Positions 1-64,000 of a stretch of DNA of 64,000 nt are shown in pieces. Position 1 is the stretch's first letter. Each line of letters opens with the position of its first letter. The notes beneath the pieces are model-generated. The model made no database searches. It saw nothing but the letters and a program-made list of their open reading frames with translations, and had not been told where the DNA came from. Origin of the DNA: an uncultured Clostridia bacterium (GTDB taxonomy: Bacteria; Bacillota; Clostridia; TANB77; CAG-508); assembly GCA_934149165.1 (NCBI GenBank), contig CAKPDY010000006.1, forward strand, positions 5,095 through 69,094. Reading direction: 5' to 3'. Both the position numbers and the translations under genes were made by a program.

Positions 1-201
1 CAGTAACTTTTTCGCACCATGCCAGTGCTTTACATTTGCGGGAATTATTACAACATCTCCAACCTTTAAGCTTTGTGGCTCTTTTCCTTCCTCTTGGTAC
101 CAGCCTTCTCCATCAACACAAGTTAAAATCTGTGCTCCGTTTTTTTTACTATGATGTATATGCCAATAATAGTTACTATCGGTCAATACTTTTTTAAAAT
201 T
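1..201 (-). pseudogene. Cupin-domain protein fragment (continues past window start; N-terminal part missing)
   Basis: The minus-strand frame reads ..NFKKVLTDSNYYWHIHHSKKNGAQILTCVDGEGWYQEEGKEPQSLKVGDVVIIPANVKHWHGAKK.., the typical cupin_2 core (WHxHH ... HWHGA). The frame opens just after a TAA at about 202-204, with no ATG and without the roughly 35-50 residues that usually precede WHIHH. Confidence 0.4.
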
Positions 202-244
202 TTTATTTTGTAAAGTAATTTGTAAATATTATTAAATCATCTTA

Positions 245-1150
245 TTAATTATTTTCAATAATTCCATCATTTTTCATCTTATTTATTATTTTAGCATAAA
301 CTCTATCTTTTACCCATACCTCAGATGTTACATTTAATACTTCATTAATTGGAACCCACTTTACACCACTATTTTCATCTTCTTTTATATGTATTTCTTC
401 ATTTTCATCAGCTTCTAATATATATGTTACATTAAGATGAATATGTGAACCAACATATTTTCCTTTTTTTTCATGACCATTTACATTAATTAATTCTAGT
501 GAATAAATGTCTTTGGAGATAGGTATAACATTTTTTATTCCTGTTTCTTCTTTTGATTCTTTCATGGCAACATATAGAAGATTACTATCACCATCACTGT
601 GTCCGCCTACCCATGCCCATGAATTATATATTTTATGGTATATCATTAAAACTTTTGTTCTTTCTTTGTTAAGTACAAATGCCGAACTTGTAAAATGACC
701 ATATTCATTTTGCCTAGTTAAAACATCATCAAAATCATTAATATAATTTAACATAATTTTTCTTTCAACTTCTTCTTGTTCATTATATGGGGTAAATTTT
801 TCAATGTTTTCTTTTAAATTATCCACATTGATTTTTATTTTAATTCCTAAAATACCATATTGTTGTTCTTTTTCAGGTGAATAGATTTTATGCATAGATT
901 TTGTTTTTTGTACTATTTCTTCTTCATTAGAATACAATTTTCTAAATAACTCTTCAAATGTATTCTCCCTGTATAAATCAATAACATCAACCAACAGTTT
1001 TTCATTATAATCTGGTAATTTTGTAAATTCTATTTTGTCTCCAATTTTTATTTGTTGTCTTTTCTCATCATATAATCTAAATTCTATTGTTTTTGTACCG
1101 TTTTTTATTCTTTCAAATGGACTTTCATTTAATTTCATTTTATGTAACAT
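245..1150 (-). CDS. ASCH domain - NUDIX hydrolase fusion protein
   Basis: The N-terminus (MKLNESPFERIKNGTKTIEFRLYDEKRQQIKIGDKIEF) looks like an ASCH domain. The C-terminal half has a variant Nudix box, GGHSDGDSNLLYVAMKESKEETGI. Confidence 0.75.
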   Translation of the reverse strand: MLHKMKLNESPFERIKNGTKTIEFRLYDEKRQQIKIGDKIEFTKLPDYNEKLLVDVIDLYRENTFEELFRKLYSNEEEIVQKTKSMHKIYSPEKEQQYGILGIKIKINVDNLKENIEKFTPYNEQEEVERKIMLNYINDFDDVLTRQNEYGHFTSSAFVLNKERTKVLMIYHKIYNSWAWVGGHSDGDSNLLYVAMKESKEETGIKNVIPISKDIYSLELINVNGHEKKGKYVGSHIHLNVTYILEADENEEIHIKEDENSGVKWVPINEVLNVTSEVWVKDRVYAKIINKMKNDGIIENN

Positions 1151-1199
1151 ATGTATTCCTCCTTTATTTCACAATGTTTATTCTTTTTTCAATTTTTGA

Positions 1200-1258
1200 A
1201 ACAAAACATTTCCGTTTTTATCAATGATAAAAGCATATACTGCTCTATGCCAATAACC
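1200..1258. repeat. 59-bp exact copy of an internal segment of the NUDIX gene (6031-6089), lying in intergenic DNA
   Basis: Direct comparison: aacaaaacatttccgtttttatcaatgataaaagcatatactgctctatgccaataacc is identical at both sites in the same orientation. The flanks diverge. Confidence 0.9.
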
Positions 1259-1272
1259 ATTTTATTATCTTG

Positions 1273-1512
1273 TTAAATTTCTTTATAAGTCAACTTTTCA
1301 TATATCTCATCTATATTATTTACCTCTAGCATATTTAAAATTTTATATGCTTTTTCTTTTGAAATTTTAAAAAATATTTTCTCATCTTTTAACATTTCCT
1401 GTATTGTGATATCGCTAACATAATCTTTTTTATTCTTTTTTTTATATTCAATATTTGCTTCATTTATTAATTTTATGCATTTAAATATATTCGTATCTTC
1501 CATCATATTCAA
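1273..1512 (-). CDS. hypothetical small protein (79 aa)
   Basis: ORF only. It is co-oriented with the island and overlaps the stop of the upstream ORF. No motif recognised. Confidence 0.35.
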   Translation of the reverse strand: MNMMEDTNIFKCIKLINEANIEYKKKNKKDYVSDITIQEMLKDEKIFFKISKEKAYKILNMLEVNNIDEIYEKLTYKEI

Positions 1513-2533
1513 TCCCCTCTGATATTATATGTCTTTCTTTATTATGTACATATTTACCTTCATGAATATTATCATTAAACTCTCTATCACTTAATATTTT
1601 TATTCCTGAAGAATTTATGACCATAAATTTCATGTTCCATCTCATATACAAAGTCTCTTTATATGTTTTATTCTCTTTTTCCCAAACTTTTTTAGGTTCA
1701 TATCCTTTCATTTCTAATATTTTATACATATACTTAAATATACCATCATTGCCTATTATTTTTATTTTTTCTAACAATATATCTATCCACTCACGTTTTG
1801 ATTTTTCTATTGTATCAGTTTCAATTTCTTTTTCAAATTCTTTTTTTGATTTTCTTGTTTTATTTATTTTAGTTAGATTTTCTTTAACAATATTTTTTTC
1901 ATCACTTACTATAGTTATGCCTTTTATTTCTAATCCTAATTTTACTCTATTTAAATCCGCGCCTTTCCAATAATCATCTGTGTCAATAATAATCATAAAA
2001 TCATCACATATATATGCTGTAGCATAATGAGTTTCATATTCATCTGACACTAAAAAAATGTCTGATTCTTCTTTAATGAATTGTTTCAATCTAACAGCAA
2101 CATATCTAGATAATTCATAACATATCCTTCTGTTATGTTTTTTTCTGTTTTCTTTCCATACTAAACTAGGATTCCTTCCATATTTTGAATCTATTGTGCA
2201 AATATTTTTTTCTTTATTATAATTTCCTAAAAAATAACAAAAATCATCAAAAATAAAATGCTTACAAACTAAACAGTGTATTTTTAATATTTTTTCTATA
2301 GTAGATAACTGTTCGAAATTTTTATCTTGACATAATTCGTCAAAGATACTGTCATCATCTTCTTTCCAACATACATAGTCTTTTTTTATTTCATTATTGT
2401 CGATTTCTTCTGTTTCCTCTGGATTGACTTTTATTTTATTCCAATTCATCAAACTATTTATTTCTTTTAATTTATTTAAAAATTCCTCTCTTTTCTCTGC
2501 TTTGTTCATCTCTATAACTCTTTTCTTAAACAT
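1481..2533 (-). CDS. hypothetical protein (350 aa, Cys- and Lys-rich, no recognised domain)
   Basis: Long ORF in the island orientation. The start may be the internal MNKAEK (2509). Confidence 0.5.
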   Translation of the reverse strand: MFKKRVIEMNKAEKREEFLNKLKEINSLMNWNKIKVNPEETEEIDNNEIKKDYVCWKEDDDSIFDELCQDKNFEQLSTIEKILKIHCLVCKHFIFDDFCYFLGNYNKEKNICTIDSKYGRNPSLVWKENRKKHNRRICYELSRYVAVRLKQFIKEESDIFLVSDEYETHYATAYICDDFMIIIDTDDYWKGADLNRVKLGLEIKGITIVSDEKNIVKENLTKINKTRKSKKEFEKEIETDTIEKSKREWIDILLEKIKIIGNDGIFKYMYKILEMKGYEPKKVWEKENKTYKETLYMRWNMKFMVINSSGIKILSDREFNDNIHEGKYVHNKERHIISEGIEYDGRYEYI

Positions 2534-2970
2534 ATTTTATTTATATTAAAACCTTCGTTTTCATATAAATCAATAGCATTACTATTATCTTTGCATACTG
2601 ATAATTCTATATATGCAGCTTCCTTTTTCTTAGCCCAATTATAAAATTCATTCATTAGTTTTTTCGCAATTCCATTGCCTCTATATTCTTGTTTTACAAA
2701 TAATGCATCTAATTGAGCTACTATTTTGTTTAAAAGTGTACCATTATCTTGAATATATCCATAAATATAACCTAAAATTGTATCATTTTGTTTTGCTACT
2801 AAAATACACATATCTTTATTTTCTATATATTTTTCATAGAAATTTTTTACTTTATATTTTTCATTTATATTGTTATCATAATTTTTTCTTTCATCTTGTA
2901 TCAAGCATGTAAGCATATTATTTATTTCATTTGTATCGTTAAAATTTGCTTTACTAATTATAAAATTCAT
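2512..2970 (-). CDS. GNAT family N-acetyltransferase
   Basis: Acetyl-CoA binding motif region LFVKQEYRGNGIAKKLMNEF..YIELSV...N..AI.LYE..GF. GGAGG sits 8 nt upstream of the ATG at 2970 (MNFIISK). Confidence 0.8.
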   Translation of the reverse strand: MNFIISKANFNDTNEINNMLTCLIQDERKNYDNNINEKYKVKNFYEKYIENKDMCILVAKQNDTILGYIYGYIQDNGTLLNKIVAQLDALFVKQEYRGNGIAKKLMNEFYNWAKKKEAAYIELSVCKDNSNAIDLYENEGFNINKICLRKEL

Positions 2971-2996
2971 TTTATAGACCTCCGACATATGGATTT

Positions 2997-3578
2997 TTAT
3001 ATTATATTTCTTACTAACTCTTTTATTTTAAGCTTAGAATATTTCCAATAATAATCATTTGATTCTTCTGTTGACATTTCTGCAATTGGTTTATCATATC
3101 CAATTGGTACAACGACTTGATTTAATGGATATGAAAATTCTTTCAAAATAACATTGTCTTTTGACATGTATACATATGGTATTTCAATTATCTCTTGAAA
3201 AATTTCATTATTTTTTCCTATTACACAATATGCTCGAGGAAATATAATTTTTTCACCTTCAGATAAATAATTTTCATATAATATCTTATTCAGATATTCT
3301 TTTACGTTTTCTATCATCTTTCCTTTCAAAATAATTCCATCATCAATTCCTATAAAATAATCATAATTCTCATTACTAAAGTAGTTTTTAACCGTTTCTG
3401 CTTTTACTCTAGCTCTGTTCGCTATATTTCCAACTTCTTTATTATCTGGTCCATTGTAATTGATATCATTTAAAGACAATATTTGAAAATTTTCGTTAGT
3501 AATACCAGCTTTTCTTAATAAACAACTGATAATCTTAAATTTGTCCCTATTTGTTGTTGCTATAAGTATTTTTTTCAT
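2997..3578 (-). CDS. Ham1/ITPase-superfamily-like NTP pyrophosphatase (divergent)
   Basis: N-terminal ILIATTNRDKFKII resembles the ATGNxxKxxE motif. It also has E.G.IANRARVKAE and IGIDDGIIL (DDxGL-like). The assignment is motif-level only. Confidence 0.5.
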   Translation of the reverse strand: MKKILIATTNRDKFKIISCLLRKAGITNENFQILSLNDINYNGPDNKEVGNIANRARVKAETVKNYFSNENYDYFIGIDDGIILKGKMIENVKEYLNKILYENYLSEGEKIIFPRAYCVIGKNNEIFQEIIEIPYVYMSKDNVILKEFSYPLNQVVVPIGYDKPIAEMSTEESNDYYWKYSKLKIKELVRNII

Positions 3579-3672
3579 TTTTTACTCCATTCATAAATTT
3601 TGTTCTATTATGTTTTTATATTATATATATCATGTTTTCCCATACTTTTCAATCTATAAAGCAAGGATTCCA
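3579..3672 (-). promoter_or_regulatory. Promoter + 5' leader, copy A of a duplicated ~95-bp unit (TTGAAA-17-TGaTATATA, RBS GGAG)
   Basis: On the minus strand: -35 ttgaaa (3647-3652), 17-nt spacer, extended -10 tga-tatata (3624-3629), GGAG 6 nt before the ATG. About 88% identical to 7445-7538. Confidence 0.6.
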
Positions 3673-3717
3673 GGATAAATAATTAATCATATGTTTCTGA
3701 TTTATTTGTATCATTTT

Positions 3718-4410
3718 TTACAAATTATGCAGATAATCTTTTATTTCATTGTCTACAACATACTCCAATATTGTGTTTCCTTTATAATTCTTCGTATTAT
3801 ATTTTAGACCATTCTTTATTAATAATTTAATCATATTTAGGCTATTGCAAAAAAAGCCTAAATTACATCCATTACTATTTAAAGCATTGATGTTAGCACT
3901 ATCATCAATCATTCTACTAACTAATTCTATATTATCATTTCTAACCGCTCTGAATAGTGGTGTTTCTCCCCTACTATCTGTTTCTTCTAAATTAGCTCCA
4001 TTTTTCTTTTCTATTTCATATTCTTCTATATTCTTAACATATAAAAAAGATGGTCCTACATATTCCTTTATTTTTTTTATTAATTTTGCTTCATTGTTTG
4101 ATTCCAACAAAATATACAATCTTTTACAAATACTTTCTATATTATATGGTTGACATTCTTCCATATCAAAAATAGATTTCTTACACCATCTAATTTCCAT
4201 TTTATTATATATATAATGTTTTGAATCTTTAATAGTTAGCTTATGTGTATTTTCTAAAGTTTTTATTCTATCACTTGATATACAAATTTTTATAACATCC
4301 GTATCTGGTATAATTCCTCTTATAACAAGTGCAGCATTTCCTTCAATATAAAATTCATCTTTTGATATTTTTAATTGTTTAAGTTCCTTTAATATTTCGT
4401 CTAAATTCAT
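3718..4410 (-). CDS. Ankyrin-repeat protein with an uncharacterised N-terminal domain
   Basis: C-terminal ANK consensus: GETPLFRAVRNDNIELVSRMIDDSANINALNSNGCN..., followed by a further repeat (KNGLKYNTKNYKGNTILEYVV). Confidence 0.7.
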   Translation of the reverse strand: MNLDEILKELKQLKISKDEFYIEGNAALVIRGIIPDTDVIKICISSDRIKTLENTHKLTIKDSKHYIYNKMEIRWCKKSIFDMEECQPYNIESICKRLYILLESNNEAKLIKKIKEYVGPSFLYVKNIEEYEIEKKNGANLEETDSRGETPLFRAVRNDNIELVSRMIDDSANINALNSNGCNLGFFCNSLNMIKLLIKNGLKYNTKNYKGNTILEYVVDNEIKDYLHNL

Positions 4411-4445
4411 TTAAATTCTCCTATATTTTATTACATTATTGCTCG

Positions 4446-4883
4446 TTATAGCACCTCATTGATAATTGCCTCGACCTTTTCGCAATTCCAAAGCTTTTCT
4501 TTTTTCATTGCCTTTTCTAATACTTGTCTCAGCACAGCCCTATCTCCATACCAATCAATCATTTTAATAAATTCATCTACTGTACACCATCTATATTCTA
4601 TACTTTCTTCGTTTAACCTAACCTGTGTGTCATTTACAAATGAAATATATGCATATTCTACGCAATCACTTCCTAAGGATTTATATTTAAAAATCCAATT
4701 CAAGTAAAAAGTTTCAATTACATCTAAATCTGTTTCTTCCTTTACTTCCCTAATAACTGTACTCTCGATACTATCGTCAAATTTCTCACACCCTCCAGTA
4801 ACAACGTACCACAACGACTTTTTAAATTGAGGATCATTAGGACTTCCTTTTAAAATTAATAATTCATTCTTAGTGTTAACCAC
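4446..4883 (-). CDS. NUDIX hydrolase
   Basis: Nudix box GGCEKFDDSIESTVIREVKEETDL. Confidence 0.8.
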   Translation of the reverse strand: MVNTKNELLILKGSPNDPQFKKSLWYVVTGGCEKFDDSIESTVIREVKEETDLDVIETFYLNWIFKYKSLGSDCVEYAYISFVNDTQVRLNEESIEYRWCTVDEFIKMIDWYGDRAVLRQVLEKAMKKEKLWNCEKVEAIINEVL

Positions 4884-4981
4884 AAAACTTAATATTTTAT
4901 TTATATCACCATCTCCTCGTATTTTATCACTGTATATTCACATTTTGAATTATATCAGTAAGATATTCACCTCATTATTTA

Positions 4982-5584
4982 TTATATTTTACTTTTATAA
5001 TAACTATCCGCCAAATAAATAGCTCCTAAAGGGTTGTGTGCAAGAGCTCTATCCTTAACAGCCAGTACTGTAACCGGAGCTTTTGAATATTTAAAGAATA
5101 ATGTATCATGTCCTACACATAAACCTAATACTATATTAAATTCTGTCTTTTCTTTATTTAAAAATTCAGCCTGTGCAATTGGGTTACACATTGGAACATC
5201 ACAATCGTTTATTCCTATATTTTTTCTATTTACATTGCCTACTTTACATATAATTGATTCTACTTCAAATCCGTGTTTTCTTAATATTTGTGCAAATATA
5301 CTCGCTTCTTTTGAAAGTCCTACACAAAAAGCTAAACCTATTTTTTTATATTTCATTTTATTACAAAAATCAATAATTTCTTTTACTCTTGGCTTAGTTC
5401 CATAATTGTCCATTACAACTTCAGCAGATGCTTTAGCAATATTATAGTTTTCTTTATCATTATAAATTTTTGATATTTCCTCTAATTCTTTTTTCTCATT
5501 TTTTGTTGGGCAATTTTGTGGAGCTTTTTCCATTTCATTTTTATGACATGAGTGTTTTTGGCAATATGCACATGTGTATTTCAT
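4982..5584 (-). CDS. DUF1847-like Cys-rich metal-binding protein
   Basis: N-terminal CxxC..C...CP cluster (YTCAYCQKHSCHKNEMEKAPQNCPT) and the conserved C-terminal GLCVGHD..VLAVKD block that I associate with DUF1847. Confidence 0.55.
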   Translation of the reverse strand: MKYTCAYCQKHSCHKNEMEKAPQNCPTKNEKKELEEISKIYNDKENYNIAKASAEVVMDNYGTKPRVKEIIDFCNKMKYKKIGLAFCVGLSKEASIFAQILRKHGFEVESIICKVGNVNRKNIGINDCDVPMCNPIAQAEFLNKEKTEFNIVLGLCVGHDTLFFKYSKAPVTVLAVKDRALAHNPLGAIYLADSYYKSKI

Positions 5585-5630
5585 TTTTCATATACCTCCA
5601 TATATAGATTTTTATTTTGCATTTTCTGAT

Positions 5631-6167
5631 TTATACAGCATATTCTTCTAAAATTTTTTTTAAAAAGTTCCATGGACCTGTTTTATCAGTTAAACCTTCA
5701 TAATTATTATCAATCCTTTTTATTAATTCTTCTTTAGAAAAGTATTTAACTTCTGCTACCTCTTCTTTTTGAAGTACTATATTTGAAATATCAATATTTT
5801 TAGTAATTAAATAACACTCATTATAATGCTTATTTATTATATCTCCTTGTTTGTTTATTGATGTTGAGCCAACTAAATATTTAATATCACTATCTGATAT
5901 TTGAATTCCTAATTCTTCTTTAACTTCTCTTATTAAAGCTTGTCTTCCAAATTCGCCTCTATCAACATGACCTCCTACTGTTACATCCCACATATTAGGC
6001 CATAATTTTTTGCTTGCACTTCTTTTTTGTAACAAAACATTTCCGTTTTTATCAATGATAAAAGCATATACTGCTCTATGCCAATAACCCTTTTTATGAC
6101 ATTCTTCTCTAGTTGCTATTTTTCCTGTAAATTCGCCATATTCATTAAGTACATCGAAAATTTCCAT
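5631..6167 (-). CDS. NUDIX hydrolase (IDI/Nudix subfamily-like)
   Basis: Canonical Nudix box GGHVDRGEFGRQALIREVKEELGI. AAGGAGG lies upstream of the ATG at 6167 (MEIFDV); the ORF-track start at 6194 is less likely. Confidence 0.85.
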   Translation of the reverse strand: MEIFDVLNEYGEFTGKIATREECHKKGYWHRAVYAFIIDKNGNVLLQKRSASKKLWPNMWDVTVGGHVDRGEFGRQALIREVKEELGIQISDSDIKYLVGSTSINKQGDIINKHYNECYLITKNIDISNIVLQKEEVAEVKYFSKEELIKRIDNNYEGLTDKTGPWNFLKKILEEYAV

Positions 6168-6274
6168 ATTCTTTACCTCCTTACGATTTACCATTTTATT
6201 ATATATTTTTTTCTGTTTTATCTCTCCATATTTATTAATTCCTAATTGTATTAAAAATAAATTATAACTTATTA

Positions 6275-6880
6275 CTATACATTTATAGTTTTTTCAATGA
6301 AATCAATAAATTCACTATCATCCGCCTGTCCAATTTTTTTATCTTCTTCTGTTAAATATATATCATATTTATTTACCTTTTTATTAATTAATATCGAACT
6401 CAACGGATAACCTTCTTTTATTTCTTTAGCAGGCTTATCAACCAAATAATATTCATCTGTAATGCCCGTATATGTTGAAATATTGCCATTTTTTATAATT
6501 GCCATTCCCAGTATCCATTTTGTATTCAATTTTCCATTTTTACCATATATTTTTGCAAGATTTGTATAATACTCAATCATTTCTTCGTCATTTAATCTTT
6601 TCCCATTCACCCTTCTTACAAACACTCCTGGTTGTTTATTTTCTGGTATATCGTCTATGTACATCGTATCATCCATTGCCACTGTTGTCATTTTAGTTGC
6701 CTCATAATATACTTTTGCCTTTATAATTGCATTTTCTATAGCAGTTTTTCCATTTTCTTCTACATCAATATTAATATTTACATCTTTTAATGATTTTAGT
6801 AATATTCCTTTTTTTAATAATTTTTCAGAAAATCTGGCAAATTTTGAGGCATTTCCTGTTGCAAATAATAATTCTTTCAT
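6275..6880 (-). CDS. Non-canonical purine NTP pyrophosphatase, RdgB/Ham1 family
   Basis: LLFATGNASKFARF (ATGNxxK motif), EENGKTAIENAIIKAK, VAMDDTMYI. Confidence 0.75.
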   Translation of the reverse strand: MKELLFATGNASKFARFSEKLLKKGILLKSLKDVNINIDVEENGKTAIENAIIKAKVYYEATKMTTVAMDDTMYIDDIPENKQPGVFVRRVNGKRLNDEEMIEYYTNLAKIYGKNGKLNTKWILGMAIIKNGNISTYTGITDEYYLVDKPAKEIKEGYPLSSILINKKVNKYDIYLTEEDKKIGQADDSEFIDFIEKTINV

Positions 6881-6904
6881 TTTTTTCCTCCCAAAATGTC
6901 TATT

Positions 6905-7444
6905 TTACACTATTTTTCTATATTTACTAGAAATTGCGCACATTATTGAATCTATAAATTCATCAGTTCTTGAATATGCTCCGTATGTAAGAACACCATT
7001 AGTACCAATTTTACTAATTTCTTCGTCAGTACTTCCTATATACTCTGCAACTATATCAGATAAACGTTGTGATTTACTAGTTTTTTCTATAATTTCATTA
7101 GGGACTTTAACTTTTGCACTACATCCATAATAGTATTCATCTTCAGATTTGTTGTATATTACCGTCCAACCACAAAGAAATATCCCATGTGTTGTTTCAG
7201 ATAAAATTCCTTCCATGGCAACATATAAATCTCCATTTTCTTCTTGAGCAATAGCATCTTTAATTCGATTGAAGCATCCTGCAATTCCTTCTTCATCACC
7301 AATTGGAGTTTCTGATACCTTAGAATTTGTTTCAAGGGATTTTATTTCAAAATTTTCAAAATATTGTTTCATTACAGTTATTACCGCATCATTTTTAGCT
7401 TTATTTTTTGAACAAACAATTATTAGATTATTTTTATTATGCAT
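6905..7444 (-). CDS. Inosine/xanthosine triphosphatase-like NTPase (YjjX/DUF84 family)
   Basis: Alignable by eye to E. coli YjjX along its length: VCSKNKAK..., VSETPIGDEEGIAGCFNRIKDA, VAMEGI..., GTNGVLTYGAYSRTD. Confidence 0.7.
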   Translation of the reverse strand: MHNKNNLIIVCSKNKAKNDAVITVMKQYFENFEIKSLETNSKVSETPIGDEEGIAGCFNRIKDAIAQEENGDLYVAMEGILSETTHGIFLCGWTVIYNKSEDEYYYGCSAKVKVPNEIIEKTSKSQRLSDIVAEYIGSTDEEISKIGTNGVLTYGAYSRTDEFIDSIMCAISSKYRKIV

Positions 7445-7538
7445 TTTTTACTCCATTCATAAATTTTATTATATTATATTTTTATATTATATATATCATG
7501 TTTCCCCATATTTTTCAATCTATAAAACAAGAATTTTA
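7445..7538 (-). promoter_or_regulatory. Promoter + 5' leader, copy B of the duplicated ~95-bp unit
   Basis: -35 ttgaaa (7513-7518), 17-nt spacer, TG-extended -10 tatata (7490-7495). The near-identical leader runs to the ATG of the YjjX-like gene. Confidence 0.6.
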
Positions 7539-7582
7539 AAAGCAAAAAAGAATGCTACTAATATATTAAAAAGTAACATTCT
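7538..7582 (-). terminator. Rho-independent terminator
   Basis: Stem agaatgttact/agtagcattct followed by tttttgctttt on the minus strand. It lies just downstream of the out-of-frame C-terminal segment that ends at 7616. Confidence 0.6.
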
Positions 7583-7615
7583 CATAATTTTTATAAAATT
7601 CAATTTTTATATTTC

Positions 7616-8670
7616 TTAATTTATAGCTATTCCATTAACATATAATTTATATCCATTAAAGTTTATATTATTATAACTTGAATCACTATCTTCTAATGAA
7701 GTAATATAAGAATCTCCTGTTAATGTTATACTAGAATTACACTTTCATCACTTTCTGATGCAGTATAACTTGATGTTAATGTTTCATCAGTTCCATCTAT
7801 TTCGTTAGCACCTACTTTAGTAACTGAATTAGATGATGAATTCATATTTTCTCCTTGAAACATCTGCTGATTATTTTGGCTATTTGAGTTTTCAGTTGTA
7901 AAGAACTTTTTTGCTATACAAATTTGTGCTAGTGTTAATGCTGTTGTAATAATAATTATTATTAATCCAAATATAATTACCTTGCTTGTTCCATTTAAAG
8001 TTTCTTGTATTGTAAATTTATTAAATTTAGACATTACTAAATAAGTTATTAATATTGAAATAATAATTCCTTCCATTACAAACATTATATAATGAATTGT
8101 TCTTATACCACTATTACTATTTTCTACATTCATGTTTGGCATTTGATTATTACTATTTTCATTTGACTGTTTTTCATTTGTATTTTGCATATCTGGTGGT
8201 GTACCATTTGATGAATTACTATTTTCTCCATTTGGTTTTGCAGACGGTTCACTCATCTGATTTACACTATTTGTATTGCTTGAAGAATTACCATTCTCTT
8301 CACCTGGTTTCTCAGGCGGTTCACTCATCTGATTTACACTATTTGTATTGCTTGAAGAATTACCATTCTCTTCACCTGGTTTTGTAAGCGGTTCACTCAC
8401 CTGATTTACACTATTTGTATCACTTGGAGAATTACCATTCTCTTCACCTGGTTTTGCAGGCGGAGTTCCGCTATTATTAGAATTTTCTGATGGCATTTGT
8501 GGAGGAGTCCCTTTATTTTCTCCATTTGCACCCTGACCACCTTGTATAGTTTGATTTTCCTTATTTGAGCTACTATTAGTCTCCTTAACATCTTTCATTG
8601 TAAAATAACTACATACTCCTAATGCTATTATAATTAAAATCATAAAAATATTTTTTAAACTTCTTTTCAT
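7616..8670 (-). pseudogene. Repeat-rich membrane/surface protein, probably a decayed beta-helix 'carbohydrate-binding' type protein (frameshift near 7726-7745)
   Basis: The 314-aa ORF (7726-8670) has an N-terminal TM helix, 3 x 24-aa repeats, an Asn/Ser-rich region and a second TM region. A different frame continues NSSITLTGDSYITSLEDSDSSYNNINFNGYKLYVNGIAIN* to 7616. That resembles the conserved C-terminus of clostridial secreted beta-helix proteins. The terminator follows this segment, not the annotated stop. Confidence 0.5.
8239..8454 (-). repeat. In-frame tandem repeat, 3 x 72 bp (KPGEENGNSSSNTNSVNQMSEPxx)
   Basis: Seen in both the DNA and the translated ORF (aa 73-144). Confidence 0.9.
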
Positions 8671-8852
8671 AAATTATCCCTCCTTGTTTTGTTATTAACA
8701 ATTTAACTCCAAAACATTAAAAGAACATTAAATGAAAAAATTTTTAATTTAATAAAAGATTTGCATATATTCATTTTTACTACTAATACACAAATCTTTA
8801 TAAAATATTTAATTTTTTTAATTTATTTTTATTATAATATATACCTTTTTTA

Positions 8853-9830
8853 TTAATTACAATAATTACATAAAATAGACTCAATTCCAATATTCAAATC
8901 TATTAAACCAATTTTATATTTGTAATCCAAATCTGAAAGTTCTTTTAAAATACTTCTTAACTCATTATCTTTAAAATACCCAGACTGTGTTTTGTATTTT
9001 GTAACCAAAAATGTTTGATTAGGTTTCAACTTTAGTACATCTGCTATATTTTCATTACTGTTTTGTGCAATTCTAACCATATATAACTTTTTGAAGTGAT
9101 TATATAAAGTAATTAAAATCTTTTGAACTGGTTCTTTTTGATATATTAGGTTATTAAAAACCTCCATTGCTTTTTTTATATTTTTTTTCCCTAAATTATC
9201 TGTTAAATCAAAAATTACACTATCAATTTGCTTAGTTGTAAGCATATCTATATATTCTTTTTGAATTTCATTGCTATTTCCAGTATATTCAATTAATTTT
9301 CTTAATTCATTTATTATATCCTGTACATTAGTTCCACAACATTCTATAAAATATTTTGCATTTTCATCTGAAATTTTAACATTATATAAAGAAGTTATTG
9401 ATTTTACTCTTTTTATTAAACTTGGTAATTTTTCTGGTTCAAAGTTACATATTTTACCATATTTTTCTATTACCTTGTATAGTTTATTTTTTTCAATCTC
9501 TTCTTCTATAAAAACAATAACATTATCTTGTTGTATGTTGTTAATATTTTCTTCTATATATTCTGCTATTTCATTAACTAAATTGCTAATCACTGCATTT
9601 TTCTTTTTTCCTTCTTTTTTTAGTAAACCTGAATTTCTAATAACTATTAATTTTTTTTCAAATCCAAAGCAAGGAGTTTCAATATTTGGTATTAATTTAC
9701 TTATATTGTTTTCATCAATTTTTATTAAATTTATTCCATTCATTAATACATTAAATGACTTTTTTATTTTTTTTAATGTTTCTTCAATTAAATACTGTTC
9801 TTGTCCATAAAACAAATATAAACTCTCCAT
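8853..9830 (-). CDS. holA: DNA polymerase III subunit delta
   Basis: Typical length and N-terminus (YLFYGQEQYLIEE...), plus the later conserved delta regions. Confidence 0.85.
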   Translation of the reverse strand: MESLYLFYGQEQYLIEETLKKIKKSFNVLMNGINLIKIDENNISKLIPNIETPCFGFEKKLIVIRNSGLLKKEGKKKNAVISNLVNEIAEYIEENINNIQQDNVIVFIEEEIEKNKLYKVIEKYGKICNFEPEKLPSLIKRVKSITSLYNVKISDENAKYFIECCGTNVQDIINELRKLIEYTGNSNEIQKEYIDMLTTKQIDSVIFDLTDNLGKKNIKKAMEVFNNLIYQKEPVQKILITLYNHFKKLYMVRIAQNSNENIADVLKLKPNQTFLVTKYKTQSGYFKDNELRSILKELSDLDYKYKIGLIDLNIGIESILCNYCN

Positions 9831-9861
9831 ACATTTTCCTCCTTGCTACATAAATTTAAAA

Positions 9862-11658
9862 TTATTTATTTGATTTATTAATAGCATCAAAAAATTGTTG
9901 TTTTTCTTCATCTTCTAATTGTTGTTTTTTTGCTATTTTTCTTTGTCTCAAAAGTTTTTCTTCTTCTATAGTACTATGTTGTTTTATAGTTGATGTTCTT
10001 TTTGTTTTTCCTGAAATACCTACTTCATTATTTATACTTTCTGTTTTAGGTTTTCTTTCCCTTTTTGCAACTATTTTAGATTGTTCTTCTGCATTAACAG
10101 CTTTAGCTGTTTTTTTCCCTGTTTTTAATGTTTTTCCTAATATTTGATTTCCTTTAACTTTTTTATTTTTTTGTTTTATTTTTTCTTCACTTTCTTTTAT
10201 TGAATTTATTCTTTTTTCATATTTATCAAAAAATTTACTTTTTTTATCATAATCAATATTATTGATTTTTCCAACTTTATGTGCTTTTTTTTCTTTAATT
10301 TTTCTTTTCTTATATTTTAGTTTATCACTTAAAATCATATATTCAGGATTATTTTGCATATCTCTGAATTTTAAATCTTCACAAATTAATTCTATTATAG
10401 AAGCTGCTATTGCATCTGGATTATGTCTTATGTAATCTCCATCAACAGTAGCTAAATCTCTTTTTAATAAATGCACTCCTAAAGATTTAGCTTTAGCTGC
10501 ATCTTGTTGTACAAGTTCACTACCTTCCATATTATATTTTCTAATAATTTCAGGTACTACCTCACCTGTATCATATATACAATAATCAATTACACCTTCT
10601 CCAACATGGTCTATTATTGCTTTTACATGGTCTGATAATGTATAATTGTATGTTTGTCCTGGTTCTGTCATTATATTACTTATATATATTTTAAACCCTT
10701 TGCAATTTTTTATTGCTCTTGCAACACCTTTAACAAGTAAATTTGGAATAACATTAGTATATAGGTTACCAGGTCCTATAATAATAGCATCAGCTTGTTC
10801 TATTGCATCTGCAACACCTGGTGCAACTCTACAATTTGATGGATTTATAAAAATTCTATTAATTCTACTTGATTTTTTACTTACAATATCTGGTATATCT
10901 GCTCTATTTTCAATAACAGTTCCATCTTCTAATTCAGCACATATTTTCATTTCTTCCATTGTTACAGGCATAACTTTTCCTGTAATGTTTAATACTTCAC
11001 TTGATTGTTTTACTGACTTTGAAAAATCTTTATATATATTTTGCATTGCAAGCATATATATATCACCAAATGATAATGATTGTAATTTGCCATTTTGAAA
11101 TTTATATTTTAATAACTGATTCATTTCATTTTCATTTGAAGATAATGCTATTATACTTTCTTTTATATCCTCTAATGGCAATGTTTCTAACATTTTTCTT
11201 GAATCTGATGATTTTTCTCCATAATCAGATACAGTAACTATTGCTGTTAAATTATCTGTATATTTTTTTAACCCTTTTAAAACTGAATTAAGCCCTGTTC
11301 CTCCACCTATTACAACAATTTTAGGTCCTTGACTATATACTTTTCTATTAAATATTAATGATTTTAAATCATCTTTTTCTCTTTTGTCTGTTTCCTTTAC
11401 TAATAATTCAAGTGTACGTTTTTGCATATATACCATACCTACAATAATGGCTAAAAATCCAAAAACAAAGCATCCTGCAATAATTGCAACATCTGCAACA
11501 CTTTCTAATTTATTTGTTACTAGAACTTTAGATATTGCATAACATATAGATATAGTTCCTAGCAATACCAAAAAAATCCATCTTTTCATTTTAGAGCTTG
11601 ATTTAAACCATTCAAAAAAACCCTTCATTATTTCCATTCCTTTCGCATATTTGTTCAT
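9862..11658 (-). CDS. yvcK: YvcK/CofD-like (UPF0052) protein with an N-terminal TM region and a long Lys-rich C-terminal tail
   Basis: The core PKIVVIGGGTGLNSVLKGLK ... VTVSDYG ... IIIGPGNLYTNVIPNLLVKG matches the YvcK family. There are two predicted TM helices at aa ~25-80 and about 170 aa of K/E-rich tail. The start may be the internal MKGFFEW (11628). Confidence 0.8.
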   Translation of the reverse strand: MNKYAKGMEIMKGFFEWFKSSSKMKRWIFLVLLGTISICYAISKVLVTNKLESVADVAIIAGCFVFGFLAIIVGMVYMQKRTLELLVKETDKREKDDLKSLIFNRKVYSQGPKIVVIGGGTGLNSVLKGLKKYTDNLTAIVTVSDYGEKSSDSRKMLETLPLEDIKESIIALSSNENEMNQLLKYKFQNGKLQSLSFGDIYMLAMQNIYKDFSKSVKQSSEVLNITGKVMPVTMEEMKICAELEDGTVIENRADIPDIVSKKSSRINRIFINPSNCRVAPGVADAIEQADAIIIGPGNLYTNVIPNLLVKGVARAIKNCKGFKIYISNIMTEPGQTYNYTLSDHVKAIIDHVGEGVIDYCIYDTGEVVPEIIRKYNMEGSELVQQDAAKAKSLGVHLLKRDLATVDGDYIRHNPDAIAASIIELICEDLKFRDMQNNPEYMILSDKLKYKKRKIKEKKAHKVGKINNIDYDKKSKFFDKYEKRINSIKESEEKIKQKNKKVKGNQILGKTLKTGKKTAKAVNAEEQSKIVAKRERKPKTESINNEVGISGKTKRTSTIKQHSTIEEEKLLRQRKIAKKQQLEDEEKQQFFDAINKSNK

Positions 11659-11725
11659 TCATTTATTTTTTACTAAAATTTATTTTATTATTGAAGTTTA
11701 ATTCAAAATATTTTAAATTTATAAA

Positions 11726-12712
11726 TTATTTTCCAACAACCTCAATTTCCAATTCAACTTCTTTTTTATATTTATCAAATATATTTTTTTTAATTATATT
11801 AACCAATTTTAAAACATCTTCTGCAGTAGCATTACCTGTATTTACAATAAAACCTGCATGTTTAGTAGAAATTTGTGCACCACCAACTTTATATCCCTTT
11901 AATCCACATTCATCTATTAATTTAGCTGTTACAAAATCCTCTCCTCTTTTAAATGTACTACCCGCATTTGGAAATTCTAATGGTTGTTTTTCCATTCTAC
12001 TTTTTTTGTATTCATCCATTTTTTCTTTAATTTCATTTGGATTTTCAACATATTTTAATAATAATTTTGTTTCTAAAATTATGTATTTTTCATTTTTAAA
12101 AATACTACTTCTATACTTAAATTTTTGTTCTTCATTGCTTAATGTAAATATATTTCCATTCATATCTACACATGTTGTTTCTATAACTATATCTTTAAAC
12201 TCTGAGCCATATGCACCAGCATTCATTTTTACAGCACCACCAATAGTTCCAGGAATTCCTGATGCAAATTCAAAACCTGTAATACATTTTTTTAACAATA
12301 TTTGAGCAAGCTTTCCTAACTGAACACCTGCAGATACTGCAACAATTACATATTTTTCTGTTTGTTGCAAATTTTTACATATATTTTCTTTTACTTCAGG
12401 TTTTAACTGTTCATATGTTTCAGATAACTCAGCTATATTAATATCACTATTTTCTATTTTTAAAACAATACCATCAATACCACTGTCTTTAACTAACATA
12501 TTGCTTCCATTTCCAATTATTGTTAAATTTATGTTATTTTCTGTACACATTTTTATTATGTTTTTTATTTCTTGAGTATTTTTTGCTTTAACAAAAAACT
12601 CTGCGACACCACCTATTTTTAATGTTGTATGTTTTTTCATTGATTCATTAATTAATATATTTTCTTCATTAACATAATTTAAAATCAAATTATAAATTTC
12701 ATTATTATACAT
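11726..12712 (-). CDS. murB: UDP-N-acetylenolpyruvoylglucosamine reductase
   Basis: MKKHTTLKIGG.AEFF ... GNGSN.LV ... GAGV ... GIPGTIGGAV.MNAGAYG ... PNAGSTFK motifs. Confidence 0.95.
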   Translation of the reverse strand: MYNNEIYNLILNYVNEENILINESMKKHTTLKIGGVAEFFVKAKNTQEIKNIIKMCTENNINLTIIGNGSNMLVKDSGIDGIVLKIENSDINIAELSETYEQLKPEVKENICKNLQQTEKYVIVAVSAGVQLGKLAQILLKKCITGFEFASGIPGTIGGAVKMNAGAYGSEFKDIVIETTCVDMNGNIFTLSNEEQKFKYRSSIFKNEKYIILETKLLLKYVENPNEIKEKMDEYKKSRMEKQPLEFPNAGSTFKRGEDFVTAKLIDECGLKGYKVGGAQISTKHAGFIVNTGNATAEDVLKLVNIIKKNIFDKYKKEVELEIEVVGK

Positions 12713-12743
12713 AAACTATTCCTCCTTCTATTTATGTATAAAT

Positions 12744-13523
12744 TTATGTTGATACTATATCATTTTTTCCTAATAATTGCAATATTTTAAAAAATCTTTG
12801 TTTTTTTTGTTCAGAATTACTTGAATCTATAAAATATATTTCTCCCAAGCATGTACTTTCACTAATCAAATTACTTTCTAAAAGAATCTTTTTCAACTGT
12901 TTTGCCACACTTGGTGCACCATTAAAAAAATGTACATCTCCCAAAACTTCTGTGAGTTCATTTTGTATTAATGGGTAATGTGTACAACCTAATACAACAT
13001 TTTTAACTTTATTTCTATACTTAGATAAATTTTGTGTTATATACATTTTTACTTCATCTATATTTCCCTGTTCAATAATATCTGCTAATCCTGGGCAAGC
13101 TAGCAAATATGTATTATTATTATTATATTTATTATATAATTTATGAAATTTTTCACTCTCTATTGTTCCTTTAGTTGCAATTACTAAAGTAGGAACATTA
13201 TATGCAAAATCATGAACCATTTTATATGCTGGTTCTATTGCTATTATTGGAACTTCAGTATATTTTTTCCTTAATGCTTCTGCTGATTTTGCACTTGCTG
13301 TATTACATGCAATTACTATAGCTTTACAATTTTCATTAATCATTTTCTTTACTATATTATCACATATATTAAAAACCTCCTCATCTGACTTATCACCATA
13401 TGGATTATTTATAGAATCACTATAATATATATAATTTTCATTTGGTAAAATTTTTATAATTTCTTTTAAAACTGTTACTCCACCTATACCAGAGTCAAAA
13501 ATTCCTATTTTATTATTGTTCAT
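12744..13523 (-). CDS. murI: Glutamate racemase
   Basis: IGIFDSGIGGVTVLKEI, IVIACNTAS and VLGCTHYPL catalytic-Cys motifs. Confidence 0.95.
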   Translation of the reverse strand: MNNNKIGIFDSGIGGVTVLKEIIKILPNENYIYYSDSINNPYGDKSDEEVFNICDNIVKKMINENCKAIVIACNTASAKSAEALRKKYTEVPIIAIEPAYKMVHDFAYNVPTLVIATKGTIESEKFHKLYNKYNNNNTYLLACPGLADIIEQGNIDEVKMYITQNLSKYRNKVKNVVLGCTHYPLIQNELTEVLGDVHFFNGAPSVAKQLKKILLESNLISESTCLGEIYFIDSSNSEQKKQRFFKILQLLGKNDIVST

Positions 13524-13543
13524 TTAATTACGACCTTCCTTTT

Positions 13544-13607
13544 GAACCCAAGGGGACGGAGAATTTTGGTTGTTTGAACAACCCAAATTCTCCGTCCCCT
13601 TGGGTTC
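13544..13607. repeat. 64-bp near-perfect GC-rich palindrome, predicted 5'-UTR stem-loop of murI
   Basis: gaacccaaggggacggagaattt...aaattctccgtccccttgggttc, with 23-bp perfect outer arms and more pairing inside. It lies between a TTGAAT-17-TAAAAT minus-strand promoter and the murI RBS (aaggaagg). Confidence 0.8.
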
Positions 13608-13757
13608 CCATTTTCATTCTCATTTTAACATTGCAAATAATAAAATTCAACATATTTTTATTGACTATATTCATTATTTATATTAAATTATAATAAACTA
13701 GGTTTATAGGTAACCTAAAAAAACCTAAATATAAATTATACAAGGAATGTGAATAAT

Positions 13758-14429
13758 ATGGAAAATTGTAAAACAACAAATTTATATAATAATTTAGAAG
13801 AAACATTATCTAAAAGTTTATTAAGCAAAACTACATACCCATGGGAAGCTCTTCCTAAAATTAAAGATTTTATTATTGAAATTGGAAATACTCTAAATCC
13901 AGAATATTATACAAAACAAGGTGATAATATTTGGATAGCTAAAACAGCACAAATTGCACCAACTGCATTTATAAATGGTCCAACAATAATTGACGAAAAT
14001 GCTGAAATTAGACATTGTGCATTTATTCGTGGAAATGCAATTATAGGGAAAAATTGTGTTGTAGGAAATTCAACAGAATTAAAAAATGTTATTTTATTTA
14101 ACAATGTTCAAGTTCCACATTATAATTATGTTGGAGACTCTATACTTGGATTTAAAGCACATATGGGTGCCGGCTCTATTACATCTAATGTTAAATCAGA
14201 TAAAAAATTGGTTGTTGTTAAAAATGGTACTGAAGAAATTGAAACTGGATTAAAAAAATTTGGAGCTATAATTGGTGATAATGTTGAAATTGGTTGTGGC
14301 TCAGTATTAAACCCTGGTAGTGTTATTGGAAAAAACACAAATATATACCCATTATCTTCTGTTAGAGGAGTTATTAAAGAAAATAGTATTTATAAAAAAC
14401 AAGGTGAAATAGTACAAAAACATGAATAA
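13758..14429 (+). CDS. Left-handed beta-helix (hexapeptide repeat) transferase-like protein
   Basis: Repeated [LIV]-G-x-x-x-x hexapeptides (IGKNCVVGNSTELKNVILFNNVQV..VGDSILG..IGDNVEIGCGSVLNPGSVIGKNTNI). The AAGGA RBS favours the ATG at 13758 over the GTG at 13749. Confidence 0.7.
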   Translation: MENCKTTNLYNNLEETLSKSLLSKTTYPWEALPKIKDFIIEIGNTLNPEYYTKQGDNIWIAKTAQIAPTAFINGPTIIDENAEIRHCAFIRGNAIIGKNCVVGNSTELKNVILFNNVQVPHYNYVGDSILGFKAHMGAGSITSNVKSDKKLVVVKNGTEEIETGLKKFGAIIGDNVEIGCGSVLNPGSVIGKNTNIYPLSSVRGVIKENSIYKKQGEIVQKHE

Positions 14430-14504
14430 ACAGATTTTTACTGTACTTGAAAATTATAACTAACTGTGGTATAATTCTTTAGTATATTAGAATTTAATTA
14501 GGAG

Positions 14505-15053
14505 ATGAAGAATTTGAAAATAACATCTGATAGTGAAACTTTAGCAGAAAATAAAGTATTAATTTTATATATTTTAGACCAAACTCATAAACCAATTACA
14601 AATGATAATTTATACAAACTTGTATTAACAGCTTTAGATATGAATTATTTTTATTTTCAACAATTTCTACTTGATTTAATCAACACAAATTTTATAATTT
14701 CATATAAAATGGAAACACAGGTTGTTTATGAACTAACAGAGCTTGGTAAAACCACTTTAGACCTTACTTTAGATATTTTGCCTGGTATTATTAAATTAAA
14801 AGTTGATACTAATTTAAAAAATACTTTGGAAAAAGTTGAAGAAGAACATTCTATTATAGCAGAGTACACTCCTAAAAATGAAAATAATTATGTTATTAAT
14901 TGTAAAATTATTGAAAATAATGAAATTGTATTTGATGTTCAAACTTTTGCTTATTCTCGTTCACAAGCAAAAGAAATAGTTGATAATTGGAAAAACAATG
15001 CAGAAGCAATTTATCCACAAATTCTTGAATTATTACATAATTCAAATAAATAG
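14505..15053 (+). CDS. DUF4364-like putative wHTH regulator
   Basis: Size and N-terminal segment (ENKVLILYILDQTHKPITNDNLYKLVL) resemble the PadR-like DUF4364 family. Motif-level only. Confidence 0.4.
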   Translation: MKNLKITSDSETLAENKVLILYILDQTHKPITNDNLYKLVLTALDMNYFYFQQFLLDLINTNFIISYKMETQVVYELTELGKTTLDLTLDILPGIIKLKVDTNLKNTLEKVEEEHSIIAEYTPKNENNYVINCKIIENNEIVFDVQTFAYSRSQAKEIVDNWKNNAEAIYPQILELLHNSNK

Positions 15054-15088
15054 TATTAAATAATATATTTTGTATATATTCACAATAT

Positions 15089-15148
15089 AAAAAACAGAAT
15101 ATTAATAATATACATGTAAAAAATGTTATTATTAATATTCTGTTTTTA
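15089..15148. terminator. Bidirectional rho-independent terminator
   Basis: 17-bp perfect stem acagaatattaataata/tattattaatattctgt flanked by A- and T-runs, between convergent genes. Confidence 0.8.
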
Positions 15149-15163
15149 TTTGTTTTAAAATTA

Positions 15164-15826
15164 TTAGTTTTGTTTCATTATGCTTATTGTTTCTCTATAA
15201 TTATTTGAATTAATAATTCCTGTTCCTGATACAACAATATCTGCTCCTGCATTTTTTACTTCCTGAATATTGTTTAAATTAATTCCTCCATCTGCTTCTA
15301 CTATAATATTTAAATTATTTTCTCTAACATAATTAGCTGTTTTTCTTATCTTATTTAAAGTTTCAGGTATTAATTTTTGACCACCTTGTCCTGGTTCAAC
15401 TGTCATTATTAAAATAATATTTACATTACATATTATGTCTAATATTTCTTCTAAATCTGTATTTGGTTTTATACTAATACCTACTTTAGAGTTATTTAAT
15501 TTTATATAATTTATCAATTCTAATAACTCATTTTTACTATTTACAGATTCATAATGTATTGTAATATTGCTAGGATTATATGGTAAAAATAAATCAATAC
15601 ATTCTTTAACATTTTTTACCATTAAATGTATATCTAGTGGTATATTTGTTATATTTGTTAAATAATTGCTATATTCTAACATTTTTTTTATTGTATTATC
15701 TTTTACAAATTCACCATCCATTACATCTATATGAAAATAATCTGTTTTGGCTGTTTCTAAATTATATATGGTTTTTATAACTTTTTCTTTTTCTACACTT
15801 AAAAGTGATGTTGAAATTTCTACCAT
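15164..15826 (-). CDS. rpe: Ribulose-phosphate 3-epimerase
   Basis: HIDVMDG.FV, HLMV, MTV.PG.GGQ and DGGIN motifs. Confidence 0.9.
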   Translation of the reverse strand: MVEISTSLLSVEKEKVIKTIYNLETAKTDYFHIDVMDGEFVKDNTIKKMLEYSNYLTNITNIPLDIHLMVKNVKECIDLFLPYNPSNITIHYESVNSKNELLELINYIKLNNSKVGISIKPNTDLEEILDIICNVNIILIMTVEPGQGGQKLIPETLNKIRKTANYVRENNLNIIVEADGGINLNNIQEVKNAGADIVVSGTGIINSNNYRETISIMKQN

Positions 15827-16704
15827 TTGTGTTGCTCCTTTTCTTTTAATTCATTATATAATTTGCAGTATGTTTCATATCTTTGTTTACTAATTTTGTT
15901 ATTCTCTACTGCTTTTTTTACCCCACAATTTTCTTCTTTTATATGAGTGCATCCTATATATTCACATTCATCTAAATATTTTGATAAATCTAAAAAATAA
16001 TTTGATAATTTTGAACTTTCTATTTCATAAATATCAAATGTTGAAAAACCTGGTGTATCTGCTAAATATGAATTTTTATTAATTTTATATAATTTAATTG
16101 AAGTTGTGGTATTTTTCCCTCTTTTATTTTTTGTACTTATTTCACCTTCTAATGTAACTGCATTTTTAAAAATTTTATTAATAAGTGTTGACTTTCCTAC
16201 ACCAGAATTTCCGGAAAATGCAGTTATATTATTTTGTAAATATTTTTGAATTTCATTAATACCTTCACCAGTTTTAGCATTTGTTTGTATAACTTTATAC
16301 CCTATTTTTTCATATGTATTTACTATTTTATTTATTATTTCACTTTTTTCTAAATCTATTTTATTTATACATATAATAGATTTTATATTATTATATTCTG
16401 CAAATACTAATTGTTTATCTAATAATAATAAATCTGGCACTGGCATTTTCATGGACACAACAAATATTAATTGTGTTATATTAGACATTTTAGGTCTTTT
16501 TATATAATTTTTTCTTTCTAGTATTTTATTTATAACCCCAGTTGTTTCTGTCTGTTTTTCAAATTCTATATTATCACCTACAACTGGAATTATATCACTT
16601 TTTTTAAATTTTCCTCTTGGAATACATTTAATTATTTCATTATTTTCATAATCTTCTACTTCATATGTGTTTGAAACATTACTTATTATTAATCCCTTTG
16701 GCAT
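15820..16704 (-). CDS. rsgA: Ribosome small-subunit-dependent GTPase A
   Basis: NKIDL, SGNSGVGKSTLIN, DTPGF and the C-terminal Zn-finger C..C.H..E..C. Confidence 0.9.
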   Translation of the reverse strand: MPKGLIISNVSNTYEVEDYENNEIIKCIPRGKFKKSDIIPVVGDNIEFEKQTETTGVINKILERKNYIKRPKMSNITQLIFVVSMKMPVPDLLLLDKQLVFAEYNNIKSIICINKIDLEKSEIINKIVNTYEKIGYKVIQTNAKTGEGINEIQKYLQNNITAFSGNSGVGKSTLINKIFKNAVTLEGEISTKNKRGKNTTTSIKLYKINKNSYLADTPGFSTFDIYEIESSKLSNYFLDLSKYLDECEYIGCTHIKEENCGVKKAVENNKISKQRYETYCKLYNELKEKEQHKW

Positions 16705-16726
16705 ATATTCTCCTTGTAAATTTATA

Positions 16727-18754
16727 CTACTTTACTTCTAAAATTGTGTTAGAACTATTTAAATCTATTTGTGCATTTTCTTTTCTAATTTCATCTATAT
16801 AAACTTTTACTGTAATAACACCCTTTCCTTTAACAGTTACATTTATACTTTGAGTATCTTCTGAAACTGTTTGTTTATATACGTTTTCTTCATCTACAGT
16901 AACTCTTACTGAAACTTCTTTTGGTTTTTTTACTTCACCATTTTCATCTTTTTCTTCTTTATATCCTGTTAAAGATTTTACATTTATATTAACTGTCCCC
17001 TCTTTTATTTCTTGGATTTTATTAACAGTTAATGTTATAGCTGTTCCTTCAGTTACAACATTTCCAACATCTATACTTTGTTTTAGTACAGTTCCATTAG
17101 ATTTACTTGTATCTTCTGAATATGTTATATTTACTTCTATTTTCTTCTCTGTTAATATTTTCTTTGCTTCTTCAATATCTATATTAGTTACAGAAGGTAC
17201 ACTTACTTTCTCAAGACCTGTACTTACATATATTTTTACAGTAGTTCCTGCGTTTATTTCTTTTCCTTCTGCTATTTCTTGTTTTATAACAATTCCTTCC
17301 TCAACTGTTTGACTTCTTTCTTCTACTTTTTCTGCAATTAATTCAACTTTTTCTAATTCTTGTACAGCTTCATCATATGTTTTTCCTTTAACTTTTGGCA
17401 TAACTACTACTTTTACGCCTTTGCTTACAGTTAATTTAACTGGGCTATTTTTTTGTTTATCATAATTAGTACCTGGTGCTGGCTTTTGAGATATAACTTT
17501 TCCAGTTTCTATTTCATTATTGTATACTTCTTCAATTTCATATTTAATTCCCGCTTCATCTAATTTAGTTTTTGCTTCATCTATACTAATATTTTCAACA
17601 TTAACTAATGCAACTCCTGCATAGCTTTCTGTTTGTGTACCTATTCCTAATAGCTTTGTAGTTACCTTCCAACTTCCCCAAAATATAAATGCACATATAG
17701 CAATTATAATAATTATAATTCCAATTAAAACTAGCGGTTTTTTTTCAGGGTGTTCCTGCAAATACTTAGCTAATCCTGTTTTTGGTTGATTTTTTGCATC
17801 TTTTCTATTCTGTTGTGTATTTTGTGTTGTGCTATTTTTATATTTATTTTCATTTGCAACATTTTCAGATATTGTTGGAATAACTTTTGTAAAATCTGAA
17901 GTACTTTTTTGCTTAACAAAATCACCAGTAGGATTTTTTAAAGACATACTTAAGTCTTTCATCATTTCTGTTGCAGAAGCATAACGAAGACTTGCATCTT
18001 TTTTCATTGCTTTTAATATTATTCTGTTCACCGCTTCTGGTATTCTTGAATTAAGTTTTATTGGCTCTATTGGCTCTTCTTGCATATGTTTTAATGCAAC
18101 AGAAACAGGTGTATCTGCATCAAATGGTACTCTACCTGTTACCATTTCATACATTACAATTCCTAATGAATATAAATCAGATTTAGCATCTGTATATCCA
18201 CCCCTAGCATGTTCTGGTGAAAAATAATGTACAGAACCTATTGTAGTACCAAATGCTGTTATTGTTGAGTTTGATACAGCTTTTGCAATTCCAAAATCTG
18301 TAACTTTTGCAATTCCATCTTCTGTAATTATAATATTATGTGGTTTAATATCTCTATGTATAATTCCGTTTTTATGTGCAACTTCTAGTGCTGAACATAT
18401 TTGAATTGCTATATTAACAGACCACTTCCATGGTAATGCACCTTCTTCAGATATAATTTGTTTTAATGTTTTTCCTTGTACCAATTCCATTACAATATAA
18501 TAAATATTGTACTCTTGACCAACATCAAATACAGAAACAATATTTGGATGTGTTAAGCTTGCTGCTGCCTGTGCCTCTGAATTAAATCTTTTTATAAATT
18601 CTTCGTCAGTTGTAAATTCTTCCCTTAACACTTTTACCGCTACATATCTATTAAGTATAGTACACCTGGCTTTATATACAGTAGCCATACCACCATTACC
18701 TATTTTTTCAATGATTTCATATCTATTACCTATTATTTTTCCTTCTAAATTCAT
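16727..18754 (-). CDS. prkC: Ser/Thr protein kinase with TM helix and three extracellular PASTA domains
   Basis: Hanks kinase motifs (GGMATVYKA, HRDIKPHN, DFGIA, SPE), a TM segment LVLIGIIIIIIAICAFIF, then three PASTA repeats. Confidence 0.95.
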   Translation of the reverse strand: MNLEGKIIGNRYEIIEKIGNGGMATVYKARCTILNRYVAVKVLREEFTTDEEFIKRFNSEAQAAASLTHPNIVSVFDVGQEYNIYYIVMELVQGKTLKQIISEEGALPWKWSVNIAIQICSALEVAHKNGIIHRDIKPHNIIITEDGIAKVTDFGIAKAVSNSTITAFGTTIGSVHYFSPEHARGGYTDAKSDLYSLGIVMYEMVTGRVPFDADTPVSVALKHMQEEPIEPIKLNSRIPEAVNRIILKAMKKDASLRYASATEMMKDLSMSLKNPTGDFVKQKSTSDFTKVIPTISENVANENKYKNSTTQNTQQNRKDAKNQPKTGLAKYLQEHPEKKPLVLIGIIIIIIAICAFIFWGSWKVTTKLLGIGTQTESYAGVALVNVENISIDEAKTKLDEAGIKYEIEEVYNNEIETGKVISQKPAPGTNYDKQKNSPVKLTVSKGVKVVVMPKVKGKTYDEAVQELEKVELIAEKVEERSQTVEEGIVIKQEIAEGKEINAGTTVKIYVSTGLEKVSVPSVTNIDIEEAKKILTEKKIEVNITYSEDTSKSNGTVLKQSIDVGNVVTEGTAITLTVNKIQEIKEGTVNINVKSLTGYKEEKDENGEVKKPKEVSVRVTVDEENVYKQTVSEDTQSINVTVKGKGVITVKVYIDEIRKENAQIDLNSSNTILEVK

Positions 18755-18768
18755 ATGTGACTCTCTCC

Positions 18769-19497
18769 TTAAAATATAATTATAGCTGTAATATTGTCAT
18801 ATCCACCTTGTTCATTTGCTTTATTAACAAGAGTATTACAAGCCATATCCGGGTTTTCATTTATAATTTTAACTATGTCATCATCTTTAAGCATATTTGT
18901 TAATCCATCTGAACACATTAATAAAACATCATCTTTGAGAAAACCTTTAACCATAACATCTGGTTCAACAAAAGATGAACATCCTAGTGCTTTTATTAAC
19001 ATATTTTTTTTAGGATGATTATATGCTTCTTCTTTTGTTATTGTTCCATCTGATACTAATTTTTGAACATAACTATGGTCTGTTGTTAACTTTCTAAAAA
19101 AGTCCTTTCTTTTTCTATATACTCTACTATCACCAACATGACCTATATATACTTTATTTTGAATTATTAGGCAAATATCTATTGTGGTTCCCATATTTTC
19201 TAATTCTTCCATTTGTTTTGATTTTTCAAATATTACAAAATTTGCATACTCAATTGCACTTCTTAATAATTTAAGAACTTTTTCTTTGTCTTGCTCTATT
19301 TCTAAGTTATAGTTGTTATATATGTAACTCTTTGATGCTTCAACAGCCAATCTACTGGCTATTTCACCACCTTTATATCCTCCCATTCCATCAGCTATTA
19401 TGTATAATTTAATTTTATCTTCTGGTTTTGATATATAAAAATAGTCTTGATTCATTTCTCGTACTTTTCCAACATCTGTTTTTGCATAAACTTTCAT
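18769..19497 (-). CDS. stp: PP2C-family Ser/Thr phosphatase (Stp/PrpC)
   Basis: R..NQD, ADGMGG, HVGDSR, SDGL and DN.T motifs. It sits immediately upstream of prkC. Confidence 0.9.
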   Translation of the reverse strand: MKVYAKTDVGKVREMNQDYFYISKPEDKIKLYIIADGMGGYKGGEIASRLAVEASKSYIYNNYNLEIEQDKEKVLKLLRSAIEYANFVIFEKSKQMEELENMGTTIDICLIIQNKVYIGHVGDSRVYRKRKDFFRKLTTDHSYVQKLVSDGTITKEEAYNHPKKNMLIKALGCSSFVEPDVMVKGFLKDDVLLMCSDGLTNMLKDDDIVKIINENPDMACNTLVNKANEQGGYDNITAIIIF

Positions 19498-19654
19498 ACT
19501 TTTCCTCCTTATTATTGGCCATCTTTATGTATTTTTTATATATTAATATTATCTACTCTATTATTTGTTTTTGTAAATTTTATATAATTTATATATATAT
19601 TAATATTACAAATTTTACAACTATATTTTATATTAAATTTATATTTTTTACAAT

Positions 19655-20677
19655 CTATTTTAAATTTTTTCTTCTTAATTGCCCACAAGCTGCATCAATA
19701 TCTGAGCCAAGTTCTCTTCTTATTGTAGCAACAATTCCTTTTTCATTTAGATAATCTCTAAATTTTATTATATTTTCATTAGTACTTTTTACAAAAACTC
19801 CATTTTCAATTTTATTTATAGGAATTAAATTAACATGACATAACATTCCTTTTAATAATTTTGCTAATTCTTTAGCATCTTCTAGATTATCATTATTATC
19901 CTTTGCAAGTGCATATTCAAAAGATATTCTTCTATTTGTTATTTTTATATATTCTTTACATGCTTTTAATAATTCAGAAATATTGTACACATTGTTAACA
20001 GGCATCATCTTACTTCTTTTTTCGTCATTTGTAGCATGTAATGATATTGATAATGTACATTGTATATTTTCTTTTGCCAAATCATAAATTCTAGGAACTA
20101 ACCCACTTGTTGATACACTTATATGTCGTGCTCCTATATTTAGTCCTTTTTGATTATTTAATATTCTTATAGATTTTATAACATTATCATAATTATCAAG
20201 TGGTTCACCTATACCCATATATACTATATTTGAAATTTTTTCTCCAGTATCTTGTTCAACAGCTAATATTTGCTCCACTATTTCACCTGCAGACAAATTT
20301 CTTATAAAATTTATTCCTGTAGATGCACAAAATTTACATCCCATTTTACATCCTATTTGTGTTGATACACAAACAGTTTTTCCATGATGATATTGCATTA
20401 AAACAGTTTCAATTGCATTTCCATCTAATACATCAAATAAATATTTTTTAGTTCCATCTGATGATTCTTGTTTTTTTATAATTTTATAATTACATATTGT
20501 ATAATTTTCTTTTAATTTTTTCCTTAAATCTAATGATAGATTTGTCATTTCATCAAAACTTTTTACCTTTTCGACATATAGCCATTGAAAAACTTGCCCT
20601 GCCCTATATTTTTTTTCACCTATATTTTCAAATTCAATTTCTAAATCTTTTAAATCAAAATCCTTTATATTTTTCAT
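19655..20677 (-). CDS. rlmN: 23S rRNA/tRNA (adenine-C2)-methyltransferase, radical SAM
   Basis: YRA.Q...W, radical-SAM CxxxCxFC (GCKMGCKFCAS), and C-terminal DIDAACGQL. Confidence 0.9.
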   Translation of the reverse strand: MKNIKDFDLKDLEIEFENIGEKKYRAGQVFQWLYVEKVKSFDEMTNLSLDLRKKLKENYTICNYKIIKKQESSDGTKKYLFDVLDGNAIETVLMQYHHGKTVCVSTQIGCKMGCKFCASTGINFIRNLSAGEIVEQILAVEQDTGEKISNIVYMGIGEPLDNYDNVIKSIRILNNQKGLNIGARHISVSTSGLVPRIYDLAKENIQCTLSISLHATNDEKRSKMMPVNNVYNISELLKACKEYIKITNRRISFEYALAKDNNDNLEDAKELAKLLKGMLCHVNLIPINKIENGVFVKSTNENIIKFRDYLNEKGIVATIRRELGSDIDAACGQLRRKNLK

Positions 20678-20790
20678 AATTTAATCCTTTTCTTTTTATT
20701 TATAACATATTTTTATTTTAATAGCAAAATGAAAAGTAGTCTATATATACCTATAAACCACTTTTATTTTGTTGACCATCTTTTGTTAAG

Positions 20791-21051
20791 CTAATTTTTA
20801 GCACATATTATTTTATTTAGTTCTTTTATTGCTTGTTCTATTCCTGATAATCTCATTTCAAATATTTGGTTTGTCATATCAGCAATTTTATTATATTCTT
20901 GTAGTTTGTCTAATTTCTTCATATTAATTGTATGATTTTTATGTAATATCATTATTTCTTCTGTTTGATTGTATTGTATTTCTTCTACTGTTTTATTTAA
21001 TTCTTCGATTTGTTTTTCAAGTGTTTTTTTAGAAAAATTACATGTTTGCAT
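20791..21051 (-). CDS. hypothetical coiled-coil protein (86 aa)
   Basis: ORF only, with heptad-like charged sequence. Confidence 0.35.
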   Translation of the reverse strand: MQTCNFSKKTLEKQIEELNKTVEEIQYNQTEEIMILHKNHTINMKKLDKLQEYNKIADMTNQIFEMRLSGIEQAIKELNKIICAKN

Positions 21052-21187
21052 ATTATCACCCCTTCAAAAGCAAAATCTTCTATAACTATTGTACCATTAA
21101 AAATACATACAGTCAATAAAAAACAAACAAAAGTTTTGATTTTTGTTGTTATTTTTTTAATTTATAACCTGTTTAATTTTGCACCGT

Positions 21188-21230
21188 TAAAAAGAATAAC
21201 GAACATTTTCTATGTTCATTATTCTTTTTA
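21188..21230. terminator. Rho-independent terminator
   Basis: Stem aagaataacgaacat/atgttcattattctt flanked by A/T runs, downstream of the AIM24-like gene. Confidence 0.7.
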
Positions 21231-21330
21231 TAAAATACATATTACTAATTTACTAATTATATTTTTATTGAAAAATTTAAAAAATAGTTTTTCTGTAATT
21301 AATGAATTCAATTTTAAATTATTGTAAATA

Positions 21331-22014
21331 CTAATTTTTATTTGGAATTAAAGCTATGATTTTCCCTGCAAAATCTGCAAAATTTTGAGATTGAATAATT
21401 ACTCTTCCAGGTCCAACTAATCTTGTTAAAAATAATCCTTCTCCACCTAAAAATATATTTCCTAATCCTTTAACAGTTTCAATTTCATATGATACACTTG
21501 GCTCGAAACCTACAACATTCCCTGTATCTACTTTTAAAACTTCACCTGGTGCTAGATTTTTTACAACTGGATCTCCATCTACTTCTAAGAAAAGCATTCC
21601 ATTTCCTGTTGCTTTTTGTAGTATAAATCCTTCTCCTCCAAAAAATCCTGCTGAAAATCTTTTTGTAAATGCAATACTTAATTCAACATTTGGTTCTGCT
21701 GCTAAGAAAGCACCTTTTTGAACCATAAATCCATTTGGCAATTCACCAACATTTACAGGCATAATAGCTCCTGGAACCGTTGTTGCAAACGCAATTTTGG
21801 CATTTTCTCTTTCAGAAGTGTATGTTGACATAAATATAGATTCTCCTGTAAACATTCTTCCTAAACTTTTCATAATTCCGCCTTTTGCATTTGTAGACAT
21901 TTTTATTCCATCAGTTTGCCATGTCATTCCACCTCTTTGAGTATACATTGCTTCTCCTGGATTTAGCGTAACTTCTACACTTGGTACAGTATTTCCAATA
22001 ATTTCATATTTCAT
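21331..22014 (-). CDS. TIGR00266/AIM24 (DUF124) family protein
   Basis: MKYEIIG....VEV.L..GE....RGGM.W ... GEG....L.G.G.V..Q is the family pattern. AGGAGG precedes the ATG at 22014. Confidence 0.7.
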   Translation of the reverse strand: MKYEIIGNTVPSVEVTLNPGEAMYTQRGGMTWQTDGIKMSTNAKGGIMKSLGRMFTGESIFMSTYTSERENAKIAFATTVPGAIMPVNVGELPNGFMVQKGAFLAAEPNVELSIAFTKRFSAGFFGGEGFILQKATGNGMLFLEVDGDPVVKNLAPGEVLKVDTGNVVGFEPSVSYEIETVKGLGNIFLGGEGLFLTRLVGPGRVIIQSQNFADFAGKIIALIPNKN

Positions 22015-22102
22015 AAAATTCCTCCTTATGTTTTTTTTACATTTCAATTATATATTAACATTTAGTATTTTTCAACATAAAATATTAAAATTTAATAACC
22101 TA

Positions 22103-22150
22103 AAAAAATGCTTTGATTTATGCAAAACACATAAATTAAAGCATTTTTTT
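22103..22150. terminator. Rho-independent terminator
   Basis: 17-bp stem aaatgctttgatttatg/cataaattaaagcattt with one mismatch, followed by a T-run. Confidence 0.7.
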
Positions 22151-22151
22151 A

Positions 22152-22937
22152 TTATATTTTTCCTCTAACATATTCATAAATCATAATTCCAGCAGCAACA
22201 CCTGCATTTAAACTTTCTGTTTTACCAAGCATAGGAATTTTAACCTTTTTATCTGCTAAATCTTGTACTTCTTTTGATACACCATTTGCTTCATTTCCAA
22301 TTACAACAACCTTTTTGTTATATTGTATATTATAAATATTATTATTGGTATCTAAAGATGTTACAATAACTTCAAAACCATTATCTTTCATTTCTTTTAA
22401 TGTTTTTATAATGTTATTTGTTCTAACAATATTAACCCTAAAAATCCCTCCCATAGTTGATCTAACAACCTTTGGATTATATTGGTCTGCTGTTTCTTTT
22501 GAAATTACTATTTGTTTTAATCCTGCACTATCTACGGTTCTTAATATAGTTCCAAGATTTCCTGGGTCTTGTATTCCATCTAATACTACTATAAAATCTT
22601 CACTATAATCTATATTTATATTATCTGTTTTTCTATTTATAACTGCCAAAATTCCCTGAGGGTTTGAAACATCTGAAAGTGTATTAAATATTTTTTCTGT
22701 TACGTATATACATTTATATCTTGCAATTTCATATAATAGTTTCTTATCAATAGATTCATTATTAATACAATCTTCGCAAACAATTATATTCTCTATATCA
22801 GCCTTTTCTTCAATAGCTTCTGCTACAAGTTTTATTCCTTCTATTATGAACTGATTATTATTATCACGAAATTTTTTTTCTTTTAATTTTTTTATATTTT
22901 TTACAAGTTCATTATCTTTACTTGTTATTACTTGCAT
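22152..22937 (-). CDS. TrmH/SpoU-family RNA 2'-O-methyltransferase
   Basis: DG.QDPGNLGTI.R. and IGNE..G.......IPM.G..ESLN motifs. Confidence 0.85.
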   Translation of the reverse strand: MQVITSKDNELVKNIKKLKEKKFRDNNNQFIIEGIKLVAEAIEEKADIENIIVCEDCINNESIDKKLLYEIARYKCIYVTEKIFNTLSDVSNPQGILAVINRKTDNINIDYSEDFIVVLDGIQDPGNLGTILRTVDSAGLKQIVISKETADQYNPKVVRSTMGGIFRVNIVRTNNIIKTLKEMKDNGFEVIVTSLDTNNNIYNIQYNKKVVVIGNEANGVSKEVQDLADKKVKIPMLGKTESLNAGVAAGIMIYEYVRGKI

Positions 22938-22997
22938 TTTCAAGCACACTCCCTTTATTTTTATTTAACAAAAACTTATGTATGTATTAATTTTTTA

Positions 22998-25900
22998 TTA
23001 TTTTTCATCTTTCCAAAATTTTAAAAAATCAATAACTTCCTCTAATTGCTTAATCTCACCATTTGATTTGCTTTTTAAAGTAATATATGGCTCTTTACCA
23101 GGTGAAAAACTAATTTGATTTTTATATTTTTCAATTACCTTATTTACCATATTAATATCAAACTTTTTAGCATCAAAATAAAATACAAAATTATCTTTTC
23201 TTTTAGTTAATTTTAAAATATTTAAAAATCTACACATTTCTTTAATACGAACAATGTCAAATAAATTTTCTATTTCAGCTGGCATATTTCCATATCTATC
23301 TATAAGTTCATCTATAACATTTGCAATATCTTGTTCAGTTCTACACAATGCTATAGATTGATAAATTTCAATTTTTTGACTAGAATCACTAATATATTCA
23401 TCTGGAATATATGTTGAAATATTTAAGTCTATTTGTACATCTATTTCTTCTTGAACTTCTATTCCTTGCATTTCTTTTATAACTTCATCTAGTAATTTAC
23501 AATACATTTCATAACCAACTTGTTCCATATGACCATGTTGAATTTCACCAAGTAAACTACCTGCACCTCTTATCTCTAAATCCCTCATTGCAATTTTAAA
23601 ACCTGAACCGAATTCTGTAAATTCTTTTATTGCTTTTAAGCGTTTATCTGCAACTTCTGATAGCATTTTATCTGGCTTATATGTTATATATGCATATGCT
23701 TGTTTATCTGCTCTACCTACTCTACCTCTAATTTGGTATAATTGTGCTAATCCAAGCCTATCTGCATTTTCAACTATTATAGTATTAGCATTTGGAATAT
23801 CTATTCCAGATTCCAAAATTGTTGTACATACTAATACATTTGTTTTTTTATTAATAAAATCAATCATTATTTCTTCTATTTCTCTTCCTGACATTCTTCC
23901 ATTAGCAACACTAACTTTTGCTTCTGGAACAAGACTAGAAATTTCCATAGCTTTTTTTGTAATATTTTCTACATTATTAAATAAATAAAATACTTGACCA
24001 TTTCTTTCAATTTCTTTTATAATTGCTTCTTTAATTACATCTACATCATATTCTAATACATAAGTTTGAACTGGTTTTCTAATTTGTGGTGGTTCATAAA
24101 TTACAGACATATCTCTAACACCAACTATAGACATATGTAATGTTCTAGGAATTGGTGTTGCAGTCATTGTTAAAACATCTATATTATTTTTCAATTGTTT
24201 AATTTTTTCTTTAGCTTTTACTCCAAATCTATGTTCCTCATCTATAATTAATAATCCTAAATCTTTAAATTCCACATCATCACTAAGCATTCTATGTGTA
24301 CCTACTACAACATCAATATCACCCAATTTTAATTTTCTAACAATTTCTGCTTGTTGCTTTTGTGTTCTAAATCTATTTAATACTTCTACATTAATTGCAA
24401 AATCTTTCATTCTTTTTCTAAATTCTTCAAACTGTTGGTTTGCCAAAACAGTTGTTGGTACTAAATATGCAACTTGTTTATGATCCATTACAGCTTTAAA
24501 TGCTGCTCTTATTGCTACTTCTGTTTTTCCATATCCAACATCTCCACAAAGTAACCTATCCATTGGTTTACTTGATTCCATGTCTTTTTTTACTTCTTCT
24601 ATACAACGTAATTGATCTTCTGTTTCAACATATTCAAAATTTTCTTCAAATTGTTTTTGCCAATCTGTATCTTTGCTAAAAGCATATCCCGAAATTTTTT
24701 CCCTTTTTGCATATAATTCTATTAATTCTTTTGCTACTTCTCGTAAATTGTTTTTCACTCTTGTTTTTACTTTAGACCAATCTTTTCCACCTAATTTATA
24801 TATTTTAGGGCTACCTTCACCACCAACATATTTTCTAATTGTATCCATATTTGTTGTTGGAACATACAAAATATCATCATCTAAATATCTAATCTTTATA
24901 TAATCTTTTACAACATTATCTGCTTCAATAGTGTTTACACCAATATATTGACCAATACCATGTGAAGAATGAACTACATAGTCACCTATATTCAAATCTG
25001 CAAAAACTACTTTTTCTCCTTCTTTAAAGTCTTTTGCTACTTTTTTCTTTTTTACAGGAATACTTGTGAAAAAATCCTCACTTGAAATTACAAGCAAATT
25101 CAAGTCATAATCTTCAAACCCTGAAGTTAGTGCACCAGTTGTTATTAATACTTTTCCTTTTTCAAGTTTTTCTACTTTTTTTACAAAAATATTTTCTATA
25201 TTTTTGTCTTTTAACATAACCGAAATTTTTCTAGCATTTTCTTCGCTTCCACCAAGAATTAAAATGCTTTTTTGTTTTTTTATTGCATCATTTATTGTAA
25301 TACACATATTATCAATTTCATTTTTATAATACAAAACATCTCTATAATTAAAACTCCAATTTATGTTTGTAATTTTATTGCTTACAACATCATCTTTATA
25401 CAATAATATACTATCATTTCTACCTGTATTGTCCTCAATTTTTTTCAATAAATTTTCTTCTACATGTTGTTCATTGTTACTAAAATTATTATTTATATCT
25501 TTATAAGTTGATAAATTATTAATAATATCTGGAATGCTTTTTTCTTTTTCTAAAAGATTTCTAATTAAATTTTTATTTTCTATTATTATATTATCGATTC
25601 TTTGATTTATTTTTCCAAATTCATCTAAAACTATTACAAATTTATCTAAATATTCTAAAATATTTGATTTTTTACTATAAAAACTATTATAGTATTTATC
25701 TATTTTACTAATATAATCGCCTGAACGTATTACTTCCAAATCTTCTTTTAAATTAGTTTTATTTGTGTAATTATTTTGTTCAATTTTTTTTATTACTTCA
25801 TCTATTCCATATTCCAAAATGTATTCATGTGATGGATTTATTTGAATATCATCAAGCATTTCTACTGATCTTTGAGAAACAATATCAAATTTTCTTATTG

Positions 25901-26498
25901 AGTCTATATCATCTCCCCAAAGTTCTATTCTAACACCATATTTTTCTGAAACAGATATATCTACAATTCCACCTCTAATACTAAATTGTCCTCTTCCATC
26001 TATTAATTCTTTTCTTTCAAATCCTAAATCTACTAGTTTTTGTTTTAAATAATCTGTATTAATTGTATCTCCAACTTTTAATTTTATATCATTTTTATAT
26101 AACACATTTTTTGGTATCATATTTTGCATTATAGTTTCTATTGTAATTATTAAAATATCTACTTTATTATTATGTATATTGTTTAAAACTTGTATTCTTT
26201 CATATGGTAAATCTTTACTTTCAGCTATGTAATCATAAGTTACAATTTCTTTTTTTGGAAAAATTGCAATATTTTTATTAAAATACTCTAAGTCTTTTAG
26301 TAATCTTTTTGCTTGAATTTGATTATATGTTATTATACATATATTTTTATTTAAATTATTATTTAATGATGCTAAAATTTGAATTTTTCCCATATCAGAT
26401 AAGCCCGATAAACTTATCGGACTTTGTTTTGTTTTTATATGATTAATTATTTCTGAAAACTTTTTTGAATTTTCCAATTCATTTATTAGAATATTCAA
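22998..26498 (-). CDS. mfd: Transcription-repair coupling factor
   Basis: 1166 aa. CarD-like RID ([14 protein letters not shown]), SF2 helicase motifs ([41 protein letters not shown]) and a TRG region. Confidence 0.97.
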
Positions 26499-26608
26499 TT
26501 TCTATTCATTCCTTTCACTGTTTTCATTTTTTATTTATAATTATATTTATATTTCTATTTTACCAAAAAAATGTTCTTTAGTCAATGCATATTTTCTACT
26601 ATTTTCCA

Positions 26609-29600
26609 CTATTTTTCTACATTTTGCTCTCCAACAATATCAATAAACTCATTCAAAATTTCATTATTCATCAAAACTCCACCAGCAGAATCAACTTTAT
26701 TTCCATTTTTTATATCAATTCTACAATTATTTCTGTCTCCTGAAAAGAATCTTATTGCTCCACGAAGTTTTTCTTTTTGTTCTTCATTCAAATTAGTAAT
26801 ATTAATTTCTATAGATTTAATTCCTTTATTTATATTTTTTTCAGAATTTGCACCTTTTTCACTATTTTCCTTAAACGGTAAAATTTTATTAGCAACAATT
26901 TTTACATCTTCATCTTCCCTAATACTTAATCTACCCTCAACCAAAACAATACTTTCATCCATTAGAATATCTGAACACATTTGATAGCAATTCTCAAAAA
27001 CAATTATCTCACATTGTCCAAATAAATCTTCTATTGTTACAAAGGCCATAATTTTATTATTTTTAGTATATTTCTTTTTTACACTATTAATTATTCCAGC
27101 AATTCTAACAACTTGACCATCTCTATACTTAGGAACGTCTTCCATTATCTTGTCTTCCGTTTCTTGCAATTGTTTCATTTTCAAAGTATTTATATTTGTT
27201 TGCTCAGCAATTTGTTCTCTAAACTGTTCTAGCGGATGACCAGAAATATATAATCCTAGCATTTCTTTTTCCATTGATAAAAGTTCTTTTTCTGTATATT
27301 CTTTTAAAGTAGTATATTTATATTTCATTTTTTCAAGTTGATTTTCAACATTGTTATTTGAATTATCATTTTCATTTTTTTCAATATTATCTGTACCACC
27401 AAAAGCTAAATCAAACATTGTAACTTGCCCTTTAAAACTTTTTTTATTAGTATCAGCAATACTATCCAAAATATCTTCAAAAGATGCCATTAAAGTGCTT
27501 CTTGTTTGTTCAAATTCATCAAAAGCTCCTGCTTTTATTAGACTTTCTATACATTTTTTATTAACAGATTCACATTGCATTCTTTCACAAAAATCTGAAA
27601 AATCCTTGAATATACCATTTTCTTCACGATTTTTAACAATAGCATCTACAACTGCAGTTCCAACATTTTTTATACTTCCTAATCCAAATCTTATTTTTCC
27701 TTCATCAACTGTAAAACGAGTAAAACTTTTATTTATATCTGGTTTTAAAATTTGGATTCCCATTTTTCTACATTCATCTATATATAGTGGAACTTTATCT
27801 AAATTTCCTAAAAAGCTATTTAATGTTGCAGCCATAAATTCCTCTTTATAGTATGCTTTCAAATATGCTGTTCTATAAGATACAACTGCATAAGCAGCAG
27901 CATGCGATTTATTAAAAGCATATTTAGCAAATTCAGCCATTTCATCAAATATTGTATTTGCAGATTTTTCATCTATTCCGTTTCTGATGCAACCAGGAAT
28001 TATAACATTTCCATTTTCATCTGTTTGTCCATGTATAAAATATTCTCTTTCTTTTGCCATTACATCTAGTTTTTTCTTACCCATAGCACGACGAACTAAA
28101 TCAGCTCTACCTAAAGAATATCCTGCCAAATCTCTAACTATTTGCATAACTTGTTCTTGATATACCATACAACCATATGTTACTTCTAATATTGGTTTTA
28201 AAGCTGGATGAGTATACACAGCATGTTCTGGGTCTTGTTTATTTGCAATATATCTTGGAATTTGATCCATTGGACCAGGACGATATAATGAAACCCCTGC
28301 TATTATATCTTCTAAACAATCTGGTTTTAATTCTTTCATAAAGTTTGTCATACCTTGGCTTTCAAATTGGAATATTCCCATACTATCTCCATTTTGCCAA
28401 AGTTTATATACTTTAGGGTCATTCATTTCTCTATCAAAAGCAACATCTATTCCTCTATTTTGTTTTACTAAATTAATTGTATCTTGTATTACTGTTAATG
28501 TACGTAATCCTAAAAAATCCATTTTTAGTAAACCTAATTCTTCTAGTGTTGTCATTATAAATTGTGTAGATATTAAACCATCACGAACATATAATGGAAC
28601 ATATGTATCAACTGGTTCTTTTGTTATAACTATTCCACATGCATGTGTTGAAGCTTGTCTTGGTAGCCCCTCTAACCCCATAGCTATTTCTAATAATTTA
28701 TTTATTTCAGGATCATTTTCATAAAGTTCACTTAATTCTCTATTTTGTTCTAAAGCCTTTTTTATTGTGATATGTAATTCATTTGGTATCATTTTTGCAA
28801 GTTTATCTGTTTCGGCATATGGAATATCTAAAGCTCTTCCAACATCGCGAATTACCATCCTTGCAGACATTGTTCCAAAAGTTATAATTTGCGAAACATG
28901 GTCTTGTCCATATTTTCTTCCAACATAATCTATTACCTCTTGTCTTCTTTCATAGCAAAAATCGACATCAAAGTCAGGCATACTAATTCTTTCTGGATTT
29001 AAAAATCTTTCAAAAATCAAGCTGTATTTTATCGGATCTATATCTGTAATTCCTATTGCATATGCAACAATTGAGCCTGCACCAGAACCACGTCCTGGTC
29101 CAACTGGTATTCCTTGTGATTTGGCATAATTTATATAATCCCAAACTATTAAGAAATAATCAACATATCCCATCTTTTTTATTACTGATAATTCATATTC
29201 TGCTCTATCTAAAATTTCTTTTGTTACATTTTCTGCATACTTTATTTTAATACCATCATCACATAATTTTTTTAGATAATCAAAATGTGTTTCAAATTCT
29301 TCTGGTACATCATAATTTGGCAAAATTGTATGACCAAATTCAAAATCTACATTACATTTATTTGCTATTTCTACTGTGTTTTCTATTGCTTCTGGAATAT
29401 TTTTAAAATATTCAGACATTTCTTCAGGTGATTTTACATAAAAATCATCTGTTTCAAATTTCATTCTATCTTCATCAGTCATCCTTTTACCTGTTTGAAT
29501 ACATAGTAAAACTTCATGATTATAACTATCTTCTTTTTTTAAATAATGTGCATCATTTGTTGCAACTAGCTTAATTCCTAGTTTACGAGATAATTGTACT

Positions 29601-30166
29601 AATTTTTGATTAACTATAATCTGCTCTCTTAACGTATTAGCTTGAACTTCTAAATAGTAATCATCACCAAATAAGTTTTTATGCCATAATGCTACTTCTT
29701 CAGCTTTTTGGGGATTATCATGTAATAAATTTTGAGCTACTTCTCCTCCTAAACAGGCGCTACAACAAATTAAACCTTCATGATATTTTTCTAAAATTTC
29801 TTTATCTATACGAGGTTTATAATAATATCCATCTACAAAACCTAATGAAACCAACTTTGATAAATTTTTATATCCTTCATTATTTTTAGCTAATAGTATT
29901 AAGTGGTAATATTTATTATCAATATTAGGTTCTTTATCAAACCTTGTACGAGGTGCAACATATACCTCACATCCTATAATAGGCTTAACTCCATTTGCCT
30001 TACATGCTTTGTAAAAATCTATTACACCAAACATAACACCATGATCTGTAATTGCTATTGAATCCATTCCTAATTCTTTTGCCCTTACAGGTAAATCTTT
30101 TATTCTATTTGCTCCATCTAGTAAACTGAATTCACTATGTACGTGTAAATGTACAAAATTTGGCAT
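26609..30166 (-). CDS. dnaE: DNA polymerase III alpha subunit
   Basis: 1185 aa. PHP domain FVHLHVHSEFSLLDG..ITDHG, PDFDVDF polymerase active site, OB fold at the C-terminus. Confidence 0.97.
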   Translation of the reverse strand: MPNFVHLHVHSEFSLLDGANRIKDLPVRAKELGMDSIAITDHGVMFGVIDFYKACKANGVKPIIGCEVYVAPRTRFDKEPNIDNKYYHLILLAKNNEGYKNLSKLVSLGFVDGYYYKPRIDKEILEKYHEGLICCSACLGGEVAQNLLHDNPQKAEEVALWHKNLFGDDYYLEVQANTLREQIIVNQKLVQLSRKLGIKLVATNDAHYLKKEDSYNHEVLLCIQTGKRMTDEDRMKFETDDFYVKSPEEMSEYFKNIPEAIENTVEIANKCNVDFEFGHTILPNYDVPEEFETHFDYLKKLCDDGIKIKYAENVTKEILDRAEYELSVIKKMGYVDYFLIVWDYINYAKSQGIPVGPGRGSGAGSIVAYAIGITDIDPIKYSLIFERFLNPERISMPDFDVDFCYERRQEVIDYVGRKYGQDHVSQIITFGTMSARMVIRDVGRALDIPYAETDKLAKMIPNELHITIKKALEQNRELSELYENDPEINKLLEIAMGLEGLPRQASTHACGIVITKEPVDTYVPLYVRDGLISTQFIMTTLEELGLLKMDFLGLRTLTVIQDTINLVKQNRGIDVAFDREMNDPKVYKLWQNGDSMGIFQFESQGMTNFMKELKPDCLEDIIAGVSLYRPGPMDQIPRYIANKQDPEHAVYTHPALKPILEVTYGCMVYQEQVMQIVRDLAGYSLGRADLVRRAMGKKKLDVMAKEREYFIHGQTDENGNVIIPGCIRNGIDEKSANTIFDEMAEFAKYAFNKSHAAAYAVVSYRTAYLKAYYKEEFMAATLNSFLGNLDKVPLYIDECRKMGIQILKPDINKSFTRFTVDEGKIRFGLGSIKNVGTAVVDAIVKNREENGIFKDFSDFCERMQCESVNKKCIESLIKAGAFDEFEQTRSTLMASFEDILDSIADTNKKSFKGQVTMFDLAFGGTDNIEKNENDNSNNNVENQLEKMKYKYTTLKEYTEKELLSMEKEMLGLYISGHPLEQFREQIAEQTNINTLKMKQLQETEDKIMEDVPKYRDGQVVRIAGIINSVKKKYTKNNKIMAFVTIEDLFGQCEIIVFENCYQMCSDILMDESIVLVEGRLSIREDEDVKIVANKILPFKENSEKGANSEKNINKGIKSIEINITNLNEEQKEKLRGAIRFFSGDRNNCRIDIKNGNKVDSAGGVLMNNEILNEFIDIVGEQNVEK

Positions 30167-30417
30167 TATTATCTACTTCCTTTCTATTATTCTAAATTTT
30201 ATATCATACTTTCAATAGAATTTCAATCTATTGAAAAGATTATGTGGCTACAGCCATTATAGTTCAACACTTTTTCAATTATTTGCCTAAAAGCAAGAAT
30301 TAAATATGCAGGTATTACGTAACCCAAATAAAATATATTATTGTTCTAAAGTGTAGGTTTTTGTATATTTTTGTCAAAACTAGTCGACATATTATATTAA
30401 CTTTTTCTTATTTTGTA

Positions 30418-30446
30418 TTTACATTTCTCCATTTTACTGGTATAAT
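30418..30446 (+). promoter_or_regulatory. Near-consensus sigma-A promoter (TTTACA-17-TGgTATAAT)
   Basis: -35 at 30418-30423, 17-nt spacer, TG-extended -10 at 30441-30446, about 60 nt upstream of the AAAGGAGGA RBS of the 91-aa ORF. Confidence 0.6.
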
Positions 30447-30509
30447 AGATTTTGTGAAACATACAAAATGGAGTTACAATAACATCACTACAAAGGAGGA
30501 TTTTACACA

Positions 30510-30785
30510 ATGCCTATTGAAATTCCAAATATCAATGAGTTTGTACTCAATGATATTAAGTCAACTGTTAATAATAATAACAGTAACTTTTTGAAAATCA
30601 GTAATGCCAATCTTGAATTACTTAAAAATGTAACAGAGGTAATCTATCCTGATTGCATCCTTTACTTAGGAAACAAAATTTCAATCTGTTTTATTCAGTC
30701 ATATCTGCTGAAAAAAAACATAGAAATTTCCTCAATTGAAAGATGTATGTCACAAGAATTAAGCATTCTGAAGGTTACTTTTTAA
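30510..30785 (+). CDS. hypothetical protein (91 aa), orphan plus-strand gene
   Basis: Strong RBS AAAGGAGGA 9 nt upstream of the ATG, a promoter upstream and a terminator downstream. No recognisable domain. Confidence 0.55.
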   Translation: MPIEIPNINEFVLNDIKSTVNNNNSNFLKISNANLELLKNVTEVIYPDCILYLGNKISICFIQSYLLKKNIEISSIERCMSQELSILKVTF

Positions 30786-30836
30786 TTCAAACCTTAACTG
30801 AATTTTCAAAAACACAAAATTTTCACTTATGAATTT

Positions 30837-30884
30837 GAGACTTTATGAACAATACTAACTGTTCCATAAAGTCTCATATTTTTC
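30837..30884. terminator. Rho-independent terminator
   Basis: Stem gagactttatgaac/gttc(c)ataaagtctc followed by atattttt, between convergent genes. Confidence 0.7.
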
Positions 30885-30907
30885 ATATATGTAACAATTC
30901 AAATTTT

Positions 30908-32332
30908 TTATAAATTCCTTGCCATTTGTACACCTGAAGCAGAAGCCATCATTAATCCCCTTGTCATTCCACCGCCATCTCCAATACAAAACAATCCTTT
31001 AACACTAGTTTCAAAATTATTATTAATTAATACTTTATTACTATAAAATTTAATTTCAGGTCCATATAATAAATTATCTGGATTGGCAAACCCCTCAACA
31101 ATTTTATCCATCTCTTTTATAAACTGTAAAATATCTGTCATTGTTCTATAACCTATTGCAAAAGTTATATCTCCTGGCACAGCTGATTTAAGTGTTGGTA
31201 CAACCGAATTTGAGTCTAATTCATTTTGCCATGTTCTCTTACCTCTGTTAATATCTCCTAATCTCTGAACTACAACATTTCCTTGACCCAATTCATTTAA
31301 GTTTTTAGCAACATTTCTTCCATATTCAATTGGTTTATTAAATGGATATGTAAAATTATGTGACACTAATATTGCTAAATTTGTATTTGTACTTTTTTTA
31401 TCTTTATAAGAATGACCATTTACCAAAGTTAAATTATTGTCATATACTTCTGAAGATACAAAACCACTAGGATTTTGACAAAATGTTCTTACTTTATCTT
31501 TAAATGGATATGGATATCCTATAAATTTTCCTTCATACATATATTTATTAATATTTTCCATAACTGAATTTGGTAATTCATATCTAATTCCTATATCAAC
31601 AACACCAGCTCTAGACTCTATATTATGTTTATTACACATTTCTGATAACCAATTTGCACCTTTTCTTCCAACAGCAATTACAACATTATTTGAATAAAAT
31701 TCTTCGACTCTTTCGCTTTTTACAGATTTGGTTATTACGCCCTTTACAATATTATTTTCAATAATTATGTCTTCAACAACTGTCTCAAATTTCATATTTA
31801 CTTCATTTTCTTCTAAATATTTTTCTAATTTTTGATACAATTCATGTGCTTTTTCAGTTCCTAAATGCCTTATTGGAATATCTATTAAATTAATTCCCTC
31901 TTTTTTAGATTTATTTCTAATTTTTGAAACTTCTTCTTTATATTCCACTCCTTCAAGCTTAGTATCTGCACCAAATTTTAAATAAATATCATCTGTATAA
32001 TCAATAATCTTTTTAGTAGCTTCAACACCTATATATTTATGCAAACAGCCCCCTACATAAATATCATCATCTTCTTCATTATACAATGAAAGTTTCCCAT
32101 CCGAAAATGCACCTGCACCAGAAAAACCACTTGTTATATTACAAAAAGGCTTACATTTTGTACACTTTCCTGTTTTTTCTATTGGACATACTCTATTTTC
32201 AACACGTTTACCTTGTTCAATTAATAAAACATTTTTTGCCTTTCCAAGCTGAATTAATTCATATGCACAAAATATAGAGCTTGGTCCCATTCCTATTAAA
32301 ATAGTATCATATTTATTTGATTTTTCTGACAT
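30908..32332 (-). CDS. FAD-dependent oxidoreductase (COG2509-like)
   Basis: N-terminal Rossmann dinucleotide motif ILIGMGPSSIFCAYEL and C-terminal GDGGG.TRG.M.A..SG. Confidence 0.75.
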   Translation of the reverse strand: MSEKSNKYDTILIGMGPSSIFCAYELIQLGKAKNVLLIEQGKRVENRVCPIEKTGKCTKCKPFCNITSGFSGAGAFSDGKLSLYNEEDDDIYVGGCLHKYIGVEATKKIIDYTDDIYLKFGADTKLEGVEYKEEVSKIRNKSKKEGINLIDIPIRHLGTEKAHELYQKLEKYLEENEVNMKFETVVEDIIIENNIVKGVITKSVKSERVEEFYSNNVVIAVGRKGANWLSEMCNKHNIESRAGVVDIGIRYELPNSVMENINKYMYEGKFIGYPYPFKDKVRTFCQNPSGFVSSEVYDNNLTLVNGHSYKDKKSTNTNLAILVSHNFTYPFNKPIEYGRNVAKNLNELGQGNVVVQRLGDINRGKRTWQNELDSNSVVPTLKSAVPGDITFAIGYRTMTDILQFIKEMDKIVEGFANPDNLLYGPEIKFYSNKVLINNNFETSVKGLFCIGDGGGMTRGLMMASASGVQMARNL

Positions 32333-32380
32333 AATATTTACCTCCTAATTTGTAAAAAATACACCATATTATTGTAAAAA

Positions 32381-32617
32381 TTATAAAATTTTAATTAATT
32401 CTCCTATATTTTTACCCTGAGTAATTGGAATTTGTATTATCTCAAATTTTGAAATTTTATCTCCAAATTTTATTTCAACTACATCTCCAACTTTCACATC
32501 ATAACTTGGTTTAACAATCTTTCCATTGACAACAACTCTACCATTATCTGCAGCCTCATTAGCCACAGTTCTTCTTTTAATTACTCTTGACACTTTTAAA
32601 AATTTATCTAAGCGCAT
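32381..32617 (-). CDS. S4-domain RNA-binding protein (YabO/Hsp15-like)
   Basis: MRLDKFLKVSRVIKRRTVA......G.V.VNG...KPS..VK.GD is the S4 motif. Confidence 0.8.
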   Translation of the reverse strand: MRLDKFLKVSRVIKRRTVANEAADNGRVVVNGKIVKPSYDVKVGDVVEIKFGDKISKFEIIQIPITQGKNIGELIKIL

Positions 32618-32776
32618 TTATTCACTCTCCCTTCTGCTAAACTTTTTATACCATATTCGCTAAATTATTTCAAGCCCAATAAACAACTACCACTGATTGT
32701 TAGTTGCAAATTTTTTGCATAAATTTAGAATTATTGTAAAAAATATTAGCAATTACAATAAAAAGGAGGAATAGTT

Positions 32777-33781
32777 TTGGAACATATTGGAGAACAAACT
32801 ATAAAATTTAATAATCCACCAACAATTTTGGAAACCGCATGTATTGTTGGTCCTAAAGAATCACAAGGTCCAATGGCAAAATATTTTGATCAATGTATAG
32901 AGGATGAATTCTGGGGTGAAAAAAGTTGGGAAAAGGCTGAAAGTAAATTTGTAAAAGAAACTGTAAGTGGAGTCATTTCAAAATCTGGAATTTCTGCAAC
33001 AGATATAGATTATTGTTTTGCTGGAGATTTATTAAATCAATGTATTTCTTCTAGTTTTGGTTTACGTGAATTAAATATTCCATTTTTTGGTGTATTTGGT
33101 GCATGTTCTACATTTGCAGAAAGTATGTGTTTAGGAAGTGTTTTTGTTGCTTCAGGAGCTGCAAAAAATGTTTTATGTGCTACTTCTAGCCATTTTTGTA
33201 GTGCAGAAAAACAATTTAGATTTCCACTTGAATTAGGAAATCAACGTCCACCAACATCACAATGGACTGTAACTGGTTCTGGTGCTGCTATTATATCTGG
33301 TTCTGGACAAGGTCCTTATATTACTCATATTACACCTGGGAAAATTGTGGATATGGGTATAAAAGATGCTAATAATATGGGAGCAGCAATGGCTCCTGCC
33401 GCACTTGCTACATTGGTAACTCATTTACGTGATACTGGTAGAAAGCCTAGTTATTATGATGCAATTATTACTGGTGATTTAGGTCATATTGGAAAAGATA
33501 TTTTAGTAGAACTTGCCGAAACTAAAGGATACAATATTAGAGCTAATTACAATGATTGTGGTGTATTAATGTTTGATAAAGAAACACAAGATACCCACTC
33601 TGGTGGTTCTGGTTGTGCATGTTTGGGAACAGTTTTTTCTGGATATTTCTTTAATCAACTTAAACAGAAAAAAATGAAAAGAATACTTATGATTGCAACT
33701 GGTGCTTTAATGAATTCAACAAGTACCCAACAAGGCGAAAGTATTCCTGGAATAGCCCATGCTATTAGTATAGAAATTTAA
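32777..33781 (+). CDS. spoVAD: Stage V sporulation protein AD
   Basis: Thiolase-like SpoVAD pattern (..GPKE..GP....FD......WG..S.EKAE...). TTG start with an AAAAGGAGGA RBS. Confidence 0.85.
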   Translation: MEHIGEQTIKFNNPPTILETACIVGPKESQGPMAKYFDQCIEDEFWGEKSWEKAESKFVKETVSGVISKSGISATDIDYCFAGDLLNQCISSSFGLRELNIPFFGVFGACSTFAESMCLGSVFVASGAAKNVLCATSSHFCSAEKQFRFPLELGNQRPPTSQWTVTGSGAAIISGSGQGPYITHITPGKIVDMGIKDANNMGAAMAPAALATLVTHLRDTGRKPSYYDAIITGDLGHIGKDILVELAETKGYNIRANYNDCGVLMFDKETQDTHSGGSGCACLGTVFSGYFFNQLKQKKMKRILMIATGALMNSTSTQQGESIPGIAHAISIEI

Positions 33782-33903
33782 AATAACAATTGTAATAAAT
33801 ATTTGTTATCAATTACTTTTAATTACAAAAATAAAGTTACTATTTGAACTTAGTTTATTATACAAATTAAGTTTTAATGGTAACAAAAGAAAGGATTTTT
33901 TAT

Positions 33904-34291
33904 ATGGAATTTATTCAATCTATTGACTGGATGCAATTATTACGTTGTTTTATTGTCGGAGGAATAATTTGTATTATTGGTCAAATTTTAATTGATAAAA
34001 CAAAATTAACACCTGCACGTATATTAGTTACATTTGTAACTGCTGGTGCAATTTTAGGTGGTCTTGGTATTTACAAATACATTATAGATTTCGCAGGTTG
34101 CCGGAGCAACTGTACCTTTAACTGGGTTTGGTGCAAATCTTGCTAAAGGTGCTATTGAAGGTGTAAAAGAGCAAGGTTTACTTGGTGCATTTATTGGCGG
34201 TGTTAAAGCATCAAGCGGTGGTATAGCTGCTGCTGTTTTCTTTGGTTATATTGCTTCTTTAATTGCAAAGCCTAAAATTAAGAAACAATAA
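33904..34291 (+). pseudogene. spoVAE: Stage V sporulation protein AE (SpoVAEb-type), interrupted by a +1 frameshift at ~34099
   Basis: Frame 1 gives MEFIQSIDW...YIIDFAG, then nonsense CRSNCTF..* (stop at 34146). The next frame continues AGATVPLTGFGANLAKGAIEGVKEQGLLGAFIGGVKASSGGIAAAVFFGYIASLIAKPKIKKQ*, the conserved SpoVAE C-terminal half. Total length is 388 nt (3n+1). Confidence 0.8.
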
Positions 34292-34292
34292 G

Positions 34293-34336
34293 AAAAAACT
34301 TCTCAAAAAGCAAAACACTTTTGAGAAGTTTTTTCT
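34293..34336. terminator. Bidirectional rho-independent terminator
   Basis: 15-bp stem aaaacttctcaaaag/cttttgagaagtttt flanked by A- and T-runs. Confidence 0.8.
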
Positions 34337-34343
34337 TTCTAAT

Positions 34344-35048
34344 CTATTTATTAATTTCTGCTATATATTCATAAAATTTAACATTAGTAATTTGAACATA
34401 TGGTATTAGCCATAATAATCCAATTCCTAAAGTAAGTATACTAAGTAATGCCCATCCTATGAAAGATAAATTTAATACAAAATACTCCCATCTATGACCA
34501 TTCATAATATCTTCACTTTTTTTAGCAACTTCTTTTCCTGGCATTTCAAGATTATCATTTCCAATATATGAAGTAAGTTGATATAAATATGATTTTACCA
34601 TTAACCAAATACTAGATGCAAGTGTAAATACAATAGCTAATATACCTATAATAACTATTAAGTTATCGTCTAGCATATCCATTGATACCATAATACTGTA
34701 TGCAACAAGTATTACTATAGATAAAACATATGCAATAACTGGTGCTAGCATTTTCAAAAATACGCTAAAATAAATACTCCATGATTTTGAAAAATTATCA
34801 AACCCCATTTTGAAAAAGTCTAAAACTCCAGTTTTTTCACCTCTTGAAAATTTAATCATTTGTCCAATTAGCCCAAATGAAATTGGAACTGTTATAACAA
34901 TTTGTAAAATTCCCCCAAATGGTATTGATTGTGATATTGCTGACATTACTCCTATAATAACTTGATATACTACTATTATAGCTATTGCTTCTCCCCATCT
35001 TCCTCTTAATGTTTCTTTTGCTTGAGTTTTTAGTTCTAATCTTGTCAT
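34344..35048 (-). CDS. DUF975-family integral membrane protein
   Basis: N-terminus MTRLELKTQAKETLRGRWGEAI is typical of DUF975, followed by multiple TM helices. Confidence 0.7.
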   Translation of the reverse strand: MTRLELKTQAKETLRGRWGEAIAIIVVYQVIIGVMSAISQSIPFGGILQIVITVPISFGLIGQMIKFSRGEKTGVLDFFKMGFDNFSKSWSIYFSVFLKMLAPVIAYVLSIVILVAYSIMVSMDMLDDNLIVIIGILAIVFTLASSIWLMVKSYLYQLTSYIGNDNLEMPGKEVAKKSEDIMNGHRWEYFVLNLSFIGWALLSILTLGIGLLWLIPYVQITNVKFYEYIAEINK

Positions 35049-35156
35049 TAGTATTCCCCCTTTCTTTTTACATTTAATATTTCATTCTTACATTTTAATT
35101 ATACTATAAAAAAATTTCTTTTTCAAGTTCACTGAAATTCATCCATTTCAAAAGTA

Positions 35157-35823
35157 TTAAACTGTAAAAAACATTAATAACTCAGTTGATACATATGCCT
35201 CAATTAATGAAGCAATTCCTAATGGAATAAGTAAAATTAAACAAAACATAGTATGTCTAATTACATCTTGTTTAACACTTGTATTTTTATCATCTTTAAC
35301 AATTACTCTATATAATTTCAATGCACTTACACATAACATTAAAATTATTGGAATTATAATAATATTTTGAAAAAATAAACATGCACATGAAAAAAGTATT
35401 CCGCTTCCAAGTACCCATACTTGCTATAATAGCTGAAATTGTATAACCAATACAAAAACCCTTATATGATGTAATAATATAAATTAATGGAATTCCAATT
35501 ATTGTAGAACCAGCAAGCCATATGATTCCAACTAATTTCAAATTTTCAATAATCGAAATTTGAGCTAATTTAATCTTATCAACTGTATATTCTTCTCCAT
35601 GTATAGTTGTAATAAAACCATTTATATAACCACTTATTTCAGTTTTACTTTGTTCATTTGAATTATTAATAACTACAACCCCTATCATAACACCAATTAT
35701 AAAAATGATAGATAAAATTAAATAATCTTTTATATTCATATTTACATGTTGCAATATAATGTTTTTAAACTCATCAAATTTTTTAGAATTGTATCTTACT
35801 CCTGTTCTCATATGTTCCTCCAC
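35157..35823 (-). pseudogene. spoIIM: Stage II sporulation protein M, split by a frameshift at ~35400-35423
   Basis: The 171-aa ORF carries the SpoIIM N-terminus and TM helices up to ..IIASMG, then nonsense. The adjacent frame reads (V)LGSGILFSCACLFFQNIIIIPIILMLCVSALKLYRVIV...LIEAYVSTELLMFFTV*, the conserved C-terminal third. This joins the 60-aa ORF 35157-35339. Confidence 0.75.
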
Positions 35824-35862
35824 ATAAATTGTTCTTTAATTTAATGTGTATTCTTGCCCAAA

Positions 35863-35917
35863 ATAAAATATACCAAATTATAAAAAGAGTTTTTTATAAT
35901 TTGGTATATTTTTATGT
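35863..35917. terminator. Rho-independent terminator downstream of argS
   Basis: Long AT-rich stem aatataccaaattataaaaa/ttttttataatttggtatatt. Confidence 0.65.
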
Positions 35918-35925
35918 ATTATTTT

Positions 35926-37656
35926 TTACATTTTTTCAGGCATTTTAATGCCAAGAATGTTTGCACCAATTTTAAGTATTTTACCAGTTGCATAAGTTAA
36001 AAATAATCGTGCATTTTTTAAATCATTTTCATCAACAATAATTTTATTGTTATTATAATAACTACTATAAGCTTTTGCAACATCTATTAAATATCTAGAC
36101 AATATTGAAGGTTCATTTTTTTCTGTAACTTGTTTTAATATTTCTTCAAAATTATATACTAGTTTTAATATATTTTGAGCTTCAATATCTTGTAAATATT
36201 CTACTTTTATATTTTTGAAAACATCACTATTTTGTATGTTTTCAAATTTGTTTCCAGATTTTTCAATTATACTTTTTGTTCTAACATATGTGTATTGAAT
36301 ATATGGGCCAGTTTCACCTTGAAAATTTAAAATTGTATCCCAATCAAAAATTTCATCTTTAATTCTATTATTAGACAAGTCATTAAATATTACTGCTCCA
36401 ATTCCTACTTTTTTTGCTATTTCATCTTTATCTTCAAGTTCAGGATTTTTAGTTTCTATAACACTTTTAGCCCTTTGTATTGCTTCATTTAATAAATCTT
36501 CTAATTTTACTACAGTACCTTCCCTTGTTGACATTCTCCCTGTTGGAAGCAATACCATACCAAATGAAACATGTTCTAATCCATTTGTATATTTTTCGTC
36601 TATTCCTAATAATTTTGCTGTTTCAAATACTTGTTTGAAATGTAAATTTTGTTCATATGATACTACATATAAAGCTTTATCAAAATCATATGTTCTTGCT
36701 CTATATAAAATTGCTGCTAAATCACGTGTAGCATATGTTGTTGAATCATTTGATTTTTTTATAATAATAGGAGTATTTATTCCTTTATCTTCTAAATTAA
36801 TTATTTTTGCTCCTTGTGATTCTTCTAATTTGCCTGTTTTTTCTAGTATGTCAATTACTTCTTGCATTTTATCTGAATAAAATGCTTCTCCATTCCATGA
36901 ATCAAAATTTGAATCTAACAAATTATATACTCTTTGAAATTCCTTTAAACTCAATTCTTTAAATTTTTTCCATAACTCCACACAGTATGGGTCACCATCT
37001 TCTAATTTTTTAAAATTGTTTCTACAATTTTCAAGAACTTTTTCATCTTCTTTACATAAATTATTTATTCTTATATAAATATCCATCATTTGATCTATTG
37101 GGTTCTCTTCCAAATTATACTCATCTTTCCATAATTTATATCCCTCAATCATTTTACCAAATTGTGTTCCATAATCTCCCAAATGATTTATTCCTATAGT
37201 ATTATAACCTAAATATTTATATATTTTATATAAAGCTCCTCCTATTACTGTTGAACGTAAATGTCCTATATGAAAAGGCTTTGCTATATTTGGTGCTGAA
37301 TAATCTATTATAACATTTTTTCCATTTCCAATATTTGATTTCCCATATTCATCATTTTTTAGCATTTCACTTATAACTTCATTTGCCATTTTTTCTTTAT
37401 TAACATAAAAATTCAAATACCCAGAAACAACTTCAATTTTTTCAATAATATTTTCATCTACTACAATTTTTTCTTTAATATCATTAGCAATCATAACTGG
37501 AGATTTTTTTAATTCTTTTGCTAATCTAAAACATGGAAAAGCATAATCTCCATTTGTACTATCTTTTGGAACTTCTATAAAAGACTCTAATTCATTTTCA
37601 TTAAGTTCTACTACTTTTGCAACAGATTTTGCAATTTCCTTTTTAAAATTTAGCAT
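35926..37656 (-). CDS. argS: Arginine--tRNA ligase
   Basis: Class I motifs APNIAKPFHIGHLRS (HIGH) and MSTREG (KMSKS-like), plus a DALR anticodon-binding C-terminus. 576 aa. Confidence 0.95.
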   Translation of the reverse strand: MLNFKKEIAKSVAKVVELNENELESFIEVPKDSTNGDYAFPCFRLAKELKKSPVMIANDIKEKIVVDENIIEKIEVVSGYLNFYVNKEKMANEVISEMLKNDEYGKSNIGNGKNVIIDYSAPNIAKPFHIGHLRSTVIGGALYKIYKYLGYNTIGINHLGDYGTQFGKMIEGYKLWKDEYNLEENPIDQMMDIYIRINNLCKEDEKVLENCRNNFKKLEDGDPYCVELWKKFKELSLKEFQRVYNLLDSNFDSWNGEAFYSDKMQEVIDILEKTGKLEESQGAKIINLEDKGINTPIIIKKSNDSTTYATRDLAAILYRARTYDFDKALYVVSYEQNLHFKQVFETAKLLGIDEKYTNGLEHVSFGMVLLPTGRMSTREGTVVKLEDLLNEAIQRAKSVIETKNPELEDKDEIAKKVGIGAVIFNDLSNNRIKDEIFDWDTILNFQGETGPYIQYTYVRTKSIIEKSGNKFENIQNSDVFKNIKVEYLQDIEAQNILKLVYNFEEILKQVTEKNEPSILSRYLIDVAKAYSSYYNNNKIIVDENDLKNARLFLTYATGKILKIGANILGIKMPEKM

Positions 37657-37854
37657 AATATTTCCCCCTTACATAGTTTTGAAATATACTTAAAAATTTT
37701 CCCAAAAAACAACTCAACAATATTTTTACTTATAATATATTTCAGTACATTAACCATTTAAATTTGTTATTATATTAGCACTTTTAACCATAATTGTCAA
37801 CTTGATATTATGTAGATTAGTTGTGTTTTAACACCTTTTATTATAGTATAAACT

Positions 37855-37970
37855 AAAATGAAGCATTACGTAACCCAGGTGGGATATGCAAATGTTATGA
37901 GCTTCGCCCCAACTTAACTACGCTTCATAACATTTGCATATCCCACCTGGGTTACGTAATGCTTCATTTT
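37855..37970. repeat. 116-bp palindromic element: 46-bp perfect inverted arms with a 24-nt centre
   Basis: The left arm 37855-37900 (aaaatgaagcattacgtaacccaggtgggatatgcaaatgttatga) is the exact reverse complement of 37925-37970. It is GC-richer than its surroundings and lies between divergent argS and murC. Confidence 0.9.
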
Positions 37971-38115
37971 AGCCAGATACCTGCAAAAGTATTAAACAGT
38001 AACTATTTACTTTGGTGAAAATAAAAAAAACTATTGAAAAATACACAAAATTCTTATATAATGTAACAAAAAAATTCTTTTTTAATATACTTACAATAAA
38101 AGGAGAGTGTTAAAT

Positions 38116-39510
38116 TTGGCTAATTTAGAAGAATTAGAAAAATATAGAAAAATACATATGATAGGAATTGGCGGAGTAAGCATGAGTGGAATTGCTGAAA
38201 TACTAAAACATTGGGGATTTATTGTTACTGGTTCAGATGCTGCAATATCTGAATATACAACAGAACTAATATCACACGGAATTCCTGTAACAATAGGACA
38301 TGATATAGAAAGTGTATCAAAATCAGATTTAGTTGTATACACAGCAGCAATAAAAGCACAAGATCCAGAATTAGTAGAAGCTAGAAGGTTAGGAATACCA
38401 ACAATAGAAAGAGCCGATTTTTTAGGTATTCTAACAAAAATTTTTAATGATACAATATGTATTTCTGGAACACATGGAAAAACAACTACAACTTCAATGA
38501 TTTCTAGTTGCTTTTTAGAAGGAAAATTAGACCCTACTATCCAAGTAGGAGCATTTTTAAAACAAATAAATGGAAATTACAGACTAGGAAATAGCGAATA
38601 CTTTATAATAGAAGCATGCGAATATGTAGAAAGCTTTTTAAAATTTTATCCAAAAACAGAAATAATACTAAACATTGATAATGATCATTTAGATTATTTC
38701 AAAGATATGGAACATATTAAACTTGCATTTAAAAAATATGTAAAACTTTTACCTTCAAATGGATTACTTGTTATTAATAGTGATGATCCAAATTGTGCTG
38801 CATTATCAAAATACACAGAAGCAAAAACAATTACATATGGTATAAATAATCAAAACGCAAACTTTGTTGCACGTAATATAACATTTAACAAAAATGGATT
38901 TCCTATATTTGACGTATATTACAACAATACATTTTACAAAACAATCTATCTTTCTGTTGCTGGAATTCATAATGTACTAAACGCACTTGCATGTATTGGA
39001 GTTTGCCACATGTATGGATTAAACAAAGAACAAATAAAAAATGGTTTAATGAAATTTACAGGTGCACATAGACGTTTTGAATATATAGGTGAATTTGGAA
39101 ACCATATAAGTGTTTATGATGATTATGCACATCATCCAACTGAAATAAGAGCTACAGCTGAAGCAATGAAAAATAAAACTTACAATAAATCTTGGGTAAT
39201 TTTTCAACCTCATACATATAGTAGGACTAAAAATTTATTGCAAGATTTTGCAAAAGCTCTAATTTTATTTGATAATATTATTGTTACAGATATATATGCA
39301 GCTAGAGAAACAAATACATTTAATATAAGTTCACAAGACTTAGTTAATGAAATAAAAAAACTTGGAAAGACTGCACATTATATACAAAAATTTAGTGATA
39401 TAGCATCATTTATAAAATCTCATGCCCTTAATAATGATTTAGTTTTAACATTAGGTGCTGGAACTGTTGTAAATATTTCTGGTATGCTTGTTGAACCTAA
39501 AGATGAATAA
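38116..39510 (+). CDS. murC: UDP-N-acetylmuramate--L-alanine ligase
   Basis: HMIGIGGVSMSGIA, ISGTHGKTTTTSM, ACEY..SF and DDYAHHP motifs. The AAAGGAGA RBS favours the TTG at 38116 (ORF-track start 38107). Confidence 0.95.
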   Translation: MANLEELEKYRKIHMIGIGGVSMSGIAEILKHWGFIVTGSDAAISEYTTELISHGIPVTIGHDIESVSKSDLVVYTAAIKAQDPELVEARRLGIPTIERADFLGILTKIFNDTICISGTHGKTTTTSMISSCFLEGKLDPTIQVGAFLKQINGNYRLGNSEYFIIEACEYVESFLKFYPKTEIILNIDNDHLDYFKDMEHIKLAFKKYVKLLPSNGLLVINSDDPNCAALSKYTEAKTITYGINNQNANFVARNITFNKNGFPIFDVYYNNTFYKTIYLSVAGIHNVLNALACIGVCHMYGLNKEQIKNGLMKFTGAHRRFEYIGEFGNHISVYDDYAHHPTEIRATAEAMKNKTYNKSWVIFQPHTYSRTKNLLQDFAKALILFDNIIVTDIYAARETNTFNISSQDLVNEIKKLGKTAHYIQKFSDIASFIKSHALNNDLVLTLGAGTVVNISGMLVEPKDE

Positions 39511-39537
39511 ACTTATTTTTAATATTAGTTTCAAAAT

Positions 39538-39576
39538 AAATGATGGTGTTTTAATAAAAAACACCATCATTTATTT
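39538..39576. terminator. Bidirectional rho-independent terminator
   Basis: Stem tgatggtgtt/aacaccatca flanked by A/T runs, between convergent genes. Confidence 0.75.
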
Positions 39577-39577
39577 A

Positions 39578-40681
39578 TTATTTTATATCATCCTGAGCTA
39601 ATTCTGGATATTTAAAATCAAATCCATTTTGAGTAATTTGACCTATAGTTTTATGATCCTTTTGCATAGTATTTTTTCCTTTTAGAAAATATTTATATTT
39701 AATAGTATCTGTCACCTTACCATTTCCTATTATAATTGGATCATCCCAAGTTGTATCTATAGCATACCAATTATTTTTTATATACACATAATTCCATGCA
39801 TGTCTTTCAGTATTACCATTTTCATCTACAGCTGTTCCTGCAACTAAAATACAAGGAATATTTAATTCATCTAACATATATTTAAATGCACGTGCATATC
39901 CTTCACATATAGCTGTTTTATTTAATAAAGCCCCATATATATTTGATGTATTTTCTCCTTTTTTGGTATCATATTCCACATTATCTACAATCCAATTATG
40001 AACATACAATATTTTTTCATAATTGTTACCTGTAGCATTCTTCAAAATTTCATTTTTAGCCTTTTCTATACTTTTTTCAGCTAATTCAACATCTTCTTTT
40101 GTTTTAAAATCATCTGTAAAATATGTTGAATTATTTCCTTTTCCAATAAAAAATTCATAATTTGTAGAAGAACCTCTTGTTGTAGTTTTTGTTACTAAAC
40201 AAACTTTACTACTATCTAAATAAAAATATTGAGATTTATCTGTTATAAAAGCATCCCATGCATTTTGAAATTCTTCAGCTATTAACTCTTTACCATTACT
40301 ATTACTTTTTGCAACATCATTTAAACTTGCTGGAAGTGAAATATTCTCTTCACCATTTTTTAACTTGTCAACATTTTTCTCTATTGTTACATATATTTTT
40401 TTTGCAGTATCACTTAATTGTTGATAATAGTAATATCTTTGAGCATCTGTTAATTCTTCCTTTTCTGGTAGTTCTATATTTTCTTCTATAACTGGAACTC
40501 CATTAATATCTAAAACTAAATTACTTAATTGCGTATTTATATCTTCTAAACTTTTCTCTAATTTTACAGGATTAATAGTGTATAAACCTATAATAAATAT
40601 TATAAACATTATTAATATTATTAGTATAATAGCTAAAAAACAGCCACAACCACTCTTTTTCTTTTCCATTATAAATTTCAT
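39578..40681 (-). CDS. Membrane-anchored transglutaminase-like cysteine protease domain protein
   Basis: N-terminal TM helix (CFLAIILIILIMFIIFIIGL). Transglutaminase-core motifs are ..TAICEGYARAFKYML..., ..ERHAWNYVYI... and ..YAIDTTWDD (Cys-His-Asp). Confidence 0.8.
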   Translation of the reverse strand: MKFIMEKKKSGCGCFLAIILIILIMFIIFIIGLYTINPVKLEKSLEDINTQLSNLVLDINGVPVIEENIELPEKEELTDAQRYYYYQQLSDTAKKIYVTIEKNVDKLKNGEENISLPASLNDVAKSNSNGKELIAEEFQNAWDAFITDKSQYFYLDSSKVCLVTKTTTRGSSTNYEFFIGKGNNSTYFTDDFKTKEDVELAEKSIEKAKNEILKNATGNNYEKILYVHNWIVDNVEYDTKKGENTSNIYGALLNKTAICEGYARAFKYMLDELNIPCILVAGTAVDENGNTERHAWNYVYIKNNWYAIDTTWDDPIIIGNGKVTDTIKYKYFLKGKNTMQKDHKTIGQITQNGFDFKYPELAQDDIK

Positions 40682-40699
40682 TCCTTTCCATAATTTTAA

Positions 40700-41143
40700 T
40701 TATTTAAATAATTTAAAAAACAAATTCGTAAACTTTTCCCATATACTTTTCTTTTTAACAATAAGCGACTGTTCTTGATTTAGTGCTACAACATTATTTG
40801 CACTTTTTTTGTTATTTTTAAATATATTTTCTTCGAATTTTTCATATTTTTTTAATTTTTCTTCTTCTTCTTTTTGTCTAAAGAATTTTTTTTCATTTTC
40901 ATCAGACAAATATTTTATATACATATATGATATAATTAGTTCTGTATTTTTTTGTATTTTTTGCATTTGTAACGGAACATACGGATTTATACTAGTAATA
41001 TATCCCTTTAATTTAGTTTGTTCCAAAAATGAAATCCATTTTCTAGGAATTTTTTTTCTTAAATTCTCATCTAAAAACATAATAATATCATATACTTCTG
41101 CATAACATTGTTGTTCCTGAATACTATAAATCTCTTTCATCAT
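40700..41143 (-). CDS. hypothetical protein, paralogue of 63245-63688
   Basis: The ORF overlaps the stop of the upstream amidoligase-like gene. GGAGG precedes the ATG at 41143. Shared pattern with the 147-aa ORF: Y.E....L.E..R..IP.K........Y...INP.......Q....T......L.Y......E.........Y....IFKN......VAL......W.K..N.F.K..K. Confidence 0.55.
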   Translation of the reverse strand: MMKEIYSIQEQQCYAEVYDIIMFLDENLRKKIPRKWISFLEQTKLKGYITSINPYVPLQMQKIQKNTELIISYMYIKYLSDENEKKFFRQKEEEEKLKKYEKFEENIFKNNKKSANNVVALNQEQSLIVKKKSIWEKFTNLFFKLFK

Positions 41144-42449
41144 CTCTTCCTCCATAGTCCATTACAATTTTATTAGGTTGTATTCCACTTCTCTCATCTT
41201 TATAAAACACTTTCACTTTTTCAAAAAAATTCTTAATATAGTTAGAAATATCTATACATCTATTTTTTAATGCTATATTTTTAATATCTTCTTTTTTGAA
41301 ACAACTTTTATCAAATTCCTTTATTTTACTATATAATGGATTATCTTTTACAGATTCATATCTATTCATATAAATTTTTCTATCTTCTTCATTTTCAAAT
41401 AACAAATTTAAGAACTTATTTGCTTTTTGTTCTTCAGTCTGATTTTTATCAAAGAATTCACTCAATTTTTTATCGTTTTTTCCAGGTTCATATGCCATTT
41501 CATATGCTATTTTGGAAAATGCTGAATCCAACAATATATTTTCTTTCCAAGTATCAATATCCAATGAACTATTATGCATTCTAAATTCATATGTATTAAG
41601 TTTGCCTCTTTTTTTTAATATATCTTCTCCCTTATCTAATAACCCTTTTTCAGTTAAATGTTGCATATTAATACCAGTTTCATGTTTAGTTAACACCTTT
41701 AATTTCCTGTTAAATTTAAATTTATTGCCATTATTAGTCTGTATAACACTTTTTATATAATCATTATTTTTTTTAACACCACTAATAGTCTTACCAATTG
41801 GATGAGCATATCCATTTTTATGTAATAAACTGTTTGATATATCCATAACACCATATAAACTTTTTTTTGTACCAGTTTTTATAGCATTTGGTAATTTATT
41901 CATAAATTTTGAATTTTCTTTTTCAGATATATCTGCAGCTTTTATTATTTCTGATGGAACAGAAAATAATATCTTTCTTATTCCATCAACTGGTGACAAT
42001 TTAACAGCACCAGCTCTTATTAAATCATTTTCTTTATTACACATTTTGTACATAAATACTTCTGACTCTTTCCATAATCTTAAAAAGTTTTCCATCATTT
42101 GTGGATTTTTTTTCATCATTGTTGCATCAAAATGAATATGTCCTCCACATTGTTCATTTACATATACTTTTCTTGTTTTATCATATGGGTTGTTTTTTAT
42201 AATATTTAAGACCTGTTCAAAGTTTTTATATAAATTTGGATTTTCATTTTCATTAAGTGGGGGTGATACAACTTCTATTCCGTTGTCTGTAACAGAATCA
42301 TCAAGTACAACCTTCCAACCTTTCAAATTTTCATCTTGTTGCAGTAGTTTTTTTATATCATGATAATTGCAATTTTGTGCCTCTATTTCACAACCAAACT
42401 TTATATATGGTGGTAAGTTCATTTTTTTAGTTTTATTACAAAAATTCAT
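41124..42449 (-). CDS. Amidoligase_2-like (glutamine-synthetase-fold) enzyme with a long C-terminal extension
   Basis: Ordered motifs FGCEIEA ... GWKVVLDDSV...GIEVVSPPL ... CGGHIHFD match the Pfam Amidoligase_2 pattern (GxExE / DxS..E.vSP / GxHvH) as I recall it. Confidence 0.55.
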   Translation of the reverse strand: MNFCNKTKKMNLPPYIKFGCEIEAQNCNYHDIKKLLQQDENLKGWKVVLDDSVTDNGIEVVSPPLNENENPNLYKNFEQVLNIIKNNPYDKTRKVYVNEQCGGHIHFDATMMKKNPQMMENFLRLWKESEVFMYKMCNKENDLIRAGAVKLSPVDGIRKILFSVPSEIIKAADISEKENSKFMNKLPNAIKTGTKKSLYGVMDISNSLLHKNGYAHPIGKTISGVKKNNDYIKSVIQTNNGNKFKFNRKLKVLTKHETGINMQHLTEKGLLDKGEDILKKRGKLNTYEFRMHNSSLDIDTWKENILLDSAFSKIAYEMAYEPGKNDKKLSEFFDKNQTEEQKANKFLNLLFENEEDRKIYMNRYESVKDNPLYSKIKEFDKSCFKKEDIKNIALKNRCIDISNYIKNFFEKVKVFYKDERSGIQPNKIVMDYGGRDDERDL

Positions 42450-42630
42450 TTAAAACTTCATTCCTTTCAAACAGAATACATTTATCTTAAATATATAAAT
42501 TATGTTTAATACTTACTATATAAATATTTTACCATTTTATAAATTCCAAGTCAAACAAAACCTAAAATCATTTTGCCTACTTTAATTTTACATTAACTTT
42601 ATTTATAATATCACAATTTTTCTGTTTTTA

Positions 42631-43878
42631 CTAATTTACCTCCCTCATTTGCTTAATCATCATATCTGCAAAAACAGCATATCCTTGTGTTGGATCATTA
42701 ACCAACACATGTGTAACAGCACCAACAAACCTTCCATTTTGAATAATTGGTGAACCACTCATTCCCTGAATAATACCACCAGTTTTTTCCAGAAGTTTCT
42801 TATCTGTTACCTTTATAAGCATACTTTTATTATCATAATTATTACTTGCATAAATCTTTTGAATTTCAATTTCATATTTTTCTTTTTTACCATTTTCTAA
42901 CTCTGATATAATATACGCTTTTCCTTCTTTAATTTCACTTCTTAAAGCAACCTCCATTTCTTCAAACGAAGATATATTTAAATTTTCCTTATTTGTTATA
43001 TTTCCACAAATTCCAAATAATCCGTTTTTATAAACATCACCAATTTTTAATCCTGTTTCAATTGTTCCCCTTACTTCTCCAGGACTTCCTTTTTCTCCCT
43101 TTTTTATAGCAACAATAGAACTTGTTGTTAATTCACCATTTGCAATATTTACAATTTCTCCTGTATCAATATCTGTTATTCCATGTCCCAATGCTGCAAA
43201 CATTCCTGTTGAAGGTTCATAAAATGTAGCAGTACCAACACCAGCTGCTGCATCACGAACCCATAATCCTAATTTATAATCTGCACTTGATGTTTTTATT
43301 GGTGTAATTGTAGTAGTAATTTCATTATTATTTCTTACATATATAATTTCTAATCTATCACCATTTGATTTATTAACATTTTTTATTAATTCATCTGTAT
43401 TTTTTATTGCAACATTGTTTACTTGAATAATCATATCACCTTCTTGAATTCCTGAATTTTCATATGGCTTATAACTAACATTATCTTCACCTTTAATTTC
43501 AGACATTCCAACTACTAAAACACCTTTTGTATATAATTTTAAACCCACCGAATTTCCTAATGGTATTACTCTTGTTCGTGGTATAACATTTACATCTATT
43601 TCTTTTAACGGAATTGTGCCAAATAAATCTAAACTAAGATTTATAGTTCCCACATTACCTGACACTTTTTCAGCCAAATTTGTTGATGTCTGCATTGCTA
43701 CATACTCATTAGTACTATCACTCTTTTCTTTTATTTTTAATCCATATATTGTTTTTATATTAAGTTCTTCACCTTGAAAAATTATAATATTATCAGGTAA
43801 AAGTGTTATATTACATATATAAATATATATTGTTAAAAAAAATAAAATTAATAAAACTGGTTTTAATTTAAATTTCAT
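42631..43878 (-). CDS. spoIVB: SpoIVB peptidase (S55) with PDZ domain
   Basis: Signal anchor, PDZ (GIQEGDMIIQVNNVAIKNTDEL) and catalytic region GIIQGMSGSPIIQNGRFVGAVTHVLVNDPTQGYAVFADMM. Confidence 0.9.
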   Translation of the reverse strand: MKFKLKPVLLILFFLTIYIYICNITLLPDNIIIFQGEELNIKTIYGLKIKEKSDSTNEYVAMQTSTNLAEKVSGNVGTINLSLDLFGTIPLKEIDVNVIPRTRVIPLGNSVGLKLYTKGVLVVGMSEIKGEDNVSYKPYENSGIQEGDMIIQVNNVAIKNTDELIKNVNKSNGDRLEIIYVRNNNEITTTITPIKTSSADYKLGLWVRDAAAGVGTATFYEPSTGMFAALGHGITDIDTGEIVNIANGELTTSSIVAIKKGEKGSPGEVRGTIETGLKIGDVYKNGLFGICGNITNKENLNISSFEEMEVALRSEIKEGKAYIISELENGKKEKYEIEIQKIYASNNYDNKSMLIKVTDKKLLEKTGGIIQGMSGSPIIQNGRFVGAVTHVLVNDPTQGYAVFADMMIKQMREVN

Positions 43879-43940
43879 AAAAATCACCTATACATAGATT
43901 ACCCAATTTTATTAATTTTACACAATTGTTTTACTTTAGT

Positions 43941-44366
43941 TTATCTTCTCATCATATATCTTCTTGTAAAATACGAATTATTTGTATTTCTATTACATCC
44001 ACAACCACTTATATTTGAATTTGAAGAATTATTGCATCCACAATCATCGTCATCATCATCATTGTTATTATTTGTATTTCCACATATACCACCATTTTTT
44101 AAATTGCTTCCATTTAGACATGGATTATCACTATTTCGTATTAAACAACATATAAATCTTACAATTAATGCTGTTATTAATGCTAGTAATGTATACAATA
44201 TTGCATAAACAAGAAAACTTTCATCAAATGCTGCAAAAGTTATAATTAGGAAAACAGCAAAAAATGTCGCTGCTACTAATATTGGGCTATTTAACAATTT
44301 TTGTAAAACAATAGCAAAAATTATAGTTGCAACAGGTATTGCAAAGAATATTAATAAAGTATTCAT
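43941..44366 (-). CDS. Small membrane protein with a poly-Asp / Cys-Gly-Cys-Asn tail
   Basis: Three predicted TM helices, then NNNNDDDDDDCGCNNSSNSNISGCGCNRNTNN. Confidence 0.5.
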   Translation of the reverse strand: MNTLLIFFAIPVATIIFAIVLQKLLNSPILVAATFFAVFLIITFAAFDESFLVYAILYTLLALITALIVRFICCLIRNSDNPCLNGSNLKNGGICGNTNNNNDDDDDDCGCNNSSNSNISGCGCNRNTNNSYFTRRYMMRR

Positions 44367-44520
44367 ACACATTTTTCTCCTATCTTTTTTTATATATAAT
44401 ATGATATTTTTTTTATTTGGTTACTTTTGCAATCATATGATGTTATGTTTAAAATAAAAAAAAGAAATAAAACACGATTTTGTCGTTTTCTACTTCTTTT
44501 TTAATCTTTATTTATATAAA

Positions 44521-44597
44521 TGGTAGCGAGAAGTGGATTCGAACCACCGACCTGCCGGGTATGAACCGGATGCTCTAGCCAACTGAGCTATCTCGCC
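44521..44597 (-). tRNA. tRNA-Met (anticodon CAU), elongator type
   Basis: The reverse complement GGCGAGATAGCTCAGTTGGCTAGAGCATCCGGTTCATACCCGGCAGGTCGGTGGTTCGAATCCACTTCTCGCTACCA folds as a cloverleaf. The anticodon loop TTCATAC resembles B. subtilis elongator tRNA-Met. CCA is encoded. A lysidine-modified tRNA-Ile2 cannot be excluded. Confidence 0.85.
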
Positions 44598-44616
44598 ATG
44601 TGTGTGAACAATAAAT

Positions 44617-44645
44617 ATTATAATGTTTTTTGATATATTTGTCAA
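44617..44645 (-). promoter_or_regulatory. Consensus sigma-A promoter for the tRNA (TTGACA-17-TATAAT)
   Basis: Minus strand: ttgaca (44640-44645), 17-nt spacer, tataat (44617-44622), about 20 nt upstream of the tRNA 5' end. Confidence 0.75.
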
Positions 44646-44774
44646 TAGGTATAAAGAATTTTTTTATTTAAAGAATTTTTTATTTAGCTTGTTAAGGAGT
44701 GTTACTAGTCAGCCTTAAAATAGCTTGGGCAAGTATCAACTAAGGATAACCAGTATAACTTACAGCTTAATAGC

Positions 44775-44818
44775 AAAAACACAGTATAAAATTTTAAAAT
44801 TCTATACTGTATTTTGTT
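44775..44818. terminator. Rho-independent terminator
   Basis: Stem acagtata/tatactgt with flanking A/T runs, downstream of the 104-aa ORF. Confidence 0.55.
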
Positions 44819-44841
44819 ATTCTAAAATTATATGAATATAC

Positions 44842-45156
44842 TTATTTAATTATCTCTTTATCTTCAATTTTAAACTTTTTACCTTTTATTCTCTTTTCTG
44901 GTCTTGTAACTTGTTCTTCAAGTTTTGATTTTAAAGATTTCTTTCTTTCATTTAATCCTTTTTCTGTTCTCAATATCTCATTTATTTTTTCTCTATCTTC
45001 ATTTGAAAATGTATCTTTTTTATTTACAACATCTTTCCAATTTTCAACTTCATCTAAACAATTTACAACATACTCATCTTTTTCTTTAAAAATAGCTAAC
45101 ATAGCTTGTTTTAAATAACTTAAAAAGGTAGTTCTTGTTTCTGTTTGATTTTCCAT
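44842..45156 (-). CDS. hypothetical protein (104 aa, highly charged)
   Basis: ORF only. It follows rpoD in the same orientation. Confidence 0.4.
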   Translation of the reverse strand: MENQTETRTTFLSYLKQAMLAIFKEKDEYVVNCLDEVENWKDVVNKKDTFSNEDREKINEILRTEKGLNERKKSLKSKLEEQVTRPEKRIKGKKFKIEDKEIIK

Positions 45157-45242
45157 CTATTCAACCTCCGATTTTCTATAAACCTAAACGTTATACTATA
45201 TATTAACATAAAATTCGTAAAAAATCAAGTACTTTAGCAAAA

Positions 45243-46583
45243 TTAATTCATATAATCTTTCAATTTTTTGCTTCTACTTGGATGTCTTAATTTTCTTAAT
45301 GCTTTTGCTTCAATTTGTCTAATTCTTTCACGAGTAACCATAAACTCTTTTCCTACTTCCTCAAGTGTTCTTGCTTTTCCATCTTCTAAACCAAATCTTA
45401 ATTTTAAAACTTTAGCTTCTCTTGGAGTTAACGTGTTCATAACTTCTTCTAATTGTTCTCTAAGTAGTGTATATGCAACAGAATCTTGTGGTGCAGGTGA
45501 ATCATCATCTTGTATAAAATCTCCTAAATGGCTATCATCTTCTTCTCCAATAGGTGTTTCTAATGATACAGGGTCTTGTGCAATTTTTTGAATTTCTAAT
45601 ACTTTCTCAACTGGTAGTTCCATTTCTTTAGAAATTTCCTCTGGTGTTGGTTCACGTCCTAATCTTTGTAATAAATCTCTTGATGTACGAATTAATTTAT
45701 TAATTGTTTCAACCATATGAACAGGAATTCTTATTGTTCTTGCTTGGTCAGCAATAGCTCTAGTTATTGCTTGTCTTATCCACCATGTTGCATACGTACT
45801 AAATTTGTATCCTTTTGTATAATCAAATTTTTCAACAGCTTTTATTAATCCCATATTTCCTTCTTGAATTAAATCTAAAAATAACATTCCTCTTCCAACA
45901 TATTTTTTTGCAATACTTACTACTAATCTTAAATTTGATTCAGCCAACTTTTGTTTTGCATCTTCATCACCTTCAAGAACTTTTTGTGCTAAATCTAATT
46001 CTTCTTCATAACTTAACAATGGAATTTTTCCTATTTCTCTTAAATACATTCTAACAGGGTCATCAACATTTATTCCTTCAAAATTAGTTACATCTATTTC
46101 TTCTAATTTTATTTCTTCAACATCTTCTAAGTCTTCAAAATTAGGTTCTTCTAGCTCTTCACTAAATACATTTACACCTATATTTTCAAAAGTATCAAAT
46201 ACTTCTTCTATTTGTTCAGTATTGGCATCTCCTAATTGTGTTGCTAATTCACCATAAGTAATTTTTCCATCTTTTTGTGCCTTTTTTATTATATTCATAA
46301 CTTTTTCTTTATCAAGTTCTGTTTTTTCTTTATTCTTTTCTTCATTTTTTTCTTCGTTCTTATTTATTCTTATTGTTATTTCTGAATATTCATCCACCTT
46401 TGTATTTGGTCTTATACTTTGACCTACAACTACTCCATTTTCTTTTTTATCATTATTTACATATTTAATTACTACATCTAAATTTTTTAATATTTGTTTT
46501 GCTTGCTCTTCTGTTTTACCAATAACATTTGGAATTTCAATTTTTTGTATTATTTCTATTTCATCATTTTCAGATTTTTTCAT
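45243..46583 (-). CDS. rpoD: Primary RNA polymerase sigma factor (sigma-70/SigA) with an N-terminal PASTA-like domain
   Basis: Regions 1.2-4 are near-identical in motif to SigA ([123 protein letters not shown]). AGGAGGT sits 7 nt before the ATG at 46583. aa 14-75 look like a PASTA domain. Confidence 0.95.
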
Positions 46584-46595
46584 TAATTCTACCTC

Positions 46596-48404
46596 CTATT
46601 TTATTCTAGCCAATTTTATTATAACTTCACTTAGACTCTGCTCTAAACTAGCCCTTTCCTCCTTTGTTAAGTTATTTGTATTTTCAAGTGTTTGTACAAT
46701 TTCATTTCTAATTGAAATTAATTTATCTTTTTCATAATTATTTAATATATCATCTATACATTTATCTACTTCTACTATTTCAAAATCATATGCCATTACC
46801 CATGTTAAAAAATTTATTGTTTCTTCATCTTCAAATAAATCTAATACATTATTAATACTATTTCCTCTTTCTAATTCTTCATACAATTTTTTTATTATTT
46901 TCTTATTTCTTTCATTTTTTATATTTTCATAATTTATTTTATCTTTCAACTTATCATATGCTTCTTCTGGATAATTAATAAGAAGATATATTATAACATT
47001 TTCGTTTCTAGTAGTAGCATCATCATTTTGTTTTAATTTAGGTTTTATTTCCTGTTTTACAAATGGTGTTTTTTTCTGTAGTGCTTTTTCATTTTGATTT
47101 TTTCCATATATTAATTTGTTAATTTCTGCATATATTGCTTCTTTTGAAATTTTGTAATCTAGTGCTATTTTGTCAACATAAACTTCCTTTTCTATATTAC
47201 TCTTAATTTTGGCAAGCTCTTTTGCAATTTCATTTAAAAATTTAATTTTATCATTTGGCTGATTTAAGTCAAATTTGTTTTTTAATATTTTTATTTTAAA
47301 TTCTATAAGAGATATTGCACTATCCATACATTTTTGTAACCTTTCAGGTCCATATTTTAATATGAATTCATCAGGGTCTTTTGCACCTTCTATTTGCAAA
47401 ATTCTAACATCACACCCTAAATTTTGTAAAATTTCCAACCCCCTAAGTGTTGCAGCTTGTCCAGCTCCATCTGAATCATAACCAATTATTACTTGTCCAC
47501 TATTATTTCTTAATAATCTACCTTGAGCTTCTGTTAAAGCTGTTCCTAATGAAGCAACAGCATTTGTTATTCCTCTTTGATGAAGTGATATTGCATCCAT
47601 ATATCCTTCTACAATTAATATTTTATCTGTATTATGTTTTTTTGCTGCATATAATCCAAATAGATGTCTTCCTTTACTATAAACTATATTTTCTGAAGAA
47701 TTTATATATTTTGGCATTTTTATATTTTTTATTTTATTATCCTCTAATATTCTTCCACCAAATGCAATTACTCTTCCTCTTTCATCTTGTATAGGAAACA
47801 TCAATCTTTTTCTGAATCTATCAATATATTCCCCTTTTTCATTTTTATTTACCAAAGAAGATGCTAATATTTCTTCATTTGAAAAACCTTCTTTTTTTAA
47901 AGTTTGATATAATTCATTAAAATTTCCAGAATAACCTATCATAAAATTCTTTAACGTATTATTGTCAAGTTTTCTCTTTTTTATGTATTCTTGTGCCATT
48001 TTAGCTGTAGGTTTGTACAAATTTTCATGATAAAATTGTGCTGTCTTTTCATTTATTTCATATACTCTTGATTTTAAATACAAAACCTTGTTATCTTGAT
48101 CATTTTCTAATGTTGGCAAAGTTATATTTGCTCTATTTGCTAATGTTCTTACTGCTTCTTTAAACCCAATATTTTCAATTTTTCCTAAAAAATGAAATAC
48201 ATCTCCTCCAACTCCACAGCCAAAGCAATGGAATATTTGTTTTTCTGGTGATACAGCAAAAGATGGTGATTTTTCACTATGAAATGGACATAAGCCAAAA
48301 AAATTTCTCCCACTTTTTTTTAAATTAATATATTGAGAGATTATATCTACTATATCATTACTTTTCCTTATTTCATCTATAAGTTCATCACTATATCTTG
48401 CCAT
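46596..48404 (-). CDS. dnaG: DNA primase
   Basis: Zn-ribbon CPFHSEKSPSF.V......F.CFGCG.GG, Toprim domain (EGYMD....Q.G..N.VA..GTA), located upstream of rpoD. Confidence 0.95.
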   Translation of the reverse strand: MARYSDELIDEIRKSNDIVDIISQYINLKKSGRNFFGLCPFHSEKSPSFAVSPEKQIFHCFGCGVGGDVFHFLGKIENIGFKEAVRTLANRANITLPTLENDQDNKVLYLKSRVYEINEKTAQFYHENLYKPTAKMAQEYIKKRKLDNNTLKNFMIGYSGNFNELYQTLKKEGFSNEEILASSLVNKNEKGEYIDRFRKRLMFPIQDERGRVIAFGGRILEDNKIKNIKMPKYINSSENIVYSKGRHLFGLYAAKKHNTDKILIVEGYMDAISLHQRGITNAVASLGTALTEAQGRLLRNNSGQVIIGYDSDGAGQAATLRGLEILQNLGCDVRILQIEGAKDPDEFILKYGPERLQKCMDSAISLIEFKIKILKNKFDLNQPNDKIKFLNEIAKELAKIKSNIEKEVYVDKIALDYKISKEAIYAEINKLIYGKNQNEKALQKKTPFVKQEIKPKLKQNDDATTRNENVIIYLLINYPEEAYDKLKDKINYENIKNERNKKIIKKLYEELERGNSINNVLDLFEDEETINFLTWVMAYDFEIVEVDKCIDDILNNYEKDKLISIRNEIVQTLENTNNLTKEERASLEQSLSEVIIKLARIK

Positions 48405-48532
48405 TTTGGGTTCCTTTCTAAAAATTAATATAACTAATATTAATATTCGACGTATTTTTTGTAAATCCTTCTATATATTAACATAAATTTTTATTTATGT
48501 TAATATATAAAATAATTCTACTAAATATTAGA

Positions 48533-48562
48533 AAAAAGCGGAGATTATATTTTCCGCTTTTA
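48533..48562 (-). terminator. Rho-independent terminator downstream of the carD-like gene
   Basis: Minus strand: aagcgga-loop-tccgctt followed by tttttt. Confidence 0.7.
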
Positions 48563-48567
48563 TTTAA

Positions 48568-49146
48568 TCAATCTTGAGATGTTCCTGTACCATCAAATGG
48601 AATAAATTTACTAACTATATTATTATTGATACTTGTAGGAATACTTTCATGTAATCTGTTTTCTTTAAATGAAACTGTAATTTTATTATCAATAATTTTT
48701 TCTATTTCTGATTGTGATACATGTTCTGCTAAAACCAATTCACTTACTAATATTTGTTTAGCATTATTCAACATCTTTTTTTCTCCTGTAGATAGCCCTT
48801 TTTCTTTTTGTTTAAAGCTTAAATTTCTTACTACATCTGCAACTTCATATATATCTCCACTTTTCATTTTATCCATATTATCTCTATAACGTTTATTCCA
48901 ATTGTCTGACATTTCTGTTTCATCTTCTTCTAATATATTTAATACCTTTGAAACATCATCTTTATTTATAATATTTCTAACCCCTATTTCCTCTGCCTTT
49001 TCTGTTGGTACCATAACTTTAACTTCACCTGGCATTGAAATTATATAATAATCTTGTTCTTGATTTAGAATATTCTTCTTTTCTATTGCATGTATAGTCC
49101 CTGCTCCATGCATAGGATATACTATTTTATCACCTACATTAAACAT
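48568..49146 (-). CDS. CarD/CdnL-family transcription regulator
   Basis: MFNVGDKIVYPMHGAGTI.AIE.K.......YYI is the CarD N-terminal Tudor-like domain. AAGGAAG lies 8 nt before the ATG at 49146. Confidence 0.85.
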   Translation of the reverse strand: MFNVGDKIVYPMHGAGTIHAIEKKNILNQEQDYYIISMPGEVKVMVPTEKAEEIGVRNIINKDDVSKVLNILEEDETEMSDNWNKRYRDNMDKMKSGDIYEVADVVRNLSFKQKEKGLSTGEKKMLNNAKQILVSELVLAEHVSQSEIEKIIDNKITVSFKENRLHESIPTSINNNIVSKFIPFDGTGTSQD

Positions 49147-49230
49147 GTAAGACACTTCCTTTCATTAGCATTTTTATGAGTCAACAAAGGTTTATTTCTT
49201 CTTAACTACAATTATAATTATACTACAAAA

Positions 49231-49270
49231 AATGGTAAAAGTCAAAGACTTTTACCATTAATTTTTTATT
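49231..49270. terminator. Rho-independent terminator
   Basis: Stem aatggtaaaagtc/gacttttaccatt flanked by A/T runs. Confidence 0.7.
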
Positions 49271-49287
49271 TATATATACATAATATA

Positions 49288-50220
49288 TTAATTATGATTT
49301 TCTTCATTTTTTCCTTCTGGAAGTGCCGGTAATTCTAATACTATCTTTATTTTCATAAGATACCTTATTTTCCTAATAATTTTCATATTTTTTATTCTTT
49401 CCCATAAAGATGGTTTTACATTTATTCTAGTATCTTCATAATATTGTTCATTTTCCTCTTCAAGAGTATCTATTGTATTATTATTTTGTATTGTTTGGTT
49501 TATATCTTCATTACTATTATTTTCAGCATTATTTGTAGTATTATCTTGAACATTATTTTGAATAGAAGCATTTTCTTCTTGTTCTTGTACCTTTTCAACT
49601 GGAGCTGGTATTTCTTTTAATGCATCTGCTATTTCAATTCCTATATAACTTAATGCCTTAGATTTATCTTCTATTCTTTCCATATCTATTTCAATATGCA
49701 AATTTGATTCAAGATTTGCAATTTTTGTATGTATTACTTTTAATGCTTCTAAATAATTTGGTGTTTTATTATTTTTTGCTCTTCCCATTTGTCCCAATGT
49801 ATCTATTATATCTTCTGAAAAATCTGAAGACAACTCTTGAACACTTTTTTTCCAATCTGTATCTTTGCTTTCTACAGCCTTTAATGTTTTTCTTAATACT
49901 ACTGCTAATGATATATTTTTTTCTCTTTGTCTTATTAAATCTTCTATTAATTTTGTATTCTCTTCAAATTGGAATGTTGCAAATTCAACTAATTTATATG
50001 CTGCATTATACACATCCTTAGGGAAATTATCTTTTTCTGGATATTCAATTAAATATGTTTTTATAGATTCAATTAAATCCTTAAAATAGCTGTCTTCTTC
50101 TAGCTGAACAATACGTTTTTTGCTATTTGGATTAATCATTTTTTGTACTTTTTCTATATTAGCTAAAATCTTATCTTCAGTTATTACCATTTTTACGTTT
50201 ACTATGTCAGATTTAGACAT
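49288..50220 (-). CDS. hypothetical protein (310 aa, Asn/Glu-rich C-terminal region)
   Basis: ORF only, no motif recognised. Confidence 0.45.
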   Translation of the reverse strand: MSKSDIVNVKMVITEDKILANIEKVQKMINPNSKKRIVQLEEDSYFKDLIESIKTYLIEYPEKDNFPKDVYNAAYKLVEFATFQFEENTKLIEDLIRQREKNISLAVVLRKTLKAVESKDTDWKKSVQELSSDFSEDIIDTLGQMGRAKNNKTPNYLEALKVIHTKIANLESNLHIEIDMERIEDKSKALSYIGIEIADALKEIPAPVEKVQEQEENASIQNNVQDNTTNNAENNSNEDINQTIQNNNTIDTLEEENEQYYEDTRINVKPSLWERIKNMKIIRKIRYLMKIKIVLELPALPEGKNEENHN

Positions 50221-50369
50221 TGTAAATTTCCCTCCTTTTTATCATAAGTATATTTTCTTATAATAATATTATACACCATTCTTTGGTTTTCTACAATATT
50301 ATTTATTTTTCTTTTTTGTAACATTTTTGTTACAAAAATGTTACAATTGTAATATTTTTGTACTGTTTA

Positions 50370-52235
50370 TTATCCTTCTTTTTTTATTTCAACATAACGT
50401 TTTATTTTCATTGTAGTAGTTTTTTCAAATTCATCTTTTTTTATTTCTAATTTTTTAATTGCTTTATATGATGTTAATTTTCTATTTACTTCTTTTATTT
50501 TTTCCCATATTATATCATGTATTTGTTCTTCTGTTAAATTATCTCCATGTAATCTTTTTATTTCATCATAATTAGGAATAACTTTAGCTGTTATAATTAA
50601 TTCTTTTTCATTTTTCTTTTCTTTATCTTGTTTTCCATATACCATTGATTCTTTTATTTCAGGTATATCACCCAACAATAATTCTATTTCTTCTGGATAA
50701 ATGTTTTTACCATTTTGAGTTACAATTACATTTTTGCATCTACCTGTTATATATAAATATCCCTCATCATCTAAATATCCTATATCACCAGAGTGAAAGT
50801 ATCCATCTTTTATTACTTCTTTAGTAGTTTGTTCATCTTCATAATATCCTAACATTAAAGTTTCGCTTTTTATTAAAATCTCGCCTTCTCCCTTTTCATT
50901 AGGATTATCAATTTTAATATCTGCACATATTACAGCTTTTCCTGCAGAACCTACTTTAGTTTTATATTCTGGTGTTAATGCTGCAATTGGTGCTGTTTCT
51001 GTTAGACCATAACCTTGTAAAAATGTTATTCCTATATCTTCCATCCATTTTCCTATTTTTGCATCAATAGGAGCTGCAGCAGTAACAATTATTCTTAAGT
51101 TTCCACCTAAGTTTTCATATATTTCAGAAAATACTTTACGTTTTATATCTACACCTACGCTTTTTAATGCATTGGTAATATGTATCATTGAATTGACCAT
51201 ACCATCTTTTTTACTTTTTTTAATATTTGCATTAATTTTTTTATATAAATTTTCTACTAGTAATGGAACAGTTAAAATTGCTGTTGGCTTAGTTTCTTGT
51301 AAATCTGAAACAATATATCGTAATCCCTGGCATACACTAATTGATGAACCTGTTGCTAATGGCAATAAATATCCTATTGTTGATTCATATGTATGATGCA
51401 ATGGCAATATAGACATTAATCTATCTGTTGGGTATAGTTTTACATATGCTGAAATTGCATTTATATTTTGTGCTAAATTTCTATTACACAACATTACACC
51501 TTTTGAATTTGATGTTGTTCCAGATGTAAATAATAAAACTTTAAATTCATTTGGATCTACATCTATGTTCATATATGATGTATTTCCATTATTTATTAAA
51601 ATGTTTCCTTGTTTTATTAAATAATTTAAACCAACTGTATTTTTATCTAATTCATCATCTGAATTCATTTGAATAAAATATTTTACATTAGTAGAATTAG
51701 AATCTATTATTTTCTTTATTACTTCTTTCTTTTTTGTAGAATATATAACTGCTGTTGCTTTTGCTCTATTAATTACATTTATAATTTCATTTTCTGGAAG
51801 TTCTTTATCTACAGGTACTGCAATTCCACTTCCACATAATAAAGCCATATATGAAACATACCAATGATACGTATTTTCTCCTATTATTATTACTCTACTA
51901 TCTTTTATTTTTAAATAATCATTTAGTGCTGTTCCTAAAGATATAACATCACTTCTATATTCTTTATATTTTATTTCTTTAAATGGTTCTTTACTATTAA
52001 ATTTTTCTAATATGAATGTATTTTCAGCATATTTTATAGTTGAATTTTGAAATATTTCTTTTACTGTTTTATAATTTGTAATTTCATATATTTTTGAATT
52101 TTTTTTACTTTTTGTTTCTTGTTCTTTTTTTAATGAATCATAATCTACTTGTACTTCTTCTATATCTGATAATCCCTTCATTTTAAATTTAGGGAATTTA
52201 AAATCTGGAACCTTAAAATCTCTTAATATTCTCAC
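50370..52235 (-). CDS. Long-chain acyl-CoA synthetase (AMP-forming, ANL superfamily)
   Basis: AMP-binding motifs LLFTSGTTSNSKGVML, GYGLTET and GDIGYLD.EGYL.I.GR.K. The start is probably the GTG at 52235 after GGAGG (the ORF track extends to 52301). Confidence 0.85.
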   Translation of the reverse strand: MRILRDFKVPDFKFPKFKMKGLSDIEEVQVDYDSLKKEQETKSKKNSKIYEITNYKTVKEIFQNSTIKYAENTFILEKFNSKEPFKEIKYKEYRSDVISLGTALNDYLKIKDSRVIIIGENTYHWYVSYMALLCGSGIAVPVDKELPENEIINVINRAKATAVIYSTKKKEVIKKIIDSNSTNVKYFIQMNSDDELDKNTVGLNYLIKQGNILINNGNTSYMNIDVDPNEFKVLLFTSGTTSNSKGVMLCNRNLAQNINAISAYVKLYPTDRLMSILPLHHTYESTIGYLLPLATGSSISVCQGLRYIVSDLQETKPTAILTVPLLVENLYKKINANIKKSKKDGMVNSMIHITNALKSVGVDIKRKVFSEIYENLGGNLRIIVTAAAPIDAKIGKWMEDIGITFLQGYGLTETAPIAALTPEYKTKVGSAGKAVICADIKIDNPNEKGEGEILIKSETLMLGYYEDEQTTKEVIKDGYFHSGDIGYLDDEGYLYITGRCKNVIVTQNGKNIYPEEIELLLGDIPEIKESMVYGKQDKEKKNEKELIITAKVIPNYDEIKRLHGDNLTEEQIHDIIWEKIKEVNRKLTSYKAIKKLEIKKDEFEKTTTMKIKRYVEIKKEG

Positions 52236-52319
52236 TTTTAATCCTCCATTTTTATGTTTTATTATAACATATATTATATACTTATTAAAAATTTTATGCA
52301 ATATTAAATAAATTTAAAT

Positions 52320-53309
52320 TTATTTTAAAGAATCTAAATTATCTAATGCTTTTCCTGTTCCTAATGCTACACATGATACTGTATCTTGTGCTATCATAAC
52401 ATTTATACCTGTTTTTTCTTGAAGTAACTTATCTAGTCCATCAACTAAACATCCACCGCCAGTCATATATATACCTTTATCACTTATATCTGCTGCTAAT
52501 TCTGGTGGAGTTTTTTCTAATACTGAGTGAACTGAATCAACTATCATTAATGCTGGTTCTATCATTGCCTCTAACATTTCACTTGAATGTATAGTAACTG
52601 TTTTAGGTAAACCATCTATTAAATCTCTTCCTCTTATATCCATTTCTACGTCTTGCATTTTTGGATATACACAACCAATATTTACTTTTAAATCTTCTGC
52701 TGTTCTTTCACCTATTATAATGTTGTGTTTTTTCTTTATATATTTAATTATATACTCGTCAAATTTATCTCCTGCAACTTTTAAAGATGTACTTGTAACT
52801 GAACCTCCTAATGATATAACAGCAATATCTGTAGTTCCTCCTCCTATATCTACTACCATATTACCGCATGGTTTTGATATATCTATTCCTGCTCCTATAG
52901 CTGCTGCAATTGGTTCCTCAATTAAATATACTTTTCTAGCACCTGCTTGTGTTGCTGCATCTATAACAGCCTTTTTTTCTACTTCTGTAACTCTTGAAGG
53001 TATACAAATCATTATTCTAGGGGCAAAAACGAATCTGCCACACACTTTGTTTATAAAATATTTTAACATTTTTTCTGTAACAGTATAATTAGATATAACA
53101 CCTTCACGTAATGGTCTTGTTGCCACTATATTTCCAGGCGTTCTTCCTAACATTCTTCTTGCTTCTTTTCCAACAGCAAGTACTTCGCCAGTGTTACTAT
53201 CTACTGCTACAACAGATGGTTCTCTTAACACAATTCCTTTTCCTTTTACATATGCTATTACTGTAGCAGTTCCTAAATCTATTCCTATATCTTGCCCCAA
53301 ATTAAACAT
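52320..53309 (-). CDS. mreB: Rod-shape-determining actin homologue MreB/Mbl
   Basis: IGIDLGTA...V, EP.AAAIGAG, VDIGGGTTD.A and GI..TGGG motifs. Confidence 0.95.
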   Translation of the reverse strand: MFNLGQDIGIDLGTATVIAYVKGKGIVLREPSVVAVDSNTGEVLAVGKEARRMLGRTPGNIVATRPLREGVISNYTVTEKMLKYFINKVCGRFVFAPRIMICIPSRVTEVEKKAVIDAATQAGARKVYLIEEPIAAAIGAGIDISKPCGNMVVDIGGGTTDIAVISLGGSVTSTSLKVAGDKFDEYIIKYIKKKHNIIIGERTAEDLKVNIGCVYPKMQDVEMDIRGRDLIDGLPKTVTIHSSEMLEAMIEPALMIVDSVHSVLEKTPPELAADISDKGIYMTGGGCLVDGLDKLLQEKTGINVMIAQDTVSCVALGTGKALDNLDSLK

Positions 53310-53481
53310 TTATATCTTCCTTTCCTTATTAATATATTACATTTTGGTTTCATTTACTTTACGATTATATTACATTTCCTATAAAATAGCAAATGTTTTA
53401 GTGTAAAAAAATATATTAGTAATATTTATAATACTACTAATACATTCTTTTATACATTTTTTACTTTCTTTTTTATATTTT

Positions 53482-53931
53482 TTACTTTTTGACTAAATCA
53501 TTAATATTCGTTTTTACTAATTCTAAAAAATCTACATCCTCTGGTTTTGAATCTGTTATTTCAACTTTAAAGCTTTTAACATCTTTATATTCAAATCTCA
53601 CTTCAAATTTTTTCAATTGTTGTACTTCTAATCTATCTATTTTTACATATTTTTCGCCTAATACATTATTATTTTTAGACAGCATGCTTACTTTTATGTA
53701 TTTATTTTCAATAACATTATTTGTATCATTTTTTATTATACCATATATTTCTCCATTTCTATTTGATGCCTTTGCTTCTGTTATTTCTATAAATGGTTTT
53801 TCAACATCTATTGAATAATCTGAAATATCATTATATGATACTTTTAAAAATGCATTTATCATTATATTGCTAAAAACGTAAAATAATAATACCCAAATTA
53901 CATATTTTAAAATTTTTTTCATTTTATCCAT
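53482..53931 (-). CDS. hypothetical membrane-anchored protein
   Basis: The start at MDKMKKILKYVIWVLLFYVF (a GGGGA RBS lies upstream) avoids overlap with lexA. It has a single N-terminal TM helix. Confidence 0.5.
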   Translation of the reverse strand: MDKMKKILKYVIWVLLFYVFSNIMINAFLKVSYNDISDYSIDVEKPFIEITEAKASNRNGEIYGIIKNDTNNVIENKYIKVSMLSKNNNVLGEKYVKIDRLEVQQLKKFEVRFEYKDVKSFKVEITDSKPEDVDFLELVKTNINDLVKK

Positions 53932-53959
53932 ATTCAACTTCCCCTTTTTTATATTTTTA

Positions 53960-54634
53960 TTACAATTTTCTAAATACACCAACCACTCTACCAAGAACCT
54001 GACAATCTTGAACAATTATTGGCTCCATTGCACTATTTTCTGGTTGTAATCTTATATGATTGTCTTCCATATAAAAAGTTTTGACTGTAGCTTCATCATC
54101 AATCATAGCTACAACTATTTCTCCATTTCTAGCAACATTTTGACGTTTTACTAATATATAATCTCCATCCATTATTCCCGCTTCTATCATACTTTCACCA
54201 CTTACAATTAGCATAAAAGCTTCTGAATTTCCAACAAAATCTACAGGAATTAGAAAATTATCTGTTATATTTTCTACTGCTAAAATAGGGGCTCCTGCAG
54301 TTATTTTTCCAATAACTGGTACTCCTATTAACTCTCTACCACTATATAGTGGTTTATTATCTTCAGGCTTTATATCTTTATTTTTTTTGTTAATACTTTT
54401 TAATAATCGCAATGTTCTACCCTTTTGTGTTTCTTTTTTTATATAACCCTTTTCTTCCAATTTAGCTAAATATGCATGTACAGTTGCTGTTGAGTTTAAT
54501 CCTACTGATTTTCCTATTTCTCTTACTGATGGTGCATAACCACATTCATCTATTTGTTTTTCTATAAATTTTAATATATCTCTTTCCCTTTTATTTAGTT
54601 CTTTTGAACCTTTTCCTCTACGCATTCTTTTCAA
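53960..54634 (-). CDS. lexA: LexA repressor
   Basis: wHTH (GYAPSVREIGKSVGL.STATVHAYL..LE.KGYI), cleavage-site region (VPVIGKITAG.PI) and S24 peptidase motifs (VSGESM....I.DGD...V, GEIVVA). Confidence 0.93.
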   Translation of the reverse strand: MKRMRRGKGSKELNKRERDILKFIEKQIDECGYAPSVREIGKSVGLNSTATVHAYLAKLEEKGYIKKETQKGRTLRLLKSINKKNKDIKPEDNKPLYSGRELIGVPVIGKITAGAPILAVENITDNFLIPVDFVGNSEAFMLIVSGESMIEAGIMDGDYILVKRQNVARNGEIVVAMIDDEATVKTFYMEDNHIRLQPENSAMEPIIVQDCQVLGRVVGVFRKL

Positions 54635-54676
54635 TTCTTCTTCCCCCCAATACTAACTTATAATAATAATAACATA

Positions 54677-54720
54677 CAAACAAAAAAATGTCAAACATAA
54701 GTTTGACATTTTTTTGTTTG
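54677..54720. terminator. 20-bp perfect palindrome, terminator of obg (possibly overlapping the lexA control region)
   Basis: caaacaaaaaaatgtcaaac-ataa-gtttgacatttttttgtttg. It lies between the obg stop and the lexA start. Confidence 0.6.
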
Positions 54721-54731
54721 TATAAGAATAC

Positions 54732-56033
<1,302 letters not shown>

Positions 56034-57026
56034 TTATCTTATAATTCCGATTTTTTCATATACCTCTTCTAATGTTTTACTAGCAACTTTTCTTGCTTTT
56101 TGAGCTCCTTTTGTATAAATTTTTTCTAAATATTCTGGATTTTCCATTAATTCATTATACTTATCATGGAATGGTTTTAATTCATTAATTATTGCTTCTG
56201 CTATAACTGTTTTGAAAAATCCATAACCTTTACCTTCAAATTCTTTTTCTATTTCACTCATTGATTTATTTGTAATAATTCCGTAAATTTCCATCAAATT
56301 ACTTACGCCTGGTTTATTTTCTTCATCATATTTTACTACACCTTCAGAATCTGTAACAGCTTTTTTAACTTTTTTCATAATTTCTTCTGGAGTATCTACT
56401 AATAGAATAGTATCATTAGGAATTGTACTACTTTTGCTCATTTTACTTTTTGGATCCTGCAATCCCATAATTCTTGCTCCAACTTTTGGAATATATGGGC
56501 TAGGAATTTTAAATGTATCTCCATATAATTTATTAAATCTTTCAGCTAAATCTCTTGTAATTTCAATATGCTGTTTTTGATCTTCTCCTGTAGGTACTAA
56601 ATCTGCTTGATATAATAAAATATCTCCTGCCATAAGACTAGGATATGTAAATAAGCCTGCATTAATATTATCTGCGTGTTTCTCAGATTTATCCTTAAAT
56701 TGTGTCATTCTAGATAATTCTCCCATATATGTATAACAATCTAAAACCCAAGCTAATTCTGCGTGTTCTGATACTTGTGATTGTAAAAACACTGTACTTT
56801 TTTCTGGATCTATTCCTGCTGCAATATATGATGCTAATATTTTTAATGTGTTTTGTTTTAGTATTTTTGGATCTCTTCTAACTGTTAATGCATGTAAATT
56901 TGCTATCATATAATAACATTCATATTCATCTTGCATTTTAACAAAATTTTTTAATGCTCCTACATAATTTCCTAATGTTAAATCTCCTGTTGCTTGAATT
57001 CCACTTAATATAACTTTTTTACTCAT
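56034..57026 (-). CDS. trpS: Tryptophan--tRNA ligase
   Basis: SGIQATG.LTLGNY.GA (HIGH-equivalent), GEDQKQH and KMSKS present. Confidence 0.95.
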   Translation of the reverse strand: MSKKVILSGIQATGDLTLGNYVGALKNFVKMQDEYECYYMIANLHALTVRRDPKILKQNTLKILASYIAAGIDPEKSTVFLQSQVSEHAELAWVLDCYTYMGELSRMTQFKDKSEKHADNINAGLFTYPSLMAGDILLYQADLVPTGEDQKQHIEITRDLAERFNKLYGDTFKIPSPYIPKVGARIMGLQDPKSKMSKSSTIPNDTILLVDTPEEIMKKVKKAVTDSEGVVKYDEENKPGVSNLMEIYGIITNKSMSEIEKEFEGKGYGFFKTVIAEAIINELKPFHDKYNELMENPEYLEKIYTKGAQKARKVASKTLEEVYEKIGIIR

Positions 57027-57146
57027 AATAAATCTCTCCCATCATTTTTATTTTTATATATTATTATTATTAAAAAAGCTATATTGCCATCGTTTTCCTA
57101 CCATATTATTTATTATTAATTTCATCCAATCCACCTCTTATACAAG

Positions 57147-57175
57147 ATTATAAAGCACTACACACACTTTTGCAA
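57147..57175 (-). promoter_or_regulatory. Putative sigma-A promoter of trpS (TTGCAA-17-TATAAT)
   Basis: Minus strand: -35 at 57170-57175, -10 at 57147-57152, about 120-nt leader. Confidence 0.5.
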
Positions 57176-57284
57176 GATTTTTTTAACTTTACTTTGCAAA
57201 ACTCACATAAAAATAAAACTTCTATCCTAAGCTTTTAAAATTTCAAATAAGCTTAAGACAGAAGTCATGTTTCTTGTATAGTTA

Positions 57285-57554
57285 CTAGTTGTTTGTTTCC
57301 TCTACTGGATACACACTAACTTTTTTCTTATCTCTTCCTAATCTTTCAAATTTAACTTTACCAGTTACTTTTGCATATAATGTATCATCACTACCTATAC
57401 CAACGTTTGTTCCTGGATGGATTTTTGTTCCTCTTTGTCTTACTAGGATATTTCCTGCTGGAACCACTTGTCCGTCAGCTCTTTTTAAACCAAGACGTTT
57501 AGACTCACTGTCTCTACCGTTTTTAACACTACCTTGACCTTTCTTATGAGCCAT
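57285..57554 (-). CDS. rpmA: 50S ribosomal protein L27 (no N-terminal propeptide)
   Basis: [23 protein letters not shown]....Q.V.AG.I.VRQRGTK.HPG.NVG.G.D.TL.A. Confidence 0.95.
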
Positions 57555-57659
57555 GTTTTTCACTCCTTTCAGTATTTAGATTTTTTAAATATTTTTTGAA
57601 TATATTTTTATAATTTCATACAATAGTTCTATATGTATTGAAATAATTTTAGACTATAA

Positions 57660-57974
57660 TTAAGCCATTTTTATACTTGTTATTTCAACTTTTGTGTATG
57701 GTTGTCTATGTCCTTGTGTTCTTCTGTAGTTTTTCTTTGCTTTGTATTTGTAAACTAATATTTTTTTACCTTTACCATGTGCAACTACTTTTCCTTCAAC
57801 TTTTACACCTTTTACATAAGGAGCTCCTACTTCTACTTTATCTTCATTAGATACTAGAACAACATTGTTAAAAGATATTTTTTTACCTTCTTCTTTATCT
57901 AATTTTTCGAAATATACTACATCTCCTTCTGAAACTTTGTATTGTTTTCCACAACTTTCGATTACTGCGTACAT
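57660..57974 (-). CDS. rplU: 50S ribosomal protein L21
   Basis: MYAVIE..GKQYKV.EGD ... GHRQPYTK. Confidence 0.95.
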
Positions 57975-58104
57975 TTAAGTACACCTCCTTTTACATGTAT
58001 ACTCGCTAAGCATAAAATACTAGGTAGCTAATTTTTAGCATTTTAGAACCCGACTCAGGCGGCTTACAGGTATTTATTTTACCATATTTTGGAGCTAGTG
58101 TCAA
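57975..58104 (-). promoter_or_regulatory. rplU promoter (TTGACA-17-TGgTAAAAT) plus ~100-nt structured leader (candidate L21 leader)
   Basis: -35 at 58099-58104, -10 at 58076-58081. The leader has a GC-rich block (cctgtaagccgcctgagtcgggttc), which is unusual for this AT-rich DNA. Firmicute rplU operons are known to carry an L21 leader RNA. Confidence 0.5.
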
Positions 58105-58246
58105 CCCCATTTTTATACTGTTTTACACTGTTTCACTACAATTTTACACTTCCTATTGTAGAATAATTTAAAAATATGAATAAACCATAACATTGTTTAT
58201 CCATATAATAAAATTAAATAATCAAAGGCCTTATATGTAATAATTA

Positions 58247-58672
58247 TTAATCTTTTCTATCCCCAAAAATAGATAAAATTCTTATAAAGATATTAATAAA
58301 ATCTAAATATAATTGCATAGCACAATATATATGAATTTTATCTTGTTCTATATTTTCATCTGATGCAAGTCTTTTTATTTCATTAATATCATAAATAGTC
58401 ATTGCAAAAAATATTGTTAATATTACCCAGTCTAATATTACATCTAATACTGTATTTTCTAAAAATAAGTTTATTATTGAAACTATTGCTCCTACTATTA
58501 AAAAAGTAATTAAAATAGGTTTCCAACTTGTTAAATCATTTTTTGTAGCATACCCATATATCCCTAATAGAGCAAAAGTTAATGCAGTTGCAACAAATAA
58601 TATTACTATTGATTGCAATTCAAATATATAAAATATTGTTGATAATGTAATCCCATTTATCATTGAATACAC
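58247..58672 (-). CDS. Bax-inhibitor-1/YccA-family membrane protein, apparently N-terminally truncated
   Basis: GITLSTIF...GIYGYATKNDLTSW...IYDINEIK...AMQLYLDFINIFIRILSIFG matches the C-terminal ~60% of BI-1 proteins. It has a GTG start, no clear RBS, and a TTGACA-16-TATAAT upstream. Confidence 0.55.
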   Translation of the reverse strand: MYSMINGITLSTIFYIFELQSIVILFVATALTFALLGIYGYATKNDLTSWKPILITFLIVGAIVSIINLFLENTVLDVILDWVILTIFFAMTIYDINEIKRLASDENIEQDKIHIYCAMQLYLDFINIFIRILSIFGDRKD

Positions 58673-58811
58673 AAAATATAATATCTATTATTATATCTAT
58701 TCTATTCCTTGTGTCAACAATTTTATAGCTTAACATAAATATCTAATTTTGTGAGGTATAATAAAAAATAATCCGCATTGTTATTTACTTTCTTCAAGTA
58801 CAAAGTATATT

Positions 58812-59695
58812 CTATAAATCAATCCATTCATCTATATATTTTTTAGAAATATTTAAACTTCCTGAACCAACTGCTATATCATTATTTGGTTTCTTTTCTC
58901 CGTGAAAATCGCTTCCTCCACTTATATATAAATTATTCTTTCTAGCATAATTAATAAGAATGTTAATTCTATCATCAAACTCAGCAGAAGGGTGAAAACA
59001 TTCAATTCCATCTAACATAATTTCTTTTCTTAATTCATCAATAAATTCAATAGTATCTTCAAATTTATACTCAAATGGATGTGCTAAAAAAACAAGTCCA
59101 CCTGCTTCATGTATTTTATTTGCAACATCTTTATATATAGGCTTTGGAAATTTATCCTCACCCATATAAAAAATACTATTAGGGTTATCTAATCCTTCTC
59201 TTCTAAAATCATTAAATGAATTTAGAAACTCTTTCATTATATTCATATTTTCTTGATGTTTTATAAGTTCAAAGTACATGTATACAACAAAAAAATCTGT
59301 TACAGGTATGTCTTTTTTTATATTATTTATATCATAAATTAGTCCATTTTTATCACATATTTCTAGAATTTTCTTTTTTGATTTTTCAAATTTTTCCTTT
59401 AATATTTCATATGAATAGAATTTATTGGACCACTCTTCTATAACCTCTAAATTTTTTATATTATATGCTAAAAACTCTATCCCTTTTCCATTATCAAGAG
59501 TTGCATTCATTTCTGCACCTTTAATTATTTTACCTGTAAAAATACCTTTATTTAATGATTTATCTTTATACTGTTTACATGTATTATGATCTGTTATTGA
59601 TATATATTCTAATTTTTTTCTTCACATCTTGTTAACACTTCTTCCACGGTTTTTGTCCCATCTGAATAAGTTGTATGTATATGCATATCTACCAT
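58812..59695 (-). pseudogene. PHP-domain phosphoesterase interrupted by a frameshift in an A7 tract (59613-59619)
   Basis: GGGAGG RBS and ATG at 59695: MVDMHIHTTYSDGTKTVEEVLTRCEEKN* (PHP HxH motif). Adding one A gives ..EEKKLEYISITDHNTCKQYKDKSLNKGIFTGKIIKGAEMNATLDNGKGIEFLAY.., in frame with the 232-aa ORF. The span is 884 nt (3n+2). Confidence 0.75.
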
Positions 59696-59757
59696 CTTTA
59701 TACCTCCCTACATATTACTTACTTTATTCTCTGTTACTTAACATTTTTCTGTAATTA

Positions 59758-60219
59758 TTATAATTCTTTTATGTTTTCTATATACTTTTTTATTATTTCC
59801 TTAACTTCATTAGTTATCTTTGGATTATCAACTATTTCTTCAGCTGTTTGCCATAAATATGCATCATGTTCTGTTAAAATAATATTATCTGTCTGTTCAA
59901 CTTTAATAACAAAATTATATTGTCTTGCGTTCTTTCCACTTCCTGATTTATAATCAAAACTATCTACATAACATAGTATTTCTTTCATATCACAGTTTGT
60001 TTCTTCTTTTACTTCTCTTGCCAAGGCTGTTATTATATCTTCGCCTGCTTCCATATTTCCGCTTGGTAATTCATCAATTCCACCCATAAAGTCCTCTGAC
60101 TTTCTAGTCATTATTAAAATTTTTTCATCTTCATTAATAATAATTGCCCCAACAACGTTCTTTTCAATTCCCTCTTTTTTTCCTTTTTCCAATAAATAAT
60201 TATAATTATCCATATACAA
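59758..60219 (-). CDS. NUDIX hydrolase
   Basis: Canonical Nudix box PSGNMEAGEDIITALAREVKEETN. Confidence 0.85.
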   Translation of the reverse strand: MYMDNYNYLLEKGKKEGIEKNVVGAIIINEDEKILIMTRKSEDFMGGIDELPSGNMEAGEDIITALAREVKEETNCDMKEILCYVDSFDYKSGSGKNARQYNFVIKVEQTDNIILTEHDAYLWQTAEEIVDNPKITNEVKEIIKKYIENIKEL

Positions 60220-60300
60220 TTCCTTTCATCGTTTGTTATGTTTAATTTATTAGAACTAATAAATCCTTAGTTTTAACATGTTTTCCCTTATTGCAGATTT

Positions 60301-60528
60301 TTATTTGTTGCCCAGATTATATAATAATTTAAAAATATTTTCAACATTTAGTTGAAAAGCTATTATCTTCCCATTTATTTTCATAACTTTTGATGAAGGA
60401 AATTTTATTTCATTTTTTGAAATTACATCTTTTATACTCTCGTAAATACATTTATGATGATTAATCTCATTTTCAACTATTAATTTATTAATACTAATTC
60501 CATCTTTATAAGATAATTGATGATTTCC
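60301..60528 (-). pseudogene. Start-less 75-codon open frame, possible 3' remnant of a lost gene
   Basis: The minus frame reads GNHQLSYKDGISINKLIVENEINHHKCIYESIKDVISKNEIKFPSSKVMKINGKIIAFQLNVENIFKLLYNLGNK*. It opens directly after a stop with no start codon or RBS, inside a 476-bp otherwise non-coding gap. Confidence 0.3.
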
Positions 60529-60540
60529 TTATAGTTAACA

Positions 60541-60575
60541 AAAAAAATAGATAATCTTTCGACTATCTATTTATG
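60541..60575 (-). terminator. Rho-independent terminator of the TIR/Macro operon
   Basis: Minus strand: aatagatag-tcgaaagat-tatctatt followed by ttttttt. Confidence 0.65.
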
Positions 60576-60695
60576 GCTCCGTTTCAGCTGAGGTTTACAA
60601 ATTTTTATAAATAGTAAATTTGTGTTACAGCTCTTTTAACTTGGGTTTAGCTTAACATAATTTTTTATAATTTGCAAGTACCCTTTTAATATTTT

Positions 60696-61511
60696 CTAAA
60701 AACTTTCACCAATCCTGTTTAGTGAAAAGTCCTCTTTTTTCATGCATACAATATGCAGTTTATATGGATTTTTTAGTTTATGTTGGCATAATTTATATGA
60801 GTATATTATCATATCAAGTAATTCTTGCTGTGTTGGTGAAGCCTCTCCCATACGTGTAACTCCAGAACCTAATATTGGTATGCATACATCATTTTGTCCG
60901 TAATACTTATCAATTTCTTCCCATAATACAGCCAAACAATCAAGATATTCTTCACGAGTTAACCTACCTAAACCATCCTTATCTAATTTTGCAAACGCTA
61001 ATAATAAATAATCATTTCTTGGAATTAACTTACCCGATGTGTAACATTCTTTTCCTTGAAACTTTGATTTTGACTTTCTAGGAACTAATTGCGCTCCGTC
61101 TATTAATGCTTTCATATCTTCTATTGGATATTTCTTAAGATACTGCCCACAAATTGAATCTGGGTTTATTTCATAAGTTTTGCTTCCTACAGCTGTTGTA
61201 AAACACTCATCAAATGGTATTACCTTTTTACAATTATCCATTTCAAATATATTTCCATATTCGATTTTAATACAATAATTGTGCCCTTTAATGTATTCCT
61301 TCTTTCTATACTTTAAATATATTGCATATACAATAACAGACAATACAAATATCACAATATAAATTAAAATATGAATTAATACTATATTTACTTCATCTGG
61401 ACAATTTTTTAATACTTTACAATTTTTTAAAATATCATCTGAAACAAATGTAAATAATGCTGAAATAATTGCAAAAGCCCATGTACTAGTCTTTTTTAGG
61501 AATTCAATCAT
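60696..61511 (-). CDS. thsA: Two-TM + Macro-like domain protein (type II Thoeris ThsA-like effector)
   Basis: Two N-terminal hydrophobic helices (WAFAIISALFTFV; IVLIHILIYIVIFVLSVIVYAIYL). The C-terminal ~190 aa have Macro-like motifs IKIEYGNIF..KKVIPFDECFTT and VCIPILGSGVTRMG (phosphate-binding loop). The start overlaps the stop of the TIR gene by 8 nt. Confidence 0.6.
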   Translation of the reverse strand: MIEFLKKTSTWAFAIISALFTFVSDDILKNCKVLKNCPDEVNIVLIHILIYIVIFVLSVIVYAIYLKYRKKEYIKGHNYCIKIEYGNIFEMDNCKKVIPFDECFTTAVGSKTYEINPDSICGQYLKKYPIEDMKALIDGAQLVPRKSKSKFQGKECYTSGKLIPRNDYLLLAFAKLDKDGLGRLTREEYLDCLAVLWEEIDKYYGQNDVCIPILGSGVTRMGEASPTQQELLDMIIYSYKLCQHKLKNPYKLHIVCMKKEDFSLNRIGESF

Positions 61512-62115
61512 CTAACAACACCTCTTTTACATAGCTATAATTACCAACTTTCTGACCTAATGAATTAGTAATCCAAAATGGTTGCGCACTGTTTTCATAT
61601 TCCTTCATATATGATGGCAACCAATTAGACTCTTTACGTGTTGAATTATATAATATTATTATATTCTTTCCACGTCTTTTGGCTTGCTCAAACTCATGCC
61701 TCAAATAAGAATAATTATTTATATTTCCAACATCTTCGTTTTCTCTTGCAGGATACACTGTTTGAACCTTGCAATTTTTAGTTCCATTTGTATTTTGTTT
61801 ATATGGAGTACAAACACAATACCATGCATCTATACTTGCTCTCTGACAACCACTTCCTGCTGCACGAGAAGCTGTTTTATCACCTACAATAAAAATAACA
61901 GCAGATGAAGCATTTATTTGTTTATTAAATTCTTTTTTTAAATCACATATGCGACAATCTTGGTCATTTGAAACACTACCCGAAACCACTTTAGACATAT
62001 CAATAAAATCTATTTTGTGGATATTGTCAGTTCCCCACCTATTTAATATTTCTACCACATCGCGGTCTCCTGAATTTTCTGAGTAGTCCGCACTAATATA
62101 TACCTGCTTACTCAT
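61504..62115 (-). CDS. thsB: TIR-like domain protein (ThsB/DUF1863-like) with a Cys-rich insertion
   Basis: VYISADYSENSGDRDVVEILNRW.. aligns by eye with B. cereus ThsB VFFSFHYQD..RVNVVRNHW. SSAVIFIVGDKT and LRHEFEQAKRRGKNIIILY correspond to SVTVVLIGSQT and WVRYEIMKSIERGNKIIGIH, which contain the catalytic Glu. Confidence 0.65.
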   Translation of the reverse strand: MSKQVYISADYSENSGDRDVVEILNRWGTDNIHKIDFIDMSKVVSGSVSNDQDCRICDLKKEFNKQINASSAVIFIVGDKTASRAAGSGCQRASIDAWYCVCTPYKQNTNGTKNCKVQTVYPARENEDVGNINNYSYLRHEFEQAKRRGKNIIILYNSTRKESNWLPSYMKEYENSAQPFWITNSLGQKVGNYSYVKEVLLDD

Positions 62116-62293
62116 AATGCAACCTCCCTTAGCATTTTATTTTTTCTCATTATACCCCCAAAAATACGATTTGTCAGCAATTTTGTATAAAATACTCCTT
62201 AAAAAAAAACTTAAAAATCAAACAGACAATATATGTACAAACCTGCCCCTCCATGATATAATAAACTAAAACATCAACTTCAAGGAGGCAACT

Positions 62294-63037
62294 ATGTACT
62301 TTATATTTCTAGATGAATCTGGACAACCAGGAGGATTTGATACCGAAAAAAATACTTTAACAAAAAATTCAAGTAAATACTTCACACTAGGTGGATTTAT
62401 GATTAACGCAGACGACATACTAATAATTGAAAATGCTATGCGTGATATAAAAATAAAATATGGACTCAACCAATTTCATGAATTTAAGTGGCACACTTCT
62501 TATTCTAAACTTGGACTTACTTTTGAACAATACACAAACATGCGACAAGAAATTCTAAAGCTTATAAGTAAGCATAAAAACTCCGTAATTGGAATTGTAA
62601 TGGATAAAGAAAAATGTTACAAAGAAAAGGATTATATAAAGAATCATAATGATTTATACGCGGTAGGACTCCACTTACTAATGGAAAGATATTGTATGGA
62701 AATAACCAAGAGACATGGAAGGAAGACTACTATACCTGCAATGATTTTAGCTGATAGCCGAAAAACTGACAACAATAATAAGTTAGATAAAGATTTGCAA
62801 ATCGCATATTTAAGAGCCAAAAACATGGGTACACACTATGTCAAATTTCCAAACTTTTGTGAAAGCATTGTATTTGTTGACTCTGACTACTATTCAGGAA
62901 TTCAATTAGCTGACTTTTGTGCTGGAGTAATACATAGAAAATTTGAAACAGGCAATTCAGAACTTTTTGACATTATTAAACCTGCCATTCGTAAACACCG
63001 CAAAAATATAGATGGAGCTGGAATAAAATTATATTAA
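62294..63037 (+). CDS. DUF3800-family protein
   Basis: N-terminus MYFIFLDESGQPG (the DUF3800 hallmark hhhDESG) and a conserved late DS....GIQLADF motif. AAGGAGG RBS and a TG-extended TATAAT upstream. Confidence 0.7.
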   Translation: MYFIFLDESGQPGGFDTEKNTLTKNSSKYFTLGGFMINADDILIIENAMRDIKIKYGLNQFHEFKWHTSYSKLGLTFEQYTNMRQEILKLISKHKNSVIGIVMDKEKCYKEKDYIKNHNDLYAVGLHLLMERYCMEITKRHGRKTTIPAMILADSRKTDNNNKLDKDLQIAYLRAKNMGTHYVKFPNFCESIVFVDSDYYSGIQLADFCAGVIHRKFETGNSELFDIIKPAIRKHRKNIDGAGIKLY

Positions 63038-63043
63038 TAAATA

Positions 63044-63113
63044 AAAAAAGTGGACGATGGAATTAGTTGCCTAATTCAGCACACCTCAAGTCGGTGCTAC
63101 ATCGTCCGTTTTT
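63044..63113 (+). terminator. Branched (Y-shaped) GC-rich terminator-like structure
   Basis: P1 ggacgatg/catcgtcc encloses two hairpins (gaattag-ttgc-ctaattc and agcac-11 nt-gtgct). It is followed by gttttt and preceded by an A-run. Confidence 0.5.
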
Positions 63114-63244
63114 GTGTTCTGTATTATAATTATACAGTTTTTGTTCACATTTGTCAACAAATGTTTAAAATATTATATGCAATAAGTGTAAATTTATTCG
63201 TTTTTTGTTTTAATATCACTTCATCTTATAATCCATACCATTTA

Positions 63245-63688
63245 TTACTTTTTTAATATTTTTCTAAAGAAATTAACCAATTTTCTGTACCATTTTTCTT
63301 CTTTTACTTCAACCAATGCAACTTCTTCTTTAGTTATCTCTATGTTAGAGTTTTTAAATATATTATCAGGATTATATTTTTTTCTTAATTCTTCTTGATA
63401 TTTATTTTCATTATTAGCATAGACCTGTTTTAGTCTTTCTTTTTCTTTTTCATCTTTACACCAATATTGTAGATTTAATAATGCAATTAAAGCTAAAGTT
63501 TCTTTCTTTAGATTTTGCTCTTCAATTGAAATATTGGGATTAATTTCTTTATGATAATTCACATCTTTTTCTTTTTTGAATAATTCTCTTAATTTGGCTG
63601 GAATTTCATCTCTTGTTTTTTCATCTAATAATTCTAAAAATTCATCAATTTCTGAATATATTTGTTTTGTTTGAATATCGGTTTCCAT
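63245..63688 (-). CDS. hypothetical protein, paralogue of 40700-41143
   Basis: Collinear similarity to the 151-aa ORF (IP.K motif, INP, LxYW / IKYL, Y....IFKN, VAL, W.K..N.F.K). It lies downstream of a larger partial ORF. Confidence 0.5.
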   Translation of the reverse strand: METDIQTKQIYSEIDEFLELLDEKTRDEIPAKLRELFKKEKDVNYHKEINPNISIEEQNLKKETLALIALLNLQYWCKDEKEKERLKQVYANNENKYQEELRKKYNPDNIFKNSNIEITKEEVALVEVKEEKWYRKLVNFFRKILKK

Positions 63689-63731
63689 ATCTAAAATCCT
63701 CTCTTTTGTATACTATATTTTTATTTAATGA

Positions 63732-64000
63732 TTATCTCGAAATGGCATCATGTTCTTCGACTTTTGTCTGTTGCTGTACGTTTTGGTATGCATCTCTAAT
63801 GTTATAGTATTCCGTATTAATTTCTCCTGTTCTTGTTACTGTTTCAGTAGCTTGTACTGCACTTCTTAATATATCTGTATTTTGTTTTTCTCTTGATTCC
63901 ATTCGTTCTTGTGAAATATGCTGTATTCTCTTCAGCTCATCTTTTGGAAATGGTGTATCACTTACATCAAACCAACTATCCCTCAAAAATATGCTTCTCT
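63732..64000 (-). CDS. C-terminal part of a larger protein (open at window end)
   Basis: The frame stays open upstream of the TTG at 63986 (..RSIFLRDSWFDV..) to the window edge. No domain recognised. Confidence 0.4.
   Translation of the reverse strand, partial: RSIFLRDSWFDVSDTPFPKDELKRIQHISQERMESREKQNTDILRSAVQATETVTRTGEINTEYYNIRDAYQNVQQQTKVEEHDAISR

Follow-up and report, generated by a model that had tools for sequence, protein, structure and literature searches.

Does a pair of overlapping minus-strand genes in an uncultured human-gut Clostridia species encode a complete antiphage system, and if so, how does it compare with the Thoeris systems that have already been characterized? The pair lies in a 64,000-nt stretch of DNA (the window), and an earlier note, made from the letters alone, had read it as a type II Thoeris module, i.e. 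a TIR-domain protein (ThsB) followed by a membrane-anchored Macro-domain effector (TM-Macro ThsA). That assignment is upheld by profiles, sequence, structure, and gene neighbourhood alike. We put the probability that thsBA forms a functional-looking type II Thoeris antiphage operon of two genes at close to nine in ten.

Layout of the gene pair and its expression signals

The first gene, thsB (61504..62115, minus strand), starts with ATG and encodes a 203-aa predicted TIR-domain signal synthase of ThsB sub-family 7. The second, thsA (60696..61511, minus strand), also starts with ATG and encodes a 271-aa protein with an N-terminal hydrophobic helical hairpin and a ThsA-type Macro domain. The coordinates given by the earlier note were confirmed, as was the 8-nt overlap of the thsB stop with the thsA start (ATGATTGA, 61504..61511, minus strand), and the peptide motifs quoted there were all found in the translations. 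The overlap suggests translational coupling; in at least eight related loci, the thsB–thsA junction likewise overlaps by 8 or 4 nt.

About 34 nt 5' of the thsB ATG lies a sigma-70-like promoter-like site, CTGACA-17 nt-TATAAT (62149..62177, minus strand), which fits the consensus at 11 of 12 positions; it is no more than a consensus match, and the count of promoter-like sites in the region is not above that in shuffled sequence. A Shine-Dalgarno site, as read from the sequence, stands 7 nt 5' of the thsB ATG (AAGGGAGG, 62123..62130, minus strand), and another is found upstream of the thsA start (AAAGAGGTG, 61519-61527, minus strand). Downstream, about 125 nt beyond the thsA stop, there is a terminator-like hairpin with a 12-bp AU-rich stem (AUAGAUAGUC-GAAA-GAUUAUCUAU then U8; 60540..60571, minus strand). 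A consensus terminator scan does not list this hairpin 3' of thsA because its stem is AU-rich and the scan needs at least three G-C pairs; folding does reveal it, and the 171-nt region that contains it has a folding z of −2.8. The earlier suggestion that both genes share one terminator is therefore plausible, given the AU-rich hairpin followed by U8. Altogether, thsB and thsA overlap, are paired across species, and are predicted to be co-transcribed.

A TIR synthase and a TM-Macro effector

The earlier note had proposed profile searches and AlphaFold modelling of both proteins, and both approaches bear out its reading. In PADLOC, ThsB matches PDLC00432 (E=2.6e-114; residues 1-200 on model positions 1-200 of 202) and ThsA matches PDLC00411 over its full length (E=8.9e-125); these matches are far beyond chance and run essentially end to end. 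In Pfam, ThsB scores above the cutoff for ThsB_TIR PF08937 (22.5 bits, cutoff 21.2), and ThsA matches ThsA_Macro PF20016 (E=3.6e-45, model positions 1-182 of 183). The structural models lead to solved ThsA Macro domains for the one protein and to ThsB/TIR structures for the other.

For ThsB, the best Foldseek matches of the predicted model are ThsB 9b7d, the SARM1 TIR domain, and EcThsB2 (8v6t). The quality of the AlphaFold2 model is modest (pLDDT 64.6), with pLDDT below 50 in the cysteine-bearing residues 43-57 and 85-135. Against PDB sequences, neither a single-sequence search nor a narrow 30-member profile returned a TIR match, while a broad profile, one that includes relatives at 27-35% identity, reaches EcThsB2 8v6t (E=9e-6) and aligns its Y8 with Y6 and its E89 with E141. 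Both Y6 and E141 are invariant in 30 clade members. The candidate catalytic Glu that the earlier note had picked out in the LRHEFEQ motif is E141, i.e. the counterpart of E89, the catalytic residue published for EcThsB2. A third residue, W27, is conserved and aligns with the conserved Trp of EcThsB2; in E. coli ThsB, mutating the equivalent Trp abolishes defence. PADLOC, Pfam, Foldseek, and the profile alignment therefore all assign a TIR fold to ThsB, whose Tyr-Glu active site (Y6/E141) is typical of TIRs that pair with TM-Macro effectors.

Judged by its sequence, this ThsB belongs to sub-family 7 of Shi et al. 2024 (PMC11204291), as indicated by close homology and by its TM-Macro ThsA partner. 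Sub-family 7 was described from seven AlphaFold-modelled members, e.g. KEH95235.1 and C. perfringens AMN36764.1, all of which occur with a TM-Macro ThsA (Shi et al. 2024, PMC11204291). Our ThsB is 72% identical over 99% of its length to KEH95235.1 (P0036, from C. novyi A GD211209), which is listed in sub-family 7 (Table S2). It has the same 203-aa length, partner type, and Clostridia-centred distribution as the sub-family, with no substantive difference.

For ThsA, PDB sequence matches include 9uuz, 8r66, 8v6q, and 8v6s (E ~1e-22 to 1e-31). The AlphaFold2 model (pLDDT 78) retrieves 8v6r, 8v6q, 8r66, and 8v6s at E ~1e-13, with target-normalised TM-scores of 0.73-0.77. Together with the Pfam ThsA_Macro match, these results uphold the proposed Macro fold, which spans residues ~81-256. 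The claim of two N-terminal transmembrane helices holds, with a qualification for the first. Hydrophobic helices lie at ~9-23 and 41-66, and AlphaFold2 places N-terminal helices at residues 2-22 and 39-68 (pLDDT 78-92). Helix 2 is a strong transmembrane segment (Kyte-Doolittle 19-residue mean up to 3.2), but helix 1 is short, with 13-15 hydrophobic residues, and remains below the 1.6 threshold (Kyte-Doolittle, window 19). At both cytoplasmic ends, the helices are flanked by Lys and Arg. ThsA is thus an N-terminal hydrophobic hairpin joined to a cytoplasmic ThsA-type Macro domain with a G-S-G-x-T-R ligand loop (G215-S-G-V-T-R220). The Gly-rich GSGVTR stretch noted earlier represents this conserved diphosphate loop, with an Arg equivalent to the one by which the histidine carboxylate of His-ADPR is bound.

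Hydrolases are found among Macro domains at large, and some bacterial TIR proteins are lone NADases, e.g. SpbK, so we weighed whether the Macro protein could instead be an ADP-ribosyl hydrolase or antitoxin-like protein beside a stand-alone NADase TIR, in a toxin-antitoxin or non-signalling module with DarTG-like logic. Foldseek does also return MacroD-type domains for ThsA, though only at E ~1e-3; non-catalytic ThsA Macro domains are best by ten orders of magnitude (~1e-13). The Pfam match is to a ThsA-specific Macro family, the MacroD catalytic Asp is reported absent in the homologous BaThsA domain (Sabonis et al. 10.1101/2024.01.03.573942), and the N-terminal membrane hairpin fits an effector rather than a soluble antitoxin. 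In addition, the partner protein is a TIR and not DarT, and the full-length PADLOC matches of both proteins are to Thoeris models only. This leaves the toxin-antitoxin or non-signalling reading scarcely credible.

Among known systems, the type II Thoeris of B. amyloliquefaciens (velezensis) Y2 has the same two-gene TIR + TM-Macro plan as thsBA (Doron 2018; Sabonis et al. 10.1101/2024.01.03.573942; PDB 8r66). The BaThsA Macro domain (8r66) and that of our ThsA share a fold (Foldseek E=5.8e-13) at ~28% identity, and both have the G-S-G-x-T-R loop, including the histidine-carboxylate Arg, as well as Q135. The Y2 ThsB and our ThsB both have a Tyr-Glu type TIR active site; ours falls in sub-family 7, with a ~48-aa Cys-bearing insert, whereas Y2 ThsB is 9-like. 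The best structural match of our ThsA is EcThsA (E=3.3e-13; Shi et al. PMC11204291; PDB 8v6q, 8v6r), and both have a two-helix N-terminal hydrophobic domain. On the synthase side, Y8, E89, and the conserved Trp of EcThsB2 (PDB 8v6t) align with Y6, E141, and W27, but EcThsB2 is a 169-aa protein without the insert between beta-C and alpha-C and without the cysteines of our ThsB. E. coli TM-Macro Thoeris (Shi et al. PMC11204291; Englert et al. 2026, strain ATCC 25922) has both EcThsB1 and EcThsB2, whereas the locus described here has one ThsB.

Type I Thoeris likewise uses a TIR synthase to make an NAD+-derived signal (3'cADPR) for a separate effector. Its ThsA combines SIR2 and SLOG domains, and our effector has neither: in the Pfam search of ThsA there was no SIR2 or SLOG match, and ThsA_Macro was the only one above threshold. 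[quoted passage not shown] The two-TM effectors of CBASS, an analogy drawn for TM-Macro ThsA by Shi et al. (PMC11204291), offer a mechanistic resemblance only: a small two-helix TM effector, nucleotide-induced oligomerisation, and proposed membrane disruption. The CBASS sensor domain and signal chemistry are unrelated, and the synthase there is a CD-NTase, in contrast to the TIR here.

A remodelled Macro pocket and the likely signal

By analogy with the B. amyloliquefaciens Y2 system and the E. coli relatives (Sabonis et al. 10.1101/2024.01.03.573942; Shi et al. PMC11204291; 10.64898/2025.12.03.692087), phage infection would lead ThsB to use NAD+ in a base-exchange reaction that yields an ADP-ribose conjugate, most likely His-ADPR. 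This conjugate would then bind the Macro pocket of ThsA, and Macro dimers would assemble into higher-order oligomers that cluster the transmembrane helices. The clustering would cause membrane damage or growth arrest before phage replication is completed. In one type II system of E. coli, growth stops with no detectable cell-death markers, so the outcome of the effector may not be membrane lysis.

His-ADPR is the signal of the Y2 system (Sabonis et al. 10.1101/2024.01.03.573942), where BaThsA contacts it through D100, N133, Q135, S194, R240, and Y277 (Sabonis et al. 10.1101/2024.01.03.573942). Two of these, Q135 and R240, are identical in our ThsA (Q123 and R220), and the pocket residues kept are D/N87, S216, G217, T219, and R220. 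Three of the six contact positions are changed: N133 is C121, which is invariant in the ThsA clade; S194 is A174, where the clade almost always has Ala; and Y277 is M257, which is Lys in most clade members. The D100 position is N87 here and D or N across the clade. Contacts N114, S175, H259, and K262 of EcThsA are all replaced. Across the clade, the Macro pocket is thus consistently remodelled at its distal-ribose and adenine-stacking subsite (N->C, S->A, Y/H->K/M). Because contacts N133, S194, and Y277 differ and D100 is Asn here, His-ADPR is not assured as the signal.

A refinement nested within the type II Thoeris assignment, and not an exclusive alternative to it, is that the clade keeps the same architecture and logic but signals with an ADPR conjugate other than His-ADPR, e.g. 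another base-exchange product. The distal-ribose side chains N133/N114 and S194/S175 (BaThsA/EcThsA) have become an invariant Cys and a near-constant Ala, the adenine-stacking Y277/H259 is Lys or Met, and EcThsA K262 is Asp or Glu. One more distant ThsA protein has His at the N133 position, which indicates that the subsite varies between clades. Moreover, the ThsB clade is set apart from the characterised sub-family 9 by its ~48-aa insert, at an identity too low for a direct phmmer match, and bacterial TIRs are known to produce many different signals (10.1101/2024.01.03.573942; 10.64898/2025.12.03.692087). On the other hand, R220, equivalent to the histidine-carboxylate Arg, and the G-S-G-x-T loop are invariant, and our ThsB has its Tyr-Glu active site in common with BaThsB and EcThsB2, a TIR class proposed to make His-ADPR (Shi et al. 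PMC11204291). In the BaThsA Macro domain, most of the ribose and diphosphate contacts are made by backbone atoms (Sabonis et al. 10.1101/2024.01.03.573942), and side-chain changes may therefore be tolerated. We regard a different conjugate as possible but doubtful.

The cysteines of ThsB raise a related question. The earlier note had treated a Cys-rich insert in the TIR as an oddity of one copy; instead, the cysteines are invariant in the family, and the insert is conserved throughout the clade. C54, C57, C90, C100, C102, and C115 lie in the BB loop and in the ~48-aa insert (residues ~85-133), which sits between strand beta-C and helix alpha-C. As a speculation, the conserved cysteines probably make up a structural metal site with a role in shaping or gating the region around the TIR active site. 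Such a putative gate may be metal- or redox-sensitive, and may link the BB loop to the ~48-aa insert beside the catalytic helix. Taken together, the ThsB sub-family 7/ThsA clade may use a non-His-ADPR conjugate, a TIR gated by four to six conserved cysteines, or both, a proposal that we put forward tentatively and consider improbable. In the literature searched, we found no experimental work on this clade.

An intact pair on a strain-variable island

The thsBA pair sits at the right end of a strain-variable island of ~9.4 kb, of which the part within the window covers 60354..64000; the rest extends past the window, by way of a serine recombinase and TnpV, as far as a tRNA-Asn gene (3' end). 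For a Thoeris-free contig from the same species (L021), alignment to the window stops at position 60353, and the left flank of this contig matches positions 267-627 of L001, ending at tRNA-Asn(GTT). Thus, thsBA is carried on a small mobile island. A same-species strain has different cargo at the tRNA-Asn hotspot, including a PemK-like toxin gene.

In genomes of other species, the thsB–thsA pair is present with its order kept in 12 of 13, and no other neighbour is conserved. A NUDIX gene (PADLOC PDC-S07, E=8.5e-18) was considered as a third component, e.g. a signal-degrading enzyme, and rejected, as it is not beside thsBA in any of the 13 other-species loci. Strains of the same species without the island also have it, and it is a core host gene, so it does not belong among the flanking "accessory genes" of the earlier note. 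Likewise, DUF3800, a PHP-like ORF, and a 147-aa ORF were rejected as Thoeris partners, with no conservation beside thsBA in the other-species loci.

Is the pair an inactive remnant, carried as passive island cargo? Several near-invariant positions are altered, both in ThsA (P24S, E25D, F28L, R47H, P112T, G166N, S194A, K257M) and in ThsB (G201L and four others), and the adjoining PHP gene is frameshifted in this strain. The C-terminal tail of ThsB reads LLDD, compared with LGY in the clade. However, both ORFs are full length, every invariant family residue is kept, and the promoter-like site, the Shine-Dalgarno sites, and the terminator are all intact. Clade members P0233, P0105, and P0113 have an equal number of deviations, and the identical protein sequence is found on 11 contigs from independent gut metagenomes. 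An inactive remnant is therefore very unlikely.

The earlier note had also called the copy divergent and very AT-rich. The homologues of ThsB number more than 1,800, mostly at ~70% identity, and the count of departures from near-invariant columns in the pair is no worse than in other members; with such close homologues and comparable deviation counts in the clade, we rejected a divergent or decaying copy. The AT-richness is host-wide (GC 26.1% for the window, 32.8% for thsB, and 28.3% for thsA). As the GC content of the thsBA module slightly exceeds that of the host, AT-richness was also rejected as a sign of foreign origin. Homologues of ThsA reach as far as Salmonella. Searches of plasmid and phage collections gave a single plasmid copy (C. 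beijerinckii, 67.5% identity) and a single remote phage match (28% identity); the clade is not typically borne on plasmids or phages.

None of the NCBIfam models matches ThsB or ThsA, and RefSeq labels a homologous ThsB "hypothetical protein" and its partner "macro domain-containing protein"; standard annotation thus overlooks this system, for which NCBIfam has no models. The pair is intact but ordinary, and specialists would find none of these results surprising. One more well-supported locus of type II Thoeris is thereby known, from an uncultured Clostridia species of the human gut. The clade is abundant, and its conserved cysteine cluster and altered pocket make it a sensible place to study the extent of diversification among type II signals and receptors.

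Gene organization and protein identities

The thsBA pair consists of two intact minus-strand ORFs, thsB (61504..62115, 203 aa) and thsA (60696..61511, 271 aa), which an earlier note had placed to the nucleotide. The 8-nt overlap it described is present and reads ATGATTGA, and all of the peptide motifs it quoted occur in the two proteins. A strong Shine-Dalgarno sequence, AAGGGAGG, is readable for thsB (62123-62130, minus strand), while that of thsA, AAAGAGGTG (61519-61527, minus strand), is located within the thsB 3' end. A sigma-70-like site (CTGACA-17 nt-TATAAT; 62177..62149, minus strand) matches at 11 of 12 positions. About 125 nt beyond the thsA stop there is an AU-rich 12-bp hairpin followed by U8 (60540-60571, minus strand), which a consensus terminator scan missed because it demands at least three G-C pairs.

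The 203-aa protein is a ThsB-type TIR protein, as first proposed: it matches the PADLOC ThsB model over the full length (E=2.6e-114) and Pfam ThsB_TIR at 22.5 bits (threshold 21.2), with the Pfam match confined to the N-terminal half because an insert splits the TIR domain. In its AlphaFold2 model, confidence is modest overall (pLDDT 64.6) and residues 43-57 and 85-135 are unmodelled; Foldseek searches with the core nevertheless retrieved ThsB (9b7d, 6lhy), the SARM1 TIR domain, EcThsB2 (8v6t) from the E. coli TM-Macro Thoeris system, and nucleoside 2-deoxyribosyltransferases. A ThsB profile including distant relatives reaches EcThsB2 (E=9e-6) and aligns its Y8 and E89 with Y6 and E141 of the window ThsB. 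Since Y8 and E89 form the published active site [Shi et al., PMC11204291], the candidate Glu in LRHEFEQ, E141, is by homology the predicted catalytic residue. In addition, W27 aligns with a Trp of the E. coli ATCC 25922 system whose mutation abolishes defence [Englert et al. 2026].

The assignment of the 271-aa protein as Macro-like also holds. It covers the entire Pfam ThsA_Macro model (PF20016; E=3.6e-45) and, across its full length, matches the PADLOC ThsA model (E=8.9e-125). PDB sequence comparison matched it to the solved Macro domains 9uuz, 8r66 (Bacillus amyloliquefaciens ThsA with His-ADPR), 8v6q/8v6r (E. coli), and 8v6s (with IAD), at E ~1e-22 when the sequence was used alone and ~1e-30 when a profile of 30 members was used. 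The AlphaFold2 model (pLDDT 78) starts with two long helices, followed by an alpha/beta/alpha domain. The best Foldseek matches of this domain are the same ThsA Macro structures, at E ~1e-13 with target-normalised TM-scores of 0.73-0.77; its matches to generic MacroD and macroH2A domains are weaker by some ten orders of magnitude. Of the two transmembrane helices previously called, hydropathy supports helix 2 (~residues 41-66) as a strong transmembrane segment, but helix 1 is short, with only 13-15 hydrophobic residues.

By analogy with characterised relatives, ThsB would respond to phage infection by converting NAD+ through base exchange into an ADPR conjugate, which the cytoplasmic Macro domain of ThsA would bind. 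Ligand-bound Macro dimers would then assemble into oligomers, clustering the transmembrane helices and causing membrane damage or growth arrest. The pair carries every testable defining feature of type II Thoeris save half of the published His-ADPR side-chain contacts. The type II Thoeris-like assignment stands, and we put the probability that thsBA is a functional type II Thoeris at nearly nine in ten.

A conserved two-gene unit within a known clade

A 201-205-aa ThsB is encoded directly upstream on the same strand in 12 of 13 other-species genomes encoding a ThsA of this clade, usually with an overlap of 8 or 4 nt. The NUDIX, DUF3800, PHP-like, and 147-aa ORFs, flanking accessory genes that might have been partners, are not kept beside the pair in any of these 13 genomes; thus, the functional unit is two genes.

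The earlier note regarded the copy as divergent, and this did not hold up. A large protein collection contains 1,826 ThsB homologues, the best 120 of which are 69-76% identical at 201-203 aa; at the level of 50%-identity clusters, the clade has essentially two full-length representatives plus fragments. ThsA homologues with 56-68% identity occur in Clostridium perfringens, Turicibacter, and Salmonella enterica, and the PADLOC models were already built on this very clade. A ThsB homologue from C. novyi (P0036, KEH95235.1; 72% identical) is listed under ThsB sub-family 7, which belongs to the active-site-tyrosine class, is small and centred on Clostridia, and occurs only with TM-Macro ThsA [Shi et al., PMC11204291]. 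Although this sub-family is already catalogued, we found no experimental work on it in the literature.

We also rejected a decaying copy: all invariant residues are kept, and departures from near-invariant columns (8/101 and 5/115) are no more numerous than in other members. Within the clade, ThsB is more conserved than ThsA (mean column identity 81% vs 69%).

The Salmonella enterica ThsA proteins (P0160, P0161, and P0217) are 59-61% identical to the window ThsA, evidence that this Thoeris clade has crossed from one phylum to another. In a Lachnospiraceae MAG (L016 112-4331), a 51% identical ThsA is preceded by a 1,102-aa protein instead of a 203-aa ThsB and followed by a HetE-N domain protein. 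The large protein has a weak Nuc_deoxyrib_tr/TIR-like match alone (PF05014, E=4.7e-4, residues 116-195), and this arrangement may represent a version of the system with a large sensor.

A strain-variable island and its neighbours

The window is a chromosome segment of 26% GC carrying dnaE, obg, trpS, rplU/rpmA, and lexA. The host, an uncultured gut Clostridia species, has a DnaE with 78-80% identity to proteins annotated as "MAG: Clostridia bacterium"; identical thsBA loci occur in independent human gut metagenomes, Hadza samples among them. L021, a contig of the same species that lacks Thoeris, can be aligned with the window no further than 60353, and on the far side the alignment restarts where a tRNA-Asn(GTT) gene has its 3' end. 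These breaks place thsBA at the right end of a strain-variable tRNA-hotspot island of ~9.4 kb between the tRNA 3' end and the NUDIX gene (window 60354-64000; 628-9997 of L001, the contig that carries the island beyond the window). In Thoeris-bearing strains, the cargo comprises a 90-aa ORF, a 628-aa serine recombinase, TnpV, five ORFs without annotation, DUF3800, thsB, and thsA, while the cargo of L021 is different, amounts to ~3.1 kb, and includes a gene for a PemK-like toxin. In other species (loci L009, L013, and L018), the module likewise has serine recombinase or integrase genes beside it, and it is rare among sequenced plasmids and phages.

Among the neighbours, the NUDIX hydrolase gene (59758-60219, minus strand; PADLOC candidate PDC-S07, E=8.5e-18) belongs to the core genome and is also present in strains without the island. 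The DUF3800 gene (62294-63037, plus strand; Pfam E=7.4e-23), divergent from thsB, may be a second defence gene of the island; its product has weak matches to PDC-M04A (3.5e-8) and PDC-S51, both candidate defence families in PADLOC, and to several PHROGs lacking assigned function. The PHP-domain gene (58812-59695, minus strand) encodes 294 aa in L021 and is frameshifted in the window at ~59607-59625 by a 1-nt poly-A deletion (A8 to A7), leaving a 232-aa ORF without a Pfam PHP match. This form is common to all Thoeris-bearing contigs; the gene could truly be a pseudogene or be phase-variable, or the homopolymer could have been misassembled. A 473-aa island protein (L001 5198-6619; 3' part at window ~63732-64000, minus strand) has weak leucine-rich-repeat and transglutaminase-core matches, all under Pfam thresholds, and the 173-, 128-, 75-, and 147-aa ORFs beside it gave no family matches.

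Conserved cysteines, the Macro pocket, and the candidate signal

The Cys-rich insert of ThsB, previously taken as a mark of divergence, is instead a clade feature: C54, C57, C90, C102, and C115 show no variation across 30 members and C100 hardly any, and C57, C102, C115, and a Cys near position 90 are retained in relatives of only 27-35% identity. C54 and C57 fall in the BB-loop region, and the remaining conserved cysteines in a ~48-aa insert between strand beta-C (…GDKT) and the catalytic helix (SYLRHE141), which EcThsB2 lacks entirely. A putative structural metal site bridging the BB loop and the insert is a reasonable interpretation of this pattern; our literature search found no paper describing a metal site in such a ThsB.

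Pocket positions of ThsA were mapped by phmmer, profile, and MAFFT alignments, which were mutually consistent. The His-ADPR contacts of B. amyloliquefaciens Y2 ThsA (BaThsA) are D100, N133, Q135, S194, R240, and Y277 [Sabonis et al., 10.1101/2024.01.03.573942], and the ADPR contacts of the E. coli protein (EcThsA) are D83, L113, N114, S175, S217, G218, T220, H259, and K262 [Shi et al., PMC11204291]. Conserved in the ThsA clade are the position of the adenine-N6 Asp (as D or N; N87 in the window copy), Q123, the S216-G217-x-T219 loop, and R220, which corresponds to the Arg holding the histidine carboxylate. The N133/N114 position is an invariant Cys (C121), S194/S175 is Ala (A174), Y277/H259 is Lys or Met (M257 in the window copy), and the EcThsA K262 position is Asp or Glu. 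The window ThsA lacks half of the His-ADPR side-chain contacts published for BaThsA. A distant pair in reverse gene order (L029 1821-3403) encodes a 184-aa ThsB (27% identical, four cysteines kept) and a 341-aa ThsA_Macro protein whose N-terminus is not alignable with the TM hairpin. The pocket of the latter keeps Ser and Tyr and has His at the N133 position; therefore, this subsite varies between clades.

The altered positions could mean a different ligand or merely a different binding geometry. Given a functional type II Thoeris, His-ADPR would probably be the signal. General annotation would label the pair "hypothetical protein" (ThsB) and "macro domain-containing protein" (ThsA), whereas defence-specific tools would identify the system correctly. 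It is unlikely that this clade uses a distinct signal, has a TIR gated by the cysteine cluster, or both.
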